Shown here: positions 1 to 64,000 of the stretch, one piece after another | How the letters are laid out: each line of letters begins with the position of its first letter | Numbering within the stretch: the stretch's first letter is position 1 | Virus record (IMG/VR): IMGVR_UViG_3300020047_004811 | Span: 1-64,000 of that record | DNA from: a virus | Taxonomy: Duplodnaviria > Caudoviricetes | Strand: one strand, 5' to 3' | Length of the DNA: 64,000 nucleotides | Made by a program: the position numbers and the translations under genes | Notes under the pieces: generated by a model | Database searches by the model: none | Told to the model about the DNA's origin: nothing | What the model saw: the letters and a program-made list of their open reading frames with translations, nothing else

Positions 1-343
1 AATAATCTTTTGAATTAAGTTTCCCTTATCATTACAGCTACTTACTATGTACCTAATATTGTTAGCATCCTAATAATATCACGTAGTTGTAATTAAACTA
101 TTGATATATCTAGGTTTCATTTAATTCCAATAGGTTACTATACATAGGGTTGGCATGATACTTGCTTTTCGTGCGTGTTCTTATTTTCTTTTGAGTGGGG
201 TTCACCTAATATCAATGGGTTAGCTATCTATCCCTATAGATTCAGCTAGTTATAATCTTATGATTAAAGTTGTTTCCTATTGATATTCCATTAATCGTTG
301 TGTTTACAGTGGGTTATCCTATGTGCTATGTAGTTGATTTTAT

Positions 344-373
344 TAGATATTCGTTGTATGCGCTTGTTATCAT
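344..373 (+). promoter_or_regulatory. sigma70-like promoter upstream of the early ncRNA region
   Basis: TAGATA(344-349)-N18-TATCAT(368-373) with extended -10 TG. Confidence 0.45.
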
Positions 374-404
374 TGAGTTTGGTCGGTTTTGATATTCTTG
401 TTTC

Positions 405-540
405 AAGGCGGAACACTCGAAAGAGATTGACGCTAGGTTACTTGTTCGATCTTTAGATTAAACTTGTAACCACCACTTGACGGTAAACGTGGTTGTGGTA
501 AGATGGTTGTAACAAGGCAAACAATAAAGTTTGCTTTAAC
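405..540 (+). ncRNA. candidate structured leader RNA
   Basis: CTC-GAAA-GAG hairpin 416-425, GGTTAC/GTAACC helix 436-441/466-471, further hairpins to 540; no long ORF. Confidence 0.35.
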
Positions 541-596
541 TGGAGAAACTAGAATGATTACTTTCGTTGTTATCTTAATGATTCTATGTTTTTTGT

Positions 597-878
597 GTGA
601 CTAGAATGACAGAGAAAGAACGTGCTTACCAGCGTAAACTTGAGGCGAGACTTATAGCCGAGCGTAACGCTGAAAAGTCTAAGAACGTGGTCAAAGCTGG
701 AAACATGCCTTCTCAATGGGGACGTGTTGTCCAAAACGAGCAAAGACTTATAGATAACGGTCACTACATGAAGACAAGTGAGGGGGCGAGACTTGACTAC
801 CTTCGTGAAGAGTACCGGAAACGTAAAAAATTGAATAATGGCGAAAAAACCATTGTGCGAGTGACAAAGAAAGGGTAG
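597..878 (+). CDS. basic hypothetical protein (93 aa)
   Basis: ORF track; K/R-rich; ends just before hammerhead 1. Confidence 0.6.
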   Translation: MTRMTEKERAYQRKLEARLIAERNAEKSKNVVKAGNMPSQWGRVVQNEQRLIDNGHYMKTSEGARLDYLREEYRKRKKLNNGEKTIVRVTKKG

Positions 879-887
879 AATATCAAA

Positions 888-950
888 AGGCGAAACATGG
901 GCGATAACTTCAATCATGTCTCGGGGTTAAACTCCGACTGACGAGCCTAA
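888..950 (+). ncRNA. hammerhead ribozyme HH1 (type II)
   Basis: AGGC-GAAA(892-895); stem III ACATG/CATGT; GUC(918-920); stem I TCGGGGT-TAA-ACTCCGA; CTGACGA(938-944)-GCCT; predicted cleavage after C920. Confidence 0.9.
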
Positions 951-1352
951 AGCATTGATTTGGCTGAATTAATCCGAATTATGCGATAGAATGAAACGGT
1001 TTTCTCAGAAAAAATATGCGAGCCGTAGTGCCGTGGGGGCAAATAGCACCCGATCGTAGAGGGCAAATAGTCCGGTATCATAGTGGTGGGGTTTTTACCG
1101 TAAGGTTGAAACTTACAATTAAGTGAACCGGCTGAACGTCCTTAAACCTAGCGTCCGTGCGAAACACGACTAGCTGTGAGGTCTACGATATTCACCTGAA
1201 AAACCCGCTATAAGCCGGTATATCATGGGCTGGAACATACGAAAATGGTATTGTTCCATAGGTCAGACTCTAACTCGGGAGAGAAGGGGAATGATAAGGG
1301 AAACTTAATTCAAAAGATTATTTACAGCCCCTAGGCTATATGCTTGGGGGCT
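951..1352 (+). ncRNA. large unclassified structured RNA between HH1 and HH2
   Basis: No ORF in the track; many helices: GGGCAAATAG x2 (1037,1061), GTAAG/CTTAC 1100-1116, ACCGGCT/AGCCGGT 1127-1133/1213-1219, GGGTTTTT/AAAAACCC 1089-1096/1199-1206, TGGAACA/TGTTCCA 1231-1258. Confidence 0.7.
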
Positions 1353-1356
1353 TTCC
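1326..1356 (+). terminator. 11-bp hairpin with short U tract (possible weak terminator or 3' stabiliser)
   Basis: AGCCCCTAGGC-TATAT-GCTTGGGGGCT followed by TTCCT. Confidence 0.5.
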
Positions 1357-1403
1357 TATTAGGGTGTGCGCCCTAACTGATGAGATCAAAAGATCGAAAG
1401 GAA
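1353..1403 (+). ncRNA. hammerhead ribozyme HH2 (type III)
   Basis: TTCCT-A (CUA triplet, cleavage after A1358); stem I TTAGGG-TGTGCG-CCCTAA; CTGATGA(1377-1383); stem II GATC-AAAA-GATC; GAAA-GGAA. Confidence 0.92.
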
Positions 1404-1407
1404 TCCT

Positions 1408-1599
1408 ATGAAATGGTTATTTAAAATTCAAGATAATGGTAAGGGTTTTAGAGCCTATTGGTTCTTTAATAAGTTTAAGATTTCATTTAATTCATATAAA
1501 GATTTTATGTTTACTAAAGGCAATTCAAGTATTTGGATTGATATTCCTTATGTAGAGATTAAAATTAAGCGAAATTACAAGGGTCACTTTATCTCTTAA
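1408..1599 (+). CDS. hypothetical protein
   Basis: ORF track; SD AAGGA overlaps the 3' strand of HH2 stem III. Confidence 0.65.
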   Translation: MKWLFKIQDNGKGFRAYWFFNKFKISFNSYKDFMFTKGNSSIWIDIPYVEIKIKRNYKGHFIS

Positions 1600-1701
1600 C
1601 GCCGAGGGAAATCATTCCCTTGCTTTATCATATCAATAGCTTACCCCATGACACATCAAAATCGCTAGGAATCTAGTGAACTATTTTCTTTTAGGAGAGG
1701 T

Positions 1702-2783
1702 ATGAAAGTATTCTACGGACTAATCAAGGGTACTCTATGGTATGTATCTGAAACTATGCCCGAAAAGGCATCATATATTGTTATTCATGCAGAAACTATA
1801 CAAGATGCAGAGATCAAACTGTTTGCTATAACTAACGAACATAACCCTAGGATTTATCTATGAAATTTAGATATGTATTGTTCCTAGCATTCTTTATGAC
1901 TACACTAGTGAGTGTACTAGCCGCAGCTAGAATGCCTAGTAAACAAACAATCGAGAAAGCTCTTAAGGCTGCGCCTTATTTCAGGAGATAGTTATATGAT
2001 ACCTGATACACTTAAGCAGGGTATGGTGTTTGAAAAAAATACAAGAGAAATAACAATCCTATTAATTAACGGAGATACAGCAACAATTAAAGATAGTTAC
2101 ATGTCACAGCCTTATGATTTTGATTTATCATCCTTACATCAAGGGCTTATTCATGCTAACTTCACACTTAAACTTAAGCCTTTAGATAAGGCTATGAAAG
2201 AATTAGATAAACAATTCTGCACACATAAGAATATTCGTCGGGATATGTATTTCTCGGCAGCAGTATACCTTACTTGTAAGGATTGTGGTAAGCCAATGAA
2301 TTGATTTTAGTCTCGGTCGCCGACTCTCAAAACAAAGTGCAAGGAGTGTTCTATGGCTAAGAACCGCAAGAAAATATTCCCAAAACCTCCAGTTCGCTAT
2401 CATTCCAAGCTCGCAAAAGAGCTAGGCAAATACTCAAACAAAACGGACGTAAGGGCTAATCTTATTGGTATATATTATCAGCCAATTAAAAATCAAGCCC
2501 CAGAACTTACTCAAAAACAAGAGACTCAACTCGAAAAGTTACGTGCTAACATAGCAAAGAGGGACGTATGAATGCAGTAAAAATTGTTCCACAAGTTAAG
2601 CCTTTAACTAAAGAAGAAATCCTAGCTAGACTTCATGTATTGGAAGTTAAAGCTGATGTATATTCCCGAAATGATTGGGAAGCATACAATACTCTCCTAG
2701 CTGAAATCAAAGATTTAGATATGAAGTTACTAGATATATATACAACCGAAAACATCACATGGCTTAACAAACAAAAAGCCTAA
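1702..2783 (+). other. run of five small hypothetical ORFs (1702-1863, 1860-1991, 1996-2304, 2353-2571, 2568-2783)
   Basis: SD motifs and ATGA overlaps; the first two were read manually (below track cutoff). Confidence 0.6.
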
Positions 2784-2793
2784 AAAGGAATCC

Positions 2794-3351
2794 ATGCGCT
2801 CAATTATTCTAGTATTTGTATTTCTCTGTCTAGCTGGTGGATGCGGTCGTCGTCCGGGTAAGGTAGGACTAACAGGTGCGCCCGGTACTAACGGTACTGA
2901 TGGATTGTCACTCGTTGTTAATGTGGTCGAGCTAACTACTGAAGATAGCATTGCTTGCAAACTCACTAACATCTATCAAGACACTAATAGAGACGGACTA
3001 TACTCAACCGGAGACACATACAATAATGGATTTCTAGTATGTGATGGTGCTGTGGGGGCACAAGGTGAGCAAGGTGTAGCTGGTGAGCAAGGCGAGACTG
3101 GAGAAGACGGAACTGACGGTACAAATGGAACTAATGGGTTGAACGCTGATACTACATATAGCATTGTATCAATTGTAGACCCTTGTGGTGACACTCCCGG
3201 TGTATACGATGAGGTCATCCTTAAACTTGGCAATGGTACATATATATCAAGCTTCTCAGATAATGTGCAGGGTTATAACACAAGGCTTGGGATACTTACT
3301 CACGGAACTTTTATGACTACTGACGGAACTAGCTGCGTATTTACAATCTAA
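2794..3351 (+). CDS. collagen-like repeat lipoprotein
   Basis: Hydrophobic signal with lipobox LAGGC; two Gly-X-Y tracts; Cys-containing C-terminal domain. Confidence 0.75.
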   Translation: MRSIILVFVFLCLAGGCGRRPGKVGLTGAPGTNGTDGLSLVVNVVELTTEDSIACKLTNIYQDTNRDGLYSTGDTYNNGFLVCDGAVGAQGEQGVAGEQGETGEDGTDGTNGTNGLNADTTYSIVSIVDPCGDTPGVYDEVILKLGNGTYISSFSDNVQGYNTRLGILTHGTFMTTDGTSCVFTI

Positions 3352-3403
3352 TAACCGGAGTCCTATACTGGGCGGTGTTGTCGACCACTAATCATGCGGA
3401 CAA

Positions 3404-3483
3404 AGGCGAAACATGGGCAGTAATAGAGAGATAACTCTCATGAACCCCATGTCTGTACATTATATGTACACTGATGAGCCTAA
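3404..3483 (+). ncRNA. hammerhead ribozyme HH3 (type II) with bulged-G module in stem III
   Basis: AGGC-GAAA; stem III ACATGGG/CCCATGT; GUC(3451-3453); stem I TGTACA-TTATA-TGTACA; CTGATGA(3471-3477)-GCCTAA. Confidence 0.92.
3419..3447 (+). repeat. 29-nt RNA module, copy 1 (AGUA/GAA bulged-G motif plus GAGAG/CUCUC hairpin)
   Basis: 28/29 identical to 6273-6301. Confidence 0.85.
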
Positions 3484-3496
3484 CATAAGGATATAT

Positions 3497-3718
3497 ATGT
3501 ATCTAAGACTAGCTTTTCTAGCTGCTTTAATTACTATAACTATGTCTAATCATGTTCCCGATTTATTGCCTTCCCCGACTAAAAACATAGCATTGGTAAA
3601 ATACAATGATGTTGTATATCAATGTCAAGAAATAGTAGCTACTAAGTGTGGGTATTCATTACACTGTACTGATATGTTTATTCATTGCGCTAACGATATA
3701 GTAATCGAACGCATTTAG
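3497..3718 (+). CDS. small membrane/secreted hypothetical protein
   Basis: Start reassigned to ATG3497 (SD AAGGA, downstream of HH3); hydrophobic N-terminus. Confidence 0.6.
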   Translation: MYLRLAFLAALITITMSNHVPDLLPSPTKNIALVKYNDVVYQCQEIVATKCGYSLHCTDMFIHCANDIVIERI

Positions 3719-3734
3719 TCCTGCTCGCCAAAAT
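3715..3734 (+). repeat. 20-nt intergenic motif, copy 1
   Basis: TTAGTCCTGCTCGCCAAAAT vs TTAGTCTTGCCCGCCAAAAT at 5913-5932. Confidence 0.7.
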
Positions 3735-3749
3735 ATAAATCGAGGTTGT

Positions 3750-4131
3750 ATGAGTCCGTGGAAAATAATCGACAATAGTTTTTTCCATCTAATCTATAAT
3801 TCCAAACAAGCGCATTTTAAATTCCTGTGGGCTGAGAAAATTTATTCCATAAACTTTTATACAGCGAGGTTAGTAAATGATACAATGCCCCATCATAAAG
3901 GAATCTACTATAACTGGAGTGACAAGCAACTCCAAACCCTCTCACTCAAAGAAAGAATTGCCGAGCTTAGCCGAAGAAATATTGAGCGCAAAAGAAGCCG
4001 AGCTTGATCTAATGTGGGATAAAATTCAAGAATTAAAACATACTGATAAATTTGCGGCGCAAGTCCTATATGAACGGTACAAAAGATTGGTAGGTGAAAT
4101 CCCCCCTCCAACGCCGTCTGACATTGCATAA
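3750..4131 (+). pseudogene. hypothetical protein split over two overlapping frames (3750-4007 and 3877-4131)
   Basis: Removing one A from the A4 run at 3990-3993 joins the two frames into one coiled-coil-like ORF. Confidence 0.35.
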
Positions 4132-4198
4132 GCCGTATTGTACTGGATGATAGATGCCCGGTACATCACGCCGATACAAGGAAACTTGTAACTCTAAA

Positions 4199-4332
4199 AG
4201 GCGAAATAGGTTTGCTCCCTATGACTAGGCAGGCGATAGCTTCCCGAAGGTAGGAGTAAATAAGTAGAGTTTGTCAAGTAAAAACCAAACCTCTCACCTA
4301 TCTGTGCGTTATTCGTACACTGATGAGCCTAA
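4199..4332 (+). ncRNA. hammerhead ribozyme HH4 (type II) with ~85-nt insert in stem III
   Basis: AGGC-GAAA(4203-4206); stem III ATAGGT/ACCTAT; AUC(4300-4302); stem I TGTGCG-TTATT-CGTACA; CTGATGA(4320-4326)-GCCTAA. Confidence 0.88.
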
Positions 4333-4341
4333 AGGAAACAC

Positions 4342-4602
4342 ATGAAAAAAATTAATCCTGACATCTTTCCAGCCAATGCTGCGGGCTATGATTTACATGG
4401 CGACTTGAACTATCCTACTTTCATGAAAGAACTAATGCTACGCCCTATAAAGGAAATGGATTACTATAAAGGTAAAGTTACTATATGTATCCCTCATTTC
4501 GATGAGGCTTTCTATGAGAGAATCAGTAAGTATGGTATTAAGAAAGTAAATTGGCACGGCACAGTAAGAGTTATGTCTAAAGATTTAATAGACTATGAAT
4601 AA
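4342..4602 (+). CDS. hypothetical protein
   Basis: ORF track; SD directly after HH4. Confidence 0.65.
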   Translation: MKKINPDIFPANAAGYDLHGDLNYPTFMKELMLRPIKEMDYYKGKVTICIPHFDEAFYERISKYGIKKVNWHGTVRVMSKDLIDYE

Positions 4603-4617
4603 AACAAAGGAGATTCC

Positions 4618-5901
4618 ATGTCTAAAGTAATTGCAACTGATCTCAAACCTAAAGATTTCGTAGATATAGATGCTCCTGCTATTCGAGGCTGGTGTAATGC
4701 GGCTAAGCTTAGTGGAATGATTTCTACCATTCAAGATTATAGTATAAGTGGCGTGATGCATAAATGGGTAACTCTCGTTACAGAAAAGGGTTTTCAAGCA
4801 GCATACCTACCTCTAACTCAAGAAGTAACTAAACAAGTTATGTCAGAGAAAGAGTTGGAAACTCGGGTTATCAAAACTAATATGAGATTCTTACCTAGAA
4901 CTATTCATGGGCAAGGCTCTGACCCTGAAATGTTTGTAGTGAATAAGGATGGCATTGTTATTCCATCATTTGATTTCCTACCTTCTCACAAACAAGTAAC
5001 AGTTAATCAACCATTCTGGGATGGCTTCCAAGCTGAGTTTAATATCCCCGGAGTGTCATGTCTCGACCAAACTATTGGACACTTACAAGCTGGATTATTT
5101 AATCTATATCGTGCGGCTATCAAACATAATAAAGATGCAGCCTTAACCATTAAACCAACGCTTGAAATTCCTCCTCATATGTTAACAGAGGGTAAGGATG
5201 AGCATGTTCAGTTTGGTTGTATGCCTAGTAAGAACGTATATGGTATGAAAGGAATCCAAGCTGATGGTAAGGACGTACTTGTCCGATCGGCTGGCGGACA
5301 TATTCACCTACAGCTAGACAACAAACAAAAGAAAAAAATTGAAGACTATGTTATAGCACTCGATGCAATTCTGGGAGTTGCTTGTGTATCTATGTTCGGT
5401 AATATAGATGACCCTATCCGTCGCCAATACTACGGACTAGCGGGTGAGTATCGTACTCCTAAACATGGTATGGAATACAGAACATTATCTAATGCGTGGA
5501 TGTGTCACCCGACTATTGCTTATGTAGTATTCGAGCTTGCTCGTAAGGTTTGTACGCTAGTAGACAAAGACTTATTCAAGCATTGGCAATTCGATAAGGA
5601 TGAGGTTATTTCTTGTATCAATGAATGTAATATTCCACTAGCTATTGAAATCCTACGTAGGAATGAAGAAATGTTTAGAGATATACTATATTCATTCTGT
5701 TATAGAGATGATAAGAATGTAGATGTTCTATACAATACTTTCTTAGCCGGAGCTGAGGTATTGATCGGCGACCCTAACGATCTAGTATTCAATTGGAATC
5801 TAAATGGGCAAAGAGATTGGTCTACATCATCTTCTCGTATCCACTATATGAAAGAGCGCAATCCAAACTATAATAAGGTCGCTAAGTTAGACCTTAAATA
5901 A
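4618..5901 (+). CDS. phiEco32-like COOH-NH2 ligase type 2
   Basis: Motifs GSDPEMF, DGFQAEFN, FGCMP, RSAGGHIH, YGLAGEYR, EYRTLSNAW. Confidence 0.85.
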   Translation: MSKVIATDLKPKDFVDIDAPAIRGWCNAAKLSGMISTIQDYSISGVMHKWVTLVTEKGFQAAYLPLTQEVTKQVMSEKELETRVIKTNMRFLPRTIHGQGSDPEMFVVNKDGIVIPSFDFLPSHKQVTVNQPFWDGFQAEFNIPGVSCLDQTIGHLQAGLFNLYRAAIKHNKDAALTIKPTLEIPPHMLTEGKDEHVQFGCMPSKNVYGMKGIQADGKDVLVRSAGGHIHLQLDNKQKKKIEDYVIALDAILGVACVSMFGNIDDPIRRQYYGLAGEYRTPKHGMEYRTLSNAWMCHPTIAYVVFELARKVCTLVDKDLFKHWQFDKDEVISCINECNIPLAIEILRRNEEMFRDILYSFCYRDDKNVDVLYNTFLAGAEVLIGDPNDLVFNWNLNGQRDWSTSSSRIHYMKERNPNYNKVAKLDLK

Positions 5902-5912
5902 CAAAGACAATT

Positions 5913-5947
5913 TTAGTCTTGCCCGCCAAAATCGGCTGGCTTAATTT
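5913..5947 (+). promoter_or_regulatory. 20-nt motif copy 2 overlapping a sigma70-like promoter
   Basis: TTGCCC(5919-5924)-N17-TAATTT(5942-5947). Confidence 0.45.
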
Positions 5948-5976
5948 TATGCCCATTTTATGGGCGAGGAGTATCT

Positions 5977-6264
5977 ATGTCACAGGTAAAAACTGCTTCA
6001 GGTCAATCAGAAATCAAACGTCTTGAGGAACAACTAAAAGCACTCAAGGCACAAATTCCTTCAGTTCAAAACAAGGAAATGAAGATCACATCTAAGATCG
6101 GAGAGAAGGGGACTGTAAACTTCTACGGTCTTCGTAAGTTTCCTATCTGCTTGTTTGCTTCGGAAGTTGCTAAACTTACTAAGCTCTTTAACTCCCCTGA
6201 GTTTCAAGAGTTTGTCAAGTCTAATGCTGAATCTCTCGCTAGAAAAGAAGTTAAAGCTGAATAA
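5977..6264 (+). CDS. hypothetical protein
   Basis: ORF track; SD GAGGAG. Confidence 0.7.
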   Translation: MSQVKTASGQSEIKRLEEQLKALKAQIPSVQNKEMKITSKIGEKGTVNFYGLRKFPICLFASEVAKLTKLFNSPEFQEFVKSNAESLARKEVKAE

Positions 6265-6267
6265 TTG

Positions 6268-6303
6268 TAGGTAGTAATAGAGAGGTAACTCTCATGAACC
6301 CTA
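6268..6303 (+). repeat. 29-nt RNA module, copy 2, closed by TAGG/CCTA
   Basis: AGTAATAGAGAGGTAACTCTCATGAACCC; the flanking helix differs from copy 1 but still pairs. Confidence 0.85.
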
Positions 6304-6457
6304 AAAGGCGAAGACAGTCTAGCCAAACTTTGTTAAAGGTTAAAGAATCGGCGTGGTGCTGATTCGCTGTTTAGTTCTTTCGATTTATAAATTACTCTTG
6401 GTATAGTGAACGGATAATGGGGATAGGATGCCGTATAGAGCCTCCCCGGCTATAACA

Positions 6458-6547
6458 AGGCGAAACGGCGAGGCTGGTGAGGCACCTCATAATCAAGGTT
6501 CAATTCCTTGAGCCGTTTAGTATTTATGATACTACTGATGAGCCTAA
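6458..6547 (+). ncRNA. hammerhead ribozyme HH5 (type II) with tRNA-like insert in stem III
   Basis: AGGC-GAAA; stem III ACGGC/GCCGT; GUU(6515-6517); stem I TAGTAT-TTATG-ATACTA; CTGATGA(6535-6541)-GCCTAA. Confidence 0.88.
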
Positions 6548-6563
6548 CAAAAAAGGAATTACT

Positions 6564-6779
6564 ATGCTATCTATTCGATCAAACCGTCGTCAAATTAAAG
6601 CAATCCGAGCTAATCGTATTGAGTCAAAGCTTCCCTCACCTAAGGCAAGCCGTAAACTTAATTCATTCCCTACTTATACCAGTCGCAAGCCAACAAACAA
6701 AGAGTTAGGATTGAATAAAGCAGGGAAACCATTAGCAAGAATGTCTAGGAAACTTAGGAAAGAAATAGGATTGACATGA
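6564..6779 (+). CDS. highly basic small protein
   Basis: Start reassigned to ATG6564 (SD AAGGA after HH5); R/K-rich. Confidence 0.65.
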   Translation: MLSIRSNRRQIKAIRANRIESKLPSPKASRKLNSFPTYTSRKPTNKELGLNKAGKPLARMSRKLRKEIGLT

Positions 6780-7442
6780 CACCAGTAGATACATACATGA
6801 AGCAACGTCATATCCCCAAACAATGGGATGACTTTAAACCCAAACATTACAAGTTAACTCCTCGATTTGTAATAGATACTGAAGATGAGGTTCAAGAGCC
6901 GGATGAAGTTTGTCCGTGCTGCGAAGATCGTAATAGCTCTAAGTCTGAAGCTAAGAAAGTCTTAGTCTTGTCGGGCGATAAATAGGGAAACTTTATGCAC
7001 TCACATTATCACGTTGGATGTGTATATAAACGTGGCTCGGAATTTATCTATGTCACAGAAAAAAGACCTAGACATTCTATTGGATGCGGAGAGCATTATG
7101 TGTGGCGGGTTATAGATATTAAAACTGGAAGGCTAGGTAAGGAAGGTACTGGGTTTGGCGGGGTGATATGCGAACCTATAAACTGTGAGATACAAATTAA
7201 AATCAAATTCAAAGAGGAGTCGCATGTCCAAATCGAATCCTAGAGAAACTTGTCGATATAAGTATTGTCAAACTTTGTATTCATTACATAGAATCACTAA
7301 AGGTTCTAATCTTTCTTATGAAAAATCAGATAGTAAATGGCCTGATCTAGTATTGCGTAATAAGAAAGGTAAAAGAATAGCTACCGTTATGACTTATGGG
7401 CCTTTTGGTGGTATCAATCATGACCTTAGATATGGGGAGTAA
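6776..7442 (+). other. three small hypothetical ORFs (6776-6985, 6995-7243, 7224-7442)
   Basis: ORF track; coupled starts and stops. Confidence 0.55.
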
Positions 7443-7445
7443 GCT

Positions 7446-7616
7446 ATGGATATATTTGGACAATGGATTAATGGTAGTGCCGACTGGCATTTCCTTCATC
7501 AAAGAAGAAAAGATAATAGAGTAAGGTTCAATCATTGGACAGATGATGACTGGGATTTACGATCTGAAATAACAAAACACAAATCAGTTAAATTTAAATT
7601 AACTTTGTTATACTAA
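7446..7616 (+). CDS. FxLxL micro-protein family member
   Basis: Manual translation MDIFGQW...VKFKLTLLY (56 aa). Confidence 0.65.
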   Translation: MDIFGQWINGSADWHFLHQRRKDNRVRFNHWTDDDWDLRSEITKHKSVKFKLTLLY

Positions 7617-7644
7617 GCCAACACAAAATAGGGAGGTAGGCTTT

Positions 7645-9117
7645 ATGTCTCTAAATCTTGCAATCGGACAAAATGTAAGAATCAGTTCTGATGTTATTAA
7701 AGAAGGTGCTAAGGATGATGATCTCTTAGGAGAACTAGGTGTCCCCGGATTATTCCGACATCTAACATTCGAGATTCTCAAGCTCGAAAATGATGCTACT
7801 CGTGGGGCGATTGCTATCTGTCGCATAACTAATCCTGAGATACTGAAGACTGTAATTCCGGGGGTTAAGGAAGTCAAATATGAAGGGGAGTTAACGCTTC
7901 TTGCATCTGAACTTGTCTTAGCTAATACCAAAGTCACTCTCGATTATGTTATTGAAACAGCTAAGTCTAAGGATCAGATGATTAAGGAATTGTTTGTTAT
8001 TCGTAAGGCTCTTGAAGCCCGAGGTTTAGACAAACGAAACAAAGAGATGCGAGCTAACTGGAAGGAAATTCAAATCCTTCGAGGTGAGGTTCAAGGTGCT
8101 ATGCCAGCTATTGCAGGGGATGTTACTGTATATCTCCCTAGACAGCGGGTTCGGTTTACGCTTAAACCTAATGAAGTTCCCGGCTCTGACGAAGAATCAA
8201 TTAAGAAGTTCAAGCAACTACTAACCAATAAACTGAGGGGAATAAGATCACAACGTAAGACTAAAACTCTTGAGACTAAAGTCGTATTCGGTATGATGAG
8301 TGTTCAAAAGAGTGGCGGTGTTTATCTTCAAGAACGATCCCTTCTAACAGCATACGAGGAGATGATGAAGACAACATTAGAAACAGACAAAAAACCTATT
8401 GATCCCAAGGCTAATTACGTTGGGATTGAAATTGAGTTTATCTACAGCGGTAAGTATGAGATTCTCAAGAACCTTTTGATTGCCGCTAAACTTCATAAAC
8501 ATATCACATTGAAAGGTGATGGCTCACTTCGTTCTTGTCATAACTACGCAGGAGCTGGACTAGAAATGAACATTCTCTGTAAGACTACAGAGGTTGAAGA
8601 TGTCATGAAGCGACTTGACTCTGTGTTTGCTAACCCAGAGATCGACGGCTATACCAATCGTTCATGCGGACTTCACGTTCATGTGGATGCCCGTAACCGA
8701 GACGTTAAGCTTATGTATAAGAACTTCGTTAGGGTTCAATCAATCCTTCGAGGCTCTCAACCTGTAGGTCGTATTAAGAATACTCACTGTCGTGCAAACA
8801 CAACAGATAAACTAGAAGACCTACAGTCTGGTGGTTCTGGTGGCGGGGGTAATAGATATTGGGTTGTTAACGGTATGTCCTATGACAAGCATAAGTCTAT
8901 AGAGATTCGTATCCATGAAGGTACTGTAAACTGTGAAGACATATATAACTGGGTTGCTTTCCTCGATGCAGTTGCATCACATAAGAAAGAGATTCCTAAG
9001 AATGAACTCAAGTTTGCTGAAGACCTCGTAGCTAAGTATGACATTGACATTCCAGTTAATGCCGTCGACTACGTTGACCGCCGCATTGAACGATTTAATT
9101 CATTATCAATTGCTTAA
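7645..9117 (+). CDS. putative amidoligase (Amidoligase_2-like) with N-terminal extension
   Basis: GIEIEF, DGSL, SCGLHVHVD, RYWVVN, SIEIRIHEGT motifs. Confidence 0.85.
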   Translation: MSLNLAIGQNVRISSDVIKEGAKDDDLLGELGVPGLFRHLTFEILKLENDATRGAIAICRITNPEILKTVIPGVKEVKYEGELTLLASELVLANTKVTLDYVIETAKSKDQMIKELFVIRKALEARGLDKRNKEMRANWKEIQILRGEVQGAMPAIAGDVTVYLPRQRVRFTLKPNEVPGSDEESIKKFKQLLTNKLRGIRSQRKTKTLETKVVFGMMSVQKSGGVYLQERSLLTAYEEMMKTTLETDKKPIDPKANYVGIEIEFIYSGKYEILKNLLIAAKLHKHITLKGDGSLRSCHNYAGAGLEMNILCKTTEVEDVMKRLDSVFANPEIDGYTNRSCGLHVHVDARNRDVKLMYKNFVRVQSILRGSQPVGRIKNTHCRANTTDKLEDLQSGGSGGGGNRYWVVNGMSYDKHKSIEIRIHEGTVNCEDIYNWVAFLDAVASHKKEIPKNELKFAEDLVAKYDIDIPVNAVDYVDRRIERFNSLSIA

Positions 9118-9130
9118 AGGGAGCAAATAA

Positions 9131-10408
9131 ATGTGTAAACTACTAATCATGACCGGGATTACGGAAGGTCGTGTCGCTGAGGAATTTATTCAGCGCATGG
9201 CTATCCCTATGTCTAGGACAAATGCCCATGGTATTGGGTACTCAGCCGTCGCTTCTGACGGTGAGCTATTCTCTGAACGATGGTTGAATAACGAACAGTT
9301 CTTTAGTACAAAAGATGTTATGACTCCAAAGATTGCTAAAACTCTTGAAGCTTATGCAAATCGTTTGCCAGCCGGGGCACTTGATCTTAATTACTCACGG
9401 TTTGGCAAGCTAAACTTTGAAGATGTTCGGACAATTACAATGCATACTCGCTTCGCTACATGTGGTCGAGAGTTTGCTAACACCCATCCATTTATCTATG
9501 AAGATACTTCACTCATTCACAATGGTACAATTCGTAACGCATTCACTTCACATTACTCAACAGGTCTTGATGTAAACAAGATTAGTACATGTGATTCCGA
9601 GGCGGCTTTACAAACGTACCTCTCACAAGGGGTTAACCTTGATACTACGAAAGCTAAGGCATGGCTTGACATGCTGTCTGGTAGCTGGGCTTTTGGTATT
9701 CTTTCACGTAACGCAGCGAATAATCGTGTGCTTGATGTGGTTAGAGGAATGTCTACACTCTACTATATGGAAGTTGATGGACTCGGCAAAATCTTCACGA
9801 CTGATGACGATGATGCGAAAACAGTTATAAAAGATATGAAGCTCACCTTCACTAAAGAACCGGGGCTTGTCAAGATGGATGAGATGTATCGTTACGATGC
9901 AACTACCGGAGAATACTTGGAGAGTGTGGATATCAAACCAGTATACAAGTCGTATGGGAGTGATTACTCAAAGACAAGTGGGAGGACGACTACCGCCGGT
10001 ACTGGGGCGGGGACTACTACGACTAGCAACTCCCAATCAAACAAGACTAGTCGATTCAACGTCAAGAAACCCGGAGAAGCTCTCATGGCTCTGGTTGATG
10101 CTCTTAGGGATGACCCTAATTTCATGGCTAGTATGCCGGATATTTTTACCGTCAATTCTACCAAAGAGAATCTCAACATTGACTTTAGAAAAGTTACAAA
10201 GAACTGTGGCGATCCATCCTATCCTCTCCTCGATCGACTGGACATTTTTGATATGGTGTATGATCGTCAGTATGTTGCTATGTATGAGAAGCTATCTACT
10301 GAGGTAAGAGAGTTCGTCCGTCAAACAGATGCTCGGGAAGGATTCAAGTCAGCTCGTAAGCTTATCGAGTCATTAGATAAGAAGTCACATCTTAGTATTG
10401 TGGGGTAA
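9131..10408 (+). CDS. class II (Ntn) glutamine amidotransferase
   Basis: N-terminal MC, HGIG, HTRFAT, NTHPF, HNGTI, CDSE. Confidence 0.88.
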   Translation: MCKLLIMTGITEGRVAEEFIQRMAIPMSRTNAHGIGYSAVASDGELFSERWLNNEQFFSTKDVMTPKIAKTLEAYANRLPAGALDLNYSRFGKLNFEDVRTITMHTRFATCGREFANTHPFIYEDTSLIHNGTIRNAFTSHYSTGLDVNKISTCDSEAALQTYLSQGVNLDTTKAKAWLDMLSGSWAFGILSRNAANNRVLDVVRGMSTLYYMEVDGLGKIFTTDDDDAKTVIKDMKLTFTKEPGLVKMDEMYRYDATTGEYLESVDIKPVYKSYGSDYSKTSGRTTTAGTGAGTTTTSNSQSNKTSRFNVKKPGEALMALVDALRDDPNFMASMPDIFTVNSTKENLNIDFRKVTKNCGDPSYPLLDRLDIFDMVYDRQYVAMYEKLSTEVREFVRQTDAREGFKSARKLIESLDKKSHLSIVG

Positions 10409-10411
10409 TCT

Positions 10412-10579
10412 ATGAGATTCCGCCAGCTTAAAGCAAGACCTAGAGTTCCTTATTGTTTCATATACTGGAACGATCCTGAGGATAATCACAATGGGATAGA
10501 TGTTCAGGGATATGACGGGGGTTGGATGTGGACTGAGGGTGGAAATAAGCTAAGCTTCAAACTTGAGTTAATCTATTGA
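10412..10579 (+). CDS. FxLxL micro-protein family member
   Basis: Manual translation MRFRQL...LSFKLELIY (55 aa). Confidence 0.75.
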   Translation: MRFRQLKARPRVPYCFIYWNDPEDNHNGIDVQGYDGGWMWTEGGNKLSFKLELIY

Positions 10580-10586
10580 GGTATGT

Positions 10587-10769
10587 ATGATTTTACTTCA
10601 ACGAACTAATCAAGTTGGGATAGTAGAGAATCAACTATATTTTGGATTCCTTATTCCAGAAGAAGACGAAGTACAAACCTTACAAGAAACCCCAATTGGA
10701 TATAGACCATACGATCTAGATAATACTAGACGATGGTGGAGAAACTTTAGACTGGAGCTTATACTATGA
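10587..10769 (+). CDS. FxLxL micro-protein family member
   Basis: MILLQR...RNFRLELIL. Confidence 0.75.
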   Translation: MILLQRTNQVGIVENQLYFGFLIPEEDEVQTLQETPIGYRPYDLDNTRRWWRNFRLELIL

Positions 10770-10948
10770 TTATTCGTCAGCTTAATAATAGTGAGCGCAA
10801 TAATGGAGAGAGTCTATCTCCCTATGATTTTGTTATCAGCGGCGAATATACTAAAAGACAAGGTTACCTACATAATCGTCGTGGTAATGGCTGGCAATTC
10901 AACTATGACACACCACATACTAAATTTATACTGGAGCTTGTCTTATGA
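10766..10948 (+). CDS. FxLxL micro-protein family member
   Basis: MIIRQL...TKFILELVL. Confidence 0.75.
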   Translation: MIIRQLNNSERNNGESLSPYDFVISGEYTKRQGYLHNRRGNGWQFNYDTPHTKFILELVL

Positions 10949-11124
10949 CTATTAGAATACGTCAAGTATTACAGAAACCCAACCCTGATAATAAGAGCTT
11001 TAGTTTACAATTTATTAGGTGGCTGGGTGGGGATGATAGATGGGGGTTAACAAAGAAAGGTGGAGCTTGGAGTTTCAACACTGAAGGTGAAAAGAGTTCA
11101 TTCAAACTGGAGCTTATTAAATGA
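10945..11124 (+). CDS. FxLxL micro-protein family member
   Basis: Manual translation MTIRIRQV...SSFKLELIK (59 aa). Confidence 0.75.
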   Translation: MTIRIRQVLQKPNPDNKSFSLQFIRWLGGDDRWGLTKKGGAWSFNTEGEKSSFKLELIK

Positions 11125-11903
11125 AAACAATGATTGCATATTCAAATCGTTCCTGTGTCACTGGGAAACAAATTCGTGAAGCAATGCGAGCTAAGCGTAA
11201 GCGTACAAGCCGCCGGGCTAAGTGTGATCTATTCATTCGTTGGGGTACAACAGAAGAGTTCCCTAATGTAAGATATAAGAAAGAACTAAACTCGTTAGAA
11301 GCTGTGGTGCGCACAGCAAATAAACTAACGATGCTACAAACCCTACTCAATTCCGGTATAGCTACCCTAGACTTTAGTAGTGACCCTACAATGCTCGACT
11401 CGTTCAGAGATCGGGAGGGTAACGTCTATATCCGGAATAGATTAGGTGTTGTAAGATATGGAAATGACTTTAACCCAGACCGAGACTTATATTACAGTCG
11501 TCCGGTTCGATTTAAACGTCGGGAATACCGAGTCCATGTAGTTAATGGTCGAATCTTGGGAGCATATGAGAAAGTGCCGTTAGTCTCGGCGACCGCAGAA
11601 AATCAAAGTCCTACGGCAGCAGAAAATAGACCTAAGCTTTATAAATCAGACACCTGTAAATTCATTAGGTGCGATCTTCAAGCCGAGGGATGTCGTGTCA
11701 ACGCCGCCGCCCAAGAACTTTGTATAGCCGCCGTTAGATCGTTAGGGCTGGACGTAGGTGGGGTAGACTTAATCCGAGATAAGAACGGAGTCTTTACTGT
11801 TGTCGAAGTTAATAGCGCACCAGGGTTGAATGATCTAAACATCGAGAGATTTGTTCAAGCTATCAGGGAGTTCTATAATGAAGATAGTGTGGTCACAGCT
11901 TAA
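11121..11903 (+). CDS. ATP-grasp amide ligase (RimK/phiEco32-like)
   Basis: REYRVHV, LGLDVGGVDLI, VVEVNSAPGL. Confidence 0.85.
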   Translation: MKTMIAYSNRSCVTGKQIREAMRAKRKRTSRRAKCDLFIRWGTTEEFPNVRYKKELNSLEAVVRTANKLTMLQTLLNSGIATLDFSSDPTMLDSFRDREGNVYIRNRLGVVRYGNDFNPDRDLYYSRPVRFKRREYRVHVVNGRILGAYEKVPLVSATAENQSPTAAENRPKLYKSDTCKFIRCDLQAEGCRVNAAAQELCIAAVRSLGLDVGGVDLIRDKNGVFTVVEVNSAPGLNDLNIERFVQAIREFYNEDSVVTA

Positions 11904-12015
11904 CGATCATGAGATTAACCACGACGATAAGGACACATATAAGTTTATTGAACACGATGAATACTACGACGAAGAGTGGTTTATGTCATTCCGACTAGAG
12001 TTTATAATGGAGTAG
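11878..12015 (+). CDS. FxLxL micro-protein family member
   Basis: Manual translation MKIVWSQL...MSFRLEFIME (45 aa). Confidence 0.7.
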   Translation: MKIVWSQLNDHEINHDDKDTYKFIEHDEYYDEEWFMSFRLEFIME

Positions 12016-12017
12016 CT

Positions 12018-12191
12018 ATGATTATCTCTCAGGTTAGTAAAAAATATTTGCAGCAGAATAGAAGAGTATATACTTTTATACTATATAAAGATAGAGATAC
12101 TTACGGTAAAAGCATACACTCAGATGATTGGTCTAGAATAACAAATAGAACCCCACAATACTACTCCTTCACACTGGAGCTAGTAAGATGA
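12018..12191 (+). CDS. FxLxL micro-protein family member
   Basis: MIISQV...YSFTLELVR; start reassigned to 12018. Confidence 0.7.
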   Translation: MIISQVSKKYLQQNRRVYTFILYKDRDTYGKSIHSDDWSRITNRTPQYYSFTLELVR

Positions 12192-12346
12192 AAACTATAT
12201 CATTCTTACAATTTAATAACCGTAGGAATTATCTTATGCACTCTGATGTATATAGATTCTATCAGATTAGAACCAAAACCGAATTAGGAGGGTATCTACT
12301 AAGCCCATGGTATCAATCCTTTAAACTATCGGTGATATATGAATAG
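12188..12346 (+). CDS. FxLxL micro-protein family member
   Basis: Manual translation MKTISFLQF...QSFKLSVIYE (52 aa). Confidence 0.7.
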   Translation: MKTISFLQFNNRRNYLMHSDVYRFYQIRTKTELGGYLLSPWYQSFKLSVIYE

Positions 12347-12482
12347 GATGTGGGTTCAGTATGGTTGCGCTATGAATCATGATTCTTTCCAGCTTAGATC
12401 GTTTCCAAACGAGCCTTACTTTCCAACTGGTATTGCTAGAGTATACTATACATCATTCTGTTTGAGGTTAATTTATGAATAA
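12339..12482 (+). CDS. FxLxL micro-protein family member
   Basis: Manual translation MNRMWVQY...TSFCLRLIYE (47 aa). Confidence 0.7.
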   Translation: MNRMWVQYGCAMNHDSFQLRSFPNEPYFPTGIARVYYTSFCLRLIYE

Positions 12483-12609
12483 ATACTATGTTCAATATGG
12501 TCGGGCGAGATATAAAGGAAATATGTTTAGGTTCTATAGTACATCTAATAGTAGTATGGGATTTAACCCTAAAGTTACATTCCAATTGAGTTTAGTATAT
12601 GAAGAATAG
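12475..12609 (+). CDS. FxLxL micro-protein family member
   Basis: Manual translation MNKYYVQY...VTFQLSLVYEE (44 aa). Confidence 0.7.
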   Translation: MNKYYVQYGRARYKGNMFRFYSTSNSSMGFNPKVTFQLSLVYEE

Positions 12610-12751
12610 AATGTGGGTTCAGTATAACTTTGATGATTGGTGTCCGGGCAGTGAAAAGGGTAAGTTCCATATGTTCCAAAATGAACCACATTTTCCAACC
12701 AAGTCCAATTTAGAATACTACGGGACATTCGTTCTAAGACTATACTACTAG
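12599..12751 (+). CDS. FxLxL micro-protein family member
   Basis: Manual translation MKNRMWVQY...GTFVLRLYY (50 aa); close paralog of 12339-12482. Confidence 0.7.
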   Translation: MKNRMWVQYNFDDWCPGSEKGKFHMFQNEPHFPTKSNLEYYGTFVLRLYY

Positions 12752-12758
12752 GAGTTAT

Positions 12759-13022
12759 ATGCAATTCATACAATTAGCAGTAAGTCCTGGGGCTGGTATT
12801 CCTGATTCAGATGGTTATTGTTTTGGTCAATTACAACCAGAATCATATAGAGATGGAACTCTCAAATATAAATTCAGATATCACCCTAAGAGTAATGGAA
12901 ATTTGGGTGGATGGAAATGTAACTTGGCTCACAAAACAAGTTTCAAACTAACCCTAACCTTCGAGGAATCATATGGATTACGGAACCCTGATCCTACTCA
13001 TAGTAACTCATATCCTTTTTGA
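12759..13022 (+). CDS. FxLxL micro-protein family member
   Basis: MQFIQL...TSFKLTLTFEE plus tail. Confidence 0.65.
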   Translation: MQFIQLAVSPGAGIPDSDGYCFGQLQPESYRDGTLKYKFRYHPKSNGNLGGWKCNLAHKTSFKLTLTFEESYGLRNPDPTHSNSYPF

Positions 13023-13380
13023 CTTTGTCCTCCAGTCTAGGGATGTCGCCACTAATAAGTCCTCTAATATCAAGTACCTAATCCCACACCTAGTTATACT
13101 AGGATTCGGATTAATGATTTTCACTAAACTCTCTGGACGATACTCTCCAAACCAAGCTATATTATTTGTATGCTGGAACGTAATACTACACGGAGTCATT
13201 GACTGGAATATTTGGAGGGTGTATAAGAGATTGGTATTGTGGCGAACCAAAGGGCAAGCCGACTATGACTACAAGTTCTACGAGGATGGTATGTTCTATG
13301 ACTTCATAGCATACGACCAAGGGTTACACGCACTGTGTTATCTAGGACTTGACTGGACTGTAAGGAGTTTCGTGGTATGA
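12973..13380 (+). CDS. DUF3307-like membrane protein
   Basis: THILFDFVLQS, HGVIDW, DQGLH; several TM helices. Confidence 0.75.
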   Translation: MDYGTLILLIVTHILFDFVLQSRDVATNKSSNIKYLIPHLVILGFGLMIFTKLSGRYSPNQAILFVCWNVILHGVIDWNIWRVYKRLVLWRTKGQADYDYKFYEDGMFYDFIAYDQGLHALCYLGLDWTVRSFVV

Positions 13381-13607
13381 AAAAAGAAGAATGGCATATT
13401 GTTCAACTTGGGGATAATCGACAATGTACTGTCAATGGGGTTCCTGGCTGGCATTATTGTGTCGGTTTTCAAAATCAACACATTCGTTCTGGTAGCAAAC
13501 ACAGGTACACTTGCGCATTAAACGGAGCCCTTGCCTACGGATCACTTAATACTTGGCAAGTTCACCCAGAACATCGAACTAATTTCTCCCTAACTATAAC
13601 CTTCTAG
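13377..13607 (+). CDS. FxLxL micro-protein family member
   Basis: WHIVQL...TNFSLTITF. Confidence 0.6.
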   Translation: MKKEEWHIVQLGDNRQCTVNGVPGWHYCVGFQNQHIRSGSKHRYTCALNGALAYGSLNTWQVHPEHRTNFSLTITF

Positions 13608-13792
13608 GAGGCTATATAATACTATTCATAATACTAATGGTTCTTCTAACCTGTAAACTTCTAACCCCGAGTGTCGCTGGAAATGTATTTCTCCTAGTGA
13701 CCTTGACAATACTAGAGTATATGCTTATAGTATTAGGTATGTTTGTCACTCCAGCGTTTGTATTCTATCTATACTTTTATAAGAGGTGAGCC

Positions 13793-14005
13793 ATGTATTG
13801 CTTTGCCCAAGTAGATCGGTACGATGAGGAAGATGATGATCCTTATACAGGGTTAATTTCTGATCGAGATAAGTTAACATATAAAGATCGCAATCGGATT
13901 GTATCTAACGATGTTTATCCTTTCAAAGAATTTACTAAGTTAGTTAAATCTGATTCAAAGAAAACCACAGATAGAAGTTACAGATTCTATTTAATATTGG
14001 AGTAG
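13793..14005 (+). CDS. FxLxL micro-protein family member
   Basis: MYCFAQV...YRFYLILE. Confidence 0.6.
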   Translation: MYCFAQVDRYDEEDDDPYTGLISDRDKLTYKDRNRIVSNDVYPFKEFTKLVKSDSKKTTDRSYRFYLILE

Positions 14006-14007
14006 CA

Positions 14008-14160
14008 ATGTCTATACAGTATCTACAGTGGAGTCAAGAATATTCAAAACAATTTCCAGAACTTAATTCAATATATAAGATCGGAACGATTAGTAACCCT
14101 GGTCCTCATGCTCCCCATCCTTGGCTAACAAATTTTCGACTTATCTTAATTAAGGATTAA
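14008..14160 (+). CDS. FxLxL micro-protein family member
   Basis: Manual translation MSIQYLQW...TNFRLILIKD (50 aa). Confidence 0.7.
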   Translation: MSIQYLQWSQEYSKQFPELNSIYKIGTISNPGPHAPHPWLTNFRLILIKD

Positions 14161-14162
14161 TC

Positions 14163-14294
14163 ATGTATATTACAACATGGTGTCAGTTTGTTTCCACAAA
14201 CAAAGTAACGCCACTACGACTTGTTCCTGTTTATCATACGATAACTCAGGGACATCCACAAGTTAACACATTTCGCCTAACTCTAACATACTAG
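14163..14294 (+). CDS. FxLxL micro-protein family member
   Basis: Manual translation MYITTWCQF...NTFRLTLTY (43 aa). Confidence 0.7.
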   Translation: MYITTWCQFVSTNKVTPLRLVPVYHTITQGHPQVNTFRLTLTY

Positions 14295-14301
14295 GAACAC
14301 A

Positions 14302-14553
14302 ATGGACAAGCGAGACAAGGTTGCACAAGTCTTGCTCCAACTTAAAGATCAAGCCGACGAACTCCTAGACAGCGATGCGACTTCTGAAATGACTGCCGAG
14401 GAGATTGTAGTATTAGCAACTGAGTTAGTGACTTCTAGCCCAGTGACTACAATAGAATACGGACAACCCATAGCCTCGGTCGATAGATCACAAGTTACAT
14501 TCATGCTAGACGAAGAGTTCGAGTTTCCTTTATATGGAGAAGACGATGATTAG
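14302..14553 (+). CDS. acidic hypothetical protein
   Basis: ORF track; D/E-rich. Confidence 0.6.
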   Translation: MDKRDKVAQVLLQLKDQADELLDSDATSEMTAEEIVVLATELVTSSPVTTIEYGQPIASVDRSQVTFMLDEEFEFPLYGEDDD

Positions 14554-14743
14554 ATATATAAATCAGTTCTCTGGACTAAAAGATACAGATATAGATAGTA
14601 ATATCTTTATGATACATGTTACAGTGAATGGCGCAGACTTTATTAAATATGGTCCGCATACCACCCATTACCCAAGACAAGACTATGAGTTCTTCATTAC
14701 TAAATACAGTAAGAAATTTAAACTAGAGTTAATCTATGACTAG
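14546..14743 (+). CDS. FxLxL micro-protein family member
   Basis: MIRYINQF...KKFKLELIYD. Confidence 0.75.
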   Translation: MIRYINQFSGLKDTDIDSNIFMIHVTVNGADFIKYGPHTTHYPRQDYEFFITKYSKKFKLELIYD

Positions 14744-14981
14744 AATTAAATACATGTCTCAGTATGGTTTGCTATGGACTGACTGGTTTACAGTCGGGCC
14801 AAATATAATTATCCGTGGAGTTATAGATACTACTAACTTTAGATACGAAATCAGAGAGTTTGATTCTAGTATTGTAATGGATGGAACTGGTGACAGTCTT
14901 AGACACTGTAAGGAATTAATCCGACAAGGATTGATAGACTCTGGAGTTAAATTTGACGGAGAGATTAGGAGGCGGTCATGA
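14736..14981 (+). CDS. hypothetical protein
   Basis: ORF track; start overlaps previous stop. Confidence 0.65.
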   Translation: MTRIKYMSQYGLLWTDWFTVGPNIIIRGVIDTTNFRYEIREFDSSIVMDGTGDSLRHCKELIRQGLIDSGVKFDGEIRRRS

Positions 14982-15181
14982 AGTTCTTTCAGTATAGTAG
15001 ATCATCTATATCTTCTGGTGGATGGGATGGCTGCATTGGGCCTTATGTCATAAGTATGTGTGTTGGTAATAAGAGATCGTTTAAGGTTAATAACGTAGTA
15101 GGTACTAGAACTCATAATGAGAGTTGGGAGTACATAGGCAATCCTTGGCGCACGTCATTCAAGCTTGAGCTTATCTATTAG
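14978..15181 (+). CDS. FxLxL micro-protein family member
   Basis: MKFFQY...TSFKLELIY. Confidence 0.75.
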   Translation: MKFFQYSRSSISSGGWDGCIGPYVISMCVGNKRSFKVNNVVGTRTHNESWEYIGNPWRTSFKLELIY

Positions 15182-15324
15182 ACCTATCCTTAAGTAAATC
15201 TTCCAGATATATATGTTTTACTATGCAGGCTTCAAACTCATTCCTAGTTGTTACATGTAGTCCGAGAGGTTGTCAACAACTATTTTCAATTAAATTCAAT
15301 ATACTAATAATTACTAGAGGTTAC

Positions 15325-15531
15325 ATGAACAAGATATACTTCCAGTTTTCCGACGACTCGTCTGACGAGAACCTAGAGTTTATGTACTTAAATCCTATAA
15401 GTGTATATTACGAAAGGGTTGACATGCACAATCCCCCAGGAGAAGCCAGTACCTACGAGGACGAACAAGAACTAAAAGATAACTTCGATGGTCAACTAAA
15501 CTCATTCCGACTGGAGTTAGTATATGAATAG
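15325..15531 (+). CDS. FxLxL micro-protein family member
   Basis: MNKIYFQF...NSFRLELVYE; start reassigned to 15325. Confidence 0.75.
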   Translation: MNKIYFQFSDDSSDENLEFMYLNPISVYYERVDMHNPPGEASTYEDEQELKDNFDGQLNSFRLELVYE

Positions 15532-15700
15532 TTTTTATGTATTCCAGTGGAGAGAAGGAAGTATGTGTACAACTCTAAAAGACGGAACTTACAAATATAA
15601 AGATGATAATGGGCGAACCTGCGAATATTTACACCTTGGGATAGCAAACATCAATACTGAATATACAAGGTTCAAACTTGAGTTAATCTATGACTCTTAA
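15524..15700 (+). CDS. FxLxL micro-protein family member
   Basis: Manual translation MNSFYVFQW...TRFKLELIYDS (58 aa). Confidence 0.75.
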   Translation: MNSFYVFQWREGSMCTTLKDGTYKYKDDNGRTCEYLHLGIANINTEYTRFKLELIYDS

Positions 15701-16271
15701 AAACTTATACTCAGTATACTACAACGACTCAACTCTAGATCAAGAAACTATAGACTTCATTAAAACTTGGCATTACTCCAAGTCAGCTCGCTCCCTTCAA
15801 CAAAAACATGTATTCAAACTTGTAGATAAAACTACAGATAGACTTATCGGGGTTGCTATCTACGGCAACCCTATGTCTAGGCATCACAAGGATATCCTAG
15901 AGTTGCGTAGGCTGTGCTTGATTGACGACACCCCACGTAATACTGAGAGCTGGTTTATCTCCCGAACCCTTAAATGGCTCGGGGCTAACACTGACTATAC
16001 TTCAGTAATATCCTTTGCTGATCCTAATCACGGACACGCTGGCACTATTTACAAAGCCAGTAACTTCGAGTACACTGGACTTGAGGACAACGGAAATCCT
16101 AGGGTTGTTCAGTATGGTGATAAGCAATATCACATACGACAATACTATCAAAAGAAGGGTGGGGATTACTCGCCCGATGCTTTGAAACTACAAGCCGCAG
16201 TTAAGTCAGGGGAAGCTGAGATTATAAAACAAGAACGCAAACATAGATATATGTATTACTTGAGGAGCTGA
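15690..16271 (+). CDS. mom: Mom-like GNAT DNA adenine-modification enzyme
   Basis: WHYS, GVAIYG.P, ELRRL, NTESWFIS, ISFADP..GH.GTIYKASNF.YTG. Confidence 0.8.
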   Translation: MTLKNLYSVYYNDSTLDQETIDFIKTWHYSKSARSLQQKHVFKLVDKTTDRLIGVAIYGNPMSRHHKDILELRRLCLIDDTPRNTESWFISRTLKWLGANTDYTSVISFADPNHGHAGTIYKASNFEYTGLEDNGNPRVVQYGDKQYHIRQYYQKKGGDYSPDALKLQAAVKSGEAEIIKQERKHRYMYYLRS

Positions 16272-16273
16272 GT

Positions 16274-19200
16274 ATGATGTTACCAGTATATAATTTCTAC
16301 TGTGGTGACTGCCATAAGAAAACAAAGGCTGTCTTATTCTTCAGGACATGGTGTCCATGTGGAGAGTCCAGTGTTATGGCAACCGCCCGCTGGATAGAAT
16401 ATGAAGGGATGGCGATTGACCAAGAAACATGGGAGAAAATGGATGAAGTACCTAACACTTTTATTGGGCCTATTAATCTTAAGCTCTTGCTCGAACACAA
16501 GTGAACCTAAAGTTAAGTACTTCCGACCTGAGCTTGGACTAATCGGAGGTATTGTATGTCGAGCAATCGACCCTTATAAAAATACATTAAAGGAGTGTAG
16601 CTATGGTAAAGACGGAGACGAGAGATTTGAAGTCATCAATGCAACAAACATCGTCATATACTAAGCTAACTTGGCGACAACAGATAGTATTCTATATACT
16701 GATGTGGTTCTAGTATATGGATAATTTAGATTGGCTAGATAAACTTATCGAACAATTAAAAGAATTGGAGACTACAGATTATGGACAAGCGTGCAATATT
16801 AATCCTCACATGTCTAGTAACAGCGATTGGGACTATGATATGGATTACGGACTACCTAGTAGTTGGGATGGAGAATACAAAGCAAGCAGTAAAAGAAAGC
16901 ATGAATTTTCACCCGTACTTCTAGTATTTACAACCGTATACAATTGCATACATTGTAAGCGTAAGAAAGAAGATTGTAAATACACATACTGCGAACACGA
17001 GGATAACCCTCCTGAGTATGACATCGGTGGCTGGGGCTAATATGTATACATATATAGTATATTATGATATTCAAAACGATGACAAAACATGGTCATATAA
17101 CAAAACATACACTTGTAAATTTAGTTATAAAGGGATGCATGACAGAGCTTCAAGGGAACTTGAATCTTATATAGGATCATTCAATAGCTTTAGAATTAAT
17201 AAAATTGTATGTGACTAGAGAGGACAAATGAACACACTAGGTAACACAGTAGGCTCTCGTATTAATTTCTTCGACGGACTGGAAAATCAAACAGTTGCCA
17301 CATTCAATGACTTGTTCCCAGAGTGTCCGATCAGGGATAAGTGCCCAGCATTACTAGTTAGTATTGGTAGCCCGACAGCTAATAACTGCCGAACCCTGAC
17401 GGTAGGAACTGAGACGATGAACCATAAGATGTATAGCGATATCCTCTATACTCTAGATCGAGATGAGTATAGACTAGATGAGAGAGATATGGAGCTTGAA
17501 AGTATCAATGGAGTTACTCTATGAAGTTTAGGTTGAACTTGGTATATGAGAATGGAAAAGAATTACAAGCCATCCAAGATAAAAAAATATACCACACTTT
17601 ACAAGGTCTTGGAGAAGCAACAGGCGATATCTCAATACATACAAGGGAGAGTCCTGCGCATAGATGGGAAAGGCTATACCCTCAACAAATGAGAGCTGTA
17701 TTTAGTGGGGACTGGATTATTAACCCTATGAACTATCAAACATTAACCAACATAAGCATCGAACCTAGCAATTCAACTATCACCCAATCGTGGAGTAGAC
17801 AACCATCAACTCCAACTGGTATAACCGGAGAAGCTCTGCGTGAATTAGATCGCCAAGAGGGAATTAGAGTTAGAGAAACATTAGCTATTAATGAACAACA
17901 ACGTAGGGAAGCTCAACGAGAAGCCGAGCGTCGCAGACTTGATGAAGAACAGAGTAGACCTAGCTTCCTTAGAAGCATCAATCCATTCACATAATAAACT
18001 TGACAACCTATAGGAGGACATGATATGAAGAAAGTAGAACGTGTTGTCTATGATCGTGGAGATCATATAGAAGTTACTAAGGGATATAATAAAGGTATGG
18101 TTGGTATAGTTGTCCGACATGATTTGGATGACCAAGAGGTTTATATAACTCTAGCCAATCAAGCTATCCAACCTAAACGAAGGTATTCCTGGGACGATGA
18201 TGACGAAGAGGAAGATACAAGTGATTGCTTCACCGAGAACTCAATTAAGTTCATCACTAAAACCGACTACGAGGTTGGGATTAAACGGAATAACTTAATC
18301 CGAATCGACGGTCTAGTAGAACCTATTCAGTTCAAGGGTGGGAATTTTATCATCGGCGGTAACCCTATCACTAAAGCTAACGCTAAGAAACTATCAGAGT
18401 TTATTACTAAGCACGCTAAAACAAAGGCTAAGAAAAAATGATCTATATTTTATACGTATATCTTTCTTCTGGCTATAGCGGAGTAGCATTTCCACCGATG
18501 CAGTTTATGTCTAAGGCATCTTGTGAATTTACTAAGACATCTTTAGATAGTTTTTATGAGCCGTATCTACCTAAGATTATTTGTATTGGAGTTAAACAAT
18601 GATTAAAAAAGAACTTATTGCCCACGTATCAACCCTTGAGGAAGGGGAATTTACCAAGATCAATGCGATCGACGGTGAACCCGGTTACTTCCTACTAAGC
18701 CTTGGACAACAACGGATTGTAGTTAATGGTGCTGAACTTATGGAAGCCATGTCATCCATCGACTACTACGCTGCTATGTTCAAACAAGAAGCTACGATGA
18801 AAGCTAATCGTTCAGCATCTCCTCCTAAGGCTGTAGTATTGGCAACACCGACCACATCTAAACGAGGGAAAAAGAATACCGAGGAAGAGGGAACTCTAGT
18901 TCTTGACCCAGTCATGAGGCTAGGACCTACTGACTCAGAGCTAGCATTGGAACGTCAAACACAACATATGAAGGGTGAGACCCTTGTATTAACAGAGAAG
19001 AAATAATGGAACTTTTAAAACAACACCACTTCAAATTTTTCCTTGCAGGGATTACTCTTGGAGTAACAATGTTAATACTGGGTCCAACATTATCAGGATT
19101 ATTGACTGGAGGTTTAGGTATTATTTCTACGGTGTTGGCCTTAATTGGTATTGAGTCTACATAAATAAAAACTCTTGGAAAATGAATGACATACAACTTT

Positions 19201-19410
19201 CTCCTTGCAATTGTCCTAGGTTTTGTGCTAAGATTCTTAGGTACGGTTGGAGTTCGGCGAGCTATAATGAAAGCTCCGCTGGATGAAGACCTAAACAAGA
19301 TGATTAGCTTCCATGTTTCATGTATTTCCTATATGATAGGGACTGTCTTAAAATATGCCGGAGCAACTCTTCTTTTTGCCTACACAATCAAAGAATATTG
19401 TCTAACCTAG
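16274..19410 (+). other. run of hypothetical ORFs (16274-16504, lipoprotein 16443-16664, 16717-17040, 17228-17524, 17521-17994, 18025-18441, 18599-19006, 19186-19410)
   Basis: ORF track, SD motifs; lipobox LSSC in 16443-16664. Confidence 0.6.
16671..16700 (+). promoter_or_regulatory. sigma70-like promoter
   Basis: TTGGCG-N18-TATACT, upstream of 16717. Confidence 0.5.
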
Positions 19411-19417
19411 GGGAATA

Positions 19418-21268
19418 ATGAACAAGTCGAATCGTCTGTTGAGTGAAATTGTAGCTTATCGTACATATGCTAAGTATTTAGCACCACTTAATCGACGAGA
19501 GACGTTGACAGAGACGATTAATCGTAACATGATTATGCATCTTGACAAGTTTCCTAAGCTTAGTCGAGATATTATCAAGGCATACAAGCAAGTCCATGAC
19601 TTGAAGGTCATGCCATCTATGCGTTCCCTCCAATTTGGAGGAGAAGCAATCACGAGGAACAATGTTCGCCTATTTAACTGCGCCTTTTCGCATATTTCAT
19701 ATGTGCGTGTATTTGCTGAAGCTCTTTACTTGCTGCTTAGCGGTACTGGCTTTGGATTTTCTGTACAATATAGGCACATATCTCAACTTCCTGCTCTCCG
19801 TAGTCCAAAAGAAGAAGGAAAATACGTTGTCCACGATTCGATCGAAGGATGGGCAGAAGCCTTAAATAGATTAATGGAAGCATACTTCTACGGGGGTATC
19901 CGTCCACAGTTCGACTTTAGTCTTGTTCGCCCAAAAGGGTCATACCTTGTAACTACTGGTGCTAAAGCTCCGGGTCCTGAGCCTCTGCGTCTAATGCTTC
20001 AAAAAGTCGAGGCAATGCTCAAAGTAGCAATAGGACGTAAGCTCACAGACTTGGAGTGTCACGACATTATTTGTCTAGTTGCAGACTGTGTTCTAGCTGG
20101 TGGTATTCGTAGAGCAGCCCTCATTAGTCTCTTCGACCGAGATTCTAAAGCAATGTTAACTTCCAAACATGGAAACTGGTGGGAAAGATATCCACATCGA
20201 GCCCGTGCTAACAATTCTGCCGTGCTCCCTAGGGGTGAGGTAGGAAAAGATGAGTTTTTCTATGTATATGACATGTGTATTGCCTCAAATGCAGGCGAAC
20301 CCGGATTCTTCTGGACTAATGACCTAGACTGGGGGACAAACCCATGTGCTGAGATCGCATTGCAGAGTAATCAGTTCTGTAACCTCACAACCACAAATCT
20401 AACAGGGATTAAGAATGACAAAGACTTTGAAAACCGAATCTACGCAGCGGCGTTCCTTGGAACTCTCCAAGCAAGCTATACTGACTTCCCGTACCTTAGT
20501 GAGAGATGGAAAAAAGTTACTGAAGAAGAAGCGCTTATCGGCTGCAGCTTTACAGGAATTGCTGACTCAGCTTCTCTCACAGGATCGAGTCTTGCAAACG
20601 CTGCAAACCAAGTTCTCCAGATCAATGAAAAGTACGCAAGAAAACTCGGGATTAATCCTGCAGCTCGCACGACAGCAATTAAGCCTGAAGGGACTGCGTC
20701 TTGTGTGCTTGGATCGTCTAGTGGGATTCATGCAAGACACGACCAGTTCTACCTACGAAGAGTAAGGATGAACCGCGACGATGAACTAGCCAAGTACCTA
20801 ATGCGAGTGTGTCCTGAGCTTGTAGAAGCTGACCTATTCTCCCAAACCGGAGTAGTAGTTACTATCCCACAAGAGTCGCCTGAAGGAGCTGTGCTTAGAA
20901 ACAACGAGTCAGCTATTGAACTATTCGATAGAGTGAAGCTGTACTACAATAACTGGATTGTACCGGGGCATAGGTCGGGAGTGAACACACACAACGTAAG
21001 CTGTACGATTAACTACAAGCCCCATGAAGTTGAGGAGCTTAGACAGAAGCTATGGGATGATAGAACCGAGTATGCCGCGGTAAGCTTATTACCTGCCGAC
21101 GATTCAGTTTACTCACAGGCTCCGTTCGAGGGATGTGATCAGGCTACGTTTGAGAAGTATGATGCTATGGTTCAAGAGATTGACCTAGGTAAGGTACTAG
21201 AGATGGAAGATAATACTAACAGAGCAGAGGTTTTAGCGTGCCATGGAGGCACCTGTGAAATCACATAG
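19418..21268 (+). CDS. nrdJ: class II (B12-dependent) ribonucleotide reductase
   Basis: TNPCAEI, FCNL, TTAIKPEGTAS, C-terminal CHGGTCEI. Confidence 0.92.
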   Translation: MNKSNRLLSEIVAYRTYAKYLAPLNRRETLTETINRNMIMHLDKFPKLSRDIIKAYKQVHDLKVMPSMRSLQFGGEAITRNNVRLFNCAFSHISYVRVFAEALYLLLSGTGFGFSVQYRHISQLPALRSPKEEGKYVVHDSIEGWAEALNRLMEAYFYGGIRPQFDFSLVRPKGSYLVTTGAKAPGPEPLRLMLQKVEAMLKVAIGRKLTDLECHDIICLVADCVLAGGIRRAALISLFDRDSKAMLTSKHGNWWERYPHRARANNSAVLPRGEVGKDEFFYVYDMCIASNAGEPGFFWTNDLDWGTNPCAEIALQSNQFCNLTTTNLTGIKNDKDFENRIYAAAFLGTLQASYTDFPYLSERWKKVTEEEALIGCSFTGIADSASLTGSSLANAANQVLQINEKYARKLGINPAARTTAIKPEGTASCVLGSSSGIHARHDQFYLRRVRMNRDDELAKYLMRVCPELVEADLFSQTGVVVTIPQESPEGAVLRNNESAIELFDRVKLYYNNWIVPGHRSGVNTHNVSCTINYKPHEVEELRQKLWDDRTEYAAVSLLPADDSVYSQAPFEGCDQATFEKYDAMVQEIDLGKVLEMEDNTNRAEVLACHGGTCEIT

Positions 21269-21286
21269 TTAGCTAATTCACAGATA

Positions 21287-21295
21287 TTAACAACT
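21287..21295 (+). promoter_or_regulatory. TTAACAACT putative late promoter
   Basis: Same 9-mer upstream of five endonucleases and one virion gene. Confidence 0.65.
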
Positions 21296-21329
21296 AGGTA
21301 TAGTAGTATGTGAAATACCTAGGAGTATT

Positions 21330-21881
21330 ATGAAACTTAAAGATTTAACTGGACAAAAATTTAATAGCCTGACAGTAATTAAAAGAGCAGACTCAAGTAG
21401 ACAAGGATCATCCACTTGGGTTTGTCAATGTGTTTGCGGAAAAGAAATTGTTGCTAGTTCAGATCATTTAACTAGGAAGTCTCAACCTATTAAATCCTGT
21501 GGTTGCCAAAGGTTTAAAAGAGGAAATCAACATAAACAATGGAATGGATTTGAAGGAATCTCTGGTGGATGGTGGGCTAACCATATTCTTAGAGAAAGAA
21601 GTCAGGTGGCTAGACCTAAAGTTCCAGTAATTATTACTAAAGAATATGCTTGGGAATTATTTTTAAAGCAAGATAAAAAATGTGCTTTAAGTGGAATAGA
21701 AATTACTATAGCCGGAGATCATAAAATTAATACAGCATCTATAGACCGTATTGATTCTAGTAAAGGTTACGAAGAAGGAAACATTCAATGGGTTCACAAA
21801 CATATTAACTTTATGAAAAGAACCTATAGCCAAGAATATTTTATTGAGATGTGTAAAAAAGTAGCGGAGAATAACAAATGA
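21330..21881 (+). CDS. free-standing HNH-type homing endonuclease
   Basis: LTGQKF..LTV, WVCQCVCG, KSCGC, SIDRIDSSKGYEEGNIQWV. Confidence 0.8.
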   Translation: MKLKDLTGQKFNSLTVIKRADSSRQGSSTWVCQCVCGKEIVASSDHLTRKSQPIKSCGCQRFKRGNQHKQWNGFEGISGGWWANHILRERSQVARPKVPVIITKEYAWELFLKQDKKCALSGIEITIAGDHKINTASIDRIDSSKGYEEGNIQWVHKHINFMKRTYSQEYFIEMCKKVAENNK

Positions 21882-22041
21882 AAGAGATTACAAAAAAAGA
21901 AGCTTTTAAATTAATTGCAGATGGTAAGCAAGTATTTAATATTAATACGGGGGTTTGGTATTATTATATTTATGGTACATCAACAGTTCCGGTATTCCCA
22001 GTTTGGGTAAAAGAATTACCAGAGGATGGCTGGAGGGGTTT

Positions 22042-22740
22042 GTGAAATCACTTAGAATAACTTGTATTAGCGACACCCACAATCAGCTCCACGACATTCC
22101 CCTACCCGGCGGAGACCTACTTCTCCATGCTGGCGATGCTACGATGGTGGGTAACAAGAAAGAACTTAAGAAGTTCGTAGAGACCCTAGCCCAAGCTCCT
22201 TATACTCATAAAGTATGGATAGCAGGCAACCACGACTGGGGAATGGAATACGATCAAGCTGCATATGAAGCTTGGTGTGGAAGACGTATGCGAGAAACTA
22301 GGGTTCTATCTGAGACTCGCAGCTACATCCTAGAGTTATGCTCTCACTACAACATCACATATCTAAATAACTCTGGAGTAGAGATAGAAGGCTTGAAGAT
22401 TTGGGGTAGCCCGGACCAACCAGCTTTCTGTGGCTGGGCTTTTAATAGAAGCTTGAAGTTCCTAGATGAGCATTGGAAGACAGTGCCCGACGACACTAAC
22501 ATACTAATAACACATTGTCCTGCATATGGTATTCTAGATACATTACAAAACGGAGACATGGTTGGGGATGTAGCATTGTTGAAGAAAATAAATATACTCC
22601 CGAACCTTAAGCTACATGTTTGCGGCCACATCCATCCTTCATATGGTACTCTTCAGATAGGAAATACTACACATGTTAACGCTAGTATTTTAGATGATAG
22701 TTATAGGATTGCACACAAACCAATTACCTTGGAGATATAA
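22042..22740 (+). CDS. calcineurin-like metallophosphoesterase
   Basis: SDTHN, HAGD, AGNHD, THCP, CGHIH; GTG start with SD GGAGG. Confidence 0.88.
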   Translation: MKSLRITCISDTHNQLHDIPLPGGDLLLHAGDATMVGNKKELKKFVETLAQAPYTHKVWIAGNHDWGMEYDQAAYEAWCGRRMRETRVLSETRSYILELCSHYNITYLNNSGVEIEGLKIWGSPDQPAFCGWAFNRSLKFLDEHWKTVPDDTNILITHCPAYGILDTLQNGDMVGDVALLKKINILPNLKLHVCGHIHPSYGTLQIGNTTHVNASILDDSYRIAHKPITLEI

Positions 22741-23341
22741 TGAAAGTTTACCCCGGCGTTGAAGATACAAAGAACGCAAGAGTCCTAGCTAAAAAGCTCG
22801 GGCTGAATAAGATTAAAACTAAGGACACATACAAACTATACAAGACTGGAGCTAAGGTTGAAGCCCCGTTCCCATATACTGATATATTCTGTGAGCGAGG
22901 AAATGTATATGTAGCAGCCAAAGATTCATTTATCTGGATTATTATAGCCAACGGAGCAGGACGATGGTATAAGACTAGTCCAGTTGTATCTTGTACAAAA
23001 ATCCTCGGCGGCTATAAACTTGAAACTGTAAATAGTTTCTATGAGATCAGGGATGCAAGTTATAAAACCACAGTGGAAGAAGCAGACAGGATTAAAGACG
23101 AACGAGATGAAGAGTTCCTAGGTATGTTTGATAGGAATAAATAATGATTCTAACTGTTAAGATCACATACTTAGATGGAACCGTAGACTTCAAAGAATGT
23201 CGGGACCTATCTGAGATTCCGCTTGACAACGTATCCACTATCCGTGTTATAAGGGAAGAAGATGAAATTAATCATGCTAATGTTAATTGCGAGCGCCTCG
23301 GTATATGCACAAAAAATCCCAACAGATCAGTCGATAAATGA
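22740..23341 (+). other. two hypothetical ORFs (22740-23144, 23144-23341)
   Basis: ORF track, coupled. Confidence 0.5.
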
Positions 23342-23585
23342 AGAAGGTAGGCGTATATATATTGGGACTTGTGTTAGGTGCCACTCTCTCGACCCACGTA
23401 AACAAGGATCAATTGGTCCAGACTTATTTAGCACGCCGAGAGACGTTTTTAGAACGAAAGTGCCGAAGGGAGTTTATCCACTCGGGTATCGGGCAAAAAG
23501 AAATACGAAAATTATGCCGAAGTTTTCTGACCTAGAAAGAAAAGTAGATTGGATATATCAATACATCCAAACCTTTAAAAATTAA
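23262..23585 (+). CDS. monoheme c-type cytochrome
   Basis: Signal peptide; CVRCH haem motif; GPDL; distal IMPKF Met. Confidence 0.8.
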   Translation: MKLIMLMLIASASVYAQKIPTDQSINEEGRRIYIGTCVRCHSLDPRKQGSIGPDLFSTPRDVFRTKVPKGVYPLGYRAKRNTKIMPKFSDLERKVDWIYQYIQTFKN

Positions 23586-23590
23586 CAACT
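23582..23590 (+). promoter_or_regulatory. TTAACAACT putative late promoter
   Basis: 6 nt before ATG23597; no SD. Confidence 0.65.
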
Positions 23591-23596
23591 TATAGT

Positions 23597-24238
23597 ATGA
23601 AGATTTGTAAAAATGGTCACGAAAGAGAAGATGGTATTCGTTGTTTAGTGTGTCATAGAGAAGCAGCAAACCGACGGTACCATTTGAAGAAAGAAGAAGT
23701 GGCGGAATATTCAAAAGTATATAGAGTTAAAAATAAAGAATACCTTTGTTCATATAAGAAAGAATGGAGAAGATCAAACAAAAAACATCTTGATAATTAT
23801 CAAAAATTAAATAAGGAAAAAAGAAGAGAAACTCAACGTCTTTATGAAAAGAAAAATAAAGAGTCTATTAAGAAAAAGAAACGAATTTATGTTAAAGAAA
23901 AACATAAAACCGATCCTGTTTTTAAATTAAGAAGAAATCTAAGAACAAGACTTGGTGGGATTTTAAAAAATAAAAGAAAAGTTGGATCGGCGGTTAAGGA
24001 CTTGGGCTGCACAGGAGAAGAACTAAAACTATATCTAGAAACTTTATTTGAACCGGGGATGTCTTGGAAAAACTACGGAAACAAAGAGGGACAATGGTCT
24101 ATAGATCATATAATTCCCTTAAGTAAAGTAGACCTAACCAACCGAGAAGAATTTCTAAAAGTTTGCCACTATACAAATCTTCAACCAATGTGGCACATAG
24201 ATAATATAAAGAAAAGCAATAAATACGAAGAAACTTGA
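23597..24238 (+). CDS. HNH homing endonuclease
   Basis: LGCT.EEL..YLE, WSIDHIIPLS, CHYTNLQPMW..DN..KSN. Confidence 0.85.
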   Translation: MKICKNGHEREDGIRCLVCHREAANRRYHLKKEEVAEYSKVYRVKNKEYLCSYKKEWRRSNKKHLDNYQKLNKEKRRETQRLYEKKNKESIKKKKRIYVKEKHKTDPVFKLRRNLRTRLGGILKNKRKVGSAVKDLGCTGEELKLYLETLFEPGMSWKNYGNKEGQWSIDHIIPLSKVDLTNREEFLKVCHYTNLQPMWHIDNIKKSNKYEET

Positions 24239-24264
24239 CAAACACTGTGGACTTCATATATAAC
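24235..24264 (+). promoter_or_regulatory. sigma70-like promoter
   Basis: TTGACA-N18-TATAAC. Confidence 0.65.
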
Positions 24265-24287
24265 TATATACAGAGTACAAAAAAGTA

Positions 24288-24402
24288 AAGTGGGACTCGG
24301 GGGTTCGATTCCCTAAGCGCTAAGATGGTTCAGAGAACTAATTGAAAGCTGAGTAAGTCGGGAGTAGGAGCAAGTAATTACTGTAATCCCTCCCGGTTCA
24401 GT
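24288..24402 (+). ncRNA. structured leader with T-loop hairpin
   Basis: GGGG-TTCGATT-CCCT 24300-24314; long helix GCTGAG..TCGGGAG / CTCCCGG-TTCAGT 24348-24402. Confidence 0.45.
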
Positions 24403-24412
24403 GAAAGGATAT

Positions 24413-24784
24413 ATGACAAGAATAAACGTCGTTAGAGTTGAGGAACTTAGCCGAGAGCATCTGATTGCTGAGTATCGTGAAATCATGCGCTTGCCCGGTA
24501 ATCTTAAGGCTTGGCTCAACCGTAAATCAAAACCACCTAGCTTCGATGAGATTCCAACAGAGTACAAACTAGGCACTGGACATGTTAAGTTCTTCTTCAA
24601 TAAGTTTTTGTTTCTACAAATACGTTTTGAGAATCTTGTGGATGAAATGCTAAGTCGTGGATATAACCCAAGATTTACAGACTCCACTATCTTTGTGGTT
24701 GACAAACTCTACTACAACGACTATACTCCTACTGAGACTGCGATTGAAATCAACCGAGCAAGAATTAAGGAAAGTACTAAATGA
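24413..24784 (+). CDS. denV: pyrimidine-dimer DNA glycosylase (T4 endonuclease V-like)
   Basis: MTRIN, HLIAEYREI, YKLGTGHVKFF. Confidence 0.9.
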   Translation: MTRINVVRVEELSREHLIAEYREIMRLPGNLKAWLNRKSKPPSFDEIPTEYKLGTGHVKFFFNKFLFLQIRFENLVDEMLSRGYNPRFTDSTIFVVDKLYYNDYTPTETAIEINRARIKESTK

Positions 24785-26645
24785 ATTTATATCTTTTAAC
24801 TCAAAATGTAAATAATAATTATGATACATATGATTCTTGTGTTGTAGCAGCTCCTTCTGAAGATGAAGCTAGACTAATTAATCCTAATTATGGTGGATTT
24901 AAACCTGATACATACTCAACGTGGGCATACCACCCAGAACAAGTTAAAGTTCAACATATTGGAATTGCTAATTCTGGTACTGTAGCCGGGATAATTCTTT
25001 CAAGTTTTAATGCGGGGTAAAATGAAACTAGCATATTGTCATAATCGAGAACTAGAGATGGTTGTTAAAAAAACAAGTACTTATGATTCAGAACTTCAGT
25101 ATGGGGATATTGTTATCTCACCACGCGGAGGATCAACCGTAGCAATGGAATCAATTCCCTCTTGGCTTCTAGATCAGCTCCAACAAGGTGATACCATTGT
25201 TCGTAAGGTTGGGATTGCCCGATGCTCTACCGATGATAACTATTGCAGAAAGATCGGCCGACAACTCGCTGAGTCTAGGCTCAAACAAGTCATGCTAACA
25301 GCGGTTAACATTGTTAAGATTGGAACTGAGTATACCGTAGTATTCTTCGAGGATGAAGTCGGGAACCTATTCGAGATTAAGAAGTCGGGTGACCCTTATT
25401 GTGCGAGACTTATCAGGATGTTAGATGATTAATGAAATAGCGTTTAGATTATTTCAATTGCTTATAATTAGTTGCATTCTAATAGTAATTTTGGGAATAC
25501 CATATATGATATATTCAGAAACTAATTTTAGAAATAGTTGTACAAAGCAAAACGGGTCCTATAAATCAGGAAGACCAAGTCTCTGTATTTCTAAAGATGG
25601 TAGAATATTAGGAACATTATGAATAGATACATTGATAAACTAGGACGTTGGCATGTTAAACCTGTCTCCGAATCTAACCCCTTCCCAACAAACAATGCCT
25701 ACATCTATAGCTTCTACGCTAGGATGGTTGGACTCCCAGTTCAGTTCTCGGAAGAAGTAACAGCAGACCTAGTAAATCTAGACCTAAAGCCTATCTCTAG
25801 GCACCCGGGAATCAAGCCCCCGACTACCCCACCGATTTCACATGACGAGTATGTAGGACTTGCTGGGCTAGATATAATGGCTGCTCAAGACATTACATTC
25901 TTCGGAGAGAGCAATTATTGGCAGATTTGTGACGTGATCGTGGACGGTAAGGCATACGTACCTACCCCATGGAGAAAGCTTGTTATAGACGATGTTATGG
26001 CTGCATATGAGGAGTTGGCTAATGACCCTGAACCTAACCCTAGAAAAGCTAGTGTTAAATATCCAGTATTATATCCATTCGCTTTCTGGCATAGACCTGA
26101 GCAGCAATACTTCTATTATAGATGTGCTGATAGGCCACCGGGCGCTTTTAGGACTCTGTATTTTATCATCGCTACAATTGTTTCTATCAAGAAAAATGAT
26201 CCGAGAAATGTTATGCTTGGATTCAAATTCCTGAAGTTGGAACAACTGAAACTTAACTTCATCGAGAAAGCTCTTTACAAACTATACGAGAAGAAAGTAA
26301 ACTTCAAACAGAACTGTAGGAATTATTTCCCAGAAGACCACCCAATATTAGAGAGAGTATTAAATGAATACAGAAACTAAACTAATTAAAGCCGAGAACT
26401 CAGCTCTCATAGATGGATTTCTATCTATTCCTTGTTCATGTCTAGATAATCACACAGAACACATAAAAGCACATAGCGAGCTTCTAAAAGATCGGAACAT
26501 GTTTGGGCTTAAACCCCCGACTATAGTAGAACGTATTCTATATTTCTTTAAATTAAAAGAAAAACCAGAGTTAACTCAATATCAAGTAGATGCAGTTTTA
26601 AATCATATTCAAGAACATATAGAGTTACTCAAGAGTAATCAATGA
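24781..26645 (+). other. run of hypothetical ORFs (24781-25020, 25010-25432, 25425-25622, 25619-26380, 26364-26645)
   Basis: ORF track, overlapping starts and stops. Confidence 0.6.
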
Positions 26646-27016
26646 AATTAATTATAGCTGGGTCTAGAACTATAACAATGTCAAATGACTTTATTCATTC
26701 AATAGTCGAACATATTTGTTATAAGTTCTCAGAGTTGGAGATTATTTCAGGAACTGCTAAAGGAATCGACACTGTTGCAATTGAATATGCTGAGGAGTTC
26801 GGTTGGGCATTAAAGAAGTTCCCTGCCGATTGGGATAAATTCGGTAAGGCTGCTGGGCATATCCGAAATAAGCAGATGGCAGAAGAAGGTGACGCTCTAC
26901 TCCTGATATGGACAGGAGATAAAGAAACTAGCCCCGGTTCATATAGTATGAAACAGGCAATGTTATTTAAGAAAAAACCAGTATATGAAGTAATACTAAA
27001 GAAGCACAATGTATGA
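26642..27016 (+). CDS. SLOG/YspA-like (DUF2493) protein
   Basis: MKLIIAGSR, IISGTAKGID, ADWDKFGKAAGHIRNKQMA. Confidence 0.8.
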   Translation: MKLIIAGSRTITMSNDFIHSIVEHICYKFSELEIISGTAKGIDTVAIEYAEEFGWALKKFPADWDKFGKAAGHIRNKQMAEEGDALLLIWTGDKETSPGSYSMKQAMLFKKKPVYEVILKKHNV

Positions 27017-27303
27017 AGATGCCATTTGGAAAACATAAAGGATTAGAGCTAGAAGAATTAGCTGAAGACTATCCAGATTATGTGGTATGGTTGGCTGAAA
27101 AATGCGATCTACATGGAGACTTGTTTTATTTCATTGGGGAACATTACGAAGCTTGTAAAATTAAAGCTCGTAATAATAGAAGAAGAAATTACCTATGGTC
27201 ATATGAAGATATTGCAAATATGGAAGCTGAGTGGGGAGCAGATTATGGAGATTACGGTTATGATGACGGAATACCAATGTGCATTCCAAACTTCGATTAC
27301 TAA
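27013..27303 (+). CDS. DUF3820-like small protein
   Basis: MPFGKHKG..L.EL...P.YV.WL. Confidence 0.65.
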   Translation: MKMPFGKHKGLELEELAEDYPDYVVWLAEKCDLHGDLFYFIGEHYEACKIKARNNRRRNYLWSYEDIANMEAEWGADYGDYGYDDGIPMCIPNFDY

Positions 27304-27419
27304 TGAACGATCGTAACGGAAAATGGTCAACCTCTACCTGTCTAGTATGTGGATTCCTAGGATTCTCCGTAGGTTTCCTAGCCTGTCATAAACTATACAA
27401 GGGCATGGAAGAAAAAGAC

Positions 27420-27449
27420 TTGACAAGCCCGCCGACTCAGATATATACT
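27420..27449 (+). promoter_or_regulatory. sigma70-like promoter
   Basis: TTGACA-N18-TATACT. Confidence 0.7.
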
Positions 27450-27642
27450 TCGTTCGTGAGGAAATTATGGAACTAATTCATGCTATTGCGTTACTCTGTC
27501 AATTGAATAATGGGGATGCCTTTATGTCCACAACTAGGATACTTCAGCTAGAGTGCCATCAATATTATGTCCATTGCGTTGCAGTAAATCGAACCAAGAT
27601 TCATACTCTAGACGCACTAGAAAAGTGTATATTGGAGAAGAA

Positions 27643-28086
27643 GTGACCTTAGATGAGTTAGATGTTCTATTTACTAAACTAGAGGAACATAAACAATATT
27701 CTTCGGATTCTGAGACTATGGTGGCCGCTGCGCTATATCCTCCTACCGACTTTCAGTATATTAGAAAGGCTAACACGTTTGTACTTGGAGCCTCTGGACT
27801 ACCAAGTGTTCGTCCAGATAAATACGAGTATATAATCCATGCTGAACAAAACGTAGTAATAACTGCGGCAAAATACGGACATAAGACAAATGGGAAAATA
27901 ATGCTTTGCACACTTTCTCCATGCCAAGCTTGTATCCGAACTATGTTTCAAGCTGGGATTAAGGAAGTTTACTACAAAGAAATATACAGAAATCATAATA
28001 TATCAATGTTAGATATAGAAGTTACAGAAACAAAGATTGGGCCGTATACGAAAATGGTCTTGAGTAATTATGAGTCACAAACATAG
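27643..28086 (+). CDS. dCMP deaminase family protein
   Basis: HAEQN, SPCQAC, AGIKEVYY; GTG start. Confidence 0.88.
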   Translation: MTLDELDVLFTKLEEHKQYSSDSETMVAAALYPPTDFQYIRKANTFVLGASGLPSVRPDKYEYIIHAEQNVVITAAKYGHKTNGKIMLCTLSPCQACIRTMFQAGIKEVYYKEIYRNHNISMLDIEVTETKIGPYTKMVLSNYESQT

Positions 28087-28738
28087 AAAATCTATTCACT
28101 TTACATCTGACTGGCACATTGGGCATTTCAACTCTATCAAGTTTGATGATCGTCCTTTCAAGGACCTAGATCATATGCACAGAGTTCTTGTGAATAACTA
28201 CAACGCTCAAGTCCCAGAAGACGGGCTATGTTATTTCCTTGGAGATATAGGTCTAAGTAGTAGCGAGACGCTAAAGAAAGTTTTAGCCGAGCTTAATGGG
28301 ACCAAGGTTCTAGTATTAGGGAATCACGATAAGAAGTTCAATGCTATGTATGAAATCGGGTTTGATGTTGTACTTCACGGTGCAACTATCTATATCGCAG
28401 GTGAACGTGTAACTATGACTCACTGTCCTCTGCGTGGTGTATTCCGAGAGAATACTGAACATATGCGAAGTGCCTATTCAGACCGAGATAAAGCGGAAGG
28501 TATTCCTAAGTATGAGAACTGGCACGGAGAACACAAGCACGGACCATACTCATGTACTGACGAAGGACAGTTCCATTTACATGGACACATCCATTCAGGT
28601 CCAGCTAATGATAAGCTTCGAGTAGACGGTCGACAGTTAGATGTGGGTGCTCCGGCAAATAAGTATCGTCCTGTATCAATATCAGAAGTTGAATCTTGGA
28701 TAGCTAAAACTAAATTAGGCTTGACAACCCATGACTAA
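28070..28738 (+). CDS. calcineurin-like metallophosphoesterase
   Basis: TSDWHIGH, LGD, LGNHD, HCP, HGHIH. Confidence 0.88.
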   Translation: MSHKHRKSIHFTSDWHIGHFNSIKFDDRPFKDLDHMHRVLVNNYNAQVPEDGLCYFLGDIGLSSSETLKKVLAELNGTKVLVLGNHDKKFNAMYEIGFDVVLHGATIYIAGERVTMTHCPLRGVFRENTEHMRSAYSDRDKAEGIPKYENWHGEHKHGPYSCTDEGQFHLHGHIHSGPANDKLRVDGRQLDVGAPANKYRPVSISEVESWIAKTKLGLTTHD

Positions 28739-28750
28739 ATCATTTAAGAT
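28721..28750 (+). promoter_or_regulatory. sigma70-like promoter
   Basis: TTGACA-N18-TAAGAT. Confidence 0.55.
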
Positions 28751-28842
28751 CAAACTAGGAAAGGTAAAGACAAGGAAACCTGTCCATAAGAAGCCTAACA
28801 CAATAATGAAGTCTAAAAAAGACTATAAGAGGAAGCCAAAAC

Positions 28843-29109
28843 ATGGCAGTATACGGTGCCCAATTTCAGAAGAATAAGAAAACAATAGCCGCGCTTAATT
28901 TTCAAAAGTATGGCAACTTTACCTGTGAGATTTGTAAGAAGTCCCCACTCCTCCCCGGCGAAGGAAATCGCTCAGATAGAAATAAAGAAGCCTCTGGAAC
29001 ACTTCTAACTGTGGATCATATCCAACCCCTAGGGAAGGGGGGGAAGAATGGATTGTATAATCTACAAGTTTGTTGTAATAAATGCAATAGAGCTAAGGGA
29101 TGTAAGTGA
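28843..29109 (+). CDS. small HNH endonuclease
   Basis: CEIC, TVDHIQP..KGG, NLQVCCNKCNRAKG. Confidence 0.88.
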   Translation: MAVYGAQFQKNKKTIAALNFQKYGNFTCEICKKSPLLPGEGNRSDRNKEASGTLLTVDHIQPLGKGGKNGLYNLQVCCNKCNRAKGCK

Positions 29110-29373
29110 AATTATACGGAGTATTTGAAGTTTATGACCCGGGAGCTGGGGAGTATAGCGAGCAATTAATTTCATTGCATTATAATAAAAAGAATGCAGA
29201 AGACAAAGCAACTGAATTCTTAATTATAGAAGAAGAAAACCATTTAGCGAGCTGTAACCGTTTAGAGAAGGCAGGTTATAAAAGACCTGATTATCCTAAT
29301 TATTTTGAATTCTACGGAGATGGCGGAGGAAAGTGGGGATCACATTCGTGGAAAGTAAGGGAACTTGAAATTG

Positions 29374-29709
29374 ATGAGTAAAAATCTACTTCTTATATTT
29401 ATAATGTTATTACCATTAAAAGGATATACTGTGACATTTGAAGAAATCACCGCCGCAGATAAAGCTGTTATTCGATTTACCGCAACATGGTGCGGACCAT
29501 GCAAGTCTTTCGCTCCAATCTTCGATGAAGTCGCGGCAGAGCATCCAGAGGTTAAGACCTTTGTTGTAGATGCTGACGAGAATCCAGAGATTCTCCAGAG
29601 ATTTGGAGTGAGGGGAATACCTACGGTATTTAGAATTGAATCTGGTTCTGTGAAATTACAGCGATCCGGAGTGCTCCCGAAGCCCGAGCTTGAAAAATTC
29701 TTTGAATGA
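29374..29709 (+). CDS. thioredoxin with hydrophobic N-terminal leader
   Basis: WCGPCK, GIPT; N-terminus LLLIFIMLLPL. Confidence 0.88.
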   Translation: MSKNLLLIFIMLLPLKGYTVTFEEITAADKAVIRFTATWCGPCKSFAPIFDEVAAEHPEVKTFVVDADENPEILQRFGVRGIPTVFRIESGSVKLQRSGVLPKPELEKFFE

Positions 29710-29883
29710 AATACCACGCAACACCTAACTCATTCTATATTACAATCGACAAGATTCGATATAGTACTAACTTGTATATGAAATGCAATATATCGTATTA
29801 CTATAAATGTAACAATATGTTGTTCCACAAAGAGAGAAGCGTAAAGATATATAAAGAAAAGGCTAGACATTGGGAGAACTGGA

Positions 29884-30957
29884 ATGAGTAATCCAATAGT
29901 TCTTTCACATTCGGCTCGTGGCAAGTATGACTTATGTCCAAAGTTATATCAGCTCCATTATATAGAAAAGATTAGACCGCCGGATAATAACTCGACTCTT
30001 AGATTTGGTGGGTCGATTGATAAGGCCGCAGAGATATATCTAAAAACTAAAGACAGAGAAGCTTGTAAACTAGCATTTGAAGAAGAATGGGGAAAATATA
30101 GCGATGATCCAACGATTGAGTTTGCTAAGCATGATTTTGATATTGAGCTTGTCCAACAATTCCATTACGAACCTATTATCGAAACTACATCATTTAAGAA
30201 CCTATCCGATTTTATCTCGGTCTACAAAGATCAAGAAGTCATAAAGAACGATGTAGAAAAAGTAGCTTGGGCTAAGCTAAACTGGCTCTCCCTTCAAACT
30301 AAGGGTAGACTCATGATATCTGCCCTGATGGATTGGGTGGATGAAAACGTAGAGGAAGTTTTAGATACTCAAGGAAAGATCGAACTAGAAGATGGGGATG
30401 GGAATAAGGTCACGGGACTTGCAGACTTTGTAATTAAAATATACGGATACGATAAACCTATTCTAGTAGACTTGAAAACCTCGATCATATATTATCAACG
30501 AGGCTCGGTTAAAGAATCTGAGCAGCTCGCGCTCTATTATTTCTATCTAAAACAAACCAAGTTCCCAGATATGGAACGAGCGGCATTCCTAGTGCTGAGC
30601 AAACAGATCAAGAAGAATCGTACTAAGACTTGTTTGAAGTGTGGACATGTAACGACCGGGAGAGAACAAACTTGTGCTGAGGGTGGCAAAGGAAAAAGTA
30701 GATGTGGTGGTGAGTTTTCTATTGACATCTATCCAGAGGCTGTGTTACAGTACATCCACGATGAGATTCCAGAGGAATTCATCCAGTCTACGATTGAGAA
30801 ATTTAATATATCAGTTGCAGCAATCCACGCTGGGAAATTTGAACCATGTTGGACTAGTTGTGATAATATGTATGGTCGTAGATGTCCATACTACGACTAT
30901 TGTAGGACAGGATCGATGGTCGGGTTGATTAAGAAGGAGAAAAAAGAAGATGTTTAA
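29884..30957 (+). CDS. PD-(D/E)XK Cas4/RecB-like exonuclease
   Basis: LSHS, CPK, FGG.ID, GLADFV, LVDLKTS, QLALY, terminal C-x6-CPYYDYC. Confidence 0.82.
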   Translation: MSNPIVLSHSARGKYDLCPKLYQLHYIEKIRPPDNNSTLRFGGSIDKAAEIYLKTKDREACKLAFEEEWGKYSDDPTIEFAKHDFDIELVQQFHYEPIIETTSFKNLSDFISVYKDQEVIKNDVEKVAWAKLNWLSLQTKGRLMISALMDWVDENVEEVLDTQGKIELEDGDGNKVTGLADFVIKIYGYDKPILVDLKTSIIYYQRGSVKESEQLALYYFYLKQTKFPDMERAAFLVLSKQIKKNRTKTCLKCGHVTTGREQTCAEGGKGKSRCGGEFSIDIYPEAVLQYIHDEIPEEFIQSTIEKFNISVAAIHAGKFEPCWTSCDNMYGRRCPYYDYCRTGSMVGLIKKEKKEDV

Positions 30958-31428
30958 AAAACTTAAAGCAACAACTGTTAATAGTTTCATTGGTAAATCA
31001 TTTTTCTACGCTGACAATCAAACAGGCATTGGCTGGACAAGTAAAATAGATTCTATTTCTAGTAATCCACTATCAGATTCATATACCCTAGAATTGTCAT
31101 GTGGAACTTTAGTAAAAATGAATAGACTTGATTTATATAAATGTAAAGAATTATCAGAATTAACAAACTTGGAGAAATAATGGCTAAGAAGATTACCCCA
31201 GCGACAACCTCAGATGCTTTCGAGGCTGAGCTTAAAAGCGAGCCTCAAATATTTGATACAGTAACTATTGGCATTGCTAAGACAGCCACAGGATATAGCA
31301 TCCTAAAGGTTTCCGTAGACTCTAAAGGTCTGGAAGCCGGGGAAGTAGTAGTTCTAGATACTGCGGAAGGTAAAGCCGAGGCTAATGAAAAGTTTAAGAT
31401 TAACGTAGTTAAACAGGGGATTCTATAA
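30950..31428 (+). other. two hypothetical ORFs (30950-31180, 31180-31428)
   Basis: ORF track. Confidence 0.55.
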
Positions 31429-32006
31429 TGAACGGATATATAAGCGTAGATATCGAGACTACCGGAATTGCTGACGAATCTCATATCCTACAGATTTCAG
31501 CAGTATATGACGACCTCAAATCCCCTATCTCCGAGCTTCTAACATTCGATGTTGCAGTTAAGTATGATGTAATGACTCATTGTGAACCCTATGCAATGGG
31601 CATGAACGCTAAGCTTCTAGAAAAGCTTATGAATAAAGACTACGGTTTGAACCCAAGATTTGCTGCGGTTTCTTTTATTAGTTTTCTAAATAAGGTTCAT
31701 GAAAAAATTGGACACGAAGACGAAAAAGGCCGCCCGACTAAATTAGTTTTCGCTGGAAAAAACGTAGCTAGTTTCGATATCCCAAAAATTCGTAGATTCC
31801 TGCCAAATAATGAACAGGCTGCGTTCGATAAAATCATTCACTACAAAACTCTGGACGTAGGTAGTTTATATTACGACGTTTTCAAAGATAATGTGTCGCT
31901 CTCCAAAATTAATGAGTTGACAAACAGACCTCCGGTAAGCCATAATGCTTTAGATGATGCATTCGATGTAGTATACGCAGTAAGACATAAGTTGGGAATC
32001 AAGTAG
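31428..32006 (+). CDS. DEDDh 3'-5' exonuclease
   Basis: SVDIETTG, AGKNVASFD, HNALDDAFD. Confidence 0.85.
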   Translation: MNGYISVDIETTGIADESHILQISAVYDDLKSPISELLTFDVAVKYDVMTHCEPYAMGMNAKLLEKLMNKDYGLNPRFAAVSFISFLNKVHEKIGHEDEKGRPTKLVFAGKNVASFDIPKIRRFLPNNEQAAFDKIIHYKTLDVGSLYYDVFKDNVSLSKINELTNRPPVSHNALDDAFDVVYAVRHKLGIK

Positions 32007-32172
32007 TGAATTCTTGGGATTTAGAATGCTTGAGTTGTGGTGCGCACTGGATGCAAATTTGCTCCTGCACCAAAGAACAAATAACTGAAGCTGAGAATAA
32101 GTTTTTAAGAATGCAGGAACAGGTTAATGAAATGGAAACAATGACATTAGAAGAATTATTAAGGAGAATTAA

Positions 32173-32772
32173 ATGAATAGATCAGAAACAATTGGCAAAA
32201 TTGCCACAGCTCTCGTTAAGGCTCAAAGTGAGATGGGTAATGCCGTAAAAGGCTCAGCTAATCCATTCTTCAAATCTAAGTTCGCAGACCTGAACTCAGT
32301 ACGAGAAGCTTGTATTGGACCACTCAATGCTCAGGGTGTATCAGTTCTACAGCCTACATCAGTTCTTGACGGTAAGCTTTACGTAGAAACGCTCCTATTG
32401 CACGAATCTGGGGAATATATCTCAGGCTTGTATGAGGTAGTGGTCGGCAAGCAAAACGATCCACAGGCGCTAGGAGCAGCTATTAGCTATAGCCGTAGAT
32501 ATGGTCTACAGTCTATGGTAAATATCGGTGCGGAGGATGACGATGCTGAGTCGGCGATGGGTCGGAATACAAAGACTGTTGTAAAAACAAACACTAATAC
32601 CAAAGTAGATGGGACAGTAGAAAAAACTCAGGTTTTGTCAGACGGAACTACTGGCACCACAGTTGTAACAACAGACAGCCGCGACCTTCAAGTTAAGAAA
32701 GGTGGGTTCGGAGTTAAGAAAACAGTAGAAACTACAGTAGTAGCTAGTGGTTCAGAAGATGGATGGTCATAA
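32173..32772 (+). CDS. erf: ERF-family ssDNA annealing protein
   Basis: NPFFKSKFADL, LLHESGEY, QALGAAISYSRRYGL, EDDDA. Confidence 0.9.
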   Translation: MNRSETIGKIATALVKAQSEMGNAVKGSANPFFKSKFADLNSVREACIGPLNAQGVSVLQPTSVLDGKLYVETLLLHESGEYISGLYEVVVGKQNDPQALGAAISYSRRYGLQSMVNIGAEDDDAESAMGRNTKTVVKTNTNTKVDGTVEKTQVLSDGTTGTTVVTTDSRDLQVKKGGFGVKKTVETTVVASGSEDGWS

Positions 32773-32773
32773 T

Positions 32774-34254
32774 ATGAAATACTCAATCCTCGGGCTATTA
32801 CTATTAACTAGCTGCGGTTATATTAATCGAGAAGTTCAGAGTCTTACAGGAAGACCAAGCTCTGTTTGTCATAATGGAATTTCGTATCTACAATTCGCAT
32901 CTGGCGTTTCAGTAGAGTATGAAACCATAGTTCTAATCGAAGGAACCGAGCAATTAACTAATCCATCAATTAAAAAGTGTAAATAATAAGGGAGCAATAT
33001 GTCAGAAGAAACCGTAGTTACAGAACCACAAACAGAAGAAAGCTTGAAGTTTGATCCTAAAGAAGTAGAGGCTCAGCTTGTCAAGATCGCACAGGAACGT
33101 GCAGAAGACCCAGCAGAGACAGCCGCAACTTGTTATAGAACATACCTACCGTTCTATAAAATTATGAGTAAGAATAAAAAGCTTAGCACCCGCGCATTGC
33201 GTAGGATTCTAGATTTCTTGATTCTATATCCACTAGAGTCAGATAAAGCAAACGCCACTTCAAAAGAAGAAAGAGAGATGATGGAGCTTTGCAATACTCT
33301 GATTCAGGCTAAGTTTGTTCTAATTCTAGATACATACAATAACCACGCTCAGGAACTATACGACGCAGCGAACTCTCCTCTAACTGAGGAAGAGGCGAAC
33401 CAAGTAATTGCAGACCTAAAAGCAGGTGGGGCTAGTGATGAAGATATCGCAGCTATTCACAAACCAGTTGACAACCATAATGTTGAAACTGTAGTATCAG
33501 CTCAAGGAGAATAACATGAGAGAATATTTCGTAGTGATGATTAAAGAAGGAAGCACAGAGAATCTCAAACTTCTAACAGAGAAGTTAAATGCAGGATTCT
33601 ATATTGACAATAGATATGACGTTGGTCGTAGTTTAATGATCACTCTTCGTAAAGATGCAAGTGAGAACGAACTCAGAGGTACTTCGATAGCCTTAGATAG
33701 TATTTCAGTTGCCGGGGCCGCCAATTTTACATACGCAGGAACAATCCCATTTTAAGGAGAATAGTATGAAGAATAAAATTATTGCCGGACTTATTATAAT
33801 CACAGGGATGCTATTTACCGGAGCAGTAGTATTTAAAAGCTACCTTACAGATACAGACAGTAAACTATATGCTTTGGGAATGATTACAGGATTGTCTGCA
33901 GTTATGACCAAACTACTAATTAAGGAATAAATTATGGCTGGAAAATGGAATAGACAACAAATCGGTAAGATCACAAAAAAGACTCCAGATAAAGAACGAT
34001 TCCCAGAAAAAAGGGATGCCACTGGAAAAGTAATTGACCCCGGAGTAAGAGAATTCTCTTTCAAAGTTGATCAAGATATCACACTGAAGGCTGGCACCTA
34101 CCTTAATCTAGAGAATAAAGCATTTAAACTTAGGTCTCTAGAAGCTAACAAGGAAAAGATGTCAGAAGAGAATTACGAGAAAGCTCTGGAACGAATCAAC
34201 AAACATCCAGATTTTGTATTCTTCGAGGTTATTAAACTAGATAAAGAATCCTAG
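32774..34254 (+). other. run of hypothetical ORFs (lipoprotein 32774-32986, 32999-33514, 33516-33755, small membrane ORF ending 33930, 33934-34254)
   Basis: ORF track; lipobox LTSC in the first. Confidence 0.6.
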
Positions 34255-34343
34255 CCCTCCTCTAGGAACCTTTCCCTAACGGGATAAGCTTTGGTTAAAC
34301 AAGCCGCCACCTCCAGCGTAGACGTAATCACCGAGGTTGACAA

Positions 34344-34367
34344 GCCGGGAATAGACCGGCATTTTTT
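34344..34367 (+). terminator. intrinsic terminator
   Basis: GCCGG-GAATAGA-CCGGC followed by ATTTTTT. Confidence 0.75.
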
Positions 34368-34386
34368 ATAATAGGAATATAGAAAC

Positions 34387-34611
34387 ATGAAATCAACCGG
34401 CATTTATTACAATCCGCAACTTAATAAAATTATAGAAATTATTGGAACTTTCAATGTTAACATTTGTGGAGTAGACATTATTGTTTATGATGTTAATGAA
34501 ACTCAGAAAACTATATGGGTTGACCACGCTGAATATACTTATTGTCTAGGTCCTATTTTAGGATTGACAAATGAAGGACTAAAAGGTTACTATAAAATAG
34601 GGATTTTGTAA
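34387..34611 (+). CDS. hypothetical protein
   Basis: ORF track. Confidence 0.55.
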   Translation: MKSTGIYYNPQLNKIIEIIGTFNVNICGVDIIVYDVNETQKTIWVDHAEYTYCLGPILGLTNEGLKGYYKIGIL

Positions 34612-34612
34612 T

Positions 34613-36562
34613 ATGAAACAGGGGGATACATTGTACGTCAACGTTCGTCGAGGGCTTAATTCTAAGCCAATGCTGGTAAATATCAAAGAAGACATTAATA
34701 AGTTTATTACCAACCGAGATCAAGATTGGTATGTAAGTTTGTATAAATATACTGACGAACATCTACAAACACTAGAAGAAACTGGAACTCTAGCTGGGAT
34801 TAAAAATACTACAACAAACACACTATACTTCGACTTCGATTCCAAGGCTGATCTAGCCATTGCACAGAAAGATGCTATTGAAGTAGCAAATAGGCTTATT
34901 ACTCGCGGACTAGATGAAGATAATATCGGATGCTATTTTACTGGCGGAAAGGGTTTCAGCGTAGAGGTAGAGATCAATGATTACATTACTCCAGATAAGT
35001 TTAAAGCTATTACTGCTGATATTGCGGGTGACCTCGGCACTTTTGATACTGTCGTCAATGATCCTAATCGTATTGTCCGGCTGGCTAATACTAAGCATCA
35101 AAACTCTGGACTCTACAAAATCCCGCTCACACCAGAAGAACTAGTGTCGCTTAAAATAGACGAGATCAAGCTGCTCGCCAAGAATCCTAGACAGAATAGA
35201 ATGCTAAAGGTTGCGACATTGCCTAAGAATATGAAAGATATTGAAGTCCCAAAAGTTAAAACAGTAGAGCAAATGGCGAAGGACCTAACCTTCGATACAT
35301 CTACTATTGATATGAAAGCCCGCCCAAAAGGAATTGATGAGGTTAGATGGCTTCTGATTAATGGATTCTTCAGAATTGGAGAAGGGGAACGCCACTATGC
35401 CATGCTATGTCTAGCAGCGACTTATAAAAATCAGGGATATCCTAAAGAACATTGCGATGCTCTACTCAATGCAGTAGCTTTAACTCAAGCAAATCGAACT
35501 GGAGACGACATATTTCCAGATGATAAGATTGATCTAATCACAAAGCAAGTTTATGGACCGGGATGGCAGGGCGGTCAATTTACGACTCGCGACCCTAATA
35601 ACTGGCTAGCAAAATATGCTAAGAAGATGGGGATCAATGTAAAAGAAGACGAGGGTCCTGCAACCCTTGATGGTATTAGCGCGGGATTCACCCACTATAT
35701 CATGAATATTGAGAAGAATACTGTAAAGACTGGAATTGACGAGCTTGACAAAGCTATGCCTATTACAGTAGGATCAAACATTGGAGTTGTAGCTGCAGCC
35801 GGAGCTGGTAAAACAGCAATGGCGCTAAAAATGTTGAGATATAACTCAGAACAAGGAATTCCTACGGTATTTGCTTCATTGGATATGCACCGTAATAGGC
35901 TTTTTGAGAAAGTTGTGTACAATGTGACGGGTCTTAGCCGAGAAGACGTATACGCCCGATTTAAAGCTGGTAAAGGCAAGGAACTTACAGACCTAGTGAA
36001 GAAACATTACGGGAATGTGTGGTTCTATGATCGATCTAGCGCGACCGTCGAGGATATTCGTAACTATGTAGTAGATGTAGAGGCTAGAACTGGACAAAAG
36101 ATTAAGATGGTCATGTTTGACTACTTCGAGCGGATTAGTTCTGACGTTTCAGACGACACGGCAAGCTCAAAAAAGGTAGCCGGACAGATTCAGGACATGA
36201 TTAACGATCTAGATGTAGCTGCAGTCACGTTAGTTCAGCCAAACAAGTTCTCCCTTGGTGGAGGACCAGACACAGAGATCAAATCATATACTGCAATCAA
36301 GGGAAGTTCGTTCCTTTACCAGAGTTTTAGGGGGATTGTTAGTCTTAGTCGCCCATTTTATACGCCAGACACGGCAGAACTTGACAAATATATGGTAATC
36401 AACGTACTGAAAAACGATTTGGGTGCTCAAGCTAGGTTTGAAATGGGTTGGCATGGTAAAACTGGTGAGATTTATACCCTCGAAGACCATGAAAGAGCAG
36501 AGCTTAAAGAACTTATGAAGCTTAAGAATGCAACGAAAGAAAAATCTGACGGGTGGGAATGA
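34613..36562 (+). CDS. AEP primase-DnaB-like helicase fusion
   Basis: LYFDFD, FTGGKGF, RIVRLANTKH (AEP); AGAGKT Walker A, ASLDM, MFDYFE (SF4 helicase). Confidence 0.88.
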   Translation: MKQGDTLYVNVRRGLNSKPMLVNIKEDINKFITNRDQDWYVSLYKYTDEHLQTLEETGTLAGIKNTTTNTLYFDFDSKADLAIAQKDAIEVANRLITRGLDEDNIGCYFTGGKGFSVEVEINDYITPDKFKAITADIAGDLGTFDTVVNDPNRIVRLANTKHQNSGLYKIPLTPEELVSLKIDEIKLLAKNPRQNRMLKVATLPKNMKDIEVPKVKTVEQMAKDLTFDTSTIDMKARPKGIDEVRWLLINGFFRIGEGERHYAMLCLAATYKNQGYPKEHCDALLNAVALTQANRTGDDIFPDDKIDLITKQVYGPGWQGGQFTTRDPNNWLAKYAKKMGINVKEDEGPATLDGISAGFTHYIMNIEKNTVKTGIDELDKAMPITVGSNIGVVAAAGAGKTAMALKMLRYNSEQGIPTVFASLDMHRNRLFEKVVYNVTGLSREDVYARFKAGKGKELTDLVKKHYGNVWFYDRSSATVEDIRNYVVDVEARTGQKIKMVMFDYFERISSDVSDDTASSKKVAGQIQDMINDLDVAAVTLVQPNKFSLGGGPDTEIKSYTAIKGSSFLYQSFRGIVSLSRPFYTPDTAELDKYMVINVLKNDLGAQARFEMGWHGKTGEIYTLEDHERAELKELMKLKNATKEKSDGWE

Positions 36563-36864
36563 AAACAATACAAGAAATCAAGCTAGAAGCCCGGCGTAAA
36601 GCCGACCTCAAGCAGCTACATGAATTCAACGAGCTAGTTAAATGGCTAGAAGATGCCGTTATCCCGAAATATCTAGAAAAAGGTCACACTGGTTGTAGTA
36701 TATTTGGTTGGGATAGAAACATAGAAAAGCACTATGACAAGCTAAAGCCAGTGTTAGAGTCCGCTGGCTAGAAAGTAAACAAGATACCGTATCAAGAAGA
36801 CGTAGGACCATTCCTTCGTCCTATGTATATAACAAGATATAATATTAATATATCATGGGAGTAG
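36559..36864 (+). pseudogene. hypothetical ORF with in-frame TAG at 36769-36771
   Basis: Frame stays open for 30 more codons (KVNKIPY...ISWE) after the amber. Confidence 0.35.
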
Positions 36865-37010
36865 AGTAATGTGTAAGCGAAGTCCCGAAGAAGAGGAAAG
36901 AATTATAAATGAAATCCTAGAAGATATGGGATTAGAAAAATACAAGATATCTACATCTAAGCGCGGCACAAATATAATGTGGGTAAAAGAGAAGAAAGAG
37001 GTTAAAGATA

Positions 37011-38138
37011 ATGAGCCTAGTAAAAGAGATTAAAGTTAAAGAGTTAGAACTTAAAGAACTCAAATCTAAGAAGCAAGCTATTGATAAAATTAAAGCTTCA
37101 GATTCAATTATTTGTCACGGCTATCAAAAAGGTCGAGGTTGTGGTAAGAAAATTAAGGTTAAAGATATTGACTTAATCCAGACTCACTGGTATACTCCTC
37201 CATACGGTTGCACTGGCGGTGACTACTATAATCTAGGAGAGTCAAACTTTATCTGCCCTAAATGCAAAACAAGGAATCGTCCTTGTTGGAATAAAGAATT
37301 TAATTTAGCAGATATGGATTTTAGACAAGTTAAAGGTAAGTTTAAATCGGTTACAGATGAGTATGAATAATGATTTATATCTTAGCGCTTGTTTTTATGG
37401 GTAAAAATATTAATATGGACCTTACATTCAATAACTTAAAAGATTGTGAAATAAAAGCAAAAGAATTTATGGAAGATAACTATCAATCTAAATTTATATG
37501 TATTAAAAAATGAAATATTTATTAATTTTAGGATTAATAGTTGGTTGTGGTAAATTTAATAGAAAAGATTATGCTTGTTTAAAAGAGTCTCCAACAAAAA
37601 TTAGGTATCAAGTTTGGGATAATGGGCTAACTAAGTACAAAGTTTTGCATTGGGAAGGTCTATTTTACTTAAATGCCAACATTACGGACTTTGATAATTT
37701 ATACATAAGATGTCATTAATAGCCCCCATGGGTGTCTCTGACTACCATGAAGGACAAATTCCACATCAATTCTAGAACAAGGTGTGGCGGAGGTAGGGAC
37801 GAAAATATTCCTTTTAGTGATTGGTGGTCCTTTAAATTAAGCCGACACTCCAATGGCGTCACATGCCTAAACGCTCTGAACCCCGGCTCGACTGGGTAGT
37901 AGGAGTATAGATTTGAAGTTGTGAGGTGGCGGCTCGCTTTATTTAAGGAGAGTATATGAAAAAACCAACACTTGAAGAAGCTATAATAATTATTCAAAAA
38001 TCACCTGAAGGTTTTGCTAAAGAGTTCTTTAGAATACATCCTCAAACATTTATCGACCTTATTCCAGACAACCTACAACTAAATAAAAAGCCACTCAGCA
38101 AATCCCAGAAACACAAAAAGCGCAAACAAAAGCCTTGA
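37011..38138 (+). other. hypothetical ORFs (Zn-finger-like 37011-37370, lipoprotein 37510-37719, 37956-38138)
   Basis: ORF track; CxxC motif; lipobox IVGC. Confidence 0.55.
37720..37940. ncRNA. GC-rich structured intergenic segment
   Basis: Higher GC than flanks; hairpins CATGG/CCATG, CCACA/TGTGG, CCCGG/CTGGG; no credible + ORF. Confidence 0.3.
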
Positions 38139-38164
38139 CAATCCCACCCTCGTACCAGTATAGT
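38135..38164 (+). promoter_or_regulatory. sigma70-like promoter driving the tRNA-like RNA
   Basis: TTGACA-N18-TATAGT. Confidence 0.7.
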
Positions 38165-38171
38165 ATTTATT

Positions 38172-38290
38172 GAGCCGGTCTATGGTAGATAGCGCCCGGA
38201 GCTAATACTCCCAAGGCCTAGTTGGTTCGATTCCGACAAGGAACATGGTCTAGACTGTGGAGAGGGTTTCAAGTCCCTCCCGGCTTCCCT
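38172..38290 (+). ncRNA. non-canonical tRNA-like RNA with two T-loops
   Basis: 7-bp acceptor GAGCCGG/CCGGCTT; D-like CTAT-GGTAG-ATAG; GGAG-CTAATA-CTCC; inner GTTGG-TTCGATT-CCGAC; T arm GAGGG-TTTCAAGT-CCCTC; no CCA. Confidence 0.65.
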
Positions 38291-38304
38291 AATAAAAGGA
38301 AAAC

Positions 38305-38451
38305 ATGAAGAAAACTAAAGGACCAAACCTAATCAAAGGTCCGAAACCAAACTTAAGGAAAAAACTTAAGGGAAAGATACAAGTGTCAGTTCGCAAGACT
38401 TGGTTCTCAGACGCTATGGATGAACTGGACAAATTGGACAAGAAACAGTAG
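38305..38451 (+). CDS. small basic hypothetical protein
   Basis: Manual translation MKKTKGPNL...LDKKQ; SD AAGGA. Confidence 0.5.
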   Translation: MKKTKGPNLIKGPKPNLRKKLKGKIQVSVRKTWFSDAMDELDKLDKKQ

Positions 38452-38464
38452 TTGGTCATAATAT

Positions 38465-38494
38465 TTAACAACTATAGTATATAAGGAGTTGTTA
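38465..38494 (+). promoter_or_regulatory. TTAACAACT putative late promoter plus RBS-occluding hairpin
   Basis: TAACAACT(38466-38473) pairs with AGTTGTTA(38487-38494), covering part of the SD and the A of ATG. Confidence 0.75.
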
Positions 38495-39114
38495 TGACCG
38501 AGATTGACATTACCCAAGAACCTAGATCAAAAAACTTTAAGGATAGAAGTGGAGAAATAGTATCTAAATTAAAGATAATTAAACTCCATAAAATTGTAAA
38601 AGTGCTGGAGTATAAAAAACCGGACGGGTCTCCCAGAACTAAAGTTTATTGGGAATGTCAATGTGATTGTGGTAATATTTGTATTAAGGGGAATGACGTT
38701 CTAAATAACCGAAAACGGAATTTCAGTTGCGGGTGTTTTAGAAAACAAAGAATTACTCAAACAAAATTAAAGCCTGAAAATCACAGAGAAAATATACTAG
38801 TCCAAACTATGGCTAGATATAGAATTGAAGCAAAAAATAGAAACTATTCTTTTAATTTATCTAAAGATGAATTTATTGATGTAATAAACAAACCATGTTT
38901 TTATTGTGCAACAGAAAACTCACAATTTGTAACACACCCGATCACGAAAGAAAAACATTGGTTTAGTGGAATAGATCGCATTGACAACCGCGCTGGATAT
39001 GAGTATAATAATATAGTCCCGTGTTGTAAGAAATGTAACACTAAGAAAAATAGTATAGACCCAGAAATGGTAGTCAAACTTTATAATTTGCTGAAAGAGA
39101 AAGGTATCATTTAA
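38494..39114 (+). CDS. free-standing HNH-type homing endonuclease
   Basis: WECQCDCGN, SCGC, PCFYC, GIDRIDNRAGYEYNNIVPCCKKCN..K. Confidence 0.82.
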   Translation: MTEIDITQEPRSKNFKDRSGEIVSKLKIIKLHKIVKVLEYKKPDGSPRTKVYWECQCDCGNICIKGNDVLNNRKRNFSCGCFRKQRITQTKLKPENHRENILVQTMARYRIEAKNRNYSFNLSKDEFIDVINKPCFYCATENSQFVTHPITKEKHWFSGIDRIDNRAGYEYNNIVPCCKKCNTKKNSIDPEMVVKLYNLLKEKGII

Positions 39115-41009
39115 TGTCCAAATTGATTTACGGGAAAAATGATTTAGAAAGAATCGTTTCGATTGAAATATCAGACGATACCGCTACCCTGTTTAGGGAA
39201 CTAGAAGATGGCACTTTAGATATCAAAAAAGTTCCTAATAAATTTTGGATTCTTGGTTCTAGACAATTCGATAAAAGTTGGATTAGACTAGAAGGAGAAC
39301 AACATTTTAAATGGGGTAAGCAATTTTCTAAATATTCCGATTGGGCAGAAACCAAAAAATCATTACCATTTCAAGAAATTTACACAGTTAGTAATCAGGT
39401 AGAAGCGTTTCAAATTAAAGACGGGTATACTTTATTTAAAGGAATGAAACACAACGAACCTAGTATTCTTTCTTTCGATATCGAGACAACCGGATTGGAC
39501 CATAATGCAGATTCAAAGGTTATTCTGATTTCTAATACTTTTAGAAAATTAGGAAAAATAACAAGAAAGTTATTTTGCTATAGTGATTATTCAAATTGTG
39601 CGAAAATGATCGACGACTGGGCTAGTTGGGTAAGAATGATGGACCCCAGCATTATGTGTTTTCATAATGGTTACGCTTACGATTTACCATATCTTAACTA
39701 CTGTCACGCTAAATATAGCGATGAGCCTATTATTCTCGGAAGATGTGACAAACCTATCTACTTCAGTAAATATGAATCTAAATATCGAGTTGATGGTAGC
39801 CGGGACCTTCATTATTTTAAATGTCAAATCTACGGACGAGAACTAGTCGATACAATGTTCCTATCCTATAAATATGATGCTGTAGAGAAGAAATACGAGT
39901 CATACGGTCTGAAAAAGATTATTGCTCAGGAAGGACTTGAGAAAGCCGGACGGACATTCTACGATGCATCGCTAATCAGAACAAACTATACAGACCCAGT
40001 TGAACTGGAAAAGATTAAACAATATGCGGAAGAAGATGGCGACGATGCTCTGGCTTTGTATGATCTTATGGTTGCTCCTACCTTTTATCTTACCCAATCA
40101 ATTCCTAAACCATTCCAGCTTGTTGTTGAGTCTGCCACCGGCTCTCAGATTAACTCTCTTCTTGTCCGTGCTTATTTACAAGATAAACACAGCGTCGCAA
40201 AAGCCGACAATCTAGATGAAGAAAAGGTTGAGGGGGGAATTTCCTTTGCAGTCCCGGGAATCTATAATAACGTATTCAAGATTGATATTAAGTCTTGTTA
40301 CCCATCTCAAATTCTAAGGTTCAAACTTTATGAAGAACGTAAAGACCCAAACGCATATTACTACAAACTCGTCGAGCACTTCACCCTCCAACGATTTGAG
40401 TACAAAAAACAAATGCTCGCAACCGGCGACAACTATTGGAAAAATCTGGACGCTATGGCTAAAATCTTTATTAATAGTAGCTACGGTGTGGCTAATACCA
40501 GCGGGCTTAACTATAACTCAGCCGCTATCGCCAGGAAAATTACCATTGAGTCTCGCGCTATTATTGACATGTCTCTTAGGTGGGCTTCTGGTAGTGGGTA
40601 TAGGACTTGGGCTACTAAATTTTATGATGCTATTGGAGAAAAAGAAGAAGACCGAGTCTACTTGTCGTTGCCGGAATCGCCGCTGGCAATAAAATATCAC
40701 CACGACTTCATAATCGCACCGTCAGATACAGATTCTATTTCGTTCTGTAAACCAGACATGGCTCCATTCAGCCCAGAAGAGATCAAAACTCTACTAGGAG
40801 AGATTAATGAGCAATCCCCTGACAAAGTCCTGTGGGAAGACGATGGCGTCTATAAAACGATTATAGCCCTTAAAGCTAAGAACTATGTTCTACTTAAAAA
40901 CAATGGAAAATTAACAACTAAAGGTAGTGCATTAAAGGGTGGAGTTAAGTGTCCAGCTCTTAAAAAATTCATGAAAGAGGTTGTTGATGTCTTGCTCGAA
41001 ACTGAATAG
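39114..41009 (+). CDS. polB: family B DNA polymerase, N-terminal fragment (exo, palm, fingers)
   Basis: SFDIETTG, HNGYAYDLPYL, DIKSCYPS, KIFINSSYG, SDTDSI, KNYVL, KG. Confidence 0.92.
   Translation: MSKLIYGKNDLERIVSIEISDDTATLFRELEDGTLDIKKVPNKFWILGSRQFDKSWIRLEGEQHFKWGKQFSKYSDWAETKKSLPFQEIYTVSNQVEAFQIKDGYTLFKGMKHNEPSILSFDIETTGLDHNADSKVILISNTFRKLGKITRKLFCYSDYSNCAKMIDDWASWVRMMDPSIMCFHNGYAYDLPYLNYCHAKYSDEPIILGRCDKPIYFSKYESKYRVDGSRDLHYFKCQIYGRELVDTMFLSYKYDAVEKKYESYGLKKIIAQEGLEKAGRTFYDASLIRTNYTDPVELEKIKQYAEEDGDDALALYDLMVAPTFYLTQSIPKPFQLVVESATGSQINSLLVRAYLQDKHSVAKADNLDEEKVEGGISFAVPGIYNNVFKIDIKSCYPSQILRFKLYEERKDPNAYYYKLVEHFTLQRFEYKKQMLATGDNYWKNLDAMAKIFINSSYGVANTSGLNYNSAAIARKITIESRAIIDMSLRWASGSGYRTWATKFYDAIGEKEEDRVYLSLPESPLAIKYHHDFIIAPSDTDSISFCKPDMAPFSPEEIKTLLGEINEQSPDKVLWEDDGVYKTIIALKAKNYVLLKNNGKLTTKGSALKGGVKCPALKKFMKEVVDVLLETE
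40911..40919 (+). promoter_or_regulatory. TTAACAACT putative late promoter inside the polB coding sequence
   Basis: About 70 nt upstream of the GIY-YIG start. Confidence 0.5.
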
Positions 41010-41766
41010 TTTTATAGTATATAAGGTTACTTCTCCAAGTGGTGGAATTTACATAGGAATTACATCTCAAGGATTAGAAAAAAGAAAACAAGATCATTTT
41101 TATGAGGCAAAAACTCATAAAACAAACAGAAAATTCCATAATGCTTTAAATAAGTATAAAGATAAATTAATCTGGGAAATAATCAAAACTCAATTAAGTA
41201 AAAAATTAGCTCAAAAATATGAAGAGTACTATATAAAAAAATATAACACTCAAAAATTGGGCTATAATATTACATCAGGAGGAGAATGTAATTTAGGTAG
41301 AGTAATGACTGAAGAACAAAAATCAGTTTTATCTAGAATATCTAAAAAACAATTTAAAGATCGCCCAGAACTAAGAAAAAATATGTCTGATATTCAAAAG
41401 AAAAGACTTTCTGATCCGAATGAGAATAAAAAGCATAGACAATTGATGAAAAAGACTCATGGAACCAAGGAAGCTCGACTTAGAAATTCTAGAATTCAAG
41501 GAGGAAAACCATTCAATGTCTATAATTTTATAACTAAAGAATTTGTCAAAACATATGAAATTATAACTGACGCTAATAATGAACTAGGTCTTCCAAATGG
41601 AAAAGTTTCATGGTGTCTATCAGGAAAGAGAAATCATTGTAAAACTTATATATTCAAATATATTGACGACCCAACAGTTGACGGTATAAAATACAATCAT
41701 ATCTGGGATAAAAAAATAAAGAGGATGCCAAATGGGACTAACAGAAAAAAAGAAAGAAAAGCTTAA
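40987..41766 (+). CDS. GIY-YIG (Seg-like) homing endonuclease with NUMOD-type C-terminal domains
   Basis: IVYKVTSPSGGIYIGIT..LEKRKQDH, E..YI..YNT..GYN; SD AGAGG. Confidence 0.88.
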   Translation: MSCSKLNSFIVYKVTSPSGGIYIGITSQGLEKRKQDHFYEAKTHKTNRKFHNALNKYKDKLIWEIIKTQLSKKLAQKYEEYYIKKYNTQKLGYNITSGGECNLGRVMTEEQKSVLSRISKKQFKDRPELRKNMSDIQKKRLSDPNENKKHRQLMKKTHGTKEARLRNSRIQGGKPFNVYNFITKEFVKTYEIITDANNELGLPNGKVSWCLSGKRNHCKTYIFKYIDDPTVDGIKYNHIWDKKIKRMPNGTNRKKERKA

Positions 41767-42139
41767 AGAATTATATGAGACATATGTTAATGAAATTATG
41801 ACTTTGCAAGATATCAAACCATGGTGTACAAGAAAAACATTATCTAGTACTATGCAGGAATCGGATCGAACTAATGAAACTAAAGTGATGACAGCACTAG
41901 AGGGTTCTGACTATAGAGAAGGTGACAGATTTTACACTTACTACAAAGAAGACGACTCTATAGGATTAGCTGAAAACTTCAATCACGACCACAATAGAAT
42001 GAGATTACTAAAGAATCTATACGACAGCAGTGCTATTTTTTCAACTGTAATCCCATCTAAAGAACTATTCCCAAACTATAGTTTAAAAAAGAACTATAAG
42101 ATTCTTCTTGACAAATACTCCCCATCTCCTGTAAGTTAA
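41732..42139 (+). CDS. probable polB C-terminal (thumb) fragment
   Basis: Position after the insertion; own SD GAGGA; CTRKTLS and YREGDRFYTYY resemble polB thumb segments. Confidence 0.65.
   Translation: MGLTEKKKEKLKELYETYVNEIMTLQDIKPWCTRKTLSSTMQESDRTNETKVMTALEGSDYREGDRFYTYYKEDDSIGLAENFNHDHNRMRLLKNLYDSSAIFSTVIPSKELFPNYSLKKNYKILLDKYSPSPVS
42108..42137 (+). promoter_or_regulatory. sigma70-like promoter
   Basis: TTGACA-N18-TAAGTT. Confidence 0.6.
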
Positions 42140-42143
42140 TCTT

Positions 42144-42208
42144 AGCCGGGGGGTAAGTCGGAAATCCCAGCAAGTGCACTGTATGGCTTTCGGTCTCCCG
42201 GCTCCCTA
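42144..42208 (+). ncRNA. small structured RNA or leader
   Basis: 10-bp closing helix AGCCGGGGGG/TCTCCCGGCT, inner AAGTC/GGCTT, two small hairpins; begins at predicted TSS. Confidence 0.55.
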
Positions 42209-42953
42209 TAAGGATTATATGCAAGAAAAACTATATTACACGATCTGCGGCTGTCTTCTAAGTTTAGCAAACATAGCTCTAATCGAGACTAGGTTTAATA
42301 TAGTAGGCTTGGGATTTGGTATTCTCGGGGCTATTCTTATTATCAAAGCCATATTAATCCGACCTAAAAAATAATATGAGTGATAAATATTTAAATCGTA
42401 AAAAGAAAATATTTGGAAGCAAAGGTTTTTGTTGTGAAATGGATTCTGGGCCTTATAATAAATACGTAAAGAATAATAAAGGTAATAAACGACTTAGGCG
42501 ACTTTTAAAACATTTAAATAGAATTGAACTAAAAGATCATGAAGATTAAAGAAGACTTTCAACAAATGACAGCATATGAACGACGAAAGTTACAAGTAGA
42601 CTTTCTGCGATTTATAGCAACGCTAGGGGCTCCATTTATGATTATCCTACTCGGACATCTAGCTAAAACAATCTTGGGGTGGTAATGAAGTATCTGCTAA
42701 TTTTTTTTCTTTCTTTTTCAGTTCAAGCTCAAAATCTTGGAGACATTGATCCGGACTACGACACAACCAAATACGATTACATGTATAAGAATAATAACGA
42801 AACTTATATCTGTGAAACTCTAACTAGAACTATGCACGGCGGCTACCTATTAATTGATTGTGAGCACACATTAAGTAGAAATAAAGTTCCTGAGATGATC
42901 CCAGATCACGACTCTATACTCACTCTAGTTCCAGATAATACAAAAGGTTAATC

Positions 42954-43937
42954 ATGGGTAAGCTTCGTCTCAAATCTAAAACTAAGCTCGCTGAAATGCC
43001 TCTTGACGCCGATCTTGGGGAATCCGATTTCTCAGCCCTTACAAATGATGGTGTATTTTGCCAGTTTGAATATATCGAAGACGAGGAAGAAATCGTCGGA
43101 GAAACTGCTCGCCCGGGTATATTCAGCATTGTCAAAACTATGTCAGGACTTGCGTTAGAAAAGACGTCTTTCACCGCCGACGATGTTCTTAAAGATTTTG
43201 TAAACACTAAAGAAGTTACAGATAAGATTGAACGATTCTTCAAAGCTATCCCTAAATATGAGAAATATGGTATATTCCCAAAGCGTGGAGCCCTTTTGTT
43301 CGGACCAGCAGGAACAGGCAAGACAACTATTATAGCCGAAACCTGTCGAAAACATCAAGCAGACGGAGACACGTTTACCCTACTCTGGCATACAGATAAG
43401 ATTGAAGCCGGGGATGTAAAAGACTTTATCAAGCATCTTCAGTATGAAGGCGTAAATAAAATGATCCTAGTTGCAGAAGATATCGGAGGAATTGAAATTG
43501 ACCAAGCCAAAATTCGATCTGAGTCGGCGTTACTCAGTCTACTCGACAACCAAGAACAAACCTTCAAGATTCCTACCTACATCCTTTCAACTACAAATTA
43601 CCCAGAAAACTTCATGGGAAATCTAACGAATCGTCCTAATCGGTTTGATGACAAAATTAGGGTTGGATATCCCAAAGGCTCTGCTAGACAAGAACTCCTA
43701 AAGTTCTACGATAAAGAGAATTTAGTTGACGAAGCTGCTCTTACTCTGGTAGGATCAAAAAAGTGCGACGAGTTTAGTCCAGCCCACTTACGGGAAGTGA
43801 TTATCCGAAGTGCAATATACGATCAAAAACCATCGGAAACGATCCGGGCTATGATTAAAGAGATTGAGGAATATTCCAGAGCCTTTGCTGAGAAGGGAAA
43901 TCAACGCGGCGGGCTTGTACAATTTGAGGATGATTAA
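42954..43937 (+). CDS. AAA+ ATPase
   Basis: LLFGPAGTGKT, VAEDI, TTNYPE, RPNRFD. Confidence 0.88.
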   Translation: MGKLRLKSKTKLAEMPLDADLGESDFSALTNDGVFCQFEYIEDEEEIVGETARPGIFSIVKTMSGLALEKTSFTADDVLKDFVNTKEVTDKIERFFKAIPKYEKYGIFPKRGALLFGPAGTGKTTIIAETCRKHQADGDTFTLLWHTDKIEAGDVKDFIKHLQYEGVNKMILVAEDIGGIEIDQAKIRSESALLSLLDNQEQTFKIPTYILSTTNYPENFMGNLTNRPNRFDDKIRVGYPKGSARQELLKFYDKENLVDEAALTLVGSKKCDEFSPAHLREVIIRSAIYDQKPSETIRAMIKEIEEYSRAFAEKGNQRGGLVQFEDD

Positions 43938-44621
43938 ATGAAAAGAAGTGAAGCTTTTATTGCACTTGAAAAAATGATAGATGACGCGCGAAATACTGAA
44001 GAAACATCAAGACAGATAGCAATTGATCTCATTGGCAAACTCGAAGAACTTGGAATGCAGCCACCGGCTATAAAAGAACCTTGTGAGACATTTGTCCTAC
44101 ATCAAGGTAGATATGTCAAAACTGAAGATAGCTTTATGTTTACACATAAATGGGATGAAGAATGACGCGTAGCGAAATGCTTTATATATTATCAAATTCT
44201 GTATACAAAAACGTCGTTGGAGATAGCCACGATTTTGATACGGTTTTGCATGATTTAGAAAAAGCTGGAATGCTTCCTCCTCGCAAACCAAACGGATGCT
44301 GTTTTGAAATGATTTCAGAAGACTATGAATGGGAGCCGGAAGATGTCGCTTCTGAAGAAGGCTCCAATGAGTAACGTCCGGAGTATGGTCAGCCGACGTA
44401 AAATTAAGGCCTTAGATAAAGACATCGCAGAACTTACAGAAGTAACAACTATACTTAAGACGGCCATGCAAGGCCTGAGTAAATATAATCACTATAGTAA
44501 TATTAGGAACCGAGTTAACGATATGTTTGTTTTCTATAATGAAATCAAAATGAACAAAAACAAGAAACTCGAAATTTTAGAAAGGCTAAAGAATGAGCAG
44601 AATCAAGAAATGGACGACTGA
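43938..44621 (+). other. three small hypothetical ORFs
   Basis: ORF track (43938-44165, 44162-44374, ORF ending 44621). Confidence 0.55.
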
Positions 44622-45540
44622 GGATATCGAGCGCCTTACCTCCCTAAAAATGGACGGGAAGACTTGGGCGGAGATTGCCACAGCAATGGGGCTACAAAGT
44701 GCAAATATGGCCCGTAAAGCGTTTTATCGATACAATAGAGATGATGCTAAGCCTAGAGGTCAAAAGACTGCCCCTAAGATTCTAATTCTAGATATAGAAA
44801 CAGCTCCAATGGAGGTATTTGCTTGGGGCTTATTCGACCAAAACATCGGACTAGAGATGGTCAAACAGCATACTACAGTGTTGTCTTGGTCGGCAAAGTG
44901 GCGGGGTGATGATAAGGTTATGTACCGCGATCTCCGTAACTCTAAGGATGTCCGGGACGATAAAGAACTCGTTCGAGTTATCAGGGATTTATTAGACGAC
45001 GCGGATATAATCCTAACACAAAACGGTAAAAAATTTGATGTAAAGAAACTCAATTACCGAATGCTTGTCCACGGAATTAAACCTCCTAGCTCATACCAAC
45101 ACATAGATACTCTTCGTATTGCTAAAAGTAAGTTTGGCTTTGATTCAAACAAACTAGCGCACATGACGGAACTGTTATGTAAAAAACATAAAAAGCTTAG
45201 CCATAAAAAGTTTCCCGGCTTTGAACTCTGGAAAGCCTGCTTGTCAGATAATCCAGAAGCTTGGAAAGAAATGCAAGAATATAATCAAGTGGATGTGCTC
45301 TCCCTAGAAGAACTATACTTCGATCATTTTGCAGCTTGGGATAATAGCCTAAATTTTGTAGCTTGGTCCGACGACTATAAATTCCGTTGTAACTGTGGAA
45401 ACGATAAGTTTAAACCTAGCGGATTCCATGTCACAAAACGATCTAAGTTCCAGAAACATACTTGTACAGTCTGTGGAAAAGAACATAGAGACTCAGAGAA
45501 TTTGTTTAGCAAAGAACGCAAAAAGGAACTCAAGGTATAA
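44593..45540 (+). CDS. HTH plus RNase H-like (YprB/DnaQ-type) exonuclease with C-terminal Zn ribbon
   Basis: N-terminal HTH; ILDIETAP, NGKKFD, YNQVDV; CNCG..CTVCG. Confidence 0.8.
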   Translation: MSRIKKWTTEDIERLTSLKMDGKTWAEIATAMGLQSANMARKAFYRYNRDDAKPRGQKTAPKILILDIETAPMEVFAWGLFDQNIGLEMVKQHTTVLSWSAKWRGDDKVMYRDLRNSKDVRDDKELVRVIRDLLDDADIILTQNGKKFDVKKLNYRMLVHGIKPPSSYQHIDTLRIAKSKFGFDSNKLAHMTELLCKKHKKLSHKKFPGFELWKACLSDNPEAWKEMQEYNQVDVLSLEELYFDHFAAWDNSLNFVAWSDDYKFRCNCGNDKFKPSGFHVTKRSKFQKHTCTVCGKEHRDSENLFSKERKKELKV

Positions 45541-45543
45541 TTC

Positions 45544-45876
45544 ATGGTTGTTACATTAAATATCAAAGGTCGTGACTGGAGCTTTCATCTCCTTACCGAC
45601 CGAAGATTTGACAAACTACACAATGAAGACGGGGCAGTTAGGGCGGCGGTAACTATGCCTAACCAGTATACTGCCCATTTTAAAAAATCAGACTGGTGTA
45701 TTAAGGACATCCGTCATGAGCTTGGACATGTTTTATATTCTATGACCTTAACGAGCACGAGTGACTTGACTCCAGATCAAGTAGAAGAAACTATGTGTGA
45801 AATTATAGCTGAGCACTCCCCAGAAATTATACTATGGGCAGACATGATCGCAGAAAAATTCTTCGGGAGAGAGTGA
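45544..45876 (+). CDS. small HExxH-containing protein
   Basis: IRHELGHVL. Confidence 0.55.
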   Translation: MVVTLNIKGRDWSFHLLTDRRFDKLHNEDGAVRAAVTMPNQYTAHFKKSDWCIKDIRHELGHVLYSMTLTSTSDLTPDQVEETMCEIIAEHSPEIILWADMIAEKFFGRE

Positions 45877-45962
45877 TGGAACCATGGCAAATAGTCCTGT
45901 ATATTGTTGGAGTCTTAGTTGTAGTTGGAATGATCGTGGAATATCTTTTTTCAGAATAATGC

Positions 45963-45991
45963 TTGACAAATTCACAGTTTTAGTATAATAT
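45963..45991 (+). promoter_or_regulatory. sigma70-like promoter
   Basis: TTGACA-N17-TAATAT. Confidence 0.6.
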
Positions 45992-46010
45992 GTTTTCTAT
46001 AGGAGAATCG

Positions 46011-46781
46011 ATGACGATAATTGCTCTGTCGGGTAAAGCTGGATGCGGAAAAGACACGTTCTCAGATGTATTAGTGGGTAGATATGGTTTCACTAAAGTT
46101 TCAATTGCTGACCCTCTCCGTAATTTGTGCGCTCGCGTCTTTCATGTTGATCCAACAATTTTTGTGGACAGAGATAAGAAAGATGCAGACATGCAAAGAA
46201 TCTACCTCGATTTTCACGACATTGACACAATTCGCTACATTGTAGAATCTGAATGGGGCTATGAAATTAAAGAAGACGCTAGGAATGCAATGGAAGAATT
46301 CCATGGAACCGAGCTTAATACTCCACGGGACATACTCAGATGTGTAGGGAACATGCTAAGAGAAGCTGTATATGAAAACATATGGATCGAATTGGCAGCC
46401 GCGAAGATTAAAGAATCTAAAGGTCGAATCGTAATCACAGACTGTAGGTTTGGTAATGAGCGAGACTTTTTTGGAAAGCTAGGGGCTATTCTAATCAGAA
46501 TTAAGCGGAATGACAATGGTGAGACTGCAGAGCATGAATTTAACTTAGGGGACGACGATGAATACGACGTTATCTTCACAAACGATTCCACTCTCCATGC
46601 ATATAAATCATCAATTGACATGTGGTTTAGCACAAAGGAAGCCGAGTTCGCTTACTATAAAGTTTGGAAATATGATGCTACAACTATCAGTGCAAATGTT
46701 TCCCTAACGTCAGAAATGCTAGATGAGGCTGGAGCTTTAGCCTATAATAGTTTCGGGAATACATATAAAGGAAAACTATGA
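46011..46781 (+). CDS. deoxynucleoside monophosphate kinase
   Basis: IALSGKAGCGKDT, SIADPLR, TPRDIL, VITDCRFGNE. Confidence 0.88.
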   Translation: MTIIALSGKAGCGKDTFSDVLVGRYGFTKVSIADPLRNLCARVFHVDPTIFVDRDKKDADMQRIYLDFHDIDTIRYIVESEWGYEIKEDARNAMEEFHGTELNTPRDILRCVGNMLREAVYENIWIELAAAKIKESKGRIVITDCRFGNERDFFGKLGAILIRIKRNDNGETAEHEFNLGDDDEYDVIFTNDSTLHAYKSSIDMWFSTKEAEFAYYKVWKYDATTISANVSLTSEMLDEAGALAYNSFGNTYKGKL

Positions 46782-47054
46782 GTAAAACATATTATGAGAT
46801 TCATGCAGACGGCGTGAAAGAAATTAGTCAAGAAGAAATGGATAAACTTATAGCTATGGGAGCAGACCTGATGGTTAATGATTGTCCGTTTTGTCCTATA
46901 GATAATCCTTGTAATCAACCACATTGTCCTTATACGAAAGAGAAAAAATAATGGCTGCGCTACTCCTACATCTAAAAGTCTCCCCACTAATAGCACTATC
47001 TCTAGGATTTACAGTAGACCTACTCATTGGCTATACCATTGCAATGTCACTAAA

Positions 47055-47097
47055 GAATATCCTATAATTTAACAACTTCTAGTATAGAAGGATATTC
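47055..47097 (+). promoter_or_regulatory. TTAACAACT (47069-47077) putative late promoter within an RBS-occluding hairpin
   Basis: GAATATCCT(47055-47063) pairs with AGGATATTC(47089-47097). Confidence 0.75.
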
Positions 47098-47098
47098 A

Positions 47099-47683
47099 AT
47101 GAAGAGAAAGACTGACAGTTTTGATATTTCCAAGGCAATTAGACACGAATCCTACACCAGCCCATCTGGCAATAAGCAAAAAGTTTATATATTCAATTGT
47201 TTAGACTGCAAGTGTGAATTTGGTAAAACTGCATACTATGCCAAAAATTGCACAGGGTACTGTAAGTTTTGCGCACCAAAATACACTCACAGTAAGGAAG
47301 TTATAGATTTTGAAGAAAAAGAATGTAATAAATGTAATTTTATTAAGAAAAAAGAAGAGTTTTCATTCACAGCAACTAAAAAACATAAAAAACAAACCTG
47401 TATACAATGTATTAATTTGCTTTCTAACTTTGGAATTACAAGTAAAGAATATACCGAAATGTTAGAATCTCAAAACGGAAAATGTGCAATTTGTAATAAT
47501 CCTGAATCGCACACCCACCAAAACGGAAAAATTTCAAATTTAGCGGTAGATCATTGTCATAAAACCGGCAAAATTAGAGGATTACTTTGCTCTAATTGTA
47601 ATATAGGTCTAGGAAATTTAAAAGATGACAAAAAAATACTAATTTCCGCAATTAATTATTTGGAGAAAAATAATGAAAGTTAA
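47099..47683 (+). CDS. endonuclease VII-like homing endonuclease
   Basis: QNGKCAIC, LAVDHCHKTGKIRGLLCSNCNIGLG. Confidence 0.88.
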   Translation: MKRKTDSFDISKAIRHESYTSPSGNKQKVYIFNCLDCKCEFGKTAYYAKNCTGYCKFCAPKYTHSKEVIDFEEKECNKCNFIKKKEEFSFTATKKHKKQTCIQCINLLSNFGITSKEYTEMLESQNGKCAICNNPESHTHQNGKISNLAVDHCHKTGKIRGLLCSNCNIGLGNLKDDKKILISAINYLEKNNES

Positions 47684-48098
47684 GATTAAAAAACTAAGCG
47701 AGAACTCTGTAATCCCCAAATATCAAACCGCCGGAGCAGCAGGCTTTGATTTTCACGCTATCGAAAAAGTATTTCTTATGCCTGGAGACTCAGCTATGGT
47801 AGGCACAGGACTCTCTGTAGAGCTTCCTGCAGGCTTTGAGCTACAGATTCGACCTAGATCAGGAATGTCTGCTAAAACCAAGATTAGAGTTAGTAATTCG
47901 CCGGGAACAATTGACGAAGATTTCAGAGGAGAAATAAAGATTTTACTTGACAACACGGGAGTTACTCCTTATACTGTCAATATTGGAGATAGAATTGCTC
48001 AAGGTGTATTGTCTCAAGTTCCTAGGGCAGAGTTTGTAGAAGGTGAGCTGACAGATACAGAGCGAGGTGCCGGTGGATTCGGATCAAGCGGAAGATAA
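47673..48098 (+). CDS. dut: trimeric dUTPase
   Basis: AGFD, RPRSG, NSPGTIDEDFRGE, RIAQG, RGAGGFGSSG. Confidence 0.95.
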   Translation: MKVKIKKLSENSVIPKYQTAGAAGFDFHAIEKVFLMPGDSAMVGTGLSVELPAGFELQIRPRSGMSAKTKIRVSNSPGTIDEDFRGEIKILLDNTGVTPYTVNIGDRIAQGVLSQVPRAEFVEGELTDTERGAGGFGSSGR

Positions 48099-48214
48099 AT
48101 GTGTAAACTATGCTACATATAAAATATATTGTAGTGGTTGCAAAAATTGTATGCCGGATTTATATAAAAACCTAGAAAATCTTATTCTATATGGTACTAA
48201 GCTAAAGGAAATAA

Positions 48215-49099
48215 ATGGCGCGACCGAGCGACAAGGAGTACAAGCTTCTTCAAAAGGTAAAAGACTTAGAACAACAAGTCGAAAAGTTAAACAAAGAAAA
48301 CGCACAACTAGAAAAGAGATTAAACAAGGAACCTAAGATAGAGAAAACAAAAGTCGTAAAACATCAGGGAGGCTGTCCATCGTGTCAAGCTCCGATTAAA
48401 GTTACTGACTTGCCGTTTGGAAAGCTTAGGATTTGTTCAGCGGCCTGTGGGTGGAAAATCGTAGATAAGGATAAAGTATGACACTAATTAAATTAACAAG
48501 TATCAAAGATAGAAAACTACTTATTGATATTAGAAGTATTGATTCTATACAAGACAACAAAGATTGTAGAGAAATAACACTACGCACAGCAACAAGTAGT
48601 CATTCATATTACGTAAAAGAAACAATCGACGAGATCGAAGCAATCCAAGCAGACCTTAGGTCTTTGAGATGCTTTCATTTCTCGCTTTTAGGATAAACAA
48701 TGATAAGTGATAATGAAACAATTGAAGATCACAACGAAGGTTGGAAGATAAGACGATCGCATCTAATCGACGAGCAGTATATCTATGAATTCTGGCATAA
48801 ACCACTAGATAAAGTACTACCTTTTGGTAGATATGTAAAGTATGTTCAAGAGGGTGATGATATTATAGTAATAGAAGATGGACCTTATCTGGGGGATAGA
48901 AATGATTAAATATTTTTTGACGATGTTCAGTGTAATAACAATAGTTTATTTAATAATTAGTGGGATTGGAACATTAACTAAACCGTTTATGGAATGGACT
49001 TTTCAATTTCCAACCATGATTGGTTGTTTTGTATGGTTATCTCCATTTATTATATTGATTTCATTAATACTAGCATATGTATTGAAAAAGAATGAATAA
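48215..49099 (+). other. four small hypothetical ORFs
   Basis: ORF track. Confidence 0.55.
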
Positions 49100-49530
49100 T
49101 GGAATTTGACGAAAATAAATCTGGCCGGGTAGTTGTAAAGAAAGCCCGGGGTAAACAAAATTTAAATACATTTATCAAAGGCCTATTGAGGCGTGGTACA
49201 TTCCATTGGCGAGCCAGAACTGAAGCAATGACTGCAGCTAGGGTTGAAAGAGGTCGTTACAAGTGTGCAACCTGTGGAGATTTGTTCGGACCTAAAGAAG
49301 TGGCACTAGATCATACTCTTCCAGTAGTTGATCCCAAGGTTGGATTCACAACTTGGGATGATTATATTAATCGTCTATTTTGTCCGGCTGAGGGATTTCA
49401 AGTATTGTGCCATGGATGCCACGATAACAAGACTCTAATCGAGGATGCCATGCGAGAACATTACAAGACAAAACCTGAGGGTATGCCAGATTTAACTGAA
49501 GATAAGAAATATACAAAGAATAAAAAATGA
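49099..49530 (+). CDS. HNH endonuclease
   Basis: YKCATCG, LDHTLPV, FQVLCHGCHDNKT. Confidence 0.82.
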   Translation: MEFDENKSGRVVVKKARGKQNLNTFIKGLLRRGTFHWRARTEAMTAARVERGRYKCATCGDLFGPKEVALDHTLPVVDPKVGFTTWDDYINRLFCPAEGFQVLCHGCHDNKTLIEDAMREHYKTKPEGMPDLTEDKKYTKNKK

Positions 49531-49881
49531 ATATAAAATCACTACATGATATTTTTGATTTAAAATTTCAAGATAAATATATTGATGTTGTATTGACTAA
49601 TGAACCTAGATTAAGTTTTTGCGATGCTAAGGATATTTTAAAAGTAGCCGGAGTCGATTTTCATACAAAAGAAAGCGAATTGGGTATATACGTAAAAGAT
49701 CGACATGGCATAACAACTAATACTATTTTTATAGATGGTTCGAATCCTGAACGATTTAGAGGAATGACTATTAGAAAACTTTACGTTGATATAAATTTAA
49801 AGAATCTAAAAGATGTAAAAACACAATTATATCCAATTGCTAAATATATTATAGAAAAAGATTGACAAATAGGAGTAACTT

Positions 49882-50467
49882 ATGCAAGAATTGATCGTAG
49901 CCTTAGTTGGAGCTGGACTTGGAGTAATCATCCTCCGTACATTCACTAACTGGAACGTAAACAAGAACCAGAAGAAGCTAGAGAACGTAGTAACTGAGAA
50001 TGATAAGAAGCAAGCCCACTTGGAAGGCGAACAGGCTCAGGAAGACAAAGAGACAAAGGAAAAGGTAGATGAAATCACTAAAGAACAAAATGACAAGCCT
50101 ACTGGTTCTGACCTTGCTTCTTGGTTCAATCGGCGTAAGTAATGCACAAGATTCTGTGTATCTTGAAAAGAGTCAGCCCGCACCCTATTCAGGTATACTT
50201 TTTACTGAGAAAAAGGCACAAGAGCTTAGGTCTGAGCTTTTGGAAAGCGATAAAACAAAGTTGCTACTTGAAACAGAAAAAAATCGAAGCGCGAGACTTC
50301 TTCAAATCGTTGACCTAAAAGACGAAGAAATTGAACTCTATAACAAACAAAACCAGCGACTCCTAAAGGCTAATAGCCAAGCAGATAATCTTCAGTATAT
50401 CTGGTTTGGACTTGGAGTTCTAGCTACTGGACTTGCGGTATATGGAGCCGGAGCTTTAGCACGATGA
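49882..50467 (+). other. pair of overlapping membrane/coiled-coil ORFs (49882-50142, 50069-50467), possibly spanin-like
   Basis: N-terminal TM plus coiled coil; signal peptide plus coiled coil plus C-terminal TM. Confidence 0.4.
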
Positions 50468-51722
50468 GAAAGCCAAACATTCTATTTAAGAAGAAGTCTA
50501 GTCTCAGCGGACGGCTTTTGACAGCCCCGACTTCCAGACACTATCCACAAATATATAATTCAAACTATGCAACTAAATATGAGTTCCAAAATGGAGCAGT
50601 AGATAAATATACAGTAGTTGTGGATAAAAAACGATGGGATGAAGGCTATCCCGGAGATATAGAGAGTGCGTAAACTCCCTTCTCAACTTACGGAACAAGA
50701 ACTGCTTGATCTTCTCAATTCTGAGGATATTCCAGAAACATCTGCTCAAATTTTCGATTATGAGGACGATATCGTGCCTTTTATGGGATTTTATAACATA
50801 ACCCCGGGTGAGAGCCATGTTTCAAAGCGGTTGATATACAAGCTGTATAAAACCTATTCTAAAGACCCCCTAGATCAACATATATTTAATATCAAGATGG
50901 GTGGGTTTCTTGGCTCCAGTAATTATAATTTCAAAATAAATGTAGATCAGTTCGCAATCTCCAAACATATTTATAAAGCCGAAAAGACTATAGAGAAAAC
51001 TAAGAGTCTAACATATCAGAAACACTTTAATTGGTTTACCTCCGAGGCTAAAATTGAGCGAGGGGCAACTTGGCTCGAAGGGTTTATCCTATTCTATATC
51101 TATAAAGACTTTTGTAAGCATCGCCGGGTTAATCCAAAACTTGGATATGTTAATTTCCATAAGTTTTTAAAACTACATTATCAATATCGTCGTGTTAAAG
51201 AGAACCGCAGTTTGTGGTTTCGCGTCGATTCAAATACAGCAAATACATATACAGAAGAGGAAAAAAATGTCATCAGAAACTCAAGGAAAGAAAAGAGGGG
51301 GAGTGAGGAAGGCAAGGAGTCTAAATCAGAAGAGGCCTCGCCGAAGTGATTTTGAATTCCCATCCCTAGAACCATCTGTCGCCTTACTATCTAGACAGGA
51401 AGAGGTTAACGATGTGGCTAGTTATGCCCACAAACTTAATACTGAAGAAAAAGCTTGGCTTAATCAGTTCATGAAAGAATACAACGAGGCTAGCACAAAA
51501 GATGCAGTATTTCATACCACAGCCGAAACTCGGAAGATATGTAATGATAAGAATAATGCTAGGAATCGCTGTGACTATACATTAGCGGCTGCAGCTAATA
51601 AACTAAATCTTGTAGAATCGGAATATGCTATGGAACGATTAATACATGGATTTGATCCAGACTTAGAGCCTGAAACGGATATTAGCGACGATTCAGAAGT
51701 TTCTGAAGACGATCTAGTTTAG
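50464..51722 (+). other. hypothetical ORFs (50464-50673, 50666-51349, 51267-51722)
   Basis: ORF track; last genes of the + strand block. Confidence 0.55.
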
Positions 51723-52500
51723 CAGGAGATTTTTTATAATCTTTTCTAGCTTTATCCTCAGCAAGCATCACGCCTTCTTCTTCTCTAGATTCTCCGACAT
51801 CCTCGGCTTCATTCAAGAAAGGAACGGCAGCACTCGCATCTTCTGGATTCATAAGCATAGCAGCCCCAGCGCCTAATAGAGGAAGTCCTTTAATAAGTCT
51901 AGGAAGATTAGCCTTAGCCGCTGTAGCGCCTCTTTTAAGCCCATGGTGACCCTTTAGGAGAGCTTCCTTGATCTCGTCTATGTCGGTACCTTTAATCTTA
52001 GCAAGCAAGTCTGCAGGTTTTTTAACTAGTCCAGATTCAGATATAAGGTCGGGGGCTATCTGTCTCAAACTTTTATTTACACTAGAACCACTGGTTAGGT
52101 CGTAAACATCCCCATAGTCTTTAGCTTTAAGGTCGCGAGAATGCAAACCTTCATGAGCTAAAGCAGACGTAATATTTTCAAGGGATTGATTTGGACTAAC
52201 TTTAATTAGGTCACGAGAAGGAGAATATAGTCCTCCAGCTCCGGGAATATCACCAAGTTCAATTTTAGATTTTACGTCTGGTAGAAATTGTTCACGGAGA
52301 CCTTCTAGAAAATCAGCGTCTGGAGTATTAGGAACTTTTCCCTTATACTGTTCAAGCATAAGTTTACCCAATGCTTTTTCTTCAAGATTTCTAGCTCGGA
52401 GTGTATCATTGGCATAGTTATCGGTACGACCAACCAGATCATCTAGTTTATACTCGTCGGATTGAATGCGCTTTAATAGCTCGTCTAGTTTATTATTCAT
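51682..52500 (-). CDS. HExxH zincin-like hypothetical protein
   Basis: GGLYSP..DLI.V, ALAHEGLHSRD. Confidence 0.55.
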   Translation of the reverse strand: MNNKLDELLKRIQSDEYKLDDLVGRTDNYANDTLRARNLEEKALGKLMLEQYKGKVPNTPDADFLEGLREQFLPDVKSKIELGDIPGAGGLYSPSRDLIKVSPNQSLENITSALAHEGLHSRDLKAKDYGDVYDLTSGSSVNKSLRQIAPDLISESGLVKKPADLLAKIKGTDIDEIKEALLKGHHGLKRGATAAKANLPRLIKGLPLLGAGAAMLMNPEDASAAVPFLNEAEDVGESREEEGVMLAEDKARKDYKKSPAKLDRLQKLLNRR

Positions 52501-52943
52501 TATAGGGATTCCCCATCTTTCTTATCTTCTTTGACTTCTTCTGTAGCTTTTTCAGCTTCCTTATCTATATCGTTGACACTTCCGAGTTTTTTAATAAGCA
52601 CAGTAAATACTGGATTACCATTAACTGCGTCTAAATTTTCAAGGATAGATTTAAGTTCTACAACAGAAATTAGCCCGGCGGCTATTTTAGATACAGGAAT
52701 AAACCCTTCAAGCATATAGGTTTCGACTAAAAAACCAAGTAGTATTGCGGATTCATATACAAAGCATTTGGTAATTGTTCTACGGAGAGCAGCAGACTTA
52801 ATCTTTTCCCCGCGTTTTCTAGCTGCCAACATTCCAGTAAATAGGTCAGCAAAGATAAGTAGCCCTGTAACTAAAATTAAGGCTTTAGCTGGAGCAAATA
52901 TAGCAACCGTAGATATTAATGTTGCAACTAACCAATCTTTCAT
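52500..52943 (-). CDS. holin (Phage_holin_4_1-like)
   Basis: ADLFTGMLAA, SAALRRTITK, ELKSILENL; TM helices. Confidence 0.75.
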   Translation of the reverse strand: MKDWLVATLISTVAIFAPAKALILVTGLLIFADLFTGMLAARKRGEKIKSAALRRTITKCFVYESAILLGFLVETYMLEGFIPVSKIAAGLISVVELKSILENLDAVNGNPVFTVLIKKLGSVNDIDKEAEKATEEVKEDKKDGESL

Positions 52944-52956
52944 TGTCCACGTTCCT

Positions 52957-54993
52957 TTATTCTTCTTTGTCCACATCTGGGAAATCCTCAGAGCTAATAA
53001 AAGCACGAGCATTTGGGTTCTGCATTATGGTAAATAATGCTGCGTTCTTTTTGGCTGTATCGCCGTTTTCTACTGCTTCTCTTAAAGCTTTTCCTACTTG
53101 TTGAAAATTTCCACTAGTCTCAAGTCTAGACGCGAGGTTTGAAATAGACTGAGCCGGGGCATTATAGACGACCTTAGCCATCTGCATTGTGCCTTTAACT
53201 AAAGGACCTTGTATTTTCTTTTCTAGATTTTTGGATAGTTTTCCAGCATAGTAAGCTCCAGAACTCGGGGCTTTACCAACAATCATTTCTTTAAAGTCAG
53301 GAACAATAGACCTAGACTCGGTGGTTTGACGAACCGACCCGCGCAACACAGAGTCATCTGAGGCATTAAGTAGATACTTACGGATTGAGTCTGAAGTCGG
53401 GAGCACAGAAGGTTTAGCAACCGGACTAGATAATTCCTTAGCCTCAAATCCTTGGAGAGCATCCATAAAGTTTGTAAATGCTGTGCGATATGGTTGTGAA
53501 GATTGTCCAGTTTTCTGGACGTTCTGAATCATATCTAAAAGTTTGTCATATACTTTTTCATCTTGTTTACGAAGCTGACCATAAAAAACTTGGGTGATAT
53601 CAGAAGGTTTAGCACCACTAACTAATTGTTCAAGAACTTGGCGAAATGACTCGAATCGTTGAGCAGCTTGTGCATATTCAGGGACAGCTTTTTTAAACGT
53701 ATCTGAGACAGCCTTACGATGTCTAAAAAGTTCATTAAGAGTTCCAACAGCAGCCGGGTCTTTATTTGTTGCAGCTTTAAATGTTCCAATTGCAGCATCT
53801 AGGTCGTCAATCACATTCTTGACTTCAGTTGGAGTGAGCTGAGGCATACCATTTAGTATTTTATCAAATGCTGCTGCTGATTTTCTAGTAGAACCCAAAT
53901 CTGGAATTATAGTAGTTAAATCGTTAACTCGTTTAGCTGCTTCTTGAATATCAGAGCTAATATCAATTAGAGCCCCGCGAGCTGTGGCTTTCTCAACACT
54001 CTGACCTAACTCTACACCAAGTGCAGTATCAGCCTCGTCTACAACATCGTGTAGACCAACCGCAGCTTTGGAATCTCTTTGAGAGAATTTCTGCCCGGCT
54101 ATATCCTGACCATGAGAGCGAGGGTGAATTCCAAGTTCTTGTCCATATTCTTTGTAGGCTTTAGCCATCTGTCTAAGTTTAGGATTTCCTTCGTCTGCAA
54201 AAGCTTCAGCAACTTTATCTGTAACCTTTCCAAGTTTTTCCCCAACTTTATCTTTCAAAATACCCGGAGCATCGGCAGCAACATTTAATCCAACCATCGC
54301 TGGCAGACCAAACGAGAGTCCAGTTCCAACATCCTCGGCAACCCCGGCTAAATCAGATTCTGGACCAATTATATCACTTTTAGAAGTCATTGCAGACTCT
54401 AATGCTAGAGCTGGAGAAGCTTGGGCAAACATTCCAGCACCGCGAGCTGCAGCATCACCAATGCGACTACCAGAAGTAGCTGTTCCTCTAAGGAGGGCAA
54501 GAGCAGCTTGCCCAGCGCCCTTATTTGAGGCAACCTGACCAAGCAACGCTTTAGGACCTTGTATTGCTGCAGGGTTTAAGCCTAAAGCTGTAGAAGAAAG
54601 GAGAGCACCACCGAGTTGACCACCAAATTCAGCATAAGGACTACGCTCTTTGGCTAGGTCCGAAGCCTGTTCTCCAGCTTCTTGATATTGTCTATAAACG
54701 TCGCCAAGGTCATTTCCTTGTATGTCAAAGCCTTGGGCTTCAAGTTGTTCGTCGATAGCACTAGGACCAAATCCAAGCTTTCCGGCCCCCTTTTCAAGGA
54801 GAGCAGCAAGTCCGCCACCAATCTCGTCTGCAGCTCCGAGGGTTGCACCCTGAGAAGCTCCAGTAAGGAAGTCTTGACCTGTTTCAAGGGCTGTATCCAT
54901 AGATGGGAGCATTGAGTCGACCTCTTGGTCTTCCCAATCATCCTGTCCCTGTTCTAAAGGGACATCTTCCCAGTCGTCTTTATTGTTTGCCAT
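52957..54993 (-). CDS. internal virion / ejection-type protein
   Basis: DDWEDV N-terminus, Gly/Ala-rich helical segments, operon context. Confidence 0.6.
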   Translation of the reverse strand: MANNKDDWEDVPLEQGQDDWEDQEVDSMLPSMDTALETGQDFLTGASQGATLGAADEIGGGLAALLEKGAGKLGFGPSAIDEQLEAQGFDIQGNDLGDVYRQYQEAGEQASDLAKERSPYAEFGGQLGGALLSSTALGLNPAAIQGPKALLGQVASNKGAGQAALALLRGTATSGSRIGDAAARGAGMFAQASPALALESAMTSKSDIIGPESDLAGVAEDVGTGLSFGLPAMVGLNVAADAPGILKDKVGEKLGKVTDKVAEAFADEGNPKLRQMAKAYKEYGQELGIHPRSHGQDIAGQKFSQRDSKAAVGLHDVVDEADTALGVELGQSVEKATARGALIDISSDIQEAAKRVNDLTTIIPDLGSTRKSAAAFDKILNGMPQLTPTEVKNVIDDLDAAIGTFKAATNKDPAAVGTLNELFRHRKAVSDTFKKAVPEYAQAAQRFESFRQVLEQLVSGAKPSDITQVFYGQLRKQDEKVYDKLLDMIQNVQKTGQSSQPYRTAFTNFMDALQGFEAKELSSPVAKPSVLPTSDSIRKYLLNASDDSVLRGSVRQTTESRSIVPDFKEMIVGKAPSSGAYYAGKLSKNLEKKIQGPLVKGTMQMAKVVYNAPAQSISNLASRLETSGNFQQVGKALREAVENGDTAKKNAALFTIMQNPNARAFISSEDFPDVDKEE

Positions 54994-56488
54994 CCACTAC
55001 CTCTTCCGAGCCATCTGAGTAAACAAGTTTAGTTTGGTTGCGAGACGCACTATATTGTTTCTTGACAACCTGTTTATCAGAGTTGTTATCTTTAGCAGGG
55101 CTAGCAGGTTGTTCAATACCCCTGACTTTATAGCCAGTTGCAGCGCGCTCATTAATTCGCTTTTCAAACTCATCTAGAATTGTTTTAGCTGTATTGTTTG
55201 TCATAGTCATTCTACCTAGAGTATCCTCTGGGATAAGACTTTGACGAACGAGCTGAACCTCAGCCGGACGAGCAACAGAATCAGGGTCTTGGAGCTTGGC
55301 AGTATCTACTGCAATCTCATCAAGCATACCTTGTAGTAATTCAGCCTGAGGACCAGTAGCCTCAACTGTCCCATATTTTTCTACTATGTCTCTAGCACGT
55401 TTAATGTTGTCACCAATTGTACGTTTACGGGCTTCAATTTCTTCCGTTGTGAGTTTGCGCTTATCTTCTCTTTTCTTTCTATCTTCCTCAGCTTTAAATT
55501 CACGGGCGGTAGTTTTTTCATCTGCTCTAAGGTCCCTAGAAAGAGCCGCAGCATCTCTGCGCGCATTTCCAGCTTCGATTGTAGCAAGAAGCGTGCCAAG
55601 ATTAACCCCGGCGTTTTTAAGAGACATAGCAGAAGCTGATTGCCCCGGCTTAAGAATGCCAACTTTCTGAGCAATACTAGTAACCATTTTAGATATTTCA
55701 GAGTTTGGATCACGCATCTTAGTCTCGTCGGACAATTCATCTTTAGCTTTATTAAAAGCTTGCTGATCTTTAGCCGCTCCGATCTTAGCCTTAGTTTGTT
55801 CTACGCTCTTATCGGCGTCTTGTCTAAGTTGATCTGAGCTACTATGGTTAGGATTAATCCTAGCTAGTCCTGCCCCAAGCAATTCAGAGCCCCGAACTAA
55901 CCTAGCTCCACTACGATCCCTATTAGCTTGTTGATTAGCAGCTTCAATCATCTTAACAAAGTCCATTTCTTGAGGAACCGGGGCCTCTGGGGCCAAATCT
56001 CCACCAGTAGGAACTCCCTTAAAGTTTGCTAACACTTGTGCAGGGACTGAAAGCTCAGGTTTCTTCTGATCTTGTTCATTAGCTTCAGCCTGAGCTAGGG
56101 CGTTATAATTATCTGGAAGGATAGGTTGCGCTTGTGGACCAGATTTAGGAGCAAAAGGCGGAATAGGGGGTTGTTCGTCTCCTCCCATCATACGCCGAGC
56201 CATTTCACCAAGAGTCAAGCCTCCGACAATCTTGCCGGGGTTTTCTTTAGCGAACTTTTTAATTGAATCTAAAGAAGACATAGGCTTTGGATCACTCAAA
56301 ACTGCATCTGGGATATCTTCAGCCGCCTCTTTAGCAAGCTTAGAAGTGCCTTTCCCAATAACTTCAGGGGCAACTTCGGTAGCCTCAGTAGAAACTCTTT
56401 TAGCCAAAGGGGCAGCTTCTTCAATAAGCTCTGGAGCTGTCTGGCTTCCAAAACTTAGAAGCTTTTTAAGCAATTCTGCCTTATTCAT
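54980..56488 (-). CDS. internal virion / ejection-type protein
   Basis: Helical coiled-coil composition; operon context. Confidence 0.55.
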   Translation of the reverse strand: MNKAELLKKLLSFGSQTAPELIEEAAPLAKRVSTEATEVAPEVIGKGTSKLAKEAAEDIPDAVLSDPKPMSSLDSIKKFAKENPGKIVGGLTLGEMARRMMGGDEQPPIPPFAPKSGPQAQPILPDNYNALAQAEANEQDQKKPELSVPAQVLANFKGVPTGGDLAPEAPVPQEMDFVKMIEAANQQANRDRSGARLVRGSELLGAGLARINPNHSSSDQLRQDADKSVEQTKAKIGAAKDQQAFNKAKDELSDETKMRDPNSEISKMVTSIAQKVGILKPGQSASAMSLKNAGVNLGTLLATIEAGNARRDAAALSRDLRADEKTTAREFKAEEDRKKREDKRKLTTEEIEARKRTIGDNIKRARDIVEKYGTVEATGPQAELLQGMLDEIAVDTAKLQDPDSVARPAEVQLVRQSLIPEDTLGRMTMTNNTAKTILDEFEKRINERAATGYKVRGIEQPASPAKDNNSDKQVVKKQYSASRNQTKLVYSDGSEEVVDGKQ

Positions 56489-56491
56489 ATA

Positions 56492-56917
56492 CTATTTTCC
56501 TAGGTATTTTTGTTTAATCTTTTGGATTGCAGCTTTACGAAGTTCTGTATCCATAGAAGGATCGCTAGCAGTTTCCTGAGCAACACTAGCATCCTCTGAC
56601 AGAGGTTGTCCAGCCTTGAGTTTTTTAAGCTGTTCCATAATTTCAGGATCAGACCCACCAAACTTAGGTTCTTCTAGTTTCATGCGATTAGAAACTGACT
56701 CTTTTTGTATATTAGGTTCTGTATTAATATCTTTAAGGTCGTCGACTTGATCATCAACCCCTTCAGGAAGCTCATACTCACCATCGTCAGCAGCTACTTT
56801 CATAGCATCTGCGTCTTCCGTGTCTTCGTCGGCAAGTTCCATTCCTTGCATAGTCTCTGGACGAGCAATAAGTTGTTGTAAGAGTTTTTTCATTCTTGGG
56901 TCGTCTAGAGTATTCAT
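56492..56917 (-). CDS. acidic hypothetical virion-operon protein
   Basis: ORF track. Confidence 0.6.
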   Translation of the reverse strand: MNTLDDPRMKKLLQQLIARPETMQGMELADEDTEDADAMKVAADDGEYELPEGVDDQVDDLKDINTEPNIQKESVSNRMKLEEPKFGGSDPEIMEQLKKLKAGQPLSEDASVAQETASDPSMDTELRKAAIQKIKQKYLGK

Positions 56918-56926
56918 ATATTCCTT

Positions 56927-58042
56927 TTAGAATTTCTTTTTAATTCGAGCGGATAGGCTATCCATCCATTTTTGTACATCTTCATCTGTATATTCAACGT
57001 CAGTTTTAAGGTTCTTGTCGGAGAACATAGCAGCCATTCCTGCCATAGAAGCCATTCCACCTCCGCCGCCCCCGCCAGACCCACCGGAACTAGTCATAGC
57101 ATTATAACCCTCGTCAGCAATTGAACCGACACCTTTACCCATATTAACTTGAGCTTGGGCTTTAGCATTTGCTGTATCTCCGTAATAATTAGCAAGCTTA
57201 CTTTGTTGACCAGTAATCCCACCAGCATATGCTAACTTATCAGAATACTGCTGCTGTTCCGCCGTTCTCTGTCTAAGAAGCTCGGCATTTTTCTGTTGTG
57301 TATTATAATCAGCAATTCTTTGTTGCTCAGCAAGATTAGCAGCTTGAGCTTGATTCACTGAACTAACATTACGTTGTTGTCTAGCAATTGTATTCTCAGC
57401 AAGGAATCTGTTACGTTCATCAATAGCCTTAGCTTTAGCTGAAGCATTATCAAAATCCTGAGTACGCACAGCCCCAGCCATATTTGCAGATTGACTGATA
57501 GCATCTAAAGCCCGTTGTTGAGCTTGAGCCATAAGAGTGTCTGAGCCAGCAGCGGCTTGATCTGCAGCACCTTGGGCTGACTGTAGTTGAGCCATAAGCT
57601 CCATACCAGACCCACCCATACCACGAGATTGCATTTGTTGTATGATTTGTTGACGCTTAGCTTCAGAATCACGTTGAACTTGGTTACGAACTTGATTAAG
57701 AGCCGCACGATCTTCGGCGGACAAACCAACCTTACCACGTTGCTGCATAGAAGAAAGAGCACCCATCTGTGCTTCTCTAAGTCCGGCATCTTCTTGAATT
57801 TGTCCCATTTGAGATTCAGCAACTGAGTCACTTAAATCTTGTTCAAGTTCTGGGGTATAAACTCCTTGACGAACAAGTTCTTGCATGATGATTTCGCGAG
57901 CATAGTCAGGCGGATACCCGATCTTCTGATACTCCTCAACCATCTGCTTCATCATCTTTTTCTGGTTAGAACGGTCCATCTTGGCTGCATTATTACCAAG
58001 AATACCACCGACTAAACCACCTAGAGATTCTCCGATAGCCAT
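56927..58042 (-). CDS. ejection/pilot-type protein with truncated S74 motif
   Basis: GGLVGG N-terminus, Q/A-rich helices, C-terminal FSDKNLKTDVEY. Confidence 0.6.
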   Translation of the reverse strand: MAIGESLGGLVGGILGNNAAKMDRSNQKKMMKQMVEEYQKIGYPPDYAREIIMQELVRQGVYTPELEQDLSDSVAESQMGQIQEDAGLREAQMGALSSMQQRGKVGLSAEDRAALNQVRNQVQRDSEAKRQQIIQQMQSRGMGGSGMELMAQLQSAQGAADQAAAGSDTLMAQAQQRALDAISQSANMAGAVRTQDFDNASAKAKAIDERNRFLAENTIARQQRNVSSVNQAQAANLAEQQRIADYNTQQKNAELLRQRTAEQQQYSDKLAYAGGITGQQSKLANYYGDTANAKAQAQVNMGKGVGSIADEGYNAMTSSGGSGGGGGGGMASMAGMAAMFSDKNLKTDVEYTDEDVQKWMDSLSARIKKKF

Positions 58043-58043
58043 A

Positions 58044-60551
58044 CTATTTCTTCCCTTCTATACGTTTAAGTCTTTCATTTAATGAAGCTAATGATGCAAG
58101 CATCTTAGGTTCAAGATTATCATAGTCCACGATCTTACCTTTAGGGGTATCATGTACTGATTCTTTTCCAAGCTTAGATTTTTCTAAGTCTTGAGCCATA
58201 ACCCCAAGCTCTCTATTTTTAGAGGCGCGAGGGTCATTCTTAACTTCTTCTTTATAATTATAAGAAGCAGGTTTAAGTCTGTCCATAAACTTCTGGACAT
58301 CTTTAGGATTATATTCGATGTCTTCTTTGAGGTCTTTATCTGAGAACATCTTCTTGATTTTCTTTTTAATACTTTTAGTAGAAACACCCTTAATACCTAA
58401 AGCGCCTCCGATATCTCCAATAGCTCTCTCTATATTCTTACCACCACCAAGTCCGTAAAAATTCTCACCTAGTGCACTAACATTGCCATGTAACAAATCA
58501 TTAAGTCCATTTTTTGTAAGATCACCGAAGTTACTAGTGTAGTCTGTTAAATGAGCTTGAGTTCCTGCTATAGCTTTATTCTCATTTTTACTTAGATAAT
58601 CTATAGCTTTAAGTAATTGTTGACCGGCTTCGGTATTTGCGATTGATTTTCCACCAACATTAAGCTTCAACAGTCCTTCCATTAAAGCGTTTTGAGCCTG
58701 TGCTCCAGCTCCAGCAGCATTAAGCACCCCACTACCAACAGCTTGCCCAGTTTGAGCGAAACTATCTCCTCCTGTCAAAACATCAGCTCCTACTTGAAGT
58801 CCCGGTCCTCCGAAAACTCCAGCAAGACCACCGGGGGTTAAATATGTATTTGCTAATACATTAGTGTAATCACCTAAAACACCCTGACCATACGCCATAG
58901 TTTGATTTAGATAACGGGCTTTTTCTGCTGCTAGTTTATCAGCATACTCTTTATCGGAAGCTGCTTTTTGATTCTCTGCTCTAGAAATATATTCTTCAAG
59001 CCCACCAATATCCAAGCCACCTTTCCCAGCTTGGAATCTACCACGACTATCTAAAAACTCAAGATCGGTTCCTGTTTTACCAGCAAGTCTGTCTAAAGCA
59101 TTAATTCGGGCAACATCTTCGTCAGATGCAACCCCAGTGCGACTTAAATTCTCAGCAGCTTTATTTGTAATTCTTTCATTAATTAGTTGATTGACATCTA
59201 AACCTAAATTCAATCCTCTTTGTAGAAGCCCGGTTTGATCTCCGGTTCCTAAAAGCATATTGATATCACCTTGATTTAAATATCCAGCATTCGCGGCTGA
59301 CTGGAGTGCAATACCAGCCCTAGTTAGCTTATCCATCCCAGCAAACTTTTCGTCTTGTCCAATTAGCATATCTTGTATGCTTTTGATATTCGTTTGTCTG
59401 GCAGTTTCAGCATTTTGTAATTCAGCAAGACGAGCATCAAGTCCGCCAGAAATAGGGGTTTTAGTTTGATCTATAATCCCACGAGTTTCTGCACCAAACT
59501 CATTAGCGCGATTAACATATTCAGTAGCCTTACTAGCGGCTTCTCTATTAGCTTGTTGAACACCCTCTACCGCTCCCCTAGTTTGTCTAGCAGCAGCTCC
59601 AATATTAGCAGTAGGGTCTTGCCCTAGAATCAGAGAATCTAAGTTTTTCTGTCCTTGGGTATAATCTCGTCCGCCAACAAATTGTCTAAGGAGTTCTTGA
59701 CGACCTCCGCTAGTTTTAGCAAGATTTCCGAGAGATTCAGCTTGCTGGGCTTGACTTAAAAGTGAGCCAGCTTCTCCAAGTTGATTAGGTCCAGTGTATG
59801 TACCAGTTCTAAATCTAGTAAAGTCTGAGATGTCTTGGTCAGTTGGGAGGTTAGCAGCAACAAGCTTAGCTCGCTCTGCCTTTTGAAAAGCATCTTGTTC
59901 TGCTTGTTTTTGTTTATCATATTGAGACTGTAGTTCAGTCCCGCGAGTATCAAATGTAGAGAAGTCAGTTCCAACTACAGGGTTCAATGCATCAGATTGA
60001 GATTTAAGTCCCTTGATTTGATTTTGAAGATTAGTAAACTCTTGATTCTTAATCTTTGCATCATAATACTCATTATGAGTACCAGTTCCTAATCCTAAAA
60101 AACCTTGTTGTAGCCTTGTTGTGTTGTATTCAGGAGTCTGATCTAGTTTTTGCTGAAGAGAACCGAGCTGAGTACCAAACTGAGCTTGCTGAGTCTTAGC
60201 CGCTTCGACTTCGGCCTGTTTAGCCGCTTTTTCTTGCTCTAATTTTTGCTTACTAGCATCATAGCCCTGCTGAAGTCCAGAGCTTGCTGCAAATTTTGAC
60301 ATGTCTGGCTGATAGTTAGACTCATCGAACTTACCAAGAACACTTTGACGCTGTTGCTTGGCTTCATCTGTATCTAAACGCTTTTTATTGGCTTCTTCTT
60401 CAAATTGTTGTTGAGCGGACTTAACTCCGGACTGAACATTCTGGACCTGCCCGGAAATACCACCAGATACAGCACCGCCCAGCTTACTACCACGGTTAGC
60501 TTGGAGGATGCGATTAATGTTTGTAAATCCAGTACCTTGCTTGATCGCCAT
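58044..60551 (-). CDS. ejection-type protein with C-terminal peptidase S74 chaperone domain
   Basis: FSDKDLKEDI..P.SYNYK..GVMAQDLE..VDY..L..L. Confidence 0.7.
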   Translation of the reverse strand: MAIKQGTGFTNINRILQANRGSKLGGAVSGGISGQVQNVQSGVKSAQQQFEEEANKKRLDTDEAKQQRQSVLGKFDESNYQPDMSKFAASSGLQQGYDASKQKLEQEKAAKQAEVEAAKTQQAQFGTQLGSLQQKLDQTPEYNTTRLQQGFLGLGTGTHNEYYDAKIKNQEFTNLQNQIKGLKSQSDALNPVVGTDFSTFDTRGTELQSQYDKQKQAEQDAFQKAERAKLVAANLPTDQDISDFTRFRTGTYTGPNQLGEAGSLLSQAQQAESLGNLAKTSGGRQELLRQFVGGRDYTQGQKNLDSLILGQDPTANIGAAARQTRGAVEGVQQANREAASKATEYVNRANEFGAETRGIIDQTKTPISGGLDARLAELQNAETARQTNIKSIQDMLIGQDEKFAGMDKLTRAGIALQSAANAGYLNQGDINMLLGTGDQTGLLQRGLNLGLDVNQLINERITNKAAENLSRTGVASDEDVARINALDRLAGKTGTDLEFLDSRGRFQAGKGGLDIGGLEEYISRAENQKAASDKEYADKLAAEKARYLNQTMAYGQGVLGDYTNVLANTYLTPGGLAGVFGGPGLQVGADVLTGGDSFAQTGQAVGSGVLNAAGAGAQAQNALMEGLLKLNVGGKSIANTEAGQQLLKAIDYLSKNENKAIAGTQAHLTDYTSNFGDLTKNGLNDLLHGNVSALGENFYGLGGGKNIERAIGDIGGALGIKGVSTKSIKKKIKKMFSDKDLKEDIEYNPKDVQKFMDRLKPASYNYKEEVKNDPRASKNRELGVMAQDLEKSKLGKESVHDTPKGKIVDYDNLEPKMLASLASLNERLKRIEGKK

Positions 60552-60575
60552 GTATTTTAAACCTCTTACCCCTAA

Positions 60576-60584
60576 AGTTGTTAA
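60576..60584 (-). promoter_or_regulatory. TTAACAACT putative late promoter
   Basis: AGTTGTTAA on +; about 25 nt upstream of the 60551 start, intergenic. Confidence 0.65.
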
Positions 60585-60593
60585 TTCTGCTTA

Positions 60594-61010
60594 TTAAACG
60601 TGCCAAATAATGATATTCAGTGTATATCGATTATTAGCCTGTAACCCAGTAACATGATTCACCAGAATTCCACCACTTATAGCACTATAACTTATAAATG
60701 GTGCTCCAGTTGGGTATAACGCGGTATTTGATTGATTGACAGCAGACACAACATTACACCCAAATACAGAGGTGGTCTTATTTGTTGTAATCGTTGTTAA
60801 ATCAGTAGGAAGGCCGTTAGAATCCACTATAATATCTATAGTTCGGACTGTACAATTTAGGTTATCTACTAGGCTAAGCCTACCGTTTAATGCGAAGTAA
60901 AGCTCATTAAATGAATCATTAATAGGCCCGGCGATCTGTTCAACAAACTTCCTCTCCTCTTTGGGATAATCGTTTGTCACAATACGTTTATAACTACTAA
61001 GTTTTGGCAT
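60594..61010 (-). CDS. virion-operon hypothetical protein
   Basis: ORF track. Confidence 0.6.
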   Translation of the reverse strand: MPKLSSYKRIVTNDYPKEERKFVEQIAGPINDSFNELYFALNGRLSLVDNLNCTVRTIDIIVDSNGLPTDLTTITTNKTTSVFGCNVVSAVNQSNTALYPTGAPFISYSAISGGILVNHVTGLQANNRYTLNIIIWHV

Positions 61011-61016
61011 ATATTC

Positions 61017-64000
61017 CTATCGGAAAGCTCTGATTGATAGCCCGGTTCTACCACTAACCGTTACCCCGTTAATTCTATAATCTTCACGAGCTGTATTATG
61101 GCTAAATTTGATTAGTATATATCTGCATTTTTGGCATTGCCTAGGAACAAAGGTTCTAAAAGGAGCCGAATTTCCCAGTCCGCCAAAAAACCCATCTCCA
61201 AACCCGTCCACATGTCCAAAAATCCCATTACCGTCCAAATTAAACTCTACATCTTTAAACTCAGGGAGTAGGTCAGTAGCGAAGGACATTGTCCCGCCAG
61301 TAAGAGTTCTCGTCTCGAACATAATAGTAGCTTCGGATAGATGCTTCAACATTAAAGGATCAGCGAACGTAATCGGAGAGTAAACAAACATACTCTCAAT
61401 GGCTTTATATACTGTAACCTCACCCACTAGATATTGCAGGGAAAGATTCAGGGTGACCTTCCGAGTCACACGATTAATATCTGTGATAATAGCTTCCTGT
61501 ATTGTATTATTATCAATCAATCTATAGTTATTAAAAGCAACACCCGGGTCATCATTTAATTTCTCAACAATCGCATTATAACATGCTTTTAAATCTTCAA
61601 AACTAGAATCCACAGTTTGCCAATTTCCTGCTGTCCCCATCTCCCTAACAGTAACGGGAATAGAGAATGTGTTAGCATCAATCACAGTAACAACGTAAGT
61701 TCCATTGATTGTAGGTTCAGAGTTAGAACTGTCGATAAGTACGACTCTTCCTGTCAATAAACCATGTGCTATGGATGTGATAACAGTAGCCGGGGCTTCT
61801 GAAATATCGGTGATTGTCCCAGACTGAGTATCGATTATTGCAGCATAATCCGTGTCTGAAACACCGAGATCGGAGTCTAATTTGTCAGCCAACGCTTCTA
61901 AAGAGGTACGTGGGTTGTCACCAGTTACCATTGTTAAGTCAGCAACATATGTATCGTCATCTACTTGGCTATCTAGATCAAGCTTGCGTAGAAGAGTATT
62001 AAACTCAAATGTTGTAATCGTCTGGTCCTGAACAAGCACATCCCCCACATCAAAATTAGTAACAGACGGGAGAATAATTGTATTCCCAATTACTTTATTA
62101 GTAGAGATTACAGAAGTAAACTCACGATCTGCGTAATCAAGTCGACTAAATGTTTTCCGTTCCTGCTCGATATAAGCAACGTCATTTGCTGCCAGATATA
62201 ATCTGTCATCTGCTGGACTTACAACTCCAGCTAAAGGCCCCATTGTATAGTTTGTCCAGCTCTCAGTAAGAGTGCTATATCTATAGCCAATCTGTGCAGT
62301 CTCGTCATTTTCAGCCGCAACCGTAAATACTATATACGAGTTGTCTGACTCATAGCCAATTCCCCAAGTTGCAGTCTTGAAATCTGGGAAGTTAGAGGAC
62401 TGAATACGGAGAATTATATTATCAATCTGACGAGAAATAATAGACGATCCGCCCTCAGATAAACTCTGAATACCTTGAGTTGTCCAAGAATAAATTACGT
62501 TATTAGCAACAGAAACTGAATCAGGAGCTAATGTAATAAAAGAGTTATCAAATAGTTCTAATTGGAATGGGGCTGACTCCCCAGAAATACGATATAACCC
62601 GTCTTCTTTAAATACAAAGAGGGAGTCGCGAAGGGGAACAATTCTAAGAATAGCTTTATCCTGAGCCCCAACATCGAAAAAATTCGAGATAGGCACAGCT
62701 TCTGGTTGTTGAAACTTAGAAAAATATACCCGGTTAGCCCGAGTTTCATTTTCTGAAAAAAGAGCTGAGGTTGCCCTAATAAATGAACCTTCAGTTCCGA
62801 CAACAGTGACTTGTTTATCTATTGAAAATGTAGTATCTGAGATTCTTGTAATTGTCCAGAGTCCGTCAACTACTGGCTGACTATCCGTGCTAGACATAAC
62901 TACTTGGTCGCCGGTTATCATCCCGTGGGCAGTTCCGGTTGTTATAACTGTAGGATTAGCCACGGATATATTGGTTATTGTTCCTTCTGGACCAATATCA
63001 GGGTTAAAAGAAGCCCCAGTTGTATCGTTATTTCCTAGTATATAGAATGGTTCCTCATCAGCTAAGTCTCGAGCTTCTAAAAGCATTTTGCCGGGGACAT
63101 CAAAAGCTGAAGAGAGGTAATACGCGTAAACATTACCCTCTGGATTTTTATTTATAATGCGAATAAAACTACGGGCTGTCTCATCTACAGCTCTGGCTGG
63201 TGAAACTAATGGAGAAAGAAGAACATCCAGTGCCCCAACTTGAGAAACTGTAGTATTTACATATCCGTTATCTGTGGGTGCTCCGGCATAACCATATGCA
63301 TTATTTGTAATATCTAGGTTTGTTCCATTATTCACAACTGTAAATTGTGTAGTTGGAATAGCCGCAGCGGTCAGAGTTGCAAGCTGTGTTTGAGTTTCAG
63401 CCCCAGTTATAGTGATCTCAATTCCAATTCCCGGAAGGACAGGCTCTGTTGAAGCACCGCGCTGATACCAGAAATAGTAAAGATTCTCATCGTTTGTTGT
63501 ATTGAGTGTGAAATAAGCAGAGGTTCCTGCCGCAGGCATACCAGCCCCGGCTGTAGTAATATCTACATTTACAATTTGCGGCTGAACTCGCTCGCCTTGT
63601 CCTGAATCTGTCTGGGAAACACTAAATCCTGAAGTTCCAGCAGTAACTGGGGCTACATAACCAACATCAACATTTGTTATAATAACTTTATTTGTTGCTC
63701 CGGTGATAATAAAATCATCTAGATATGTAGAAAGTTTGTCCCGAGTTTTAAGAGCCACGTTATTAGCAGAGTCGCCAGTTGTAATACTAACTTTAATTCC
63801 GTCGGCTGAGGTATATCCAGCAGGAATAGGATCAACAGTTGAACCGTTAGTTGAATACCAAATATAGTAACTATCTAGCGGAGAGGTCGCCGTGAAATAC
63901 GTTCCGTCGAGCGAATCAGCAACATCTGCAACTGTCGTGACTTCTGTAACTTCTTGTACACCAACAATAAAGCTATATGTACTAGAAGAGAAGCCGTTAG
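61017..64000 (-). CDS. tail tubular/nozzle-like structural protein (5' end outside the window)
   Basis: Frame is open from 63998; beta-propeller-like segments (RVYFSKFQQPE, LFVFKEDG), two FCCH-like inserts, C-terminal RYILIKFSH. Confidence 0.65.
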   Translation of the reverse strand, partial: NGFSSSTYSFIVGVQEVTEVTTVADVADSLDGTYFTATSPLDSYYIWYSTNGSTVDPIPAGYTSADGIKVSITTGDSANNVALKTRDKLSTYLDDFIITGATNKVIITNVDVGYVAPVTAGTSGFSVSQTDSGQGERVQPQIVNVDITTAGAGMPAAGTSAYFTLNTTNDENLYYFWYQRGASTEPVLPGIGIEITITGAETQTQLATLTAAAIPTTQFTVVNNGTNLDITNNAYGYAGAPTDNGYVNTTVSQVGALDVLLSPLVSPARAVDETARSFIRIINKNPEGNVYAYYLSSAFDVPGKMLLEARDLADEEPFYILGNNDTTGASFNPDIGPEGTITNISVANPTVITTGTAHGMITGDQVVMSSTDSQPVVDGLWTITRISDTTFSIDKQVTVVGTEGSFIRATSALFSENETRANRVYFSKFQQPEAVPISNFFDVGAQDKAILRIVPLRDSLFVFKEDGLYRISGESAPFQLELFDNSFITLAPDSVSVANNVIYSWTTQGIQSLSEGGSSIISRQIDNIILRIQSSNFPDFKTATWGIGYESDNSYIVFTVAAENDETAQIGYRYSTLTESWTNYTMGPLAGVVSPADDRLYLAANDVAYIEQERKTFSRLDYADREFTSVISTNKVIGNTIILPSVTNFDVGDVLVQDQTITTFEFNTLLRKLDLDSQVDDDTYVADLTMVTGDNPRTSLEALADKLDSDLGVSDTDYAAIIDTQSGTITDISEAPATVITSIAHGLLTGRVVLIDSSNSEPTINGTYVVTVIDANTFSIPVTVREMGTAGNWQTVDSSFEDLKACYNAIVEKLNDDPGVAFNNYRLIDNNTIQEAIITDINRVTRKVTLNLSLQYLVGEVTVYKAIESMFVYSPITFADPLMLKHLSEATIMFETRTLTGGTMSFATDLLPEFKDVEFNLDGNGIFGHVDGFGDGFFGGLGNSAPFRTFVPRQCQKCRYILIKFSHNTAREDYRINGVTVSGRTGLSIRAFR

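Follow-up and report, generated by a model that had tools for sequence, protein, structure and literature searches.

Five co-oriented hammerhead ribozymes in the early region of an uncultured phage and their counterparts in related phages

The early region and its hammerheads

The window analysed here comprises 64,000 nucleotides (positions 1 to 64,000 of IMG/VR record IMGVR_UViG_3300020047_004811, Caudoviricetes), and all features described below are on its plus strand. A consensus scan identified a putative sigma-70-like promoter (TTGACG-16-TAAGAT, 477..504) 5' of the first plus-strand genes, and its sequence (TTGACGG...TGTGGTAAGAT) is kept in one relative, L127. It is followed in the ORF list by a hydrophobic micro-ORF of 16 aa (554-604) and by gene 1 (90 aa, 606-878), the coding sequence 5' of the first hammerhead. 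Both keep their position in relatives, and neither matched a family in the PHROG search.

Five hammerheads (HH1 to HH5) are found within 5.7 kb, all intergenic and co-oriented with the early genes. The type II copies were scored with R1, a covariance model trained on 100 unrelated type II hammerheads from IMG/VR, none of them from this genome. HH1 (type II, 888..948; predicted cut after C920; stems I/II/III 7/4/6; 42.6 bits, E 2e-9) has orthologues in six relatives and adjoins, downstream, a structured non-coding RNA (ncRNA, 949..1325, supported by conservation, nhmmer and RNAalifold) and not a gene. A terminator-like G+C-rich hairpin of 11 bp with a weak U tract (1326..1352, terminator scan) leads into HH2 (1353..1403; predicted cut after A1358; stems 7/4/5), a type III hammerhead with stem III open. 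The HH2 sequence GAAAGGAA, made up of the core and the 3' strand of stem III (1396-1403), is at the same time the Shine-Dalgarno (SD) sequence of the ORF at 1408.

The remaining three are of type II and carry inserts in stem III. HH3 (3404..3481; predicted cut after C3453; stems 7/4/7; 48.5 bits, E 6e-11) has a 28-nt hairpin insert, is followed by an SD (AAGGA, 3487-3491) and an ATG at 3497, and has orthologues in L127, L128, L129 and L132. HH4 (4199..4330; predicted cut after C4302 in an AUC triplet; stems 6/4/6; 36.9 bits, E 7e-8) has an 84-nt insert, homologous to that of its L127 orthologue, with an SD at 4332-4336 and an ATG at 4342. HH5 (6458..6545; predicted cut after U6517 in a GUU triplet; stems 7/4/5; 45.7 bits, E 3.5e-10) has a 42-nt two-hairpin insert including a T-arm-like hairpin, with an SD at 6553-6557 and an ATG at 6564. 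The hammerhead fold is the minimum free energy structure for HH1, HH2 and HH3, and lies within 0.1 kcal/mol of it for HH5 and 1.7 kcal/mol above it for HH4. We rejected the HH5 insert as a tRNA-like element, as ARAGORN detected none, the only match was mascRNA-like (16 bits, E ~1) and a T-loop is missing from most of the orthologous inserts.

Upstream of HH5 the stem III hairpin of HH3 recurs (6270-6301, 94%, direct repeat D2), followed by a hammerhead remnant (6304-6333) without stem I, stem III or CUGANGA, which R1 matches weakly (12 bits). The terminator scan also returned hairpins at 1603-1622 and 6345-6365; these, the hairpin at 1326-1352 and a repeated intergenic motif separate the ribozymes. 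A 33-nt inverted repeat (1-33 / 1290-1322) was also observed; it was considered as an invertible switch, but an assembly break is more likely, since one arm lies exactly at the contig start and the repeat is absent from relatives.

Using a strict descriptor (CUGANGA, GAAA, the U-H cleavage dinucleotide and three perfect stems), we detected exactly five complete hammerheads in the window and the same five, with none beyond, in the whole 87,316-bp record. The original prediction of five complete plus-strand hammerheads and none elsewhere in the window was thus recovered with the same coordinates and cut sites. Dinucleotide shuffles (n=60) gave 0.03 matches per window at loose thresholds, none as strong as the real five. 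With R1 (36.9-48.5 bits, E 7e-8 to 6e-11 for the four type II copies), nothing else in the 64 kb scored with filters off, apart from the weak match of the remnant. The core CUGANGA...GAAA and the U-H dinucleotide are present in 4/4 type II copies of the window and in 26/26 of the phage family. The type II layout has stems I and III closed and stem II open, with lengths of 6-7/4/5-7, and the frame AAGGCGAAA...CTGAnGAGCCTAA shared by the four copies, as well as stems I and III that differ in sequence yet pair, were found as predicted.

The suggested search with the Rfam models gave no match in the window at the gathering score, and searches by E-value returned sub-threshold hammerhead matches and noise only. 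The best RF02276 match was HH5, at 17 bits against a gathering cut-off of 37, and HH2 was not reported by RF00008 (gathering threshold 48.5 bits) even at E 10. The window copies share with RF02276 the catalytic core, the permutation with stem II open and the consensus frame AGGCGAAAC...CUGAUGAGCC. They differ from it in their scores (at most 17 bits against 37), their loop III inserts of 13-84 nt, their short loop I and their 4-bp stem II. The shortfall is explained by the long inserts, the short loop I, the short stem II and the lack of an AGCC-type pseudoknot tail. As the phage family shows, the Rfam hammerhead models miss insert-bearing variants entirely. Judged from sequence, the five elements are genuine hammerheads, four of type II and one of type III.

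Conservation and covariation in related phages

The original prediction had called for a search for syntenic arrays in related phages. We found the same co-oriented array, syntenic and intergenic, in seven related uncultured phages of ~86-92 kb, with strong compensatory changes in all three stems. These relatives were reached via the COOH-NH2 ligase (52-61% amino acid identity). A further search with the ligase returned a 4-kb contig of this phage that is chimeric (L001) and a 40% relative without hammerheads (L002), and a search for relatives using the amidoligase found none. In the 5.5 kb examined of the more distant L134 we detected no hammerheads and no ncRNA. No cultured phage matched at the DNA level, and the best polymerase match, to Salinibacter phages, had 27% identity. 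Most ribozymes are orthologous and syntenic and not shuffled; the gene content between them varies among relatives and includes, for example, PA14, SET, collagen-like and Ro60 genes. HH2 and the ncRNA form the most deeply conserved part and persist in the distant L135, where type II copies are absent.

Among 25 type II copies of the family, 98.2% of alignment cells are paired and 12/16 pairs show compensatory changes. The covariation score of 0.70, from a model-fitted alignment that favours structure somewhat, compares with 0.19 in shuffled and at most 0.12 in slid alignments, and none of 500 shuffles scored as high. The HH2 orthologues (n=5) are 98.6% paired, with compensatory changes in 6/15 pairs and none in slid controls; their stem II variants are GAUC/GAUC, GUUC/GAAC, GUCG/CGAC and GUCCU/AGGAC. 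Two further HH2 orthologues have large inserts in loop I, and in L127 a real tRNA-Glu lies within loop I of HH2. The phage family provides a clean comparative data set of syntenic, covarying ribozymes.

A pseudoknot of at least 4 bp between loop I and the 3' tail occurs in the majority of type II members (Perreault 2011, PMC3088659). The predicted UUA at the start of loop I and UAA in the tail were seen (GCC-UAA tails), where the tail 'UAA' takes in the last U of stem II. The further claim that they fit the activating pseudoknot found no support in this family: the UUA/UAA match amounts to three A-U pairs only, and complementarity in the phage family shows no covariation and does not exceed that of permuted partners (3.73 vs 3.84). 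In our broad IMG/VR type II sample it is enriched (3.84 vs 3.33). Loop III measures 11-84 nt in 26/26 family copies, against a mode of 4 nt in the broad sample. In one class of insert, a shared ACGG(U/C)...GCCGU stem encloses two hairpins. Orthologues keep the architecture of the inserts but little of their sequence, and no aptamer or known RNA family matched the inserts in the Rfam search.

Ribosome-binding sites and a bracketed ncRNA

Except for HH1, the ribozymes are directly 5' of ribosome-binding sites. In all HH2 orthologues the ATG is 3-7 nt past stem III. Where position N7 of the type II core is G (CUGAGGAGCCU), the start codon always lies 2-3 nt past stem II (n=8), and thus the core supplies GAGGAG as SD; where N7 is U or C, a separate SD is present and the start codon is 9-18 nt away (n=10). 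The N7 state switches inside at least three orthologous sets. This toggling of the core between CUGA(U/C)GA with a separate SD and CUGAGGA as the SD itself argues for selection as translation-initiation parts. The N7/start-codon rule and the fixed spacing show that the gene-proximal copies are under selection too. Of 172 type II hammerheads in the broad IMG/VR sample, 78% have their 3' end 15-34 nt 5' of a start codon.

The ncRNA between HH1 and HH2 is ~380 nt long, and the excised fragment is predicted to span 921-1358 (438 nt). Aligned with its counterparts in relatives it has a column identity of 74% and contains long invariant blocks; it is conserved better than the adjoining proteins and was found by nhmmer in six relatives (E 1e-88 to 1e-116) and partially in L135. 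RNAalifold gave compensatory changes in 46/86 pairs, with a folding z-score of -3.2. No Rfam family matched it, and exact-pattern scans of viral and metagenome contigs with its invariant blocks found none. The hairpin at 1326-1352 is kept with changed sequence in L128 and L129 and would become the 3' terminus of the released fragment. The array points to a predicted ribozyme-released early ncRNA.

Taken jointly, it is possible, if slightly short of evenly balanced, that HH1 and HH2 are a cassette dedicated to maturing a phage ncRNA of a new class, and that the gene-proximal ribozymes additionally are cleavage-dependent ribosome-binding modules, whose core becomes the SD (CUGAGGA) when the start codon moves close. 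The ncRNA, highly structured and of ~380-440 nt, would be made at the very start of infection and be hairpin-capped at both processed ends, and its 5'-OH and 2',3'-cyclic phosphate ends would allow circularisation by host RtcB. This genome encodes no RtcB and no Ro60/TROVE gene.

Proposed RNA processing, alternatives and known systems

We consider it likely that cis-acting ribozymes in early-gene 5' UTRs segment a multi-gene early RNA of this uncultured dsDNA phage. This reading draws on the motif, its statistics, homology, synteny, covariation and start-codon geometry; cleavage in vivo, co-transcription of the sites and effects on stability and translation are inferred. On a phage map that would be circular or permuted, host RNA polymerase would read the early region from sigma-70-like promoters, and each ribozyme would fold and cut itself. 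The upstream product would end in a 2',3'-cyclic phosphate behind the structured stem III domain. The downstream product, with a 5'-OH end, would open with the stem I hairpin, and the SD and the next start codon would follow within 4-18 nt. Type II products would be joined by no more than the 4-bp stem II, and HH2 products by no more than the 5-bp stem III, in which the SD forms the 3' strand; being held this weakly, they would separate and free the ribosome-binding region. HH1 and HH2 would release the conserved structured ncRNA of ~440 nt. The outcome would be defined segments with uniform hairpin-capped 5'-OH leaders, insulated translation and differential stability, as would be expected from the behaviour of 5'-OH ends and 5' hairpins in bacteria. 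Against this reading, the loop I/tail pseudoknot, the tertiary contact that speeds type II cleavage, has at most three A-U pairs and no covariation in this family, which may affect rates at physiological Mg2+. The triplets CUA (HH2) and GUU (HH5) are in general slower than GUC.

The original prediction had the array dice one early transcript. Its co-oriented, intergenic placement with predicted cuts just 5' of ribosome-binding sites agrees with this, whereas the single transcript is an assumption against which terminator-like hairpins and the repeated motif intervene; these may split the region into several transcripts.

Alternatively, the ribozymes would be regulated: a protein, a tRNA-interacting factor or a small molecule bound by the stem III inserts, some of which contain a T-loop, would turn cleavage, and with it expression of the downstream gene, on or off. 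Regulated phage hammerheads were suggested by Perreault et al. (PMC3088659). The long loop III in all 26 copies, the two-hairpin architecture common to one class and the absence of the usual activating pseudoknot are consistent with it. We regard it as unlikely, as the inserts are little conserved beyond architecture and match no aptamer or known RNA family, and a structured 3' end of the upstream fragment accounts for their length equally well. It is quite improbable that the ribozyme frames (AAAGGCGAAAC ... CUGAUGAGCCUAA) are mainly DNA-level homologous boundaries for exchange or duplication of early-gene cassettes, with RNA cleavage secondary. The paralogous copies, the duplicated hairpin and remnant at 6270-6333 and the differing gene content between ribozymes (PA14, SET, collagen-like, Ro60) would fit such a role, but covarying stems and catalytic nucleotides invariant in 26/26 copies point to selection on the RNA fold and not on DNA homology, and most ribozymes stay orthologous and syntenic.

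The depth to which HH2 and the ncRNA persist, in L135 even without type II copies, and the tRNA-Glu inside the L127 loop I suggest an array that chiefly matures ncRNAs (the 0.4-kb RNA, tRNA or tRNA-like inserts), its protein-gene ribozymes being duplication by-products of little effect. This is very improbable, since gene-proximal copies are kept in all close relatives and follow the N7/start-codon rule with fixed start spacing, which indicates selection on them. Chance motifs or inactive relics, to which the lack of an Rfam match at gathering score could point, are extremely improbable: the shuffle rate (0.03), the R1 E-values (6e-11 to 7e-8) and synteny and compensatory changes across eight genomes contradict them.

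The feature is real; phage operons with arrays of such ribozymes were already described in 2011. Clustered prophage hammerheads that flank genes were shown to cleave in vitro and in vivo, with mRNA processing suggested (Perreault et al. 2011, PLoS Comput Biol, PMC3088659), and the same study describes a halovirus hammerhead 13 nt 5' of a start codon in an early operon. Together with the many contigs of the broad IMG/VR sample that carry 3-8 co-oriented type II hammerheads, these clusters make the claim that a duplicated co-oriented array goes beyond the single hammerheads of phages overstated; the idea of protein-independent RNA processing is plausible and not new. As in those clusters, several co-oriented hammerheads lie within a few kb between small phage genes and would cut RNA to gene length. 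Here, unlike there, the array can be followed through uncultured ~86-92-kb phages as a set that is syntenic and covaries, the stem III inserts are long and structured, the loop I/tail pseudoknot is not evident, and a conserved ncRNA is flanked by one type II and one type III hammerhead. Type II hammerheads adjoining phage-like genes are also found in Desulfovibrio vulgaris, where cyPhyRNA-seq showed activity in vivo (PMC8782182) and thus that the class cleaves in cells; those copies, in another organism and studied without array-wide analysis, are short and minimal (68-71 nt). What hammerheads do biologically in bacteria and phages is still described as largely elusive (Weinberg et al. 2019, PMC6765202). 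The ribozyme-bracketed ncRNA is the fresher aspect of the array and worth following up.

Engineered parallels exist for both arrangements. In RiboJ-type synthetic insulators a self-cleaving ribozyme before the ribosome-binding site gives a defined 5' end whatever the upstream context, and in Tornado or ribozyme-gRNA-ribozyme cassettes an RNA is cut free by a ribozyme on either side and carries 5'-OH and 2',3'-cyclic phosphate ends. The likeness of the phage array to these constructs is one of working principle only.

Five hammerheads on one strand

The window makes up the first 64 kb of one 87,316-bp IMG/VR virus record (G+C 39.6%). In the whole record, a descriptor consisting of CUGANGA, GAAA, a U-H cleavage dinucleotide and three perfect helices, with all three permutations allowed, returned exactly five elements, all on the + strand. 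Four are type II hammerheads (HH1, 888-948; HH3, 3404-3481; HH4, 4199-4330; and HH5, 6458-6545) and one is of type III (HH2, 1353-1403), with cuts predicted after 920, 3453, 4302, 6517 and 1358, respectively. These are the five elements, cut sites and orientation of the original prediction, which also held correctly that the window contains no others. Dinucleotide shuffles (n=60) gave 0.03 matches per window, none equal to the observed strength, and relaxed thresholds added only weak matches (stem sums of 9-12 vs 16-18 for HH1-HH5). Folding with ViennaRNA placed the hammerhead junction in the minimum free energy structure of HH1, HH2 and HH3, and within 0.1 kcal/mol of it for HH5 and 1.7 kcal/mol for HH4. 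We conclude that the array is real and was accurately observed.

The Rfam models, which had been proposed as a check, did not recover it. There was no match in the window at the gathering score; the type II model (RF02276) found HH5 alone, at 17 bits, and the type III model (RF00008) did not see HH2. This shortfall is explained by the loop III inserts, which measure 13, 28, 84 and 42 nt in HH1, HH3, HH4 and HH5, compared with a mode of 4 nt in the IMG/VR sample. Using the pattern AGGCGAAA-N35-65-CTGANGAGCCT, which matches more than 120 IMG/VR contigs, we built a covariance model (R1) on 100 non-redundant type II hammerheads, none contributed by the window genome. With filters off, R1 gave HH1, HH3, HH4 and HH5 scores of 36.9-48.5 bits (E values between 7e-8 and 6e-11), and nothing else in the 64-kb window was better than E 0.3.

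Conservation and covariation in related phages

Homologues of the ligase (window 4618-5901) with 52-64% identity were detected on 86-92 kb contigs of related uncultured phages, and we compared seven neighbourhoods (L127-L133). The syntenic arrays that the original prediction suggested seeking are present in all seven in the same layout: the first + strand gene is followed by a type II orthologue of HH1, a conserved non-coding stretch and a type III orthologue of HH2, and 3' of the latter one to four more type II copies lie ahead of small genes. The more distant contig L135 retains HH2 and, in part, the non-coding RNA, and has no type II copies. L002 shows no hammerheads, and the 5.5 kb available of L134 show neither hammerheads nor the non-coding RNA.

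Aligned to R1, 25 type II copies of the family (the window phage and L127-L133) have 98.2% of cells paired and both-sided changes in 12 of the 16 pairs. Their covariation score is 0.70, against 0.19 when shuffled (0/500 as high) and at most 0.12 with slid partners; stem II covaries too (AGGC/GCCU to AAGC/GCUU). Among five orthologues of HH2, 6/15 pairs show compensatory changes and slid controls show none, so HH2 is real despite the lack of an Rfam match.

The original prediction also noted UUA at the start of loop I and UAA in the 3' tail, and took them to fit the pseudoknot that activates type II hammerheads. The motifs are indeed found in all four window type II copies, in which the tail reads (GCC)UAA. 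Their match amounts to three A-U pairs, of which one is in competition with stem II; in relatives the loop may read UAUUG, for instance, and the tail UAUAUG. For the broad IMG/VR sample, loop I/tail complementarity is 3.84 vs 3.33 for permuted partners (sd 0.07); within the family it is 3.73 vs 3.84, with no excess. By these sequence comparisons the pseudoknot is not supported in the window phage's family.

By length, the stem III inserts form classes that orthologues have in common, and one class consists of two hairpins with the closing stem ACGG(U/C)/GCCGU. The HH5 insert (window 6466-6515) ends with a T-arm-like hairpin, CAAGG-UUCAAUU-CCUUG, found in only one relative's ribozyme (L130 2907-3017); a tRNA-like identity for this insert was rejected, the score being not significant (16 bits, E ~1). 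A true tRNA-Glu(UUC) was identified by Rfam (49 bits) and ARAGORN within loop I of the HH2 orthologue of L127 (5744-5873), 10 nt past the predicted cut, and at this position L131 carries 84 nt of inserted sequence that is not a tRNA. Window 6270-6333 holds a 94% copy of the stem III hairpin of HH3 and, 3' of it, the remnant of a hammerhead (AAAGGCGAAg...AGCC) without stem I or CUGANGA, which is a trace of an earlier duplication of the ribozyme unit.

Start codons, proposed processing and the RNA between HH1 and HH2

The distance from the end of stem II to the ATG is 15 nt in HH3, 11 nt in HH4 and 18 nt in HH5, with AAGGA in between. An ATG lies 4 nt past the end of HH2, which supplies the Shine-Dalgarno (SD) sequence itself (GAAAGGAA). 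The family divides sharply. In the eight cases with the core CUGAGGA (for example L129 8324-8401), the start codon lies 2-3 nt past stem II and therefore GAGGAG, formed jointly by the core and stem II, serves as the sole SD. In the ten cases whose position 7, the variable core base, is U or C, there is an SD apart from the core and the start codon lies at a distance of 9-18 nt. Orthologous copies disagree at position 7 in three sets or more. Of 172 type II copies in the broad IMG/VR sample, 78% have their end 15-34 nt 5' of a start codon (ORFs of at least 40 aa). Given this spacing, the ribozymes are parts of translation-initiation regions.

After cutting, nothing but the 4-bp stem II would hold the halves of a type II copy together, and nothing but the 5-bp stem III those of HH2; the halves would probably separate. 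Separation would free whichever strand, of core or stem II or stem III, is the SD or lies next to it. The downstream RNA would carry a 5'-OH with the stem I hairpin at its extreme end, and the upstream RNA would keep the extended stem III domain, with a cyclic phosphate. Going by what is generally known of 5'-end-dependent decay and of 3' exonucleases, both product ends would be expected to be protective.

Hammerhead arrays are common and already published: 38 of 122 IMG/VR loci have at least two hammerheads, many with 3-8 co-oriented copies. The RNA-processing interpretation offered for this array, with its presumed single early transcript, is reasonable and is already in the literature, as Perreault et al. 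proposed that long phage transcripts are processed by hammerheads, showed three such arrays to cleave and described the loop I/3' tail pseudoknot (PMC3088659). In D. vulgaris, type II hammerheads that adjoin phage-like genes do cleave in vivo (PMC8782182), and a 2019 review described the function of hammerheads in bacteria as still largely elusive (PMC6765202). The parts that deserve experiment are the toggle of the core as SD and the ribozyme-bracketed non-coding RNA.

The latter (window 949-1325, + strand) is, by conservation and covariation, a structured non-coding RNA of ~380 nt with no credible ORF. It shows 74% column identity with relatives, compared with ~55% for the adjacent proteins, and contains blocks, the longest of 40 nt, that do not vary at all. 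Its nhmmer profile recovered the RNA from six relatives, with E values of 1e-88 to 1e-116, and in part from L135. RNAalifold predicted 86 pairs, 46 of them with compensatory changes, and the fold is more stable than its own shuffles (z -3.2); no Rfam family matched. A G+C-rich hairpin (1326-1352) lies just 5' of the HH2 cut, so the processed RNA (921-1358, 438 nt) would have a hairpin at both ends. Circularisation of this predicted RNA would be possible in principle; the window phage has no RtcB gene.

Genome context

Small genes occupy the + strand from ~0.5 to 51.7 kb and large structural genes the - strand beyond. Among the recognisable products are a COOH-NH2 ligase of the phiEco32 type, an amidoligase and a GATase, together with ribonucleotide reductase, a DnaB-like helicase and a family B polymerase; the window genome has no close relative among cultured phages. 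In relatives, terminase and endolysin genes lie on the opposite strand directly upstream of the region that begins the window contig, thus the map is circular or permuted, and the assembly was broken at position 1, within the divergent intergenic region. A perfect 33-nt inverted repeat (window 1-33 and 1290-1322), whose first arm is the exact contig start and which relatives lack, probably marks a break in the assembly or an artefact. L001 (IMG/VR 3300020049_012058), a 4-kb contig from a different sample, is a chimeric assembly of three rearranged pieces of the window phage (99-100% identity) plus unmatched sequence.

A Ro60/TROVE gene, absent from the window phage genome, is encoded in the early region of L128 (12385-13947) with the ligase and amidoligase on either side. 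Just 5' of gene 1 is a hydrophobic 16-aa micro-ORF (window 554-604), and a similar tiny hydrophobic ORF is kept there in relatives. Finally, a ~20-nt motif, TTTAGTCYYGYYCGCC(N)AAAA, is present at window 2306, 3714, 5912 and 19916, with a variant at 6960. It lies just 3' of stop codons, in early intergenic gaps without a hammerhead, and may serve as a promoter of the phage or as a signal for processing.

What the first reader, a model, noticed from the sequence alone, without database searches (positions are those of the whole stretch)
921..1358. A ~438-nt structured RNA excised by flanking ribozymes (possible natural Tornado-like circular RNA)
HH1 cuts after 920 and HH2 after 1358, releasing an ORF-less fragment with 5'-OH and 2',3'-cyclic phosphate, the ends RtcB ligases join. 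The fragment is densely structured: twin GGGC-AAAUA-G hairpins (1037, 1061), GUAAG-GUUGAAA-CUUAC, CGUG-CGAAA-CACG, crossing helices 1089-1096/1199-1206 and 1127-1133/1213-1219 (pseudoknot topology), and an 11-bp 3' hairpin. I cannot assign it to a known class (large phage ncRNAs such as GOLLD or ROOL are possibilities). No RNA ligase is visible in this window, so circularisation would need a host or distal enzyme.
Basis: partly seen in the sequence, partly recalled or inferred. Interest (0 to 1): 0.88.

Follow-up and report, generated by a model that had tools for sequence, protein, structure and literature searches.

The report
Ribozyme-excised structured RNA of marine phages
Between two self-cutting RNA motifs at the start of an uncultured 87-kb marine phage's early operon lies a conserved, elaborately folded non-coding RNA of about 440 bases that matches no described RNA family; nothing found shows that it becomes a circle.

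Summary
A canonical type II hammerhead (888-948) cuts after C920. A canonical type III hammerhead (1353-1403) cuts after A1358. Together they bound an ORF-less 438-nt stretch.

I found 13 homologous loci, all in uncultured phage contigs, many of 85-92 kb. All keep the layout: small basic-protein gene, 5' ribozyme, 260-440-nt RNA, 3' hammerhead, next gene. Covariation supports both ribozymes and about 17 helices of the RNA: 52 of 108 pairs show compensatory changes, and 94% of cells pair against about 40% in slid controls.

In one relative (L145) a twister ribozyme replaces the 5' hammerhead. This suggests that precise excision, not the hammerhead as such, is what is kept.

The ribozyme strands left on the RNA appear re-used in internal helices that tuck in both ends. 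The 3' hammerhead's stem III also masks the next gene's Shine-Dalgarno site.

- **Known families:** there is no Rfam match, including GOLLD, ROOL and introns.
- **Circularisation:** unsupported. The phage has no RNA ligase and the RNA has no end-joining stem, and no read data were available.

Function is unknown. My best guess is a stable, trans-acting immediate-early RNA.

The parts
606..878 (+). Conserved 90-aa basic protein gene immediately upstream; first gene of the + strand early block
   Evidence: 47 homologue clusters. It lies directly upstream of the ribozyme-RNA unit in all 14 loci. No Pfam or PHROG family matches. The AF2 model is mostly helical, pLDDT 71.
888..948 (+). HH1, type II hammerhead; cuts after C920
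   Evidence: Canonical core read directly. Stems I and III covary and stem II is invariant (A6). There is no Rfam hit.
921..1358 (+). Excised 438-nt non-coding RNA (family length 262-439 nt)
   Evidence: Bounded by the two cleavage sites in 12 loci, plus L144 and L145. 108 consensus pairs, 52 compensatory. Nucleotide identity is 72.7% against 68.8% for the upstream gene.
944..949 (+). 5' strand of long-range helix P2 (AGCCUA); re-uses the HH1 stem II strand and pairs with 1226-1231 (UGGGCU)
   Evidence: RNAalifold helix 2, 98% paired but nearly invariant. In L145 the twister's AGCCCG can pair with the same UGGGCU (read; inference).
952..984 (+). P3 hairpin with conserved loop CUGAAUUAAUCC
   Evidence: Helix 3: 7 of 12 pairs with compensatory change.
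1008..1053 (+). 46-nt module invariant in the nine long forms apart from one U-to-C change in L139; includes the AAAUA-loop hairpin 1034-1052
   Evidence: Alignment A2. The AAAUA hairpin recurs with different stems in L134, L140 and L144.
1053..1189 (+). P6 (1053-1060 with 1182-1189) enclosing a variable arm (about 1061-1142) and the P10/P11 hairpin (1149-1176, CGAAA loop)
   Evidence: Helices 6-11: 20 of 32 pairs compensatory. The arm is absent from the short form L134.
1197..1225 (+).
   Evidence: Each homologue folds it on its own. On A4, 80% of cells pair against 26-41% when slid, and 6 of 9 pairs are compensatory.
1232..1257 (+). P12 hairpin with an A-rich loop
   Evidence: Helix 12: 4 of 6 pairs compensatory.
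1262..1295 (+). Universal module: stem, 2x2 purine internal loop, 3-bp stem and GGGA tetraloop (CURAC-NS-GGGA-SN-GAAGG)
   Evidence: Present in all 13 sequences aligned; 7 of 11 pairs compensatory.
1298..1357 (+). 3' three-way junction: P13 (1298-1302 with 1353-1357, re-using the HH2 stem III strand), P14 (about 1305-1320, loop YCAAAAG) and P15 (1326-1352)
   Evidence: Helices 15-17. P13 has no covariation among the long forms. Short forms instead carry GAAG facing CUUC (read; inference). P15 plus its U-rich tail is also flagged as terminator-like.
1353..1403 (+). HH2, type III hammerhead; cuts after A1358. Its stem III 3' strand (1400-1403) lies inside the Shine-Dalgarno AAGGAA (1398-1403) of the gene starting at 1408
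   Evidence: Canonical core. All three stems covary (A5). Relatives score 27-36 bits against RF00008, below the gathering score of 48.5.

Best explanation
This is a previously undescribed family of phage non-coding RNAs whose two ends are made by self-cleaving ribozymes.

Proposed mechanism:
1. The phage's first early transcript carries a small basic-protein gene, then HH1, then the RNA, then HH2, then further early genes.
2. HH1 (type II) folds as soon as it is made and cuts after C920. The upstream mRNA then ends in the stem III hairpin. Only the 4-bp stem II still holds the two pieces together, so they separate.
3. The freed strand AGCCUA later pairs with UGGGCU (1226-1231) and closes the 5' and central domain.
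4. HH2 (type III) cuts after A1358.
5. Its U/C-rich 5' strand stays on the RNA and pairs with GGGAA (1298-1302), closing a 3' three-way junction.
6. The same cut uncovers the Shine-Dalgarno site of the next gene.

The product is a compact, multi-domain, probably linear RNA of 262-439 nt with a 5'-OH and a 2',3'-cyclic phosphate.

Basis: the ribozymes, the boundaries, the fold and the conservation are shown. Steps 2-6 and the end chemistry follow from established hammerhead chemistry and from the consensus structure.

Function is inferred only. I think it most likely acts in trans early in infection, in host takeover or counter-defence. It may act as a complex with the co-transcribed 90-aa basic protein.
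For: - Both hammerheads have canonical cores and correct cut sites. Their stems covary.
- Fourteen loci keep the order gene, ribozyme, RNA, hammerhead.
- In L145 a twister-P1 ribozyme replaces the 5' hammerhead (46.4 bits, E 3e-9). The cut itself therefore seems to be the selected feature.
- The consensus fold has 108 pairs, 52 compensatory, 93.7% paired against 31-44% when slid, and 0 of 500 shuffles reach it.
- An extra local hairpin is supported, as is a universal GGGA module.
- A 46-nt stretch is identical in all nine long forms apart from one U-to-C change in L139, although the upstream protein is only 52-75% identical across the family.
- The RNA is at least as conserved as the flanking gene at the nucleotide level.
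- There is no conserved ORF.
- HH2's stem III overlaps the Shine-Dalgarno site in the window and in the relatives.
- Precedents: hammerheads that flank phage genes (PMC3088659), and hammerhead-interspersed guide-RNA arrays in phages (10.64898/2026.04.26.720920).
Against: - No expression, cleavage or end-mapping data exist for this RNA.
- P2 and P13, the helices that tuck in the ends, are almost invariant, so covariation neither supports nor contradicts them among the long forms.
- P13 forms before HH2's 3' strand is transcribed and could compete with HH2 folding.
- The central domain differs greatly between sub-families (L134, L140, L142, L144, L145). That is unusual for a single fixed molecular function.
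- Rfam's hammerhead models do not report either ribozyme in the window.
- All members come from one clade. The constant link with the 90-aa protein may therefore be mere synteny.
- The trans-acting role is a guess.
Confidence: 0.7

Rival explanations
1. Circular RNA: after the two cuts, a host RtcB-type ligase joins A1358 (2',3'-cyclic phosphate) to U921 (5'-OH). This would give an exonuclease-resistant circle, the first reader's 'natural Tornado'.
For: The end chemistry expected from hammerhead and twister cleavage is what RtcB joins (established knowledge). One relative even uses a twister at the 5' side. In the consensus fold the two terminal helices, P1 and P13, would be separated by one nucleotide in a circle (inference).
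Against: - The phage has no RtcB or Rnl-type ligase.
- No stem brings the ends together; the longest complement between the first and last 45 nt is 6 nt.
- The predicted circular fold is 4.5 kcal/mol less stable than the linear one.
- The two ribozymes differ and cannot re-form a ligation-competent hammerhead.
- Perreault et al. looked for circles from clustered phage hammerheads and found none (PMC3088659).
- The host and its ligases are unknown.
Confidence: 0.12
2. A purely cis-acting leader or insulator: the structured stretch only spaces and regulates the operon. It would protect the upstream mRNA's 3' end and time HH2 cleavage, so that the downstream Shine-Dalgarno site is unmasked. It would have no function once released.
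For: HH2's stem III masks the Shine-Dalgarno site. P13 competes with HH2's stem III for the same UUCC strand. P15 plus its U-rich tail resembles an attenuator or terminator.
Against: The other hammerheads in this genome do the same job with no such RNA attached. About 300 nt of invariant loops, junctions and covarying helices is far more than a spacer needs. The RNA is as conserved as, or more conserved than, the neighbouring protein gene.
Confidence: 0.12
3. A remnant or variant of a known large RNA: group I or II intron, RNase P, tmRNA, GOLLD, ROOL or an omega/bridge-type guide RNA.
For: The size and complexity are similar. GAGCCGUA paired with GGUUC (1024-1030 with 997-1003) resembles the base of group II domain 5, from my own recall. 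In L119 a tRNA-Glu sits right next to the RNA, as is often seen for GOLLD and ROOL (PMC5737381).
Against: No Rfam family matches at E up to 10, on the window or on 11 relatives' loci. The genome has no reverse transcriptase, and no nuclease or recombinase partner gene was seen among the called neighbours. The domain-5-like strands are in the wrong order and do not covary. There are no YNNGG repeats.
Confidence: 0.04
4. It encodes a small protein: the ATG at 1016, preceded by an A-rich leader, opens a 36-aa ORF.
For: An ATG at the same place opens an ORF in most long forms.
Against: ORF length ranges from 17 to 59 aa, with different ends. Five family members lack the ORF. Its first 13 codons are nearly invariant at all three codon positions, with one change in one sequence. 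Downstream changes are compensatory for RNA helices, not synonymous.
Confidence: 0.02

Closest known systems
Clustered hammerhead ribozymes flanking genes in prophage and phage operons (Perreault et al. 2011, PMC3088659)
   Same: Several sense-strand hammerheads, mostly type II, punctuate a phage polycistronic transcript. This genome has five (cores at 938, 1377, 3471, 4320 and 6535).
   Different: The flanked pieces described there are protein-coding genes whose identity varies. Here the piece is an ORF-less, conserved, covarying RNA, and the ribozyme strands appear built into its fold.
Tornado (engineered twister-flanked RNA circularised by RtcB); retrozyme and viroid-like hammerhead circles
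   Same: Ribozymes at both ends leave 5'-OH and 2',3'-cyclic phosphate. One relative uses a twister at the 5' end.
   Different: There is no end-joining stem, no ligase in the phage, two unlike ribozymes, and no rolling-circle or repeat arrangement. Circularity is untested.
GOLLD and ROOL, large ornate RNAs of phages and prophages (PMC5737381)
   Same: A large, multi-junction, ORF-less RNA carried by phages, with a tRNA adjacent in one relative (L119).
   Different: It does not match their covariance models. It is smaller (262-439 nt against about 580-800). Its ends are defined by ribozymes. It is known only from one clade of uncultured phages.
Hammerhead-interspersed vrRNA arrays of phage VIPR systems (bioRxiv 10.64898/2026.04.26.720920)
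   Same: Phage non-coding RNAs released from a longer transcript by hammerheads.
   Different: There are no tandem YNNGG repeats. It is one large structured RNA, not an array of guides. No RAMP-like gene was noticed nearby, though I did not search for one specifically.
RiboJ-type ribozyme insulators (synthetic biology)
   Same: HH2 cleaves just upstream of a ribosome-binding site and standardises or unmasks the downstream 5' leader.
   Different: This one is natural, and it doubles as the 3'-end maker of a separate RNA.

Membership tests
Hammerhead ribozyme, type II (HH1, 888-948) | Conserved core CUGANGA ... GAAA and an NUH cleavage triplet | tested here: met
   CUGACGA 938-944, GAAA 892-895 and GUC ending at 920. 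The core is invariant in 8 aligned homologues.
Hammerhead ribozyme, type II (HH1, 888-948) | Three stems around the core, with stems I and III closed and stem II open | tested here: met
   98.4% of cells paired. Stem I has 5 of 6 and stem III 3 of 6 pairs with compensatory change; stem II (4 bp) is invariant.
Hammerhead ribozyme, type II (HH1, 888-948) | Score at or above the gathering threshold of the Rfam model (Hammerhead_II) | tested here: not met
   No hit even at E up to 10. This is a failure of the curated model, not of the defining core.
Hammerhead ribozyme, type III (HH2, 1353-1403) | Core, NUH triplet and three stems, with stem III open | tested here: met
   CUGAUGA 1377-1383, GAAA 1396-1399 and UA ending at 1358. 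96.7% paired and 10 of 15 pairs compensatory.
Hammerhead ribozyme, type III (HH2, 1353-1403) | Rfam RF00008 gathering score (48.5 bits) | tested here: not met
   No hit in the window. Homologous copies score 26.8-36.2 bits, with E down to 6e-6.
Hammerhead ribozymes (both) | Self-cleavage activity | not testable with these tools
   Needs in vitro transcription or end-mapping.
Twister ribozyme, type P1 (relative L145:2836-2890 only) | Match to Rfam RF03160 | tested here: inconclusive
   46.4 bits, E 3e-9, but below the gathering score of 67.2. One optional hairpin is missing while the conserved strands are present.
Ribozyme-made circular RNA (Tornado-like, viroid-like) | A ligase (RtcB or tRNA ligase) is available | tested here: not met
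   The phage genome has no RtcB or RNA_ligase family match. The host is unknown, so a host enzyme cannot be assessed.
Ribozyme-made circular RNA (Tornado-like, viroid-like) | The ends are held together by a helix, or by a ribozyme re-formed across the junction | tested here: not met
   The longest end-to-end complement is 6 nt. The two flanking ribozymes are different.
Ribozyme-made circular RNA (Tornado-like, viroid-like) | Junction-spanning molecules, RNase R resistance | not testable with these tools
   No sequencing run could be listed for this DNA.
GOLLD / ROOL / OLE / HEARO and other large Rfam RNAs; group I and II introns; RNase P; tmRNA | Match to the family covariance model | tested here: not met
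   Nothing at the gathering score in 64 kb. Nothing relevant at E up to 10 on 880-1410 or up to 1 on the relatives.
VIPR vrRNA | 9-16 tandem YNNGG pentanucleotide repeats | tested here: not met
   No run of two or more YNNGG units in 921-1358.

The most novel reading that the evidence does not exclude
The RNA is a new class of large functional RNA that needs exact, ribozyme-made ends. It could be a new catalytic RNA, a self-assembling RNA particle in the manner of ROOL or GOLLD, or a circle made by host RtcB. The interchangeable 5' ribozyme (hammerhead or twister) would then be a natural 'cassette' for releasing it. The universal GGGA-tetraloop module and the palindromic AUUAAU loop of P3 are candidate contact points within or between molecules.
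Probability: 0.15. Interest if true: 0.85.

Novelty: new variant of a known kind. Interest (0 to 1): 0.64.

Why it matters
Large, ornate bacterial and phage RNAs without a known job are rare. When solved, they have tended to reveal new biochemistry.

This candidate has unusually clean boundaries, because ribozymes define both ends. It has strong covariation support from only 14 sequences. It comes in modular long and short forms that point to a 260-nt core. It also shows a natural swap of the 5' ribozyme class, which argues that exact excision is what selection keeps.

It is expressed from the first early transcription unit of the phage, next to a conserved small basic protein. A role in host takeover or counter-defence is therefore plausible and testable.

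It also gives a natural example of ribozyme strands being re-used in the fold of the product. The same hammerhead both makes an RNA's 3' end and unmasks the next gene's ribosome-binding site.

Tried and rejected
- **Sequencing runs:** none was listed for window:1-3000, so expression, ends and circular junctions could not be examined.
- **GenBank phages:** blastn of 1-2400 and tblastn of the 90-aa protein found no match. The ribonucleotide reductase finds only distant phages at 50% identity or less, so no host could be assigned.
- **Pattern scans:**
  - A 20-nt piece of the invariant module found nothing in IMG/VR.
  - A degenerate 3' motif in JGI metagenomes gave three chance hits.
  - The hammerhead tail pattern gave mostly chance hits.
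  - The exact 18-mer added only a chance hit.
  - The genome-contig scan gave three chance hits in coding DNA.
rejected on covariation.
- **Guide or antisense idea:** apart from the 33-nt match to the contig end, complements of 10 nt or more to the rest of the genome, or to relatives' 10-kb loci, occur at chance level and are not kept in position. A cluster of three 11-mers at 64.2-64.5 kb lies inside a large coding gene.
- **16S rRNA mimicry:** considered (shared CGUAACAAG, AGCCGUAG, AUCACCU, compared from memory). I dropped it because those stretches sit in covarying stems or differ in the window.
- **Upstream protein:** the AF2 model is low-confidence in its conserved core, so I ran no fold search.
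- **Window 1-33:** considered as a genuine target of the RNA, but no relative has such a repeat.

Full report
**Setting**

The window is bases 1-64000 of a single 87,316-nt virus record. It has no terminal repeats, GC is 39.6%, and CheckV rates it 100% complete. Gene content is that of a tailed phage:
- a ribonucleotide reductase, a primase-helicase and a family B DNA polymerase;
- an amidoligase cluster;
- late genes on the minus strand.

The finding lies about 0.9 kb from the left end. It sits just after the first gene of the plus-strand early block (606-878, 90 aa).

**The observation**

Reading the sequence confirms both ribozymes at the stated places.

HH1 is a type II hammerhead:
- stem II: A888-C891 with G945-U948;
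- GAA 892-894, A15.1 = 895;
- stem III: 895-899 with 915-919;
- cleavage after C920;
- stem I: 921-926 with 932-937;
- CUGACGA 938-944.

HH2 is a type III hammerhead:
- stem III: 1353-1357 with 1399-1403;
- cleavage after A1358;
- stem I: 1359-1364 with 1371-1376;
- CUGAUGA 1377-1383;
- stem II: 1384-1387 with 1392-1395;
- GAA 1396-1398.

Every core nucleotide is canonical. Rfam reports neither, even at E up to 10. Membership therefore rests on the defining features and on covariation, not on the curated models. The 438 nt between the cuts hold only short ORFs. On their own they fold better than shuffles (z = -3.2).

**Relatives**

- The upstream 90-aa protein has 47 homologue clusters, many on contigs of 84-92 kb.
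- Fetching their contigs gave 11 further distinct loci.
- A pattern built from the most conserved RNA motif plus the HH2 core found two more in IMG/VR, L144 and L145.
- All 14 loci show the same order: protein gene, 5' ribozyme, ORF-less RNA, type III hammerhead, next gene.
- In relatives whose contigs run through the region, the unit is the first thing after a non-coding gap of about 1.2 kb. That gap separates it from the divergently oriented late genes (terminase, peptidase M15).
- RNA lengths between the cleavage sites are 419-439 nt for nine long forms and 262-329 nt for five short or divergent forms.
- No cultured phage in GenBank carries the RNA or the protein.

**The ribozymes are under selection**

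| Ribozyme | Sequences | Cells paired | Compensatory pairs | Slid controls |
|---|---|---|---|---|
| HH1 | 8 | 98.4% | 8 of 16 | 21-42% |
| HH2 | 10 | 96.7% | 10 of 15 | 31-60% |

In HH1 stems I and III vary and stem II is invariant. In HH2 all three stems vary. Cores are invariant in both.

The most telling case is L145. There the 5' hammerhead is absent. A type-P1 twister ribozyme occupies the same slot (RF03160, 46.4 bits, E 3e-9, below the gathering score because one optional hairpin is missing). Its 3' ribozyme is still a type III hammerhead (35.2 bits). Replacement by an unrelated self-cleaving class indicates that what is kept is a precise cut at the 5' boundary.

**The RNA is a conserved structured molecule**

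On the nine long forms, RNAalifold gives 108 pairs in 17 helices. Of these, 52 pairs have at least one compensatory double change. 93.7% of cells form standard pairs, against 31-44% when partners are slid by 1-3 columns. None of 500 column shuffles reaches the observed values.

Well-supported helices:
- the HH1 stem I hairpin;
- P3 (952-984);
- P6 (1053-1060 with 1182-1189);
- the variable arm inside P6;
- P10/P11 (1149-1176, loop CGAAA);
- P12 (1232-1257);
- the GGGA module (about 1262-1295);
- P14 and P15 (1326-1352).

MAFFT had misaligned one region. There, every homologue independently folds a hairpin with a conserved C.C mismatch (1197-1225).

Further points on conservation:
- A 46-nt stretch (1008-1053) is identical in all nine long forms apart from one U-to-C change in L139, although the neighbouring protein is only 52-75% identical across the family.
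- Mean pairwise nucleotide identity is 72.7% for the RNA and 68.8% for the gene. The RNA is the more conserved in 27 of 36 pairs.
- The ORF opened by the ATG at 1016 varies from 17 to 59 aa and is absent from five members. The conservation is therefore at the RNA level.
- The module CURAC-NS-GGGA-SN-GAAGG is present in all 13 sequences aligned, with covarying flanks. It is a stem, a 2x2 purine loop, three covarying pairs and a GGGA tetraloop.

- The two crossing helices (1089-1096 with 1199-1206; 1127-1133 with 1213-1219) are complementary in the window. In relatives they pair in only 45% of cells, the same as shuffles. The second helix is replaced by the local C.C hairpin.
- The second AAAUA 'twin' hairpin is specific to the window. 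In the family its 5' strand pairs with a distal GUCC (helix 7, 4 of 4 pairs compensatory).
- The GUAAG/CUUAC hairpin competes with the family's longer arm (helix 9).

**How it most likely works**

Two long-range helices re-use the ribozyme strands that remain on the product.
- AGCCUA (944-949) is HH1's stem II strand. It pairs with UGGGCU (1226-1231).
- UUCCU (1353-1357) is HH2's stem III strand. It pairs with GGGAA (1298-1302).

Both helices are almost invariant, as expected for strands with two jobs, so covariation is silent among the long forms. Between sub-families I read the following from the sequences:
- short forms carry GAAG facing CUUC at the 3' end;
- the twister form offers AGCCCG to the same UGGGCU.

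These readings are suggestive, not proven.

I infer the following order of events:
1. HH1 folds first and cuts.
2. Its 4-bp stem II lets the upstream mRNA go.
3. P2 closes the body once its 3' strand is made.
4. HH2 cuts.
5. P13 captures the 3' tail.
6. The Shine-Dalgarno site AAGGAA (1398-1403), previously paired in HH2's stem III, is freed for the gene at 1408. That overlap is conserved.

Hammerhead chemistry implies a 5'-OH and a 2',3'-cyclic phosphate on the product (established knowledge).

**Function**

Function is not shown by any result. Three things fit a trans-acting RNA better than a spacer: the invariant loops and junctions, the position in the first early transcription unit, and the constant company of a conserved basic protein. 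That protein has no known domain and a low-confidence conserved core. Host takeover or counter-defence, possibly as a ribonucleoprotein, is my best guess. I hold it weakly.

**Circularisation**

- The phage encodes no RtcB, Rnl-type ligase or reverse transcriptase.
- The termini share no stem longer than 6 nt, and a circular fold is predicted to be slightly less stable.
- The two ribozymes differ, so a ligation-competent hammerhead cannot re-form across the junction.
- Perreault et al. looked for circles from clustered phage hammerheads without success (PMC3088659).
- A host RtcB could still join the ends. No read data were available to check.
- I put this rival at about 0.12.

**Comparison with what is known**

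- Clusters of hammerheads flanking phage genes are known.
- Hammerhead-released guide RNAs exist in phage VIPR systems. This RNA lacks their YNNGG repeats.
- It matches no Rfam family, including GOLLD, ROOL, introns, RNase P and tmRNA.
- This scan has noted hammerhead-flanked pieces in other genomes, including one non-coding case (e1-887222), on unrelated DNA.

What is new here is a conserved large non-coding RNA family with four features. Ribozymes make its ends. The 5' ribozyme class is interchangeable. The ribozyme remnants appear integrated into the fold. The body is modular, with a core of about 260 nt (L144) and lineage-specific arms.

**Verdict**

The kind is a new variant of known arrangements. 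Function is open.

Noticed in passing
window:1-33 and window:1290-1322: The first 33 bases of the contig are a perfect reverse complement of 1290-1322 inside the RNA. The window starts at base 1 of an 87,316-nt record without terminal repeats. No relative has such a repeat. Relatives carry about 330 more bases between the parts that match the two contig ends. Most likely this is a chimeric contig-end artefact, but a strain-specific real feature is not excluded.
   Followed up: partly
L145:2836-2890: In this IMG/VR relative a type-P1 twister ribozyme (46.4 bits, E 3e-9) sits where the 5' hammerhead lies in all other members. It is preceded by a G-rich hairpin after the protein gene's stop codon.
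   Followed up: partly
L119:5755-5826; L126:5821-5916; L135:2806-2902; L140:1718-1806: Stem I of the 3' hammerhead carries insertions in some relatives. L119 has a complete tRNA-Glu(UUC). Three others have G-poor, C/A-rich inserts of about 70-85 nt closed by a long stem.
   Followed up: partly
window:1396-1410: The 3' strand of HH2's stem III (GGAA, 1400-1403) lies inside the Shine-Dalgarno AAGGAA of the gene starting at 1408. Cleavage and release should therefore unmask the site. The same overlap is seen in the relatives.
   Followed up: partly
window:1326-1360: The 11-bp GC-rich hairpin P15 is followed by a U-rich tract and is flagged as terminator-like. Termination would end the RNA within a few bases of the HH2 cut site.
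   Followed up: no
window:3471, 4320, 6535 (CUGAUGA cores): Three more type II hammerheads share the AAGGCGAAA ... CUGAUGAGCCUAA frame. The one ending at 4332 has a stem III insertion of about 90 nt.
   Followed up: partly
window:1353-1403: Rfam cmscan does not report the window's HH2 even at E up to 10 in a 531-nt search. Near-identical copies in relatives score 27-36 bits.
   Followed up: no
window:4618-10408: A run of COOH-NH2 ligase, amidoligase and glutamine amidotransferase-like genes suggests a peptide or nucleotide modification pathway.
   Followed up: no
window:964-975: The P3 loop contains the 6-nt palindrome AUUAAU, and other sub-families have AU-rich palindromes at the same loop. 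This could be a kissing-loop dimerisation site or chance in AU-rich sequence.
   Followed up: no

Follow-up and report, generated by a model that had tools for sequence, protein, structure and literature searches.

The question raised by this locus is what a cluster of hammerhead ribozymes does at the left end of a phage genome. Thousands of hammerheads are recorded from bacteria and phages and their biological role is an open question (PMC6765202). In phages, clustered hammerheads flank genes and cleave in E. coli as well as in vitro, and a role in processing long phage transcripts has been proposed for them (Perreault et al., 2011; PMC3088659); the idea that ribozymes split polycistronic phage RNA into units differing in stability or translation is already published (PMC3088659; PMC6765202). 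In vivo cleavage by type II hammerheads is known from Desulfovibrio (PMC8782182), and the hammerhead of the haloviruses HF1/HF2, which has a mapped 5′ end, stands 13 nt ahead of the start codon of an early gene (PMC3088659). We analyzed a 64,000-nt window (positions 1 to 64,000 of the Caudoviricetes record IMGVR_UViG_3300020047_004811) within its 87,316-bp genome, for which a preliminary description had proposed that the ribozymes are natural RiboJ-like insulators of early mRNAs.

A structure-aware scan of the genome identified five hammerheads whose catalytic core is complete; they share the + strand, lie within the leftmost 6.6 kb (Table 1) and are the only ones in the 87-kb genome. Block-shuffled genomes gave a chance expectation of 0.01 matches of such quality per genome, and for the motif CTGAYGAG alone the window has 10 occurrences where 3.4 would be expected. 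The invariant core (C3-U4-G5-A6-N7-G8-A9 and G12-A13-A14) was present in the correct order in all five, reading CUGAUGA (CUGACGA in HH1) and GAAA, as were the A15.1-U16.1 pair that closes stem III and the G10.1-C11.1 pair; position 17 was never G (C, A, C, C and U in HH1 to HH5). Stems I, II and III comprised 6-7, 4 and 5-7 bp, respectively, with three helices in a valid circular permutation by the scan, and unconstrained MFE folding returned the three-way junction for HH1, HH2 and HH3 and nearly so for HH5.

Table 1. Ribozymes, neighboring genes and other features at the left end of the window (all on the + strand; cut sites are predicted).
Feature	Position	Predicted cut	Details
Candidate sigma-70-type early promoters	340-505		consensus match only, not above chance in the region
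Gene upstream of HH1	606-878		stop 10 nt ahead of HH1
HH1, type II	888-948	after C920	scan; MFE fold; model R1
11-bp GC-rich hairpin	1326-1352		just 5′ of the HH2 cut; terminator-like
HH2, type III	1353-1403	after A1358	scan; MFE fold
63-aa ORF after HH2	1408-1599		AAGGA 1398-1402 (inside HH2); in-frame score 0.46
HH3, type II	3404-3481	after C3453	scan; MFE fold; model R1
73-aa ORF after HH3	3497-3718		AAGGA 3487-3491
HH4, type II	4199-4330	after C4302	scan; model R1
86-aa ORF after HH4	4342-4602		AAGGA 4332-4336; in-frame score 0.38
phiEco32-like COOH-NH2 ligase gene	4618-5901		phrog_3815, E 6.8e-32; PF14395, E 8.9e-12
HH5, type II	6458-6545	after U6517	scan; model R1
71-aa ORF after HH5	6564-6779		AAGGA 6553-6557; in-frame score 0.24

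A covariance model (R1) trained solely on 16 type II hammerheads from other viral contigs, a set with compensatory changes at 10 of 15 base pairs, scored HH1 at 48.6 bits (E 2.6e-11), HH3 and HH5 at 45.9 bits each and HH4 at 27.9 bits. The type III HH2 gave only a partial alignment (14.8 bits) and no other match with E < 1 was found in the window. For HH4 the model paired the 3′ half with a non-consensus AGGCGAUA at 4231; the consensus solution is AGGCGAAA at 4199 with a 6-bp stem III. None of the Rfam hammerhead models reached its gathering score on any of the five elements, and a permissive Rfam search gave a sole match, to part of HH3 (Hammerhead_3, 21.5 bits). Fast cleavage requires a tertiary contact, for which, by inspection only, loop I UUA(U) could form 3-4 bp with the UAA/AUAA tail and no more; clear pseudoknots were visible in the hammerheads of two other phages (L243 and L303). 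The lack of an Rfam match at threshold and of a clear tertiary contact would suit chance matches or decayed, inactive relics, a reading that is nevertheless very improbable given five full matches against 0.01 expected, E values of 1e-10 to 1e-11 from an independent model and the confinement of all five to intergenic gaps on the coding strand within 6.6 kb. Long inserts in stem III, together with narrow Rfam seed alignments, probably account for the Rfam result. By sequence and structure the five elements are genuine hammerheads, with cleavage itself predicted. They are partly paralogous, sharing 19-32 nt blocks of 84-95% identity, and the four ribozyme/start adjacencies described below are therefore not fully independent.

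The claim that HH2 to HH5 each sit just before a Shine-Dalgarno (SD) site and a start codon was borne out, with the AAGGA sites and ATGs read directly from the sequence (Table 1). The distance from ribozyme end to ATG was 4, 15, 11 and 18 nt for HH2, HH3, HH4 and HH5, respectively, and the SD starts 0-7 nt past the ribozyme end or, in HH2, within the ribozyme. Leaders from cut site to ATG measured 49, 43, 39 and 46 nt, in agreement with the 39-49 nt first reported. Since an AAGGA or GGAG site precedes every gene in the region, what stands out is the position of the ribozyme alone and not the SD. Gaps to the upstream stop ranged from 10 to 193 nt (52, 67 and 193 nt for HH3, HH4 and HH5) against 4-18 nt to the next ATG, and such closeness to the start for HH3 to HH5 has P ~0.003 under uniform placement in the spacer. 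Codon usage of the four downstream ORFs scored 0.13-0.46 bits per codon in frame and was negative out of frame; a family search with the ORF after HH2 gave no match. An in-frame ATG of the ORF after HH3 (3413) lies inside that ribozyme and would be severed from it by cleavage, and an in-frame GTG of the ORF after HH5 (6477) lies inside HH5. No credible ORF follows HH1, the codon usage of ORF 1016-1126 being non-coding (-0.02). A ribozyme-headed message leading into the amide-ligase gene, also put forward earlier, is likewise supported: HH4 precedes the 86-aa ORF and the COOH-NH2 ligase gene begins 16 nt past it, on the HH4-to-HH5 fragment (4303-6517).

The same layout was quantified in a comparison set of 182 distinct type II hammerheads from 103 other viral loci, 33 of which carried two or more. 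These ribozymes were ~56 nt long (median) and occupied the entire inter-cistron gap, with median distances of 3 nt from the upstream stop and 24 nt to the next start; 74% had an SD and start within 35 nt. In a smaller sample, an SD and start fell within 60 nt for 17 of 18, compared to 14% of random positions. Proteins downstream of ribozyme pairs on the same contig were similar in 0 of 184 pairs, while 16 pairs shared leaders at least 80% identical; the leaders of HH3 and HH5 are 80% identical. The median of 3 nt to the upstream stop points to inter-cistron cutting rather than promoter-leader trimming, and the layout in these 182 elements fits inter-cistron cutting better than promoter insulation. 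Distant relatives sharing the COOH-NH2 ligase mostly had no hammerheads (none in L124 and L005, one in L127), which indicates that the elements are dispensable and sporadic. In a comparison with catalogued phages, this phage was otherwise unrelated to them.

Our preferred reading, to which we give a probability of about 60%, is that the five active-type hammerheads act as built-in inter-cistron cutting sites in a rightward early transcript. The candidate promoters (e.g., TTGACG-16-TAAGAT with TG, 477-504) would drive transcription across all five ribozymes, the whole 6.6 kb being assumed to be co-transcribed; terminator-like hairpins at 1326-1352, 1603-1622 and 6345-6365 fall within this region. 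Cuts at the five sites (after 920, 1358, 3453, 4302 and 6517) would give six RNA units. A message with one gene would end at 920, followed by a 438-nt RNA without an ORF between HH1 and HH2 (921-1358), a message of seven genes (1359-3453), one of two or three genes (3454-4302), the message with the ligase gene (4303-6517) and a message running on from 6518. Since the type II permutation divides the ribozyme, a hairpin would be retained on both products. The downstream mRNA would begin with a 5′-OH and at once with stem I, followed by 22-29 nt of single-stranded core strand and SD and then the AUG, and the upstream mRNA would terminate in stem III, as a hairpin carrying a 2′,3′-cyclic phosphate and an overhang of one nucleotide. 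The cleaved halves should separate because the 4-bp stem II (-4.2 kcal/mol) alone joins them. The likely outcome would be defined ends for each unit, with translation start and decay independent of neighboring cistrons and host RNases. Against this reading stand the Rfam scores below threshold, the lack of an evident tertiary contact, the weak stem I hairpins, the small and uneven predicted gain in SD accessibility on cleavage and the scarcity of hammerheads in the distant relatives. The analysis establishes the anatomy, its statistical significance and its recurrence in other phages; from these we infer cleavage in vivo, co-transcription and any effects on stability or translation.

The proposed arrangement would be a ribozyme counterpart of early mRNA processing in phage T7, where RNase III cuts between cistrons of the left-end early region transcribed by the host, leaving upstream products that end in a protective hairpin and termini of 5′-phosphate and 3′-OH. 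Several inter-cistron cuts, an early region in the same left-end position and hairpin-ended upstream products would be common to both, whereas here the RNA is predicted to cut itself without a host enzyme, leaving 5′-OH and 2′,3′-cyclic phosphate ends. The closest likeness is to the phage and prophage clusters of Perreault et al. (2011), in ribozyme class, permutations, several copies within a few kb, coding strand and position between varied small genes, as well as in the proposed conversion of long transcripts into gene- or operon-length mRNAs. The locus is a good example of the phenomenon described in 2011 and not a new kind of system. It differs from those clusters in several respects: three of its four type II elements have a much enlarged stem III (total lengths of 78-132 nt against the median of 56), no loop I/3′-tail pseudoknot of the usual type II kind is evident (by inspection only), one copy has its SD inside stem III and one pair encloses the ORF-less 438-nt RNA. 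With five ribozymes in one early operon, the locus is a compact, well-defined test case for three layouts: a type II element ahead of a gene, a type III element whose stem III holds the SD, and two elements bracketing a non-coding RNA. The survey of 182 others opens the idea of a natural insulator or processing cassette to direct testing. If confirmed, the elements would offer natural parts for synthetic operon design and would explain why type II is the favored permutation in phages.

The predicted structures at the two sides of each cut were unequal in strength. The 5′ stem I hairpins were weak (-2.9 to -7.7 kcal/mol, with HH5 at -2.9), although stem I opens at the first nucleotide after the cut and so predicts a paired 5′ end. 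Stem III domains reached -15.5 kcal/mol in HH3 (z -4.3), -23.9 in HH4 and -20.1 in HH5 (z -2.4). The HH4 domain is ~97 nt long and Y-shaped, and that of HH5 carries a two-hairpin insert with one T-arm-like hairpin. HH3, HH4 and HH5 are 78, 132 and 88 nt long, and only 5 of the 182 other viral type II hammerheads exceeded 75 nt. Ahead of the type III HH2 cut stands a separate 11-bp GC-rich hairpin that R1 puts in the stem III position and that would form the 3′ terminus of the upstream fragment once HH2 cleaves. These strong, unusually enlarged structures raise the alternative that the main selected function is 3′-end formation, in which a stable stem III and cyclic phosphate on the upstream message would block 3′ exonucleases and SD proximity would be a by-product of tight packing. 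The short median distance between upstream stop and stem III across phages, and HH1 with no downstream gene, also suit it. However, HH3 to HH5 adjoin the downstream start and not the upstream stop, and the stem III of HH1 is weak (-5.2 kcal/mol); we regard this as somewhat unlikely to be the main function, and 3′-end formation and inter-cistron cutting are in any case compatible. Unlikely to a slightly greater degree is that the elements are RiboJ-like insulators whose hairpin-capped 5′-OH evades 5′-monophosphate-dependent RNase E, so that early mRNAs are stabilized and standardized whatever the promoter. The similar length and design of the leaders, those of HH3 and HH5 being 80% identical, the paired 5′ end and the near-identical hammerhead-plus-RBS leaders before unrelated genes in other phages all suit this proposal, and RiboJ itself boosts mRNA and protein in E. 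coli, possibly via its terminal hairpin (PMC6206723). The synthetic insulator RiboJ combines the type III hammerhead of sTRSV with a 23-nt hairpin and sits between promoter and RBS; a hammerhead immediately 5′ of the RBS, giving a defined 5′ end with hairpin and 5′-OH (here predicted), is shared with it. Unlike RiboJ, however, most of these ribozymes (four of five) are type II, and so their messages would retain just stem I and one core strand. What precedes the ribozymes is a cistron and not a demonstrated promoter: sequences upstream of the ribozymes are coding, and promoter-like sites in the region were at chance level (22 against 24.8 expected), with one 10/12 match at 3340-3369 upstream of HH3. 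Across phages the ribozyme adjoins the upstream stop codon, leaving no space for a promoter. Folds of the cleaved leaders gave no extra hairpin after the ribozyme, for which the 0-7 nt before the SD leave no room. The predicted rise in unpaired probability of the SD-AUG region on cleavage, a thermodynamic proxy, was modest and inconsistent (0.46-0.77 cleaved against 0.34-0.78 uncleaved). A ribozyme-made 5′-OH is, moreover, an RNase J1 entry site in Bacillus (PMC3997798). The B. subtilis glmS ribozyme also lies in a bacterial 5′ leader and leaves a 5′-OH on the coding fragment, and there the 5′-OH triggers RNase J1 decay, the opposite of the stabilizing role proposed here (PMC3997798); it differs from the hammerheads in being metabolite-dependent and in lacking a hairpin cap at the 5′ end. 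Given this decay route in RNase J hosts, the RNase E argument drawn from E. coli is not transferable. The preliminary interpretation thus stands in part: the ribozymes, their placement directly ahead of the RBS and leaders that would start with stem I and a 5′-OH are retained, while the cap is weak and the RiboJ context and E. coli basis are not supported.

Promoter-stem-loop cassettes of T4-type phages bring to mind a further alternative, that each hammerhead-plus-RBS unit is a mobile or recombinogenic border between modules, kept for the shuffling of early genes rather than for tuning expression. The near-identical blocks shared among the ribozymes and their sporadic presence in relatives would be expected of such modules, and at 44 other loci the ribozymes always lay ahead of unrelated, mostly ORFan genes, with leaders at least 80% identical before unrelated proteins at 10 loci. 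Genes flanked by hammerheads are also not constant (Perreault et al., PMC3088659). Against this, the catalytic core is flawless in all five and stems are compensated (e.g., stem I A-U to G-C, HH3 vs HH4), which argues for selection on cleavage itself; recombination junctions were not observed and close relatives for comparison were not found. We consider the module reading improbable. A wider generalization, which we consider unlikely, would make hammerhead plus RBS a portable expression cassette widespread in phages, giving each early gene, irrespective of its product, the same self-trimmed leader and its upstream neighbor a ribozyme-made 3′ cap, with expression independent of host RNases and neighbors; at this locus it would be elaborated by enlarged stem III 3′-end modules (one tRNA-like), a cleavage-unmasked SD in HH2 and a ribozyme-excised non-coding RNA. 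The 32-nt module in HH3 stem III is found again at 6270-6301.

For HH2, inter-cistron cutting would have an additional consequence. The 3′ strand of its stem III (A1399-A1403) includes the SD core GGA of the downstream gene, and the fold pairs G1400, G1401 and A1402 with C1356, C1355 and U1354. Because the SD forms one strand of stem III, cleavage should also release it. A cleavage-activated RBS, in which the folded uncleaved ribozyme masks the SD and cleavage with release of the 5-bp partner unmasks it, is nevertheless doubtful as the function of this copy. A ribosome easily invades a 5-bp stem, and in GAAAGGA an ordinary SD may simply adjoin the core GAAA. A like layout was seen in two other viral type III hammerheads (L287 and L329), these being the 2 clear parallels among ~118 pattern matches that are mostly chance. 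The pairing of the SD core in the ribozyme fold would favor such a switch, as would the post-cleavage intermolecular duplex of merely about -4.9 kcal/mol, and predicted SD-AUG accessibility was 0.66 in the cleaved leader compared to 0.34-0.43 with upstream context.

A purpose-written scanner, which accepted only sequences with the core CUGANGA and GAAA, an A15.1-U16.1 pair, any base but G at position 17 and three helices permuted as in type II or type III, was run on the whole genome (an 87,316-bp IMG/VR contig recorded as linear and estimated to be complete, with the window as its first 64 kb). Five elements were identified genome-wide, all on the + strand and all in the first 6.6 kb, compared to a chance expectation in block-shuffled genomes of 0.43 matches of any quality and 0.01 of the quality of HH1-HH5. 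A sixth scanner match (minus strand, 51389-51151) was weak, with stems of 4/3/4 bp, and was rejected as chance. Rfam at the gathering threshold gave no match in the whole window, and the sole hammerhead match in a permissive Rfam search of 1-9000 was a partial Hammerhead_3 (21.5 bits) on HH3, with no twister, pistol or hatchet detected. For this reason a covariance model was trained on 16 type II hammerheads, all from unrelated viral contigs, with compensatory changes in 10 of its 15 base pairs. Beyond the four type II elements, nothing else in the window was matched at E < 1; AGGCGAAG at 6306, considered as a degenerate sixth hammerhead, was rejected (8.9 bits, E 3.2, without stem III). Unconstrained folding recovered the three-way junction of HH1-HH3. 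Membership of the five in the hammerhead class is therefore well supported by sequence and predicted structure. The copies are partly paralogous, which weakens their independence: HH1 and HH3 have a common 22-nt block (91% identity), HH3 and HH4 a 32-nt block (88% identity), and HH3, HH4 and HH5 a 19-nt block (84-95% identity). Matches to a scan with the 14-mer ACTGATGAGCCTAA were mostly chance.

Hammerhead ribozymes of the early region with their downstream translation signals (SD, Shine-Dalgarno site; leader, RNA from cut site to ATG; stem III, predicted energy of the domain)
Element	Coordinates	Strand	Type and cut	Source	Model bits	AAGGA (SD)	ATG	Ribozyme end to ATG (nt)	Leader (nt)	Downstream ORF (aa)	Stem III (kcal/mol)
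HH1	888-948	+	type II, cut after 920	scanner	48.6						
HH2	1353-1403	+	type III, cut after 1358	scanner		1398-1402	1408	4	49	63	
HH3	3404-3481	+	type II, cut after 3453	scanner	45.9	3487-3491	3497	15	43	73	-15.5
HH4	4199-4330	+	type II, cut after 4302	scanner	27.9	4332-4336	4342	11	39	86	-23.9
HH5	6458-6545	+	type II, cut after 6517	scanner	45.9	6553-6557	6564	18	46	71	-20.1

The adjacency of HH2-HH5 to an SD and start codon, and the leader lengths given in the preliminary description, were right when read from the sequence. The four downstream ORFs had no family match in PHROGs or Pfam, and their codon usage matches that of the long genes of the phage in the reading frame but not in the other frames. 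An AAGGA-type SD precedes every gene of the early region, so it is the position of the ribozyme, not the SD, that is notable. HH3-HH5 lie 52, 67 and 193 nt from the upstream stop compared to 15, 11 and 18 nt from the next start, a start-proximity with a joint probability of ~0.003 if uniform placement in the spacer is assumed. Identities between leaders within the phage were 0.57-0.80.

A search of IMG/VR by structural pattern gave at least 120 loci, to which the scanner was then applied. Among the loci listed, 182 distinct type II hammerheads were found in 103 loci, with at least two in 33 and at least three in 16 of them. These 182 ribozymes had a median length of 56 nt and a median distance of 3 nt from the upstream ORF stop, and an SD-preceded start lay at a median of 24 nt beyond the ribozyme (within 35 nt in 74%). 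In a smaller earlier sample, 17 of 18 had an SD and start within 60 nt, compared to 14% of random positions. On the basis of the survey and this sample, phage type II hammerheads as a rule lie immediately upstream of an SD. As the ribozyme normally occupies the whole inter-cistron spacer, a promoter has no room, which argues for the cutting of a polycistronic RNA rather than the trimming of a promoter leader.

Natural type II hammerheads were described by Perreault et al. (2011; PMC3088659), with multiple hammerheads in prophages around single genes or short gene blocks of varying identity; cleavage was demonstrated both in vitro and in E. coli, and the ribozymes were proposed to process long transcripts of phages. 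An early-gene hammerhead of HF1/HF2 lies 13 nt before the start codon, matching a mapped 5' end (PMC3088659), and type II hammerheads near phage-like genes in Desulfovibrio cleave in vivo (PMC8782182). A 2019 review suggested that processing gives transcripts differing in stability or translation efficiency, with the purpose of such processing still to be defined (PMC6765202). Clustered phage hammerheads are already known, and this locus adds another case with variant features, differing from the hammerheads of Perreault et al. in its enlarged stem III domains, in the SD within stem III of HH2 and in a ribozyme pair that brackets an ORF-less 438-nt RNA.

The ribozymes most likely function, with a probability of roughly 60%, in dividing the early transcript between its cistrons by self-cleavage, which would give hairpin-bounded messages. 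T7 early mRNA is processed by RNase III, and the likeness would be one of function, with the RNA itself here in place of the enzyme. The type II permutation would split the ribozyme between two cleavage products. The downstream RNA would begin with a 5'-OH and with stem I at its very first nucleotide, without overhang, followed by 22-29 unpaired nt (the core strand CUGAUGAG, CCUAA and the SD) and then the AUG. The upstream RNA would terminate in stem III as a hairpin, followed by a single further nucleotide and a cyclic phosphate, and the halves would be joined only by the 4-bp stem II (-4.2 kcal/mol). Predicted stem I hairpins are weak (-2.9 to -7.7 kcal/mol), whereas the predicted stem III domains of HH3-HH5 are strong and unusually large, a ribozyme length above 75 nt being reached by only 5 of the 182 other viral type II hammerheads. 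HH2, as a type III element whose stem III is not a hairpin, has an 11-bp GC-rich hairpin directly before its cut. The 3' ends of the upstream fragments, overlooked in the preliminary description, are therefore where the more conspicuous investment of this phage lies.

The SD core within HH2 (1400-1402) forms the 3' strand of stem III, and upon cleavage its partner in this 5-bp stem (-4.9 kcal/mol) should depart, freeing the SD. The same layout occurs in two other viral type III hammerheads, the only true parallels from a scan for GAAAGGA plus ATG in which matches were mostly chance. Predicted SD-AUG accessibility was 0.46-0.77 for cleaved RNAs and 0.34-0.78 for precursors that carried 0-400 nt of sequence upstream, a modest and noisy trend to which we give little weight.

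The ribozymes had been interpreted as RiboJ-like insulators yielding hairpin-capped 5'-OH mRNAs that escape RNase E. The underlying observation is confirmed, with partial support for its interpretation. A ribozyme directly before the SD fits an insulator, but the context of RiboJ, which is defined by post-promoter placement and an extra hairpin beside the RBS (PMC6206723), is not evident: promoter-like matches in the region are at chance level and the ribozyme-SD interval is too short for such a hairpin. A standardised leader as a general phage design has some real support, since near-identical leaders precede unrelated genes. Downstream proteins of the same contig were related in 0 of 184 pairs, and despite unrelated proteins post-cleavage leaders were at least 80% identical in 16 pairs from 10 loci. 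Three viral contigs (L297:2098-3385, L243:6876-7496, L303:2215-3230) each carry 3-5 consecutive unrelated small genes, with a near-identical type II hammerhead and identical RBS tail ahead of each gene, and clear loop I-tail pseudoknots in L243 and L303. Stabilisation through the 5'-OH is an argument specific to organisms with RNase E; the only pointers to a host are weak primase similarities, mostly to Bacillus phages, which do not suffice to infer one. In B. subtilis the 5'-OH left by the glmS ribozyme is an entry site for RNase J1 (PMC3997798). Escape from RNase E combined with an insulator mechanism is possible but unsupported, and we consider it unlikely.

A blastn search with 1-8000 found no match among 50,697 phage records, and a search of IMG/VR and metagenomes with the phiEco32-like COOH-NH2 ligase (gene 4618..5901, +) returned only relatives at 40-47% identity. 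These share no conserved early ORFs, and so offer no orthologous ribozymes for comparison; the roughly 200 viral loci with hammerheads include no relative of this genome. One distant relative (L127; ligase 45% identical) has a type II hammerhead at 34-102, with an ATG with AGGAG 22 nt further on and stem I arms equal to those of HH2 (UUAGGG/CCCUAA). A 4-kb contig of 98-100% identity (L004, IMGVR_UViG_3300020049_012058) was set aside as uninformative: it consists of rearranged pieces of this genome in the order 4296-5640, 3964-4067 and 2508-1474 inverted, probably a chimera from amplification or assembly. L004 begins 7 nt upstream of the HH4 cut.

Between the HH1 and HH2 cuts, 921-1358 has no credible ORF (the sole candidate, 1016-1126, has non-coding codon usage) and may be a ribozyme-excised non-coding RNA; cleavage at both sites would leave it with a 5'-OH and a 2',3'-cyclic phosphate. 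A perfect 33-nt inverted repeat joins 1-33, the contig's first bases, to 1290-1322; no other repeats between the genome ends were found. It could mark a point where the assembly broke at a repeat, or be an invertible or structural element, and the orientation of 34-1289, HH1 included, depends on assembly. A 32-nt module occurs with 94% identity inside HH3 stem III (3416-3447) and free-standing at 6270-6301, just past the end of gene 5977-6264. In each copy the predicted fold consists of a closing stem, which differs between the two, an internal loop and a hairpin of 5 bp whose loop is AUAA or GUAA. The module may bind a protein or serve in processing. The insert in stem III of HH5 (6466-6515) has two predicted hairpins, one of them T-arm-like (5-bp stem, 7-nt UUCAAUU loop) and stacked on the 5-bp stem III, which would end up at the RNA 3' end after cleavage; ARAGORN called no tRNA, so that by this tool the insert is not a tRNA gene. 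The motif TTTAGTCYYG..CGCC at 2307, 3715 and 5913 (also 19917) immediately follows the stops of three early genes, 35-64 nt ahead of the next start, and forms a second kind of intergenic punctuation, perhaps a phage-specific promoter or processing site. A hydrophobic 16-codon mini-ORF (555-605; MITFVVILMILCFLCD) with a GGAG SD lies between upstream candidate early promoters and the first early gene. The 185-aa product of early gene 2794-3351 has a signal peptide, a lipobox-like N-terminus and collagen-like repeats (PF01391, E 6.6e-7), and is a possible lipoprotein with a surface or exclusion role.

Follow-up and report, generated by a model that had tools for sequence, protein, structure and literature searches.

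The window analysed in the current study is the first 64 kb (64,000 nucleotides) of a phage genome of 87,316 bp, recorded in IMG/VR as IMGVR_UViG_3300020047_004811 and apparently derived from fresh water; the label W is used for the ribozyme under study and for the phage encoding it. A type II hammerhead ribozyme spans positions 6458-6545 of the window, between a 95-aa gene and a 71-aa ORF, and the extension of its stem III is the element considered here. The features of the locus are the following.

5977-6264, + strand: 95-aa gene upstream of the ribozyme, located directly after the COOH-NH2 ligase gene in all relatives
6458-6461, + strand: stem II 5' strand AGGC, pairing with GCCU 6542-6545; 100% paired in 10 homologues, with one double change
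6462-6465, + strand: core GAAA (G12 A13 A14 A15.1), read from the sequence and invariant in the homologue alignment
6465-6469, + strand: stem III 5' strand, A15.1 and the acceptor-like CGGC, pairing with GCCGU 6512-6516
6470-6488, + strand: hairpin A, GAGG-C-UG / CA-CCUC with loop GUGAGG, from the MFE fold; the orthologues have a hairpin of unrelated sequence here
6489-6492, + strand: junction linker AUAA, unpaired in the fold; UUAAU, UUAAA or UAAU in homologues
6493-6511, + strand: hairpin B, a T-arm look-alike by the T-arm consensus, with the 6-bp stem U-CAAGG/CCUUG-A and the 7-nt loop UUCAAUU (6499-6505)
6512-6516, + strand: stem III 3' strand, GCCG and U16.1, pairing with 6465-6469
6517, + strand: H17, a U in the triplet GUU 6515-6517, after which self-cleavage is predicted from hammerhead geometry
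6518-6534, + strand: stem I hairpin UAGUAU-UUAUG-AUACUA, with compensatory changes among homologues at 5 of its 6 pairs
6535-6541, + strand: core CUGAUGA, from sequence and alignment
6542-6545, + strand: stem II 3' strand GCCU, pairing with AGGC 6458-6461
6553-6557, + strand: ribosome-binding site AAGGA, 3' of the hammerhead and 5' of the ORF
6564 (ATG) to 6779 (stop), + strand: very basic 71-aa ORF downstream of the ribozyme

The 95-aa gene is also encoded in L026, L033, L030, L038, L040, L027, L037 and L151, with 45-80% identity by tblastn, and receives no assignment from Pfam or PHROG. The product of the 71-aa ORF is very rich in Arg and Lys; it has no family match in Pfam or PHROGs, and the sole homologue found is a partial one in L038. 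A survey of sequencing runs lists no RNA run containing the stretch, and the one DNA run listed covers positions 5904-6132 only. The spacer of 193 nt between the 95-aa gene and the hammerhead (6265-6457) is non-coding, and far exceeds in length the orthologous spacers of L026, L033 and L037 (0-70 nt). It contains a free-standing copy of a sarcin-ricin-like hairpin (6268-6303), just upstream of the W hammerhead, followed by AAAAGGCGAAGAC, similar to a type II hammerhead in its 5' half but with the core spoiled and, from this similarity, possibly a decayed ribozyme copy. An ORF that would start at GTG 6477 and run across the stem III insert was rejected, as its ribosome-binding site is improperly spaced and the orthologous inserts are unalignable yet structured.

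Four type II hammerheads have been identified in the window (GAAA at 892, 3408, 4203 and 6462), on which the pattern scanner and the covariance model agree, together with one type III hammerhead that has a plain stem I and is cut after position 1358. The best explanation is that the early transcript of the phage is punctuated by these four type II and one type III ribozymes. Hammerhead arrays that flank genes of phages and prophages were described in 2011 and interpreted as a means of processing mRNA (Perreault et al. 2011, PMC3088659).

The W ribozyme shows the type II permutation, with stem II open and the other two stems closed. Over its three core helices, 99.3% of the alignment cells of 10 homologues are paired and 7 pairs are changed on both sides, a level of pairing and covariation that is reached by none of 500 shuffles (slid controls, 27-48%). 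The pairing of CGGC 6466-6469 with GCCG 6512-6515, proposed in the earlier note as stem III, is thus found as described, within a type II hammerhead. The family-specific covariance model R1 scores the W hammerhead at 75.8 bits, and the covariance model built from homologues recovers the same set of ribozymes as the scanner over 654 kb. The Rfam model Hammerhead_II (RF02276) gives 17.0 bits in a 221-nt slice, below its gathering score of 37 because the 42-nt stem III insert is penalised. Weak Rfam matches appear only with this slice; on the whole window Rfam reports no hammerhead or tRNA match at gathering score or E<=1. From the arrangement of core and helices W is predicted to cleave itself after U6517. 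Pairing of loop I with the 3' tail was also considered: the best such duplex in W has 4 bp at +1.2 kcal/mol, and the orthologue in L026 has a 6-nt complement by eye for which the duplex calculation gives only 4 bp at -2.0 kcal/mol.

The Y-shaped stem III insert

The 42-nt insert folds at minimum free energy into a three-way junction, alone or inside the whole ribozyme (z -1.8 to -2.7), comprised of stem III, hairpin A, the AUAA linker and hairpin B. The fold adds two pairs, UG/CA, within hairpin A and a sixth pair, U6493-A6511, in hairpin B; the T loop of hairpin B would cap a helix of 11 stacked pairs. The hairpin GAGG 6470-6473 / CCUC 6485-6488, with a loop of 11 nt when these four pairs are taken alone, had been likened to a D loop; it is present and includes a GG, and the D-loop label is arbitrary. 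Two further pairings were set aside, namely loop-loop kissing between hairpins A and B, in which the 3-4 bp seen by eye are at chance level, and a switch pairing of CCUUG 6506-6510 with CAAGG 6456-6460, for which only 4 bp are possible in L037.

Searches of IMG/VR with single proteins gave almost no close kin. L002 is identical to the window over 1345 nt and then diverges, the ribozyme lying outside the part covered. A large protein collection, by contrast, contains ~900 homologues of the neighbouring COOH-NH2 ligase, on contigs of 85-92 kb, and the sample of relatives is made up of ten distinct loci around such homologues. Type II hammerheads occur in arrays at all ten, sharing their stem II and differing widely in their stem III inserts. 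A hammerhead immediately following the 95-aa gene is found in W, L026 (at 7731), L033 (at 3134) and L037 (at 5659), and the orthology of these four is fixed by the conserved gene upstream of them. They share the stem ACGGY/RCCGU and inserts of 42-45 nt. The linker reads UUAAU or UUAAA in the orthologues and in most homologues, and AUAA in W. The earlier note had staked its tRNA-like reading on conservation of the GG of hairpin A and of the UUCRA of hairpin B, and this conservation largely fails: the hairpin B loops of the three orthologues are GAAGUGAGUA, GAGCAAGU and UAGACCACGAG, none with UUCRA, and the GG is found in one of the three and is absent from most homologues.

A wider class of ten hammerheads, referred to here as the Y class, includes the four orthologues together with L024 (the same element as L044/L105), L040 at 1306, L151 at 3347, L053, L038 at 3337 and L037 at 2911. 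Five of the six non-orthologous copies occupy the position of first ribozyme, and the sixth, L037 at 2911, precedes the ligase block. The design consists of the 5-bp stem ACGGY/RCCGU (AAGGU/GCCUU in L151), an immediate hairpin A, an A/U linker of 4-5 nt and a hairpin B that abuts the 3' strand. Folded on their own, 8 of the 10 members have this topology (W, L026, L033, L038, L024, L040, L151 and L053), with hairpin sequences that are unalignable. The retention of the topology despite unalignable hairpins shows that the Y shape is conserved and under selection. As judged from these sequence comparisons, the conserved feature is the Y shape, and the tRNA-like letters are not conserved.

T arms next to cleavage sites

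The T arm proposed in the earlier note proved perfect in sequence. CAAGG (6494-6498), UUCAAUU (6499-6505) and CCUUG (6506-6510) fit the strict pattern with the pair G53-C61 and U54 U55 C56 R57 A58, and the hairpin stacks on the acceptor-like stem. UAAU and the T arm together make up 21 nt that recur without change in a tRNA-Ile of the crAss-like phage cr85_1, as its variable loop and T arm. The proposed location near an RNA 3' end also stands, since hammerhead geometry places the T arm 7 nt before the predicted cut at 6517.

A second T arm has been identified in L037 at 2911, in the non-orthologous hammerhead before the ligase block. Its hairpin B, CAAGG-UUCAACU-CCUUG, is identical to that of W at 16 of 17 positions and has the same structural position, 7 nt before the cut, with the sixth pair changed from U-A in W to A-U. 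The insert is longer (63 nt) and folds into a four-way, cloverleaf-like junction; hairpin A and the linker are unalignable with those of W, and the ligases of the two phages are 54% identical. Two lineages with a T arm of the W type were found, and the sharing between them may reflect selection or recent exchange. A third and different T arm, GAGGG-UUCAAUU-CUCUC, is located in L053 (minus strand, 500-560); a type III hammerhead has its cleavage site 9 nt further on, and relatives have ordinary hairpins in place of this T arm. The RNA between the ribozymes of L053 is ~330 nt long, and its 5' end UAAGGA is by eye complementary to its 3' end UCCUUA, a pairing that would place the cut ends side by side.

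Over both strands of the pooled DNA (245 kb), about one match to the strict pattern is expected, and two probable chance matches in this DNA fall in coding sequence. A candidate in L003/L025 was likewise rejected as a chance match in coding DNA. Ribozyme-adjacent sequence, defined as the stem III inserts of hammerheads and the 30 nt before type III cleavage sites, amounts to ~1.5 kb, where 0.003 T arms are expected and 3 were found (P for two or more, ~6e-6). The T arms beside cleavage sites are therefore not due to chance, and within this group of phages T arms are found beside hammerhead cleavage sites repeatedly.

Pattern scans of IMG/VR, JGI metagenome contigs and GTDB genomes for further T-arm hammerheads returned only chance matches or class members without such a T arm (L009/L044/L105, L053); the N{35,65} window of one IMG/VR and one JGI scan just misses inserts as long as that of L037 at 2911. 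More distant ligase-bearing phages of IMG/VR have a few simple type II hammerheads with no T arm. Elsewhere in the window, positions 38172-38290 encode a tRNA-like RNA in which an acceptor-like stem GAGCCGG/CCGGCUU is stacked on a T-arm-like hairpin, and which contains another strict T arm, at 38221; neither Rfam nor ARAGORN gives a match to this region at normal thresholds.

Modules in other ribozyme arms

Hammerhead arms are usually regarded as passive helices. The arrays considered here have stem III, and in relatives stem I, carrying conserved and exchangeable modules: the Y junction, a sarcin-ricin-like loop, an AAAUUCCG loop, a whole tRNA and the T arm.

A genuine tRNA-Glu (ARAGORN, 1761-1832; Rfam, 49.3 bits) is nested in the stem I loop of a type III hammerhead at L026:1744-1875. 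In this ribozyme the cut follows CUUCCUC at 1750, with the tRNA starting 10 nt downstream, and CUGAUGAG is found at 1845. Its counterpart in the window, cut after 1358, has a plain stem I. Type III hammerheads are also found at L038:1-130 and L105:1700-1830, with an extended stem I closing a loop of ~50 nt, composed mostly of A, C and U with hardly any G.

The hammerhead at 3408 has in its stem III (window 3412-3452) a conserved internal loop, AGUA opposite GAA or CAA, similar to the sarcin-ricin loop (loop E) and placed around a covarying hairpin. The same design has been identified in L026 at 3916, L027 at 4533, L030 at 4328, L034 at 4464, L036 at 793, L037 at 1209, L038 at 2417 and L040 at 3740. 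Another class of stem III inserts, 58-69 nt in length, is represented at L027:5478-5590, L030:5454-5570, L034:5448-5562 and L036:2247-2360; it has a linker of the UUAAA type and an inner hairpin whose stem covaries and whose conserved loop of 8-9 nt reads AAAUUCCG(A). The hammerhead at 4203 has an 84-nt stem III insert (window 4207-4302; L026:4920-5015, L033:518-626) that is conserved in blocks, for example GUAGGAGUAA and GAGUUUGUCAAGUAAAAAC, and is a structured RNA carried in a ribozyme arm.

A gene of the Ro60/TROVE family (Pfam TROVE, vWA_Ro60) lies between the ligase and amidoligase genes at L027:8385-9947 and also at L028:5043-6605. Bacterial Ro60 proteins partner with Y RNAs bearing tRNA-like domains.

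Since cleavage would occur directly 3' of stem III, each stem III module would form the end of the mRNA before it. If the modules control RNA stability or recruit tRNA enzymes, these ribozymes would install defined RNA ends and not only cut, and this principle would also be of use in designing synthetic operons. Should the T arm be nothing more than a cap, it represents a modest structural variant.

Interpretation and comparison with known systems

The reading preferred here, to which a probability of about 0.5 is given, takes the element as a Y-shaped module on stem III of a processing type II hammerhead, with hairpin B as an optional, probably tRNA-derived, T-loop cap. Most likely, to go by the sequences, the T arm is a tRNA-like piece that has been captured or exchanged among paralogous ribozymes; a tRNA origin is suggested by its likeness to the tRNA-Ile of cr85_1, and the T loop is best explained as an optional stabilising variant of hairpin B. 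The ribozyme would fold during transcription and cut after U6517. The upstream mRNA, encoding the ligase and the 95-aa protein, would then terminate in the compact Y module with a 2',3'-cyclic phosphate, and the module, as its position and conservation suggest, would block 3' exonucleases and clamp the folding of stem III. The downstream mRNA would begin with a 5'-OH and the stem I hairpin, just before its ribosome-binding site.

This reading is favoured by the modules nested in ribozyme arms across the phage group; the T arms near cuts, taken with the true tRNA-Glu in stem I of L026, indicate that these phages place tRNAs and pieces of tRNA in ribozyme arms. Against it, the pseudoknot between loop I and the tail is not evident in W, and such a pseudoknot is needed by many type II hammerheads for fast cutting (PMC3088659). 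A simple tetraloop would close stem III equally well, and a role as folding clamp leaves the retention of the Y shape unexplained. The T arm retained at 16 of 17 positions amid differing flanks, together with the placement of T arms 7-9 nt before cuts, hints at a more specific tRNA-related role than that of a generic cap.

The earlier note had gone further: it described a miniature tRNA-Met-like element, citing the heptamer CUCAUAA, and considered a decoy role against anticodon nucleases, or one as a tRNA-processing handle, conceivable. The heptamer is indeed present at 6486-6492, and no anticodon loop is formed by it, as hairpin A takes up CUC in its stem and the linker consists of AUAA, which aligns with UUAAU or UUAAA of the orthologues; the seven letters thus lie half in a stem and half in the junction, outside any 7-nt hairpin loop. 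ARAGORN finds no tRNA gene in the window or in the whole 87-kb genome, hence no tRNA-Met with which the heptamer could be compared. One given 7-mer is expected among 44 positions with p ~0.004, a value to be read with the fact that any anticodon loop could have been matched, and the match to the anticodon loop of tRNA-Met is coincidental. VapC-type anticodon nucleases cut initiator tRNA within the folded anticodon stem-loop. The idea that the heptamer acts as bait for such nucleases has only the literal 7-mer in its favour, and is most improbable given the paired CUC, the AUAA in the junction, the absence of an anticodon stem and the lack of a conserved CAU in the orthologues; the host, moreover, is apparently a freshwater bacterium. 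An ordinary hairpin that happens to read GGUUCAAUUCC would be compatible with the match expected in the 245 kb, with the two probable chance matches in coding DNA and with the modest z-scores of the fold, but the three T arms within ~1.5 kb and the occurrence of two near-identical copies at the same structural position of different ribozymes make a coincidence of this kind very unlikely.

Two alternatives that take the T arm seriously, both unlikely, deserve more weight. Cleavage could yield a functional tRNA mimic at the RNA 3' end, an acceptor/T-arm minihelix of 11 stacked pairs that bears a T loop and ends in a one-base overhang with a cyclic phosphate; its recognition by tRNA enzymes of the host would decide what becomes of the upstream mRNA. 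Minihelices of this acceptor/T-arm kind serve as model substrates for bacterial RNase P, and TruB acts on a T stem-loop in isolation. The candidate enzymes include RNase P, releasing a tRNA-like RNA of ~53 nt in a manner comparable to MALAT1/mascRNA, TruB or TrmA, the CCA-adding enzyme after healing of the end, and ligases of the RtcB type. All the sequence determinants of a T arm are present in W; T arms occur 7, 7 and 9 nt before three cleavage sites where 0.003 are expected; and the arm shared with L037 is conserved while its flanks differ. The tRNA model (RF00005) and the mascRNA model (RF01684) give weak matches of 16.8 and 16.3 bits (E ~0.5 on 221 nt), which are nevertheless far under their gathering scores of 29 and 42.5, and ARAGORN is negative at normal settings and calls a tRNA only when forced at an 80% threshold. 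Other points also count against such a mimic: the stack has 11 pairs and not 12; the stem is followed by U/UAGU, with no discriminator and CCA, and would end in the cyclic phosphate; and the bases U8/N9 and the D arm are absent. The T loop is missing from the orthologous ribozymes of three relatives, and a mimic function would thus be dispensable. The broader proposal, that hammerhead cleavage at all three sites makes tRNA-like 3' ends (a T arm, an acceptor-type strand of 7-9 nt and a cyclic phosphate) that recruit RNase P, TruB/TrmA, the CCA enzyme or RtcB, by which the upstream RNA would be stabilised, marked, released or religated, is a decidedly doubtful one; if true, the MALAT1/mascRNA pathway would have a bacterial counterpart driven by ribozymes. 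The remaining alternative, marginally less likely than the minihelix mimic, is that of a relic in decay: stem III would at one time have contained a nested tRNA or tRNA-like gene, since eroded to a Y-shaped stub, with the T arm as the last recognisable piece, serving only to close the stem. The tRNA-Glu nested in an arm of L026 fits this history, as do the layout of the Y, which is that of a tRNA minus its D arm (stem, hairpin, 4-5 nt linker and a hairpin abutting the 3' strand), the fuller four-way insert of L037 at 2911 and the orthologues with no T loop. A neutral remnant should not, however, stay identical at 16 of 17 positions between phages whose ligases are 54% identical and whose hairpin A and linker are unalignable, and the compensatory turnover that maintains the Y shape shows selection.

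Among known systems, W is close to the type II hammerheads of bacteria, prophages and phages (RF02276; PMC3088659), with which it shares the core, the circular permutation, the intergenic placement and the multi-copy arrays flanking phage genes. Where they have a short stem III loop, W has a 42-nt Y junction bearing a T-arm hairpin, and it differs from many of them in having no clear pseudoknot of loop I and tail. Searches of the literature turned up neither a T arm in a hammerhead arm nor a Y-shaped junction in stem III. The likeness of W to the T arm of tRNAs (RF00005) includes the G-C-closed stem, the UUCAAUU loop, the spacer of 4-5 nt before it, comparable to a variable loop, and the acceptor-like strand directly after it; unlike a tRNA, W has no D arm, anticodon arm, 7-bp acceptor stem or discriminator and CCA.

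W is similar to MALAT1 mascRNA (RF01684) and to the tRNA-like structures of plant viruses in having a tRNA-like fold at or near an RNA 3' end, where processing leaves or frees a tRNA-shaped piece. Unlike mascRNA, the end in W would be made by a predicted self-cleaving ribozyme and not by RNase P and RNase Z. The HDV-like 'theta' ribozymes are self-cleaving and placed next to phage tRNAs. The tRNA coupled to them, like the tRNA-Glu of L026, is complete and presumably used in translation, whereas W carries a T arm on a stub only; what W has in common with both is a phage ribozyme physically coupled to a tRNA-shaped RNA.
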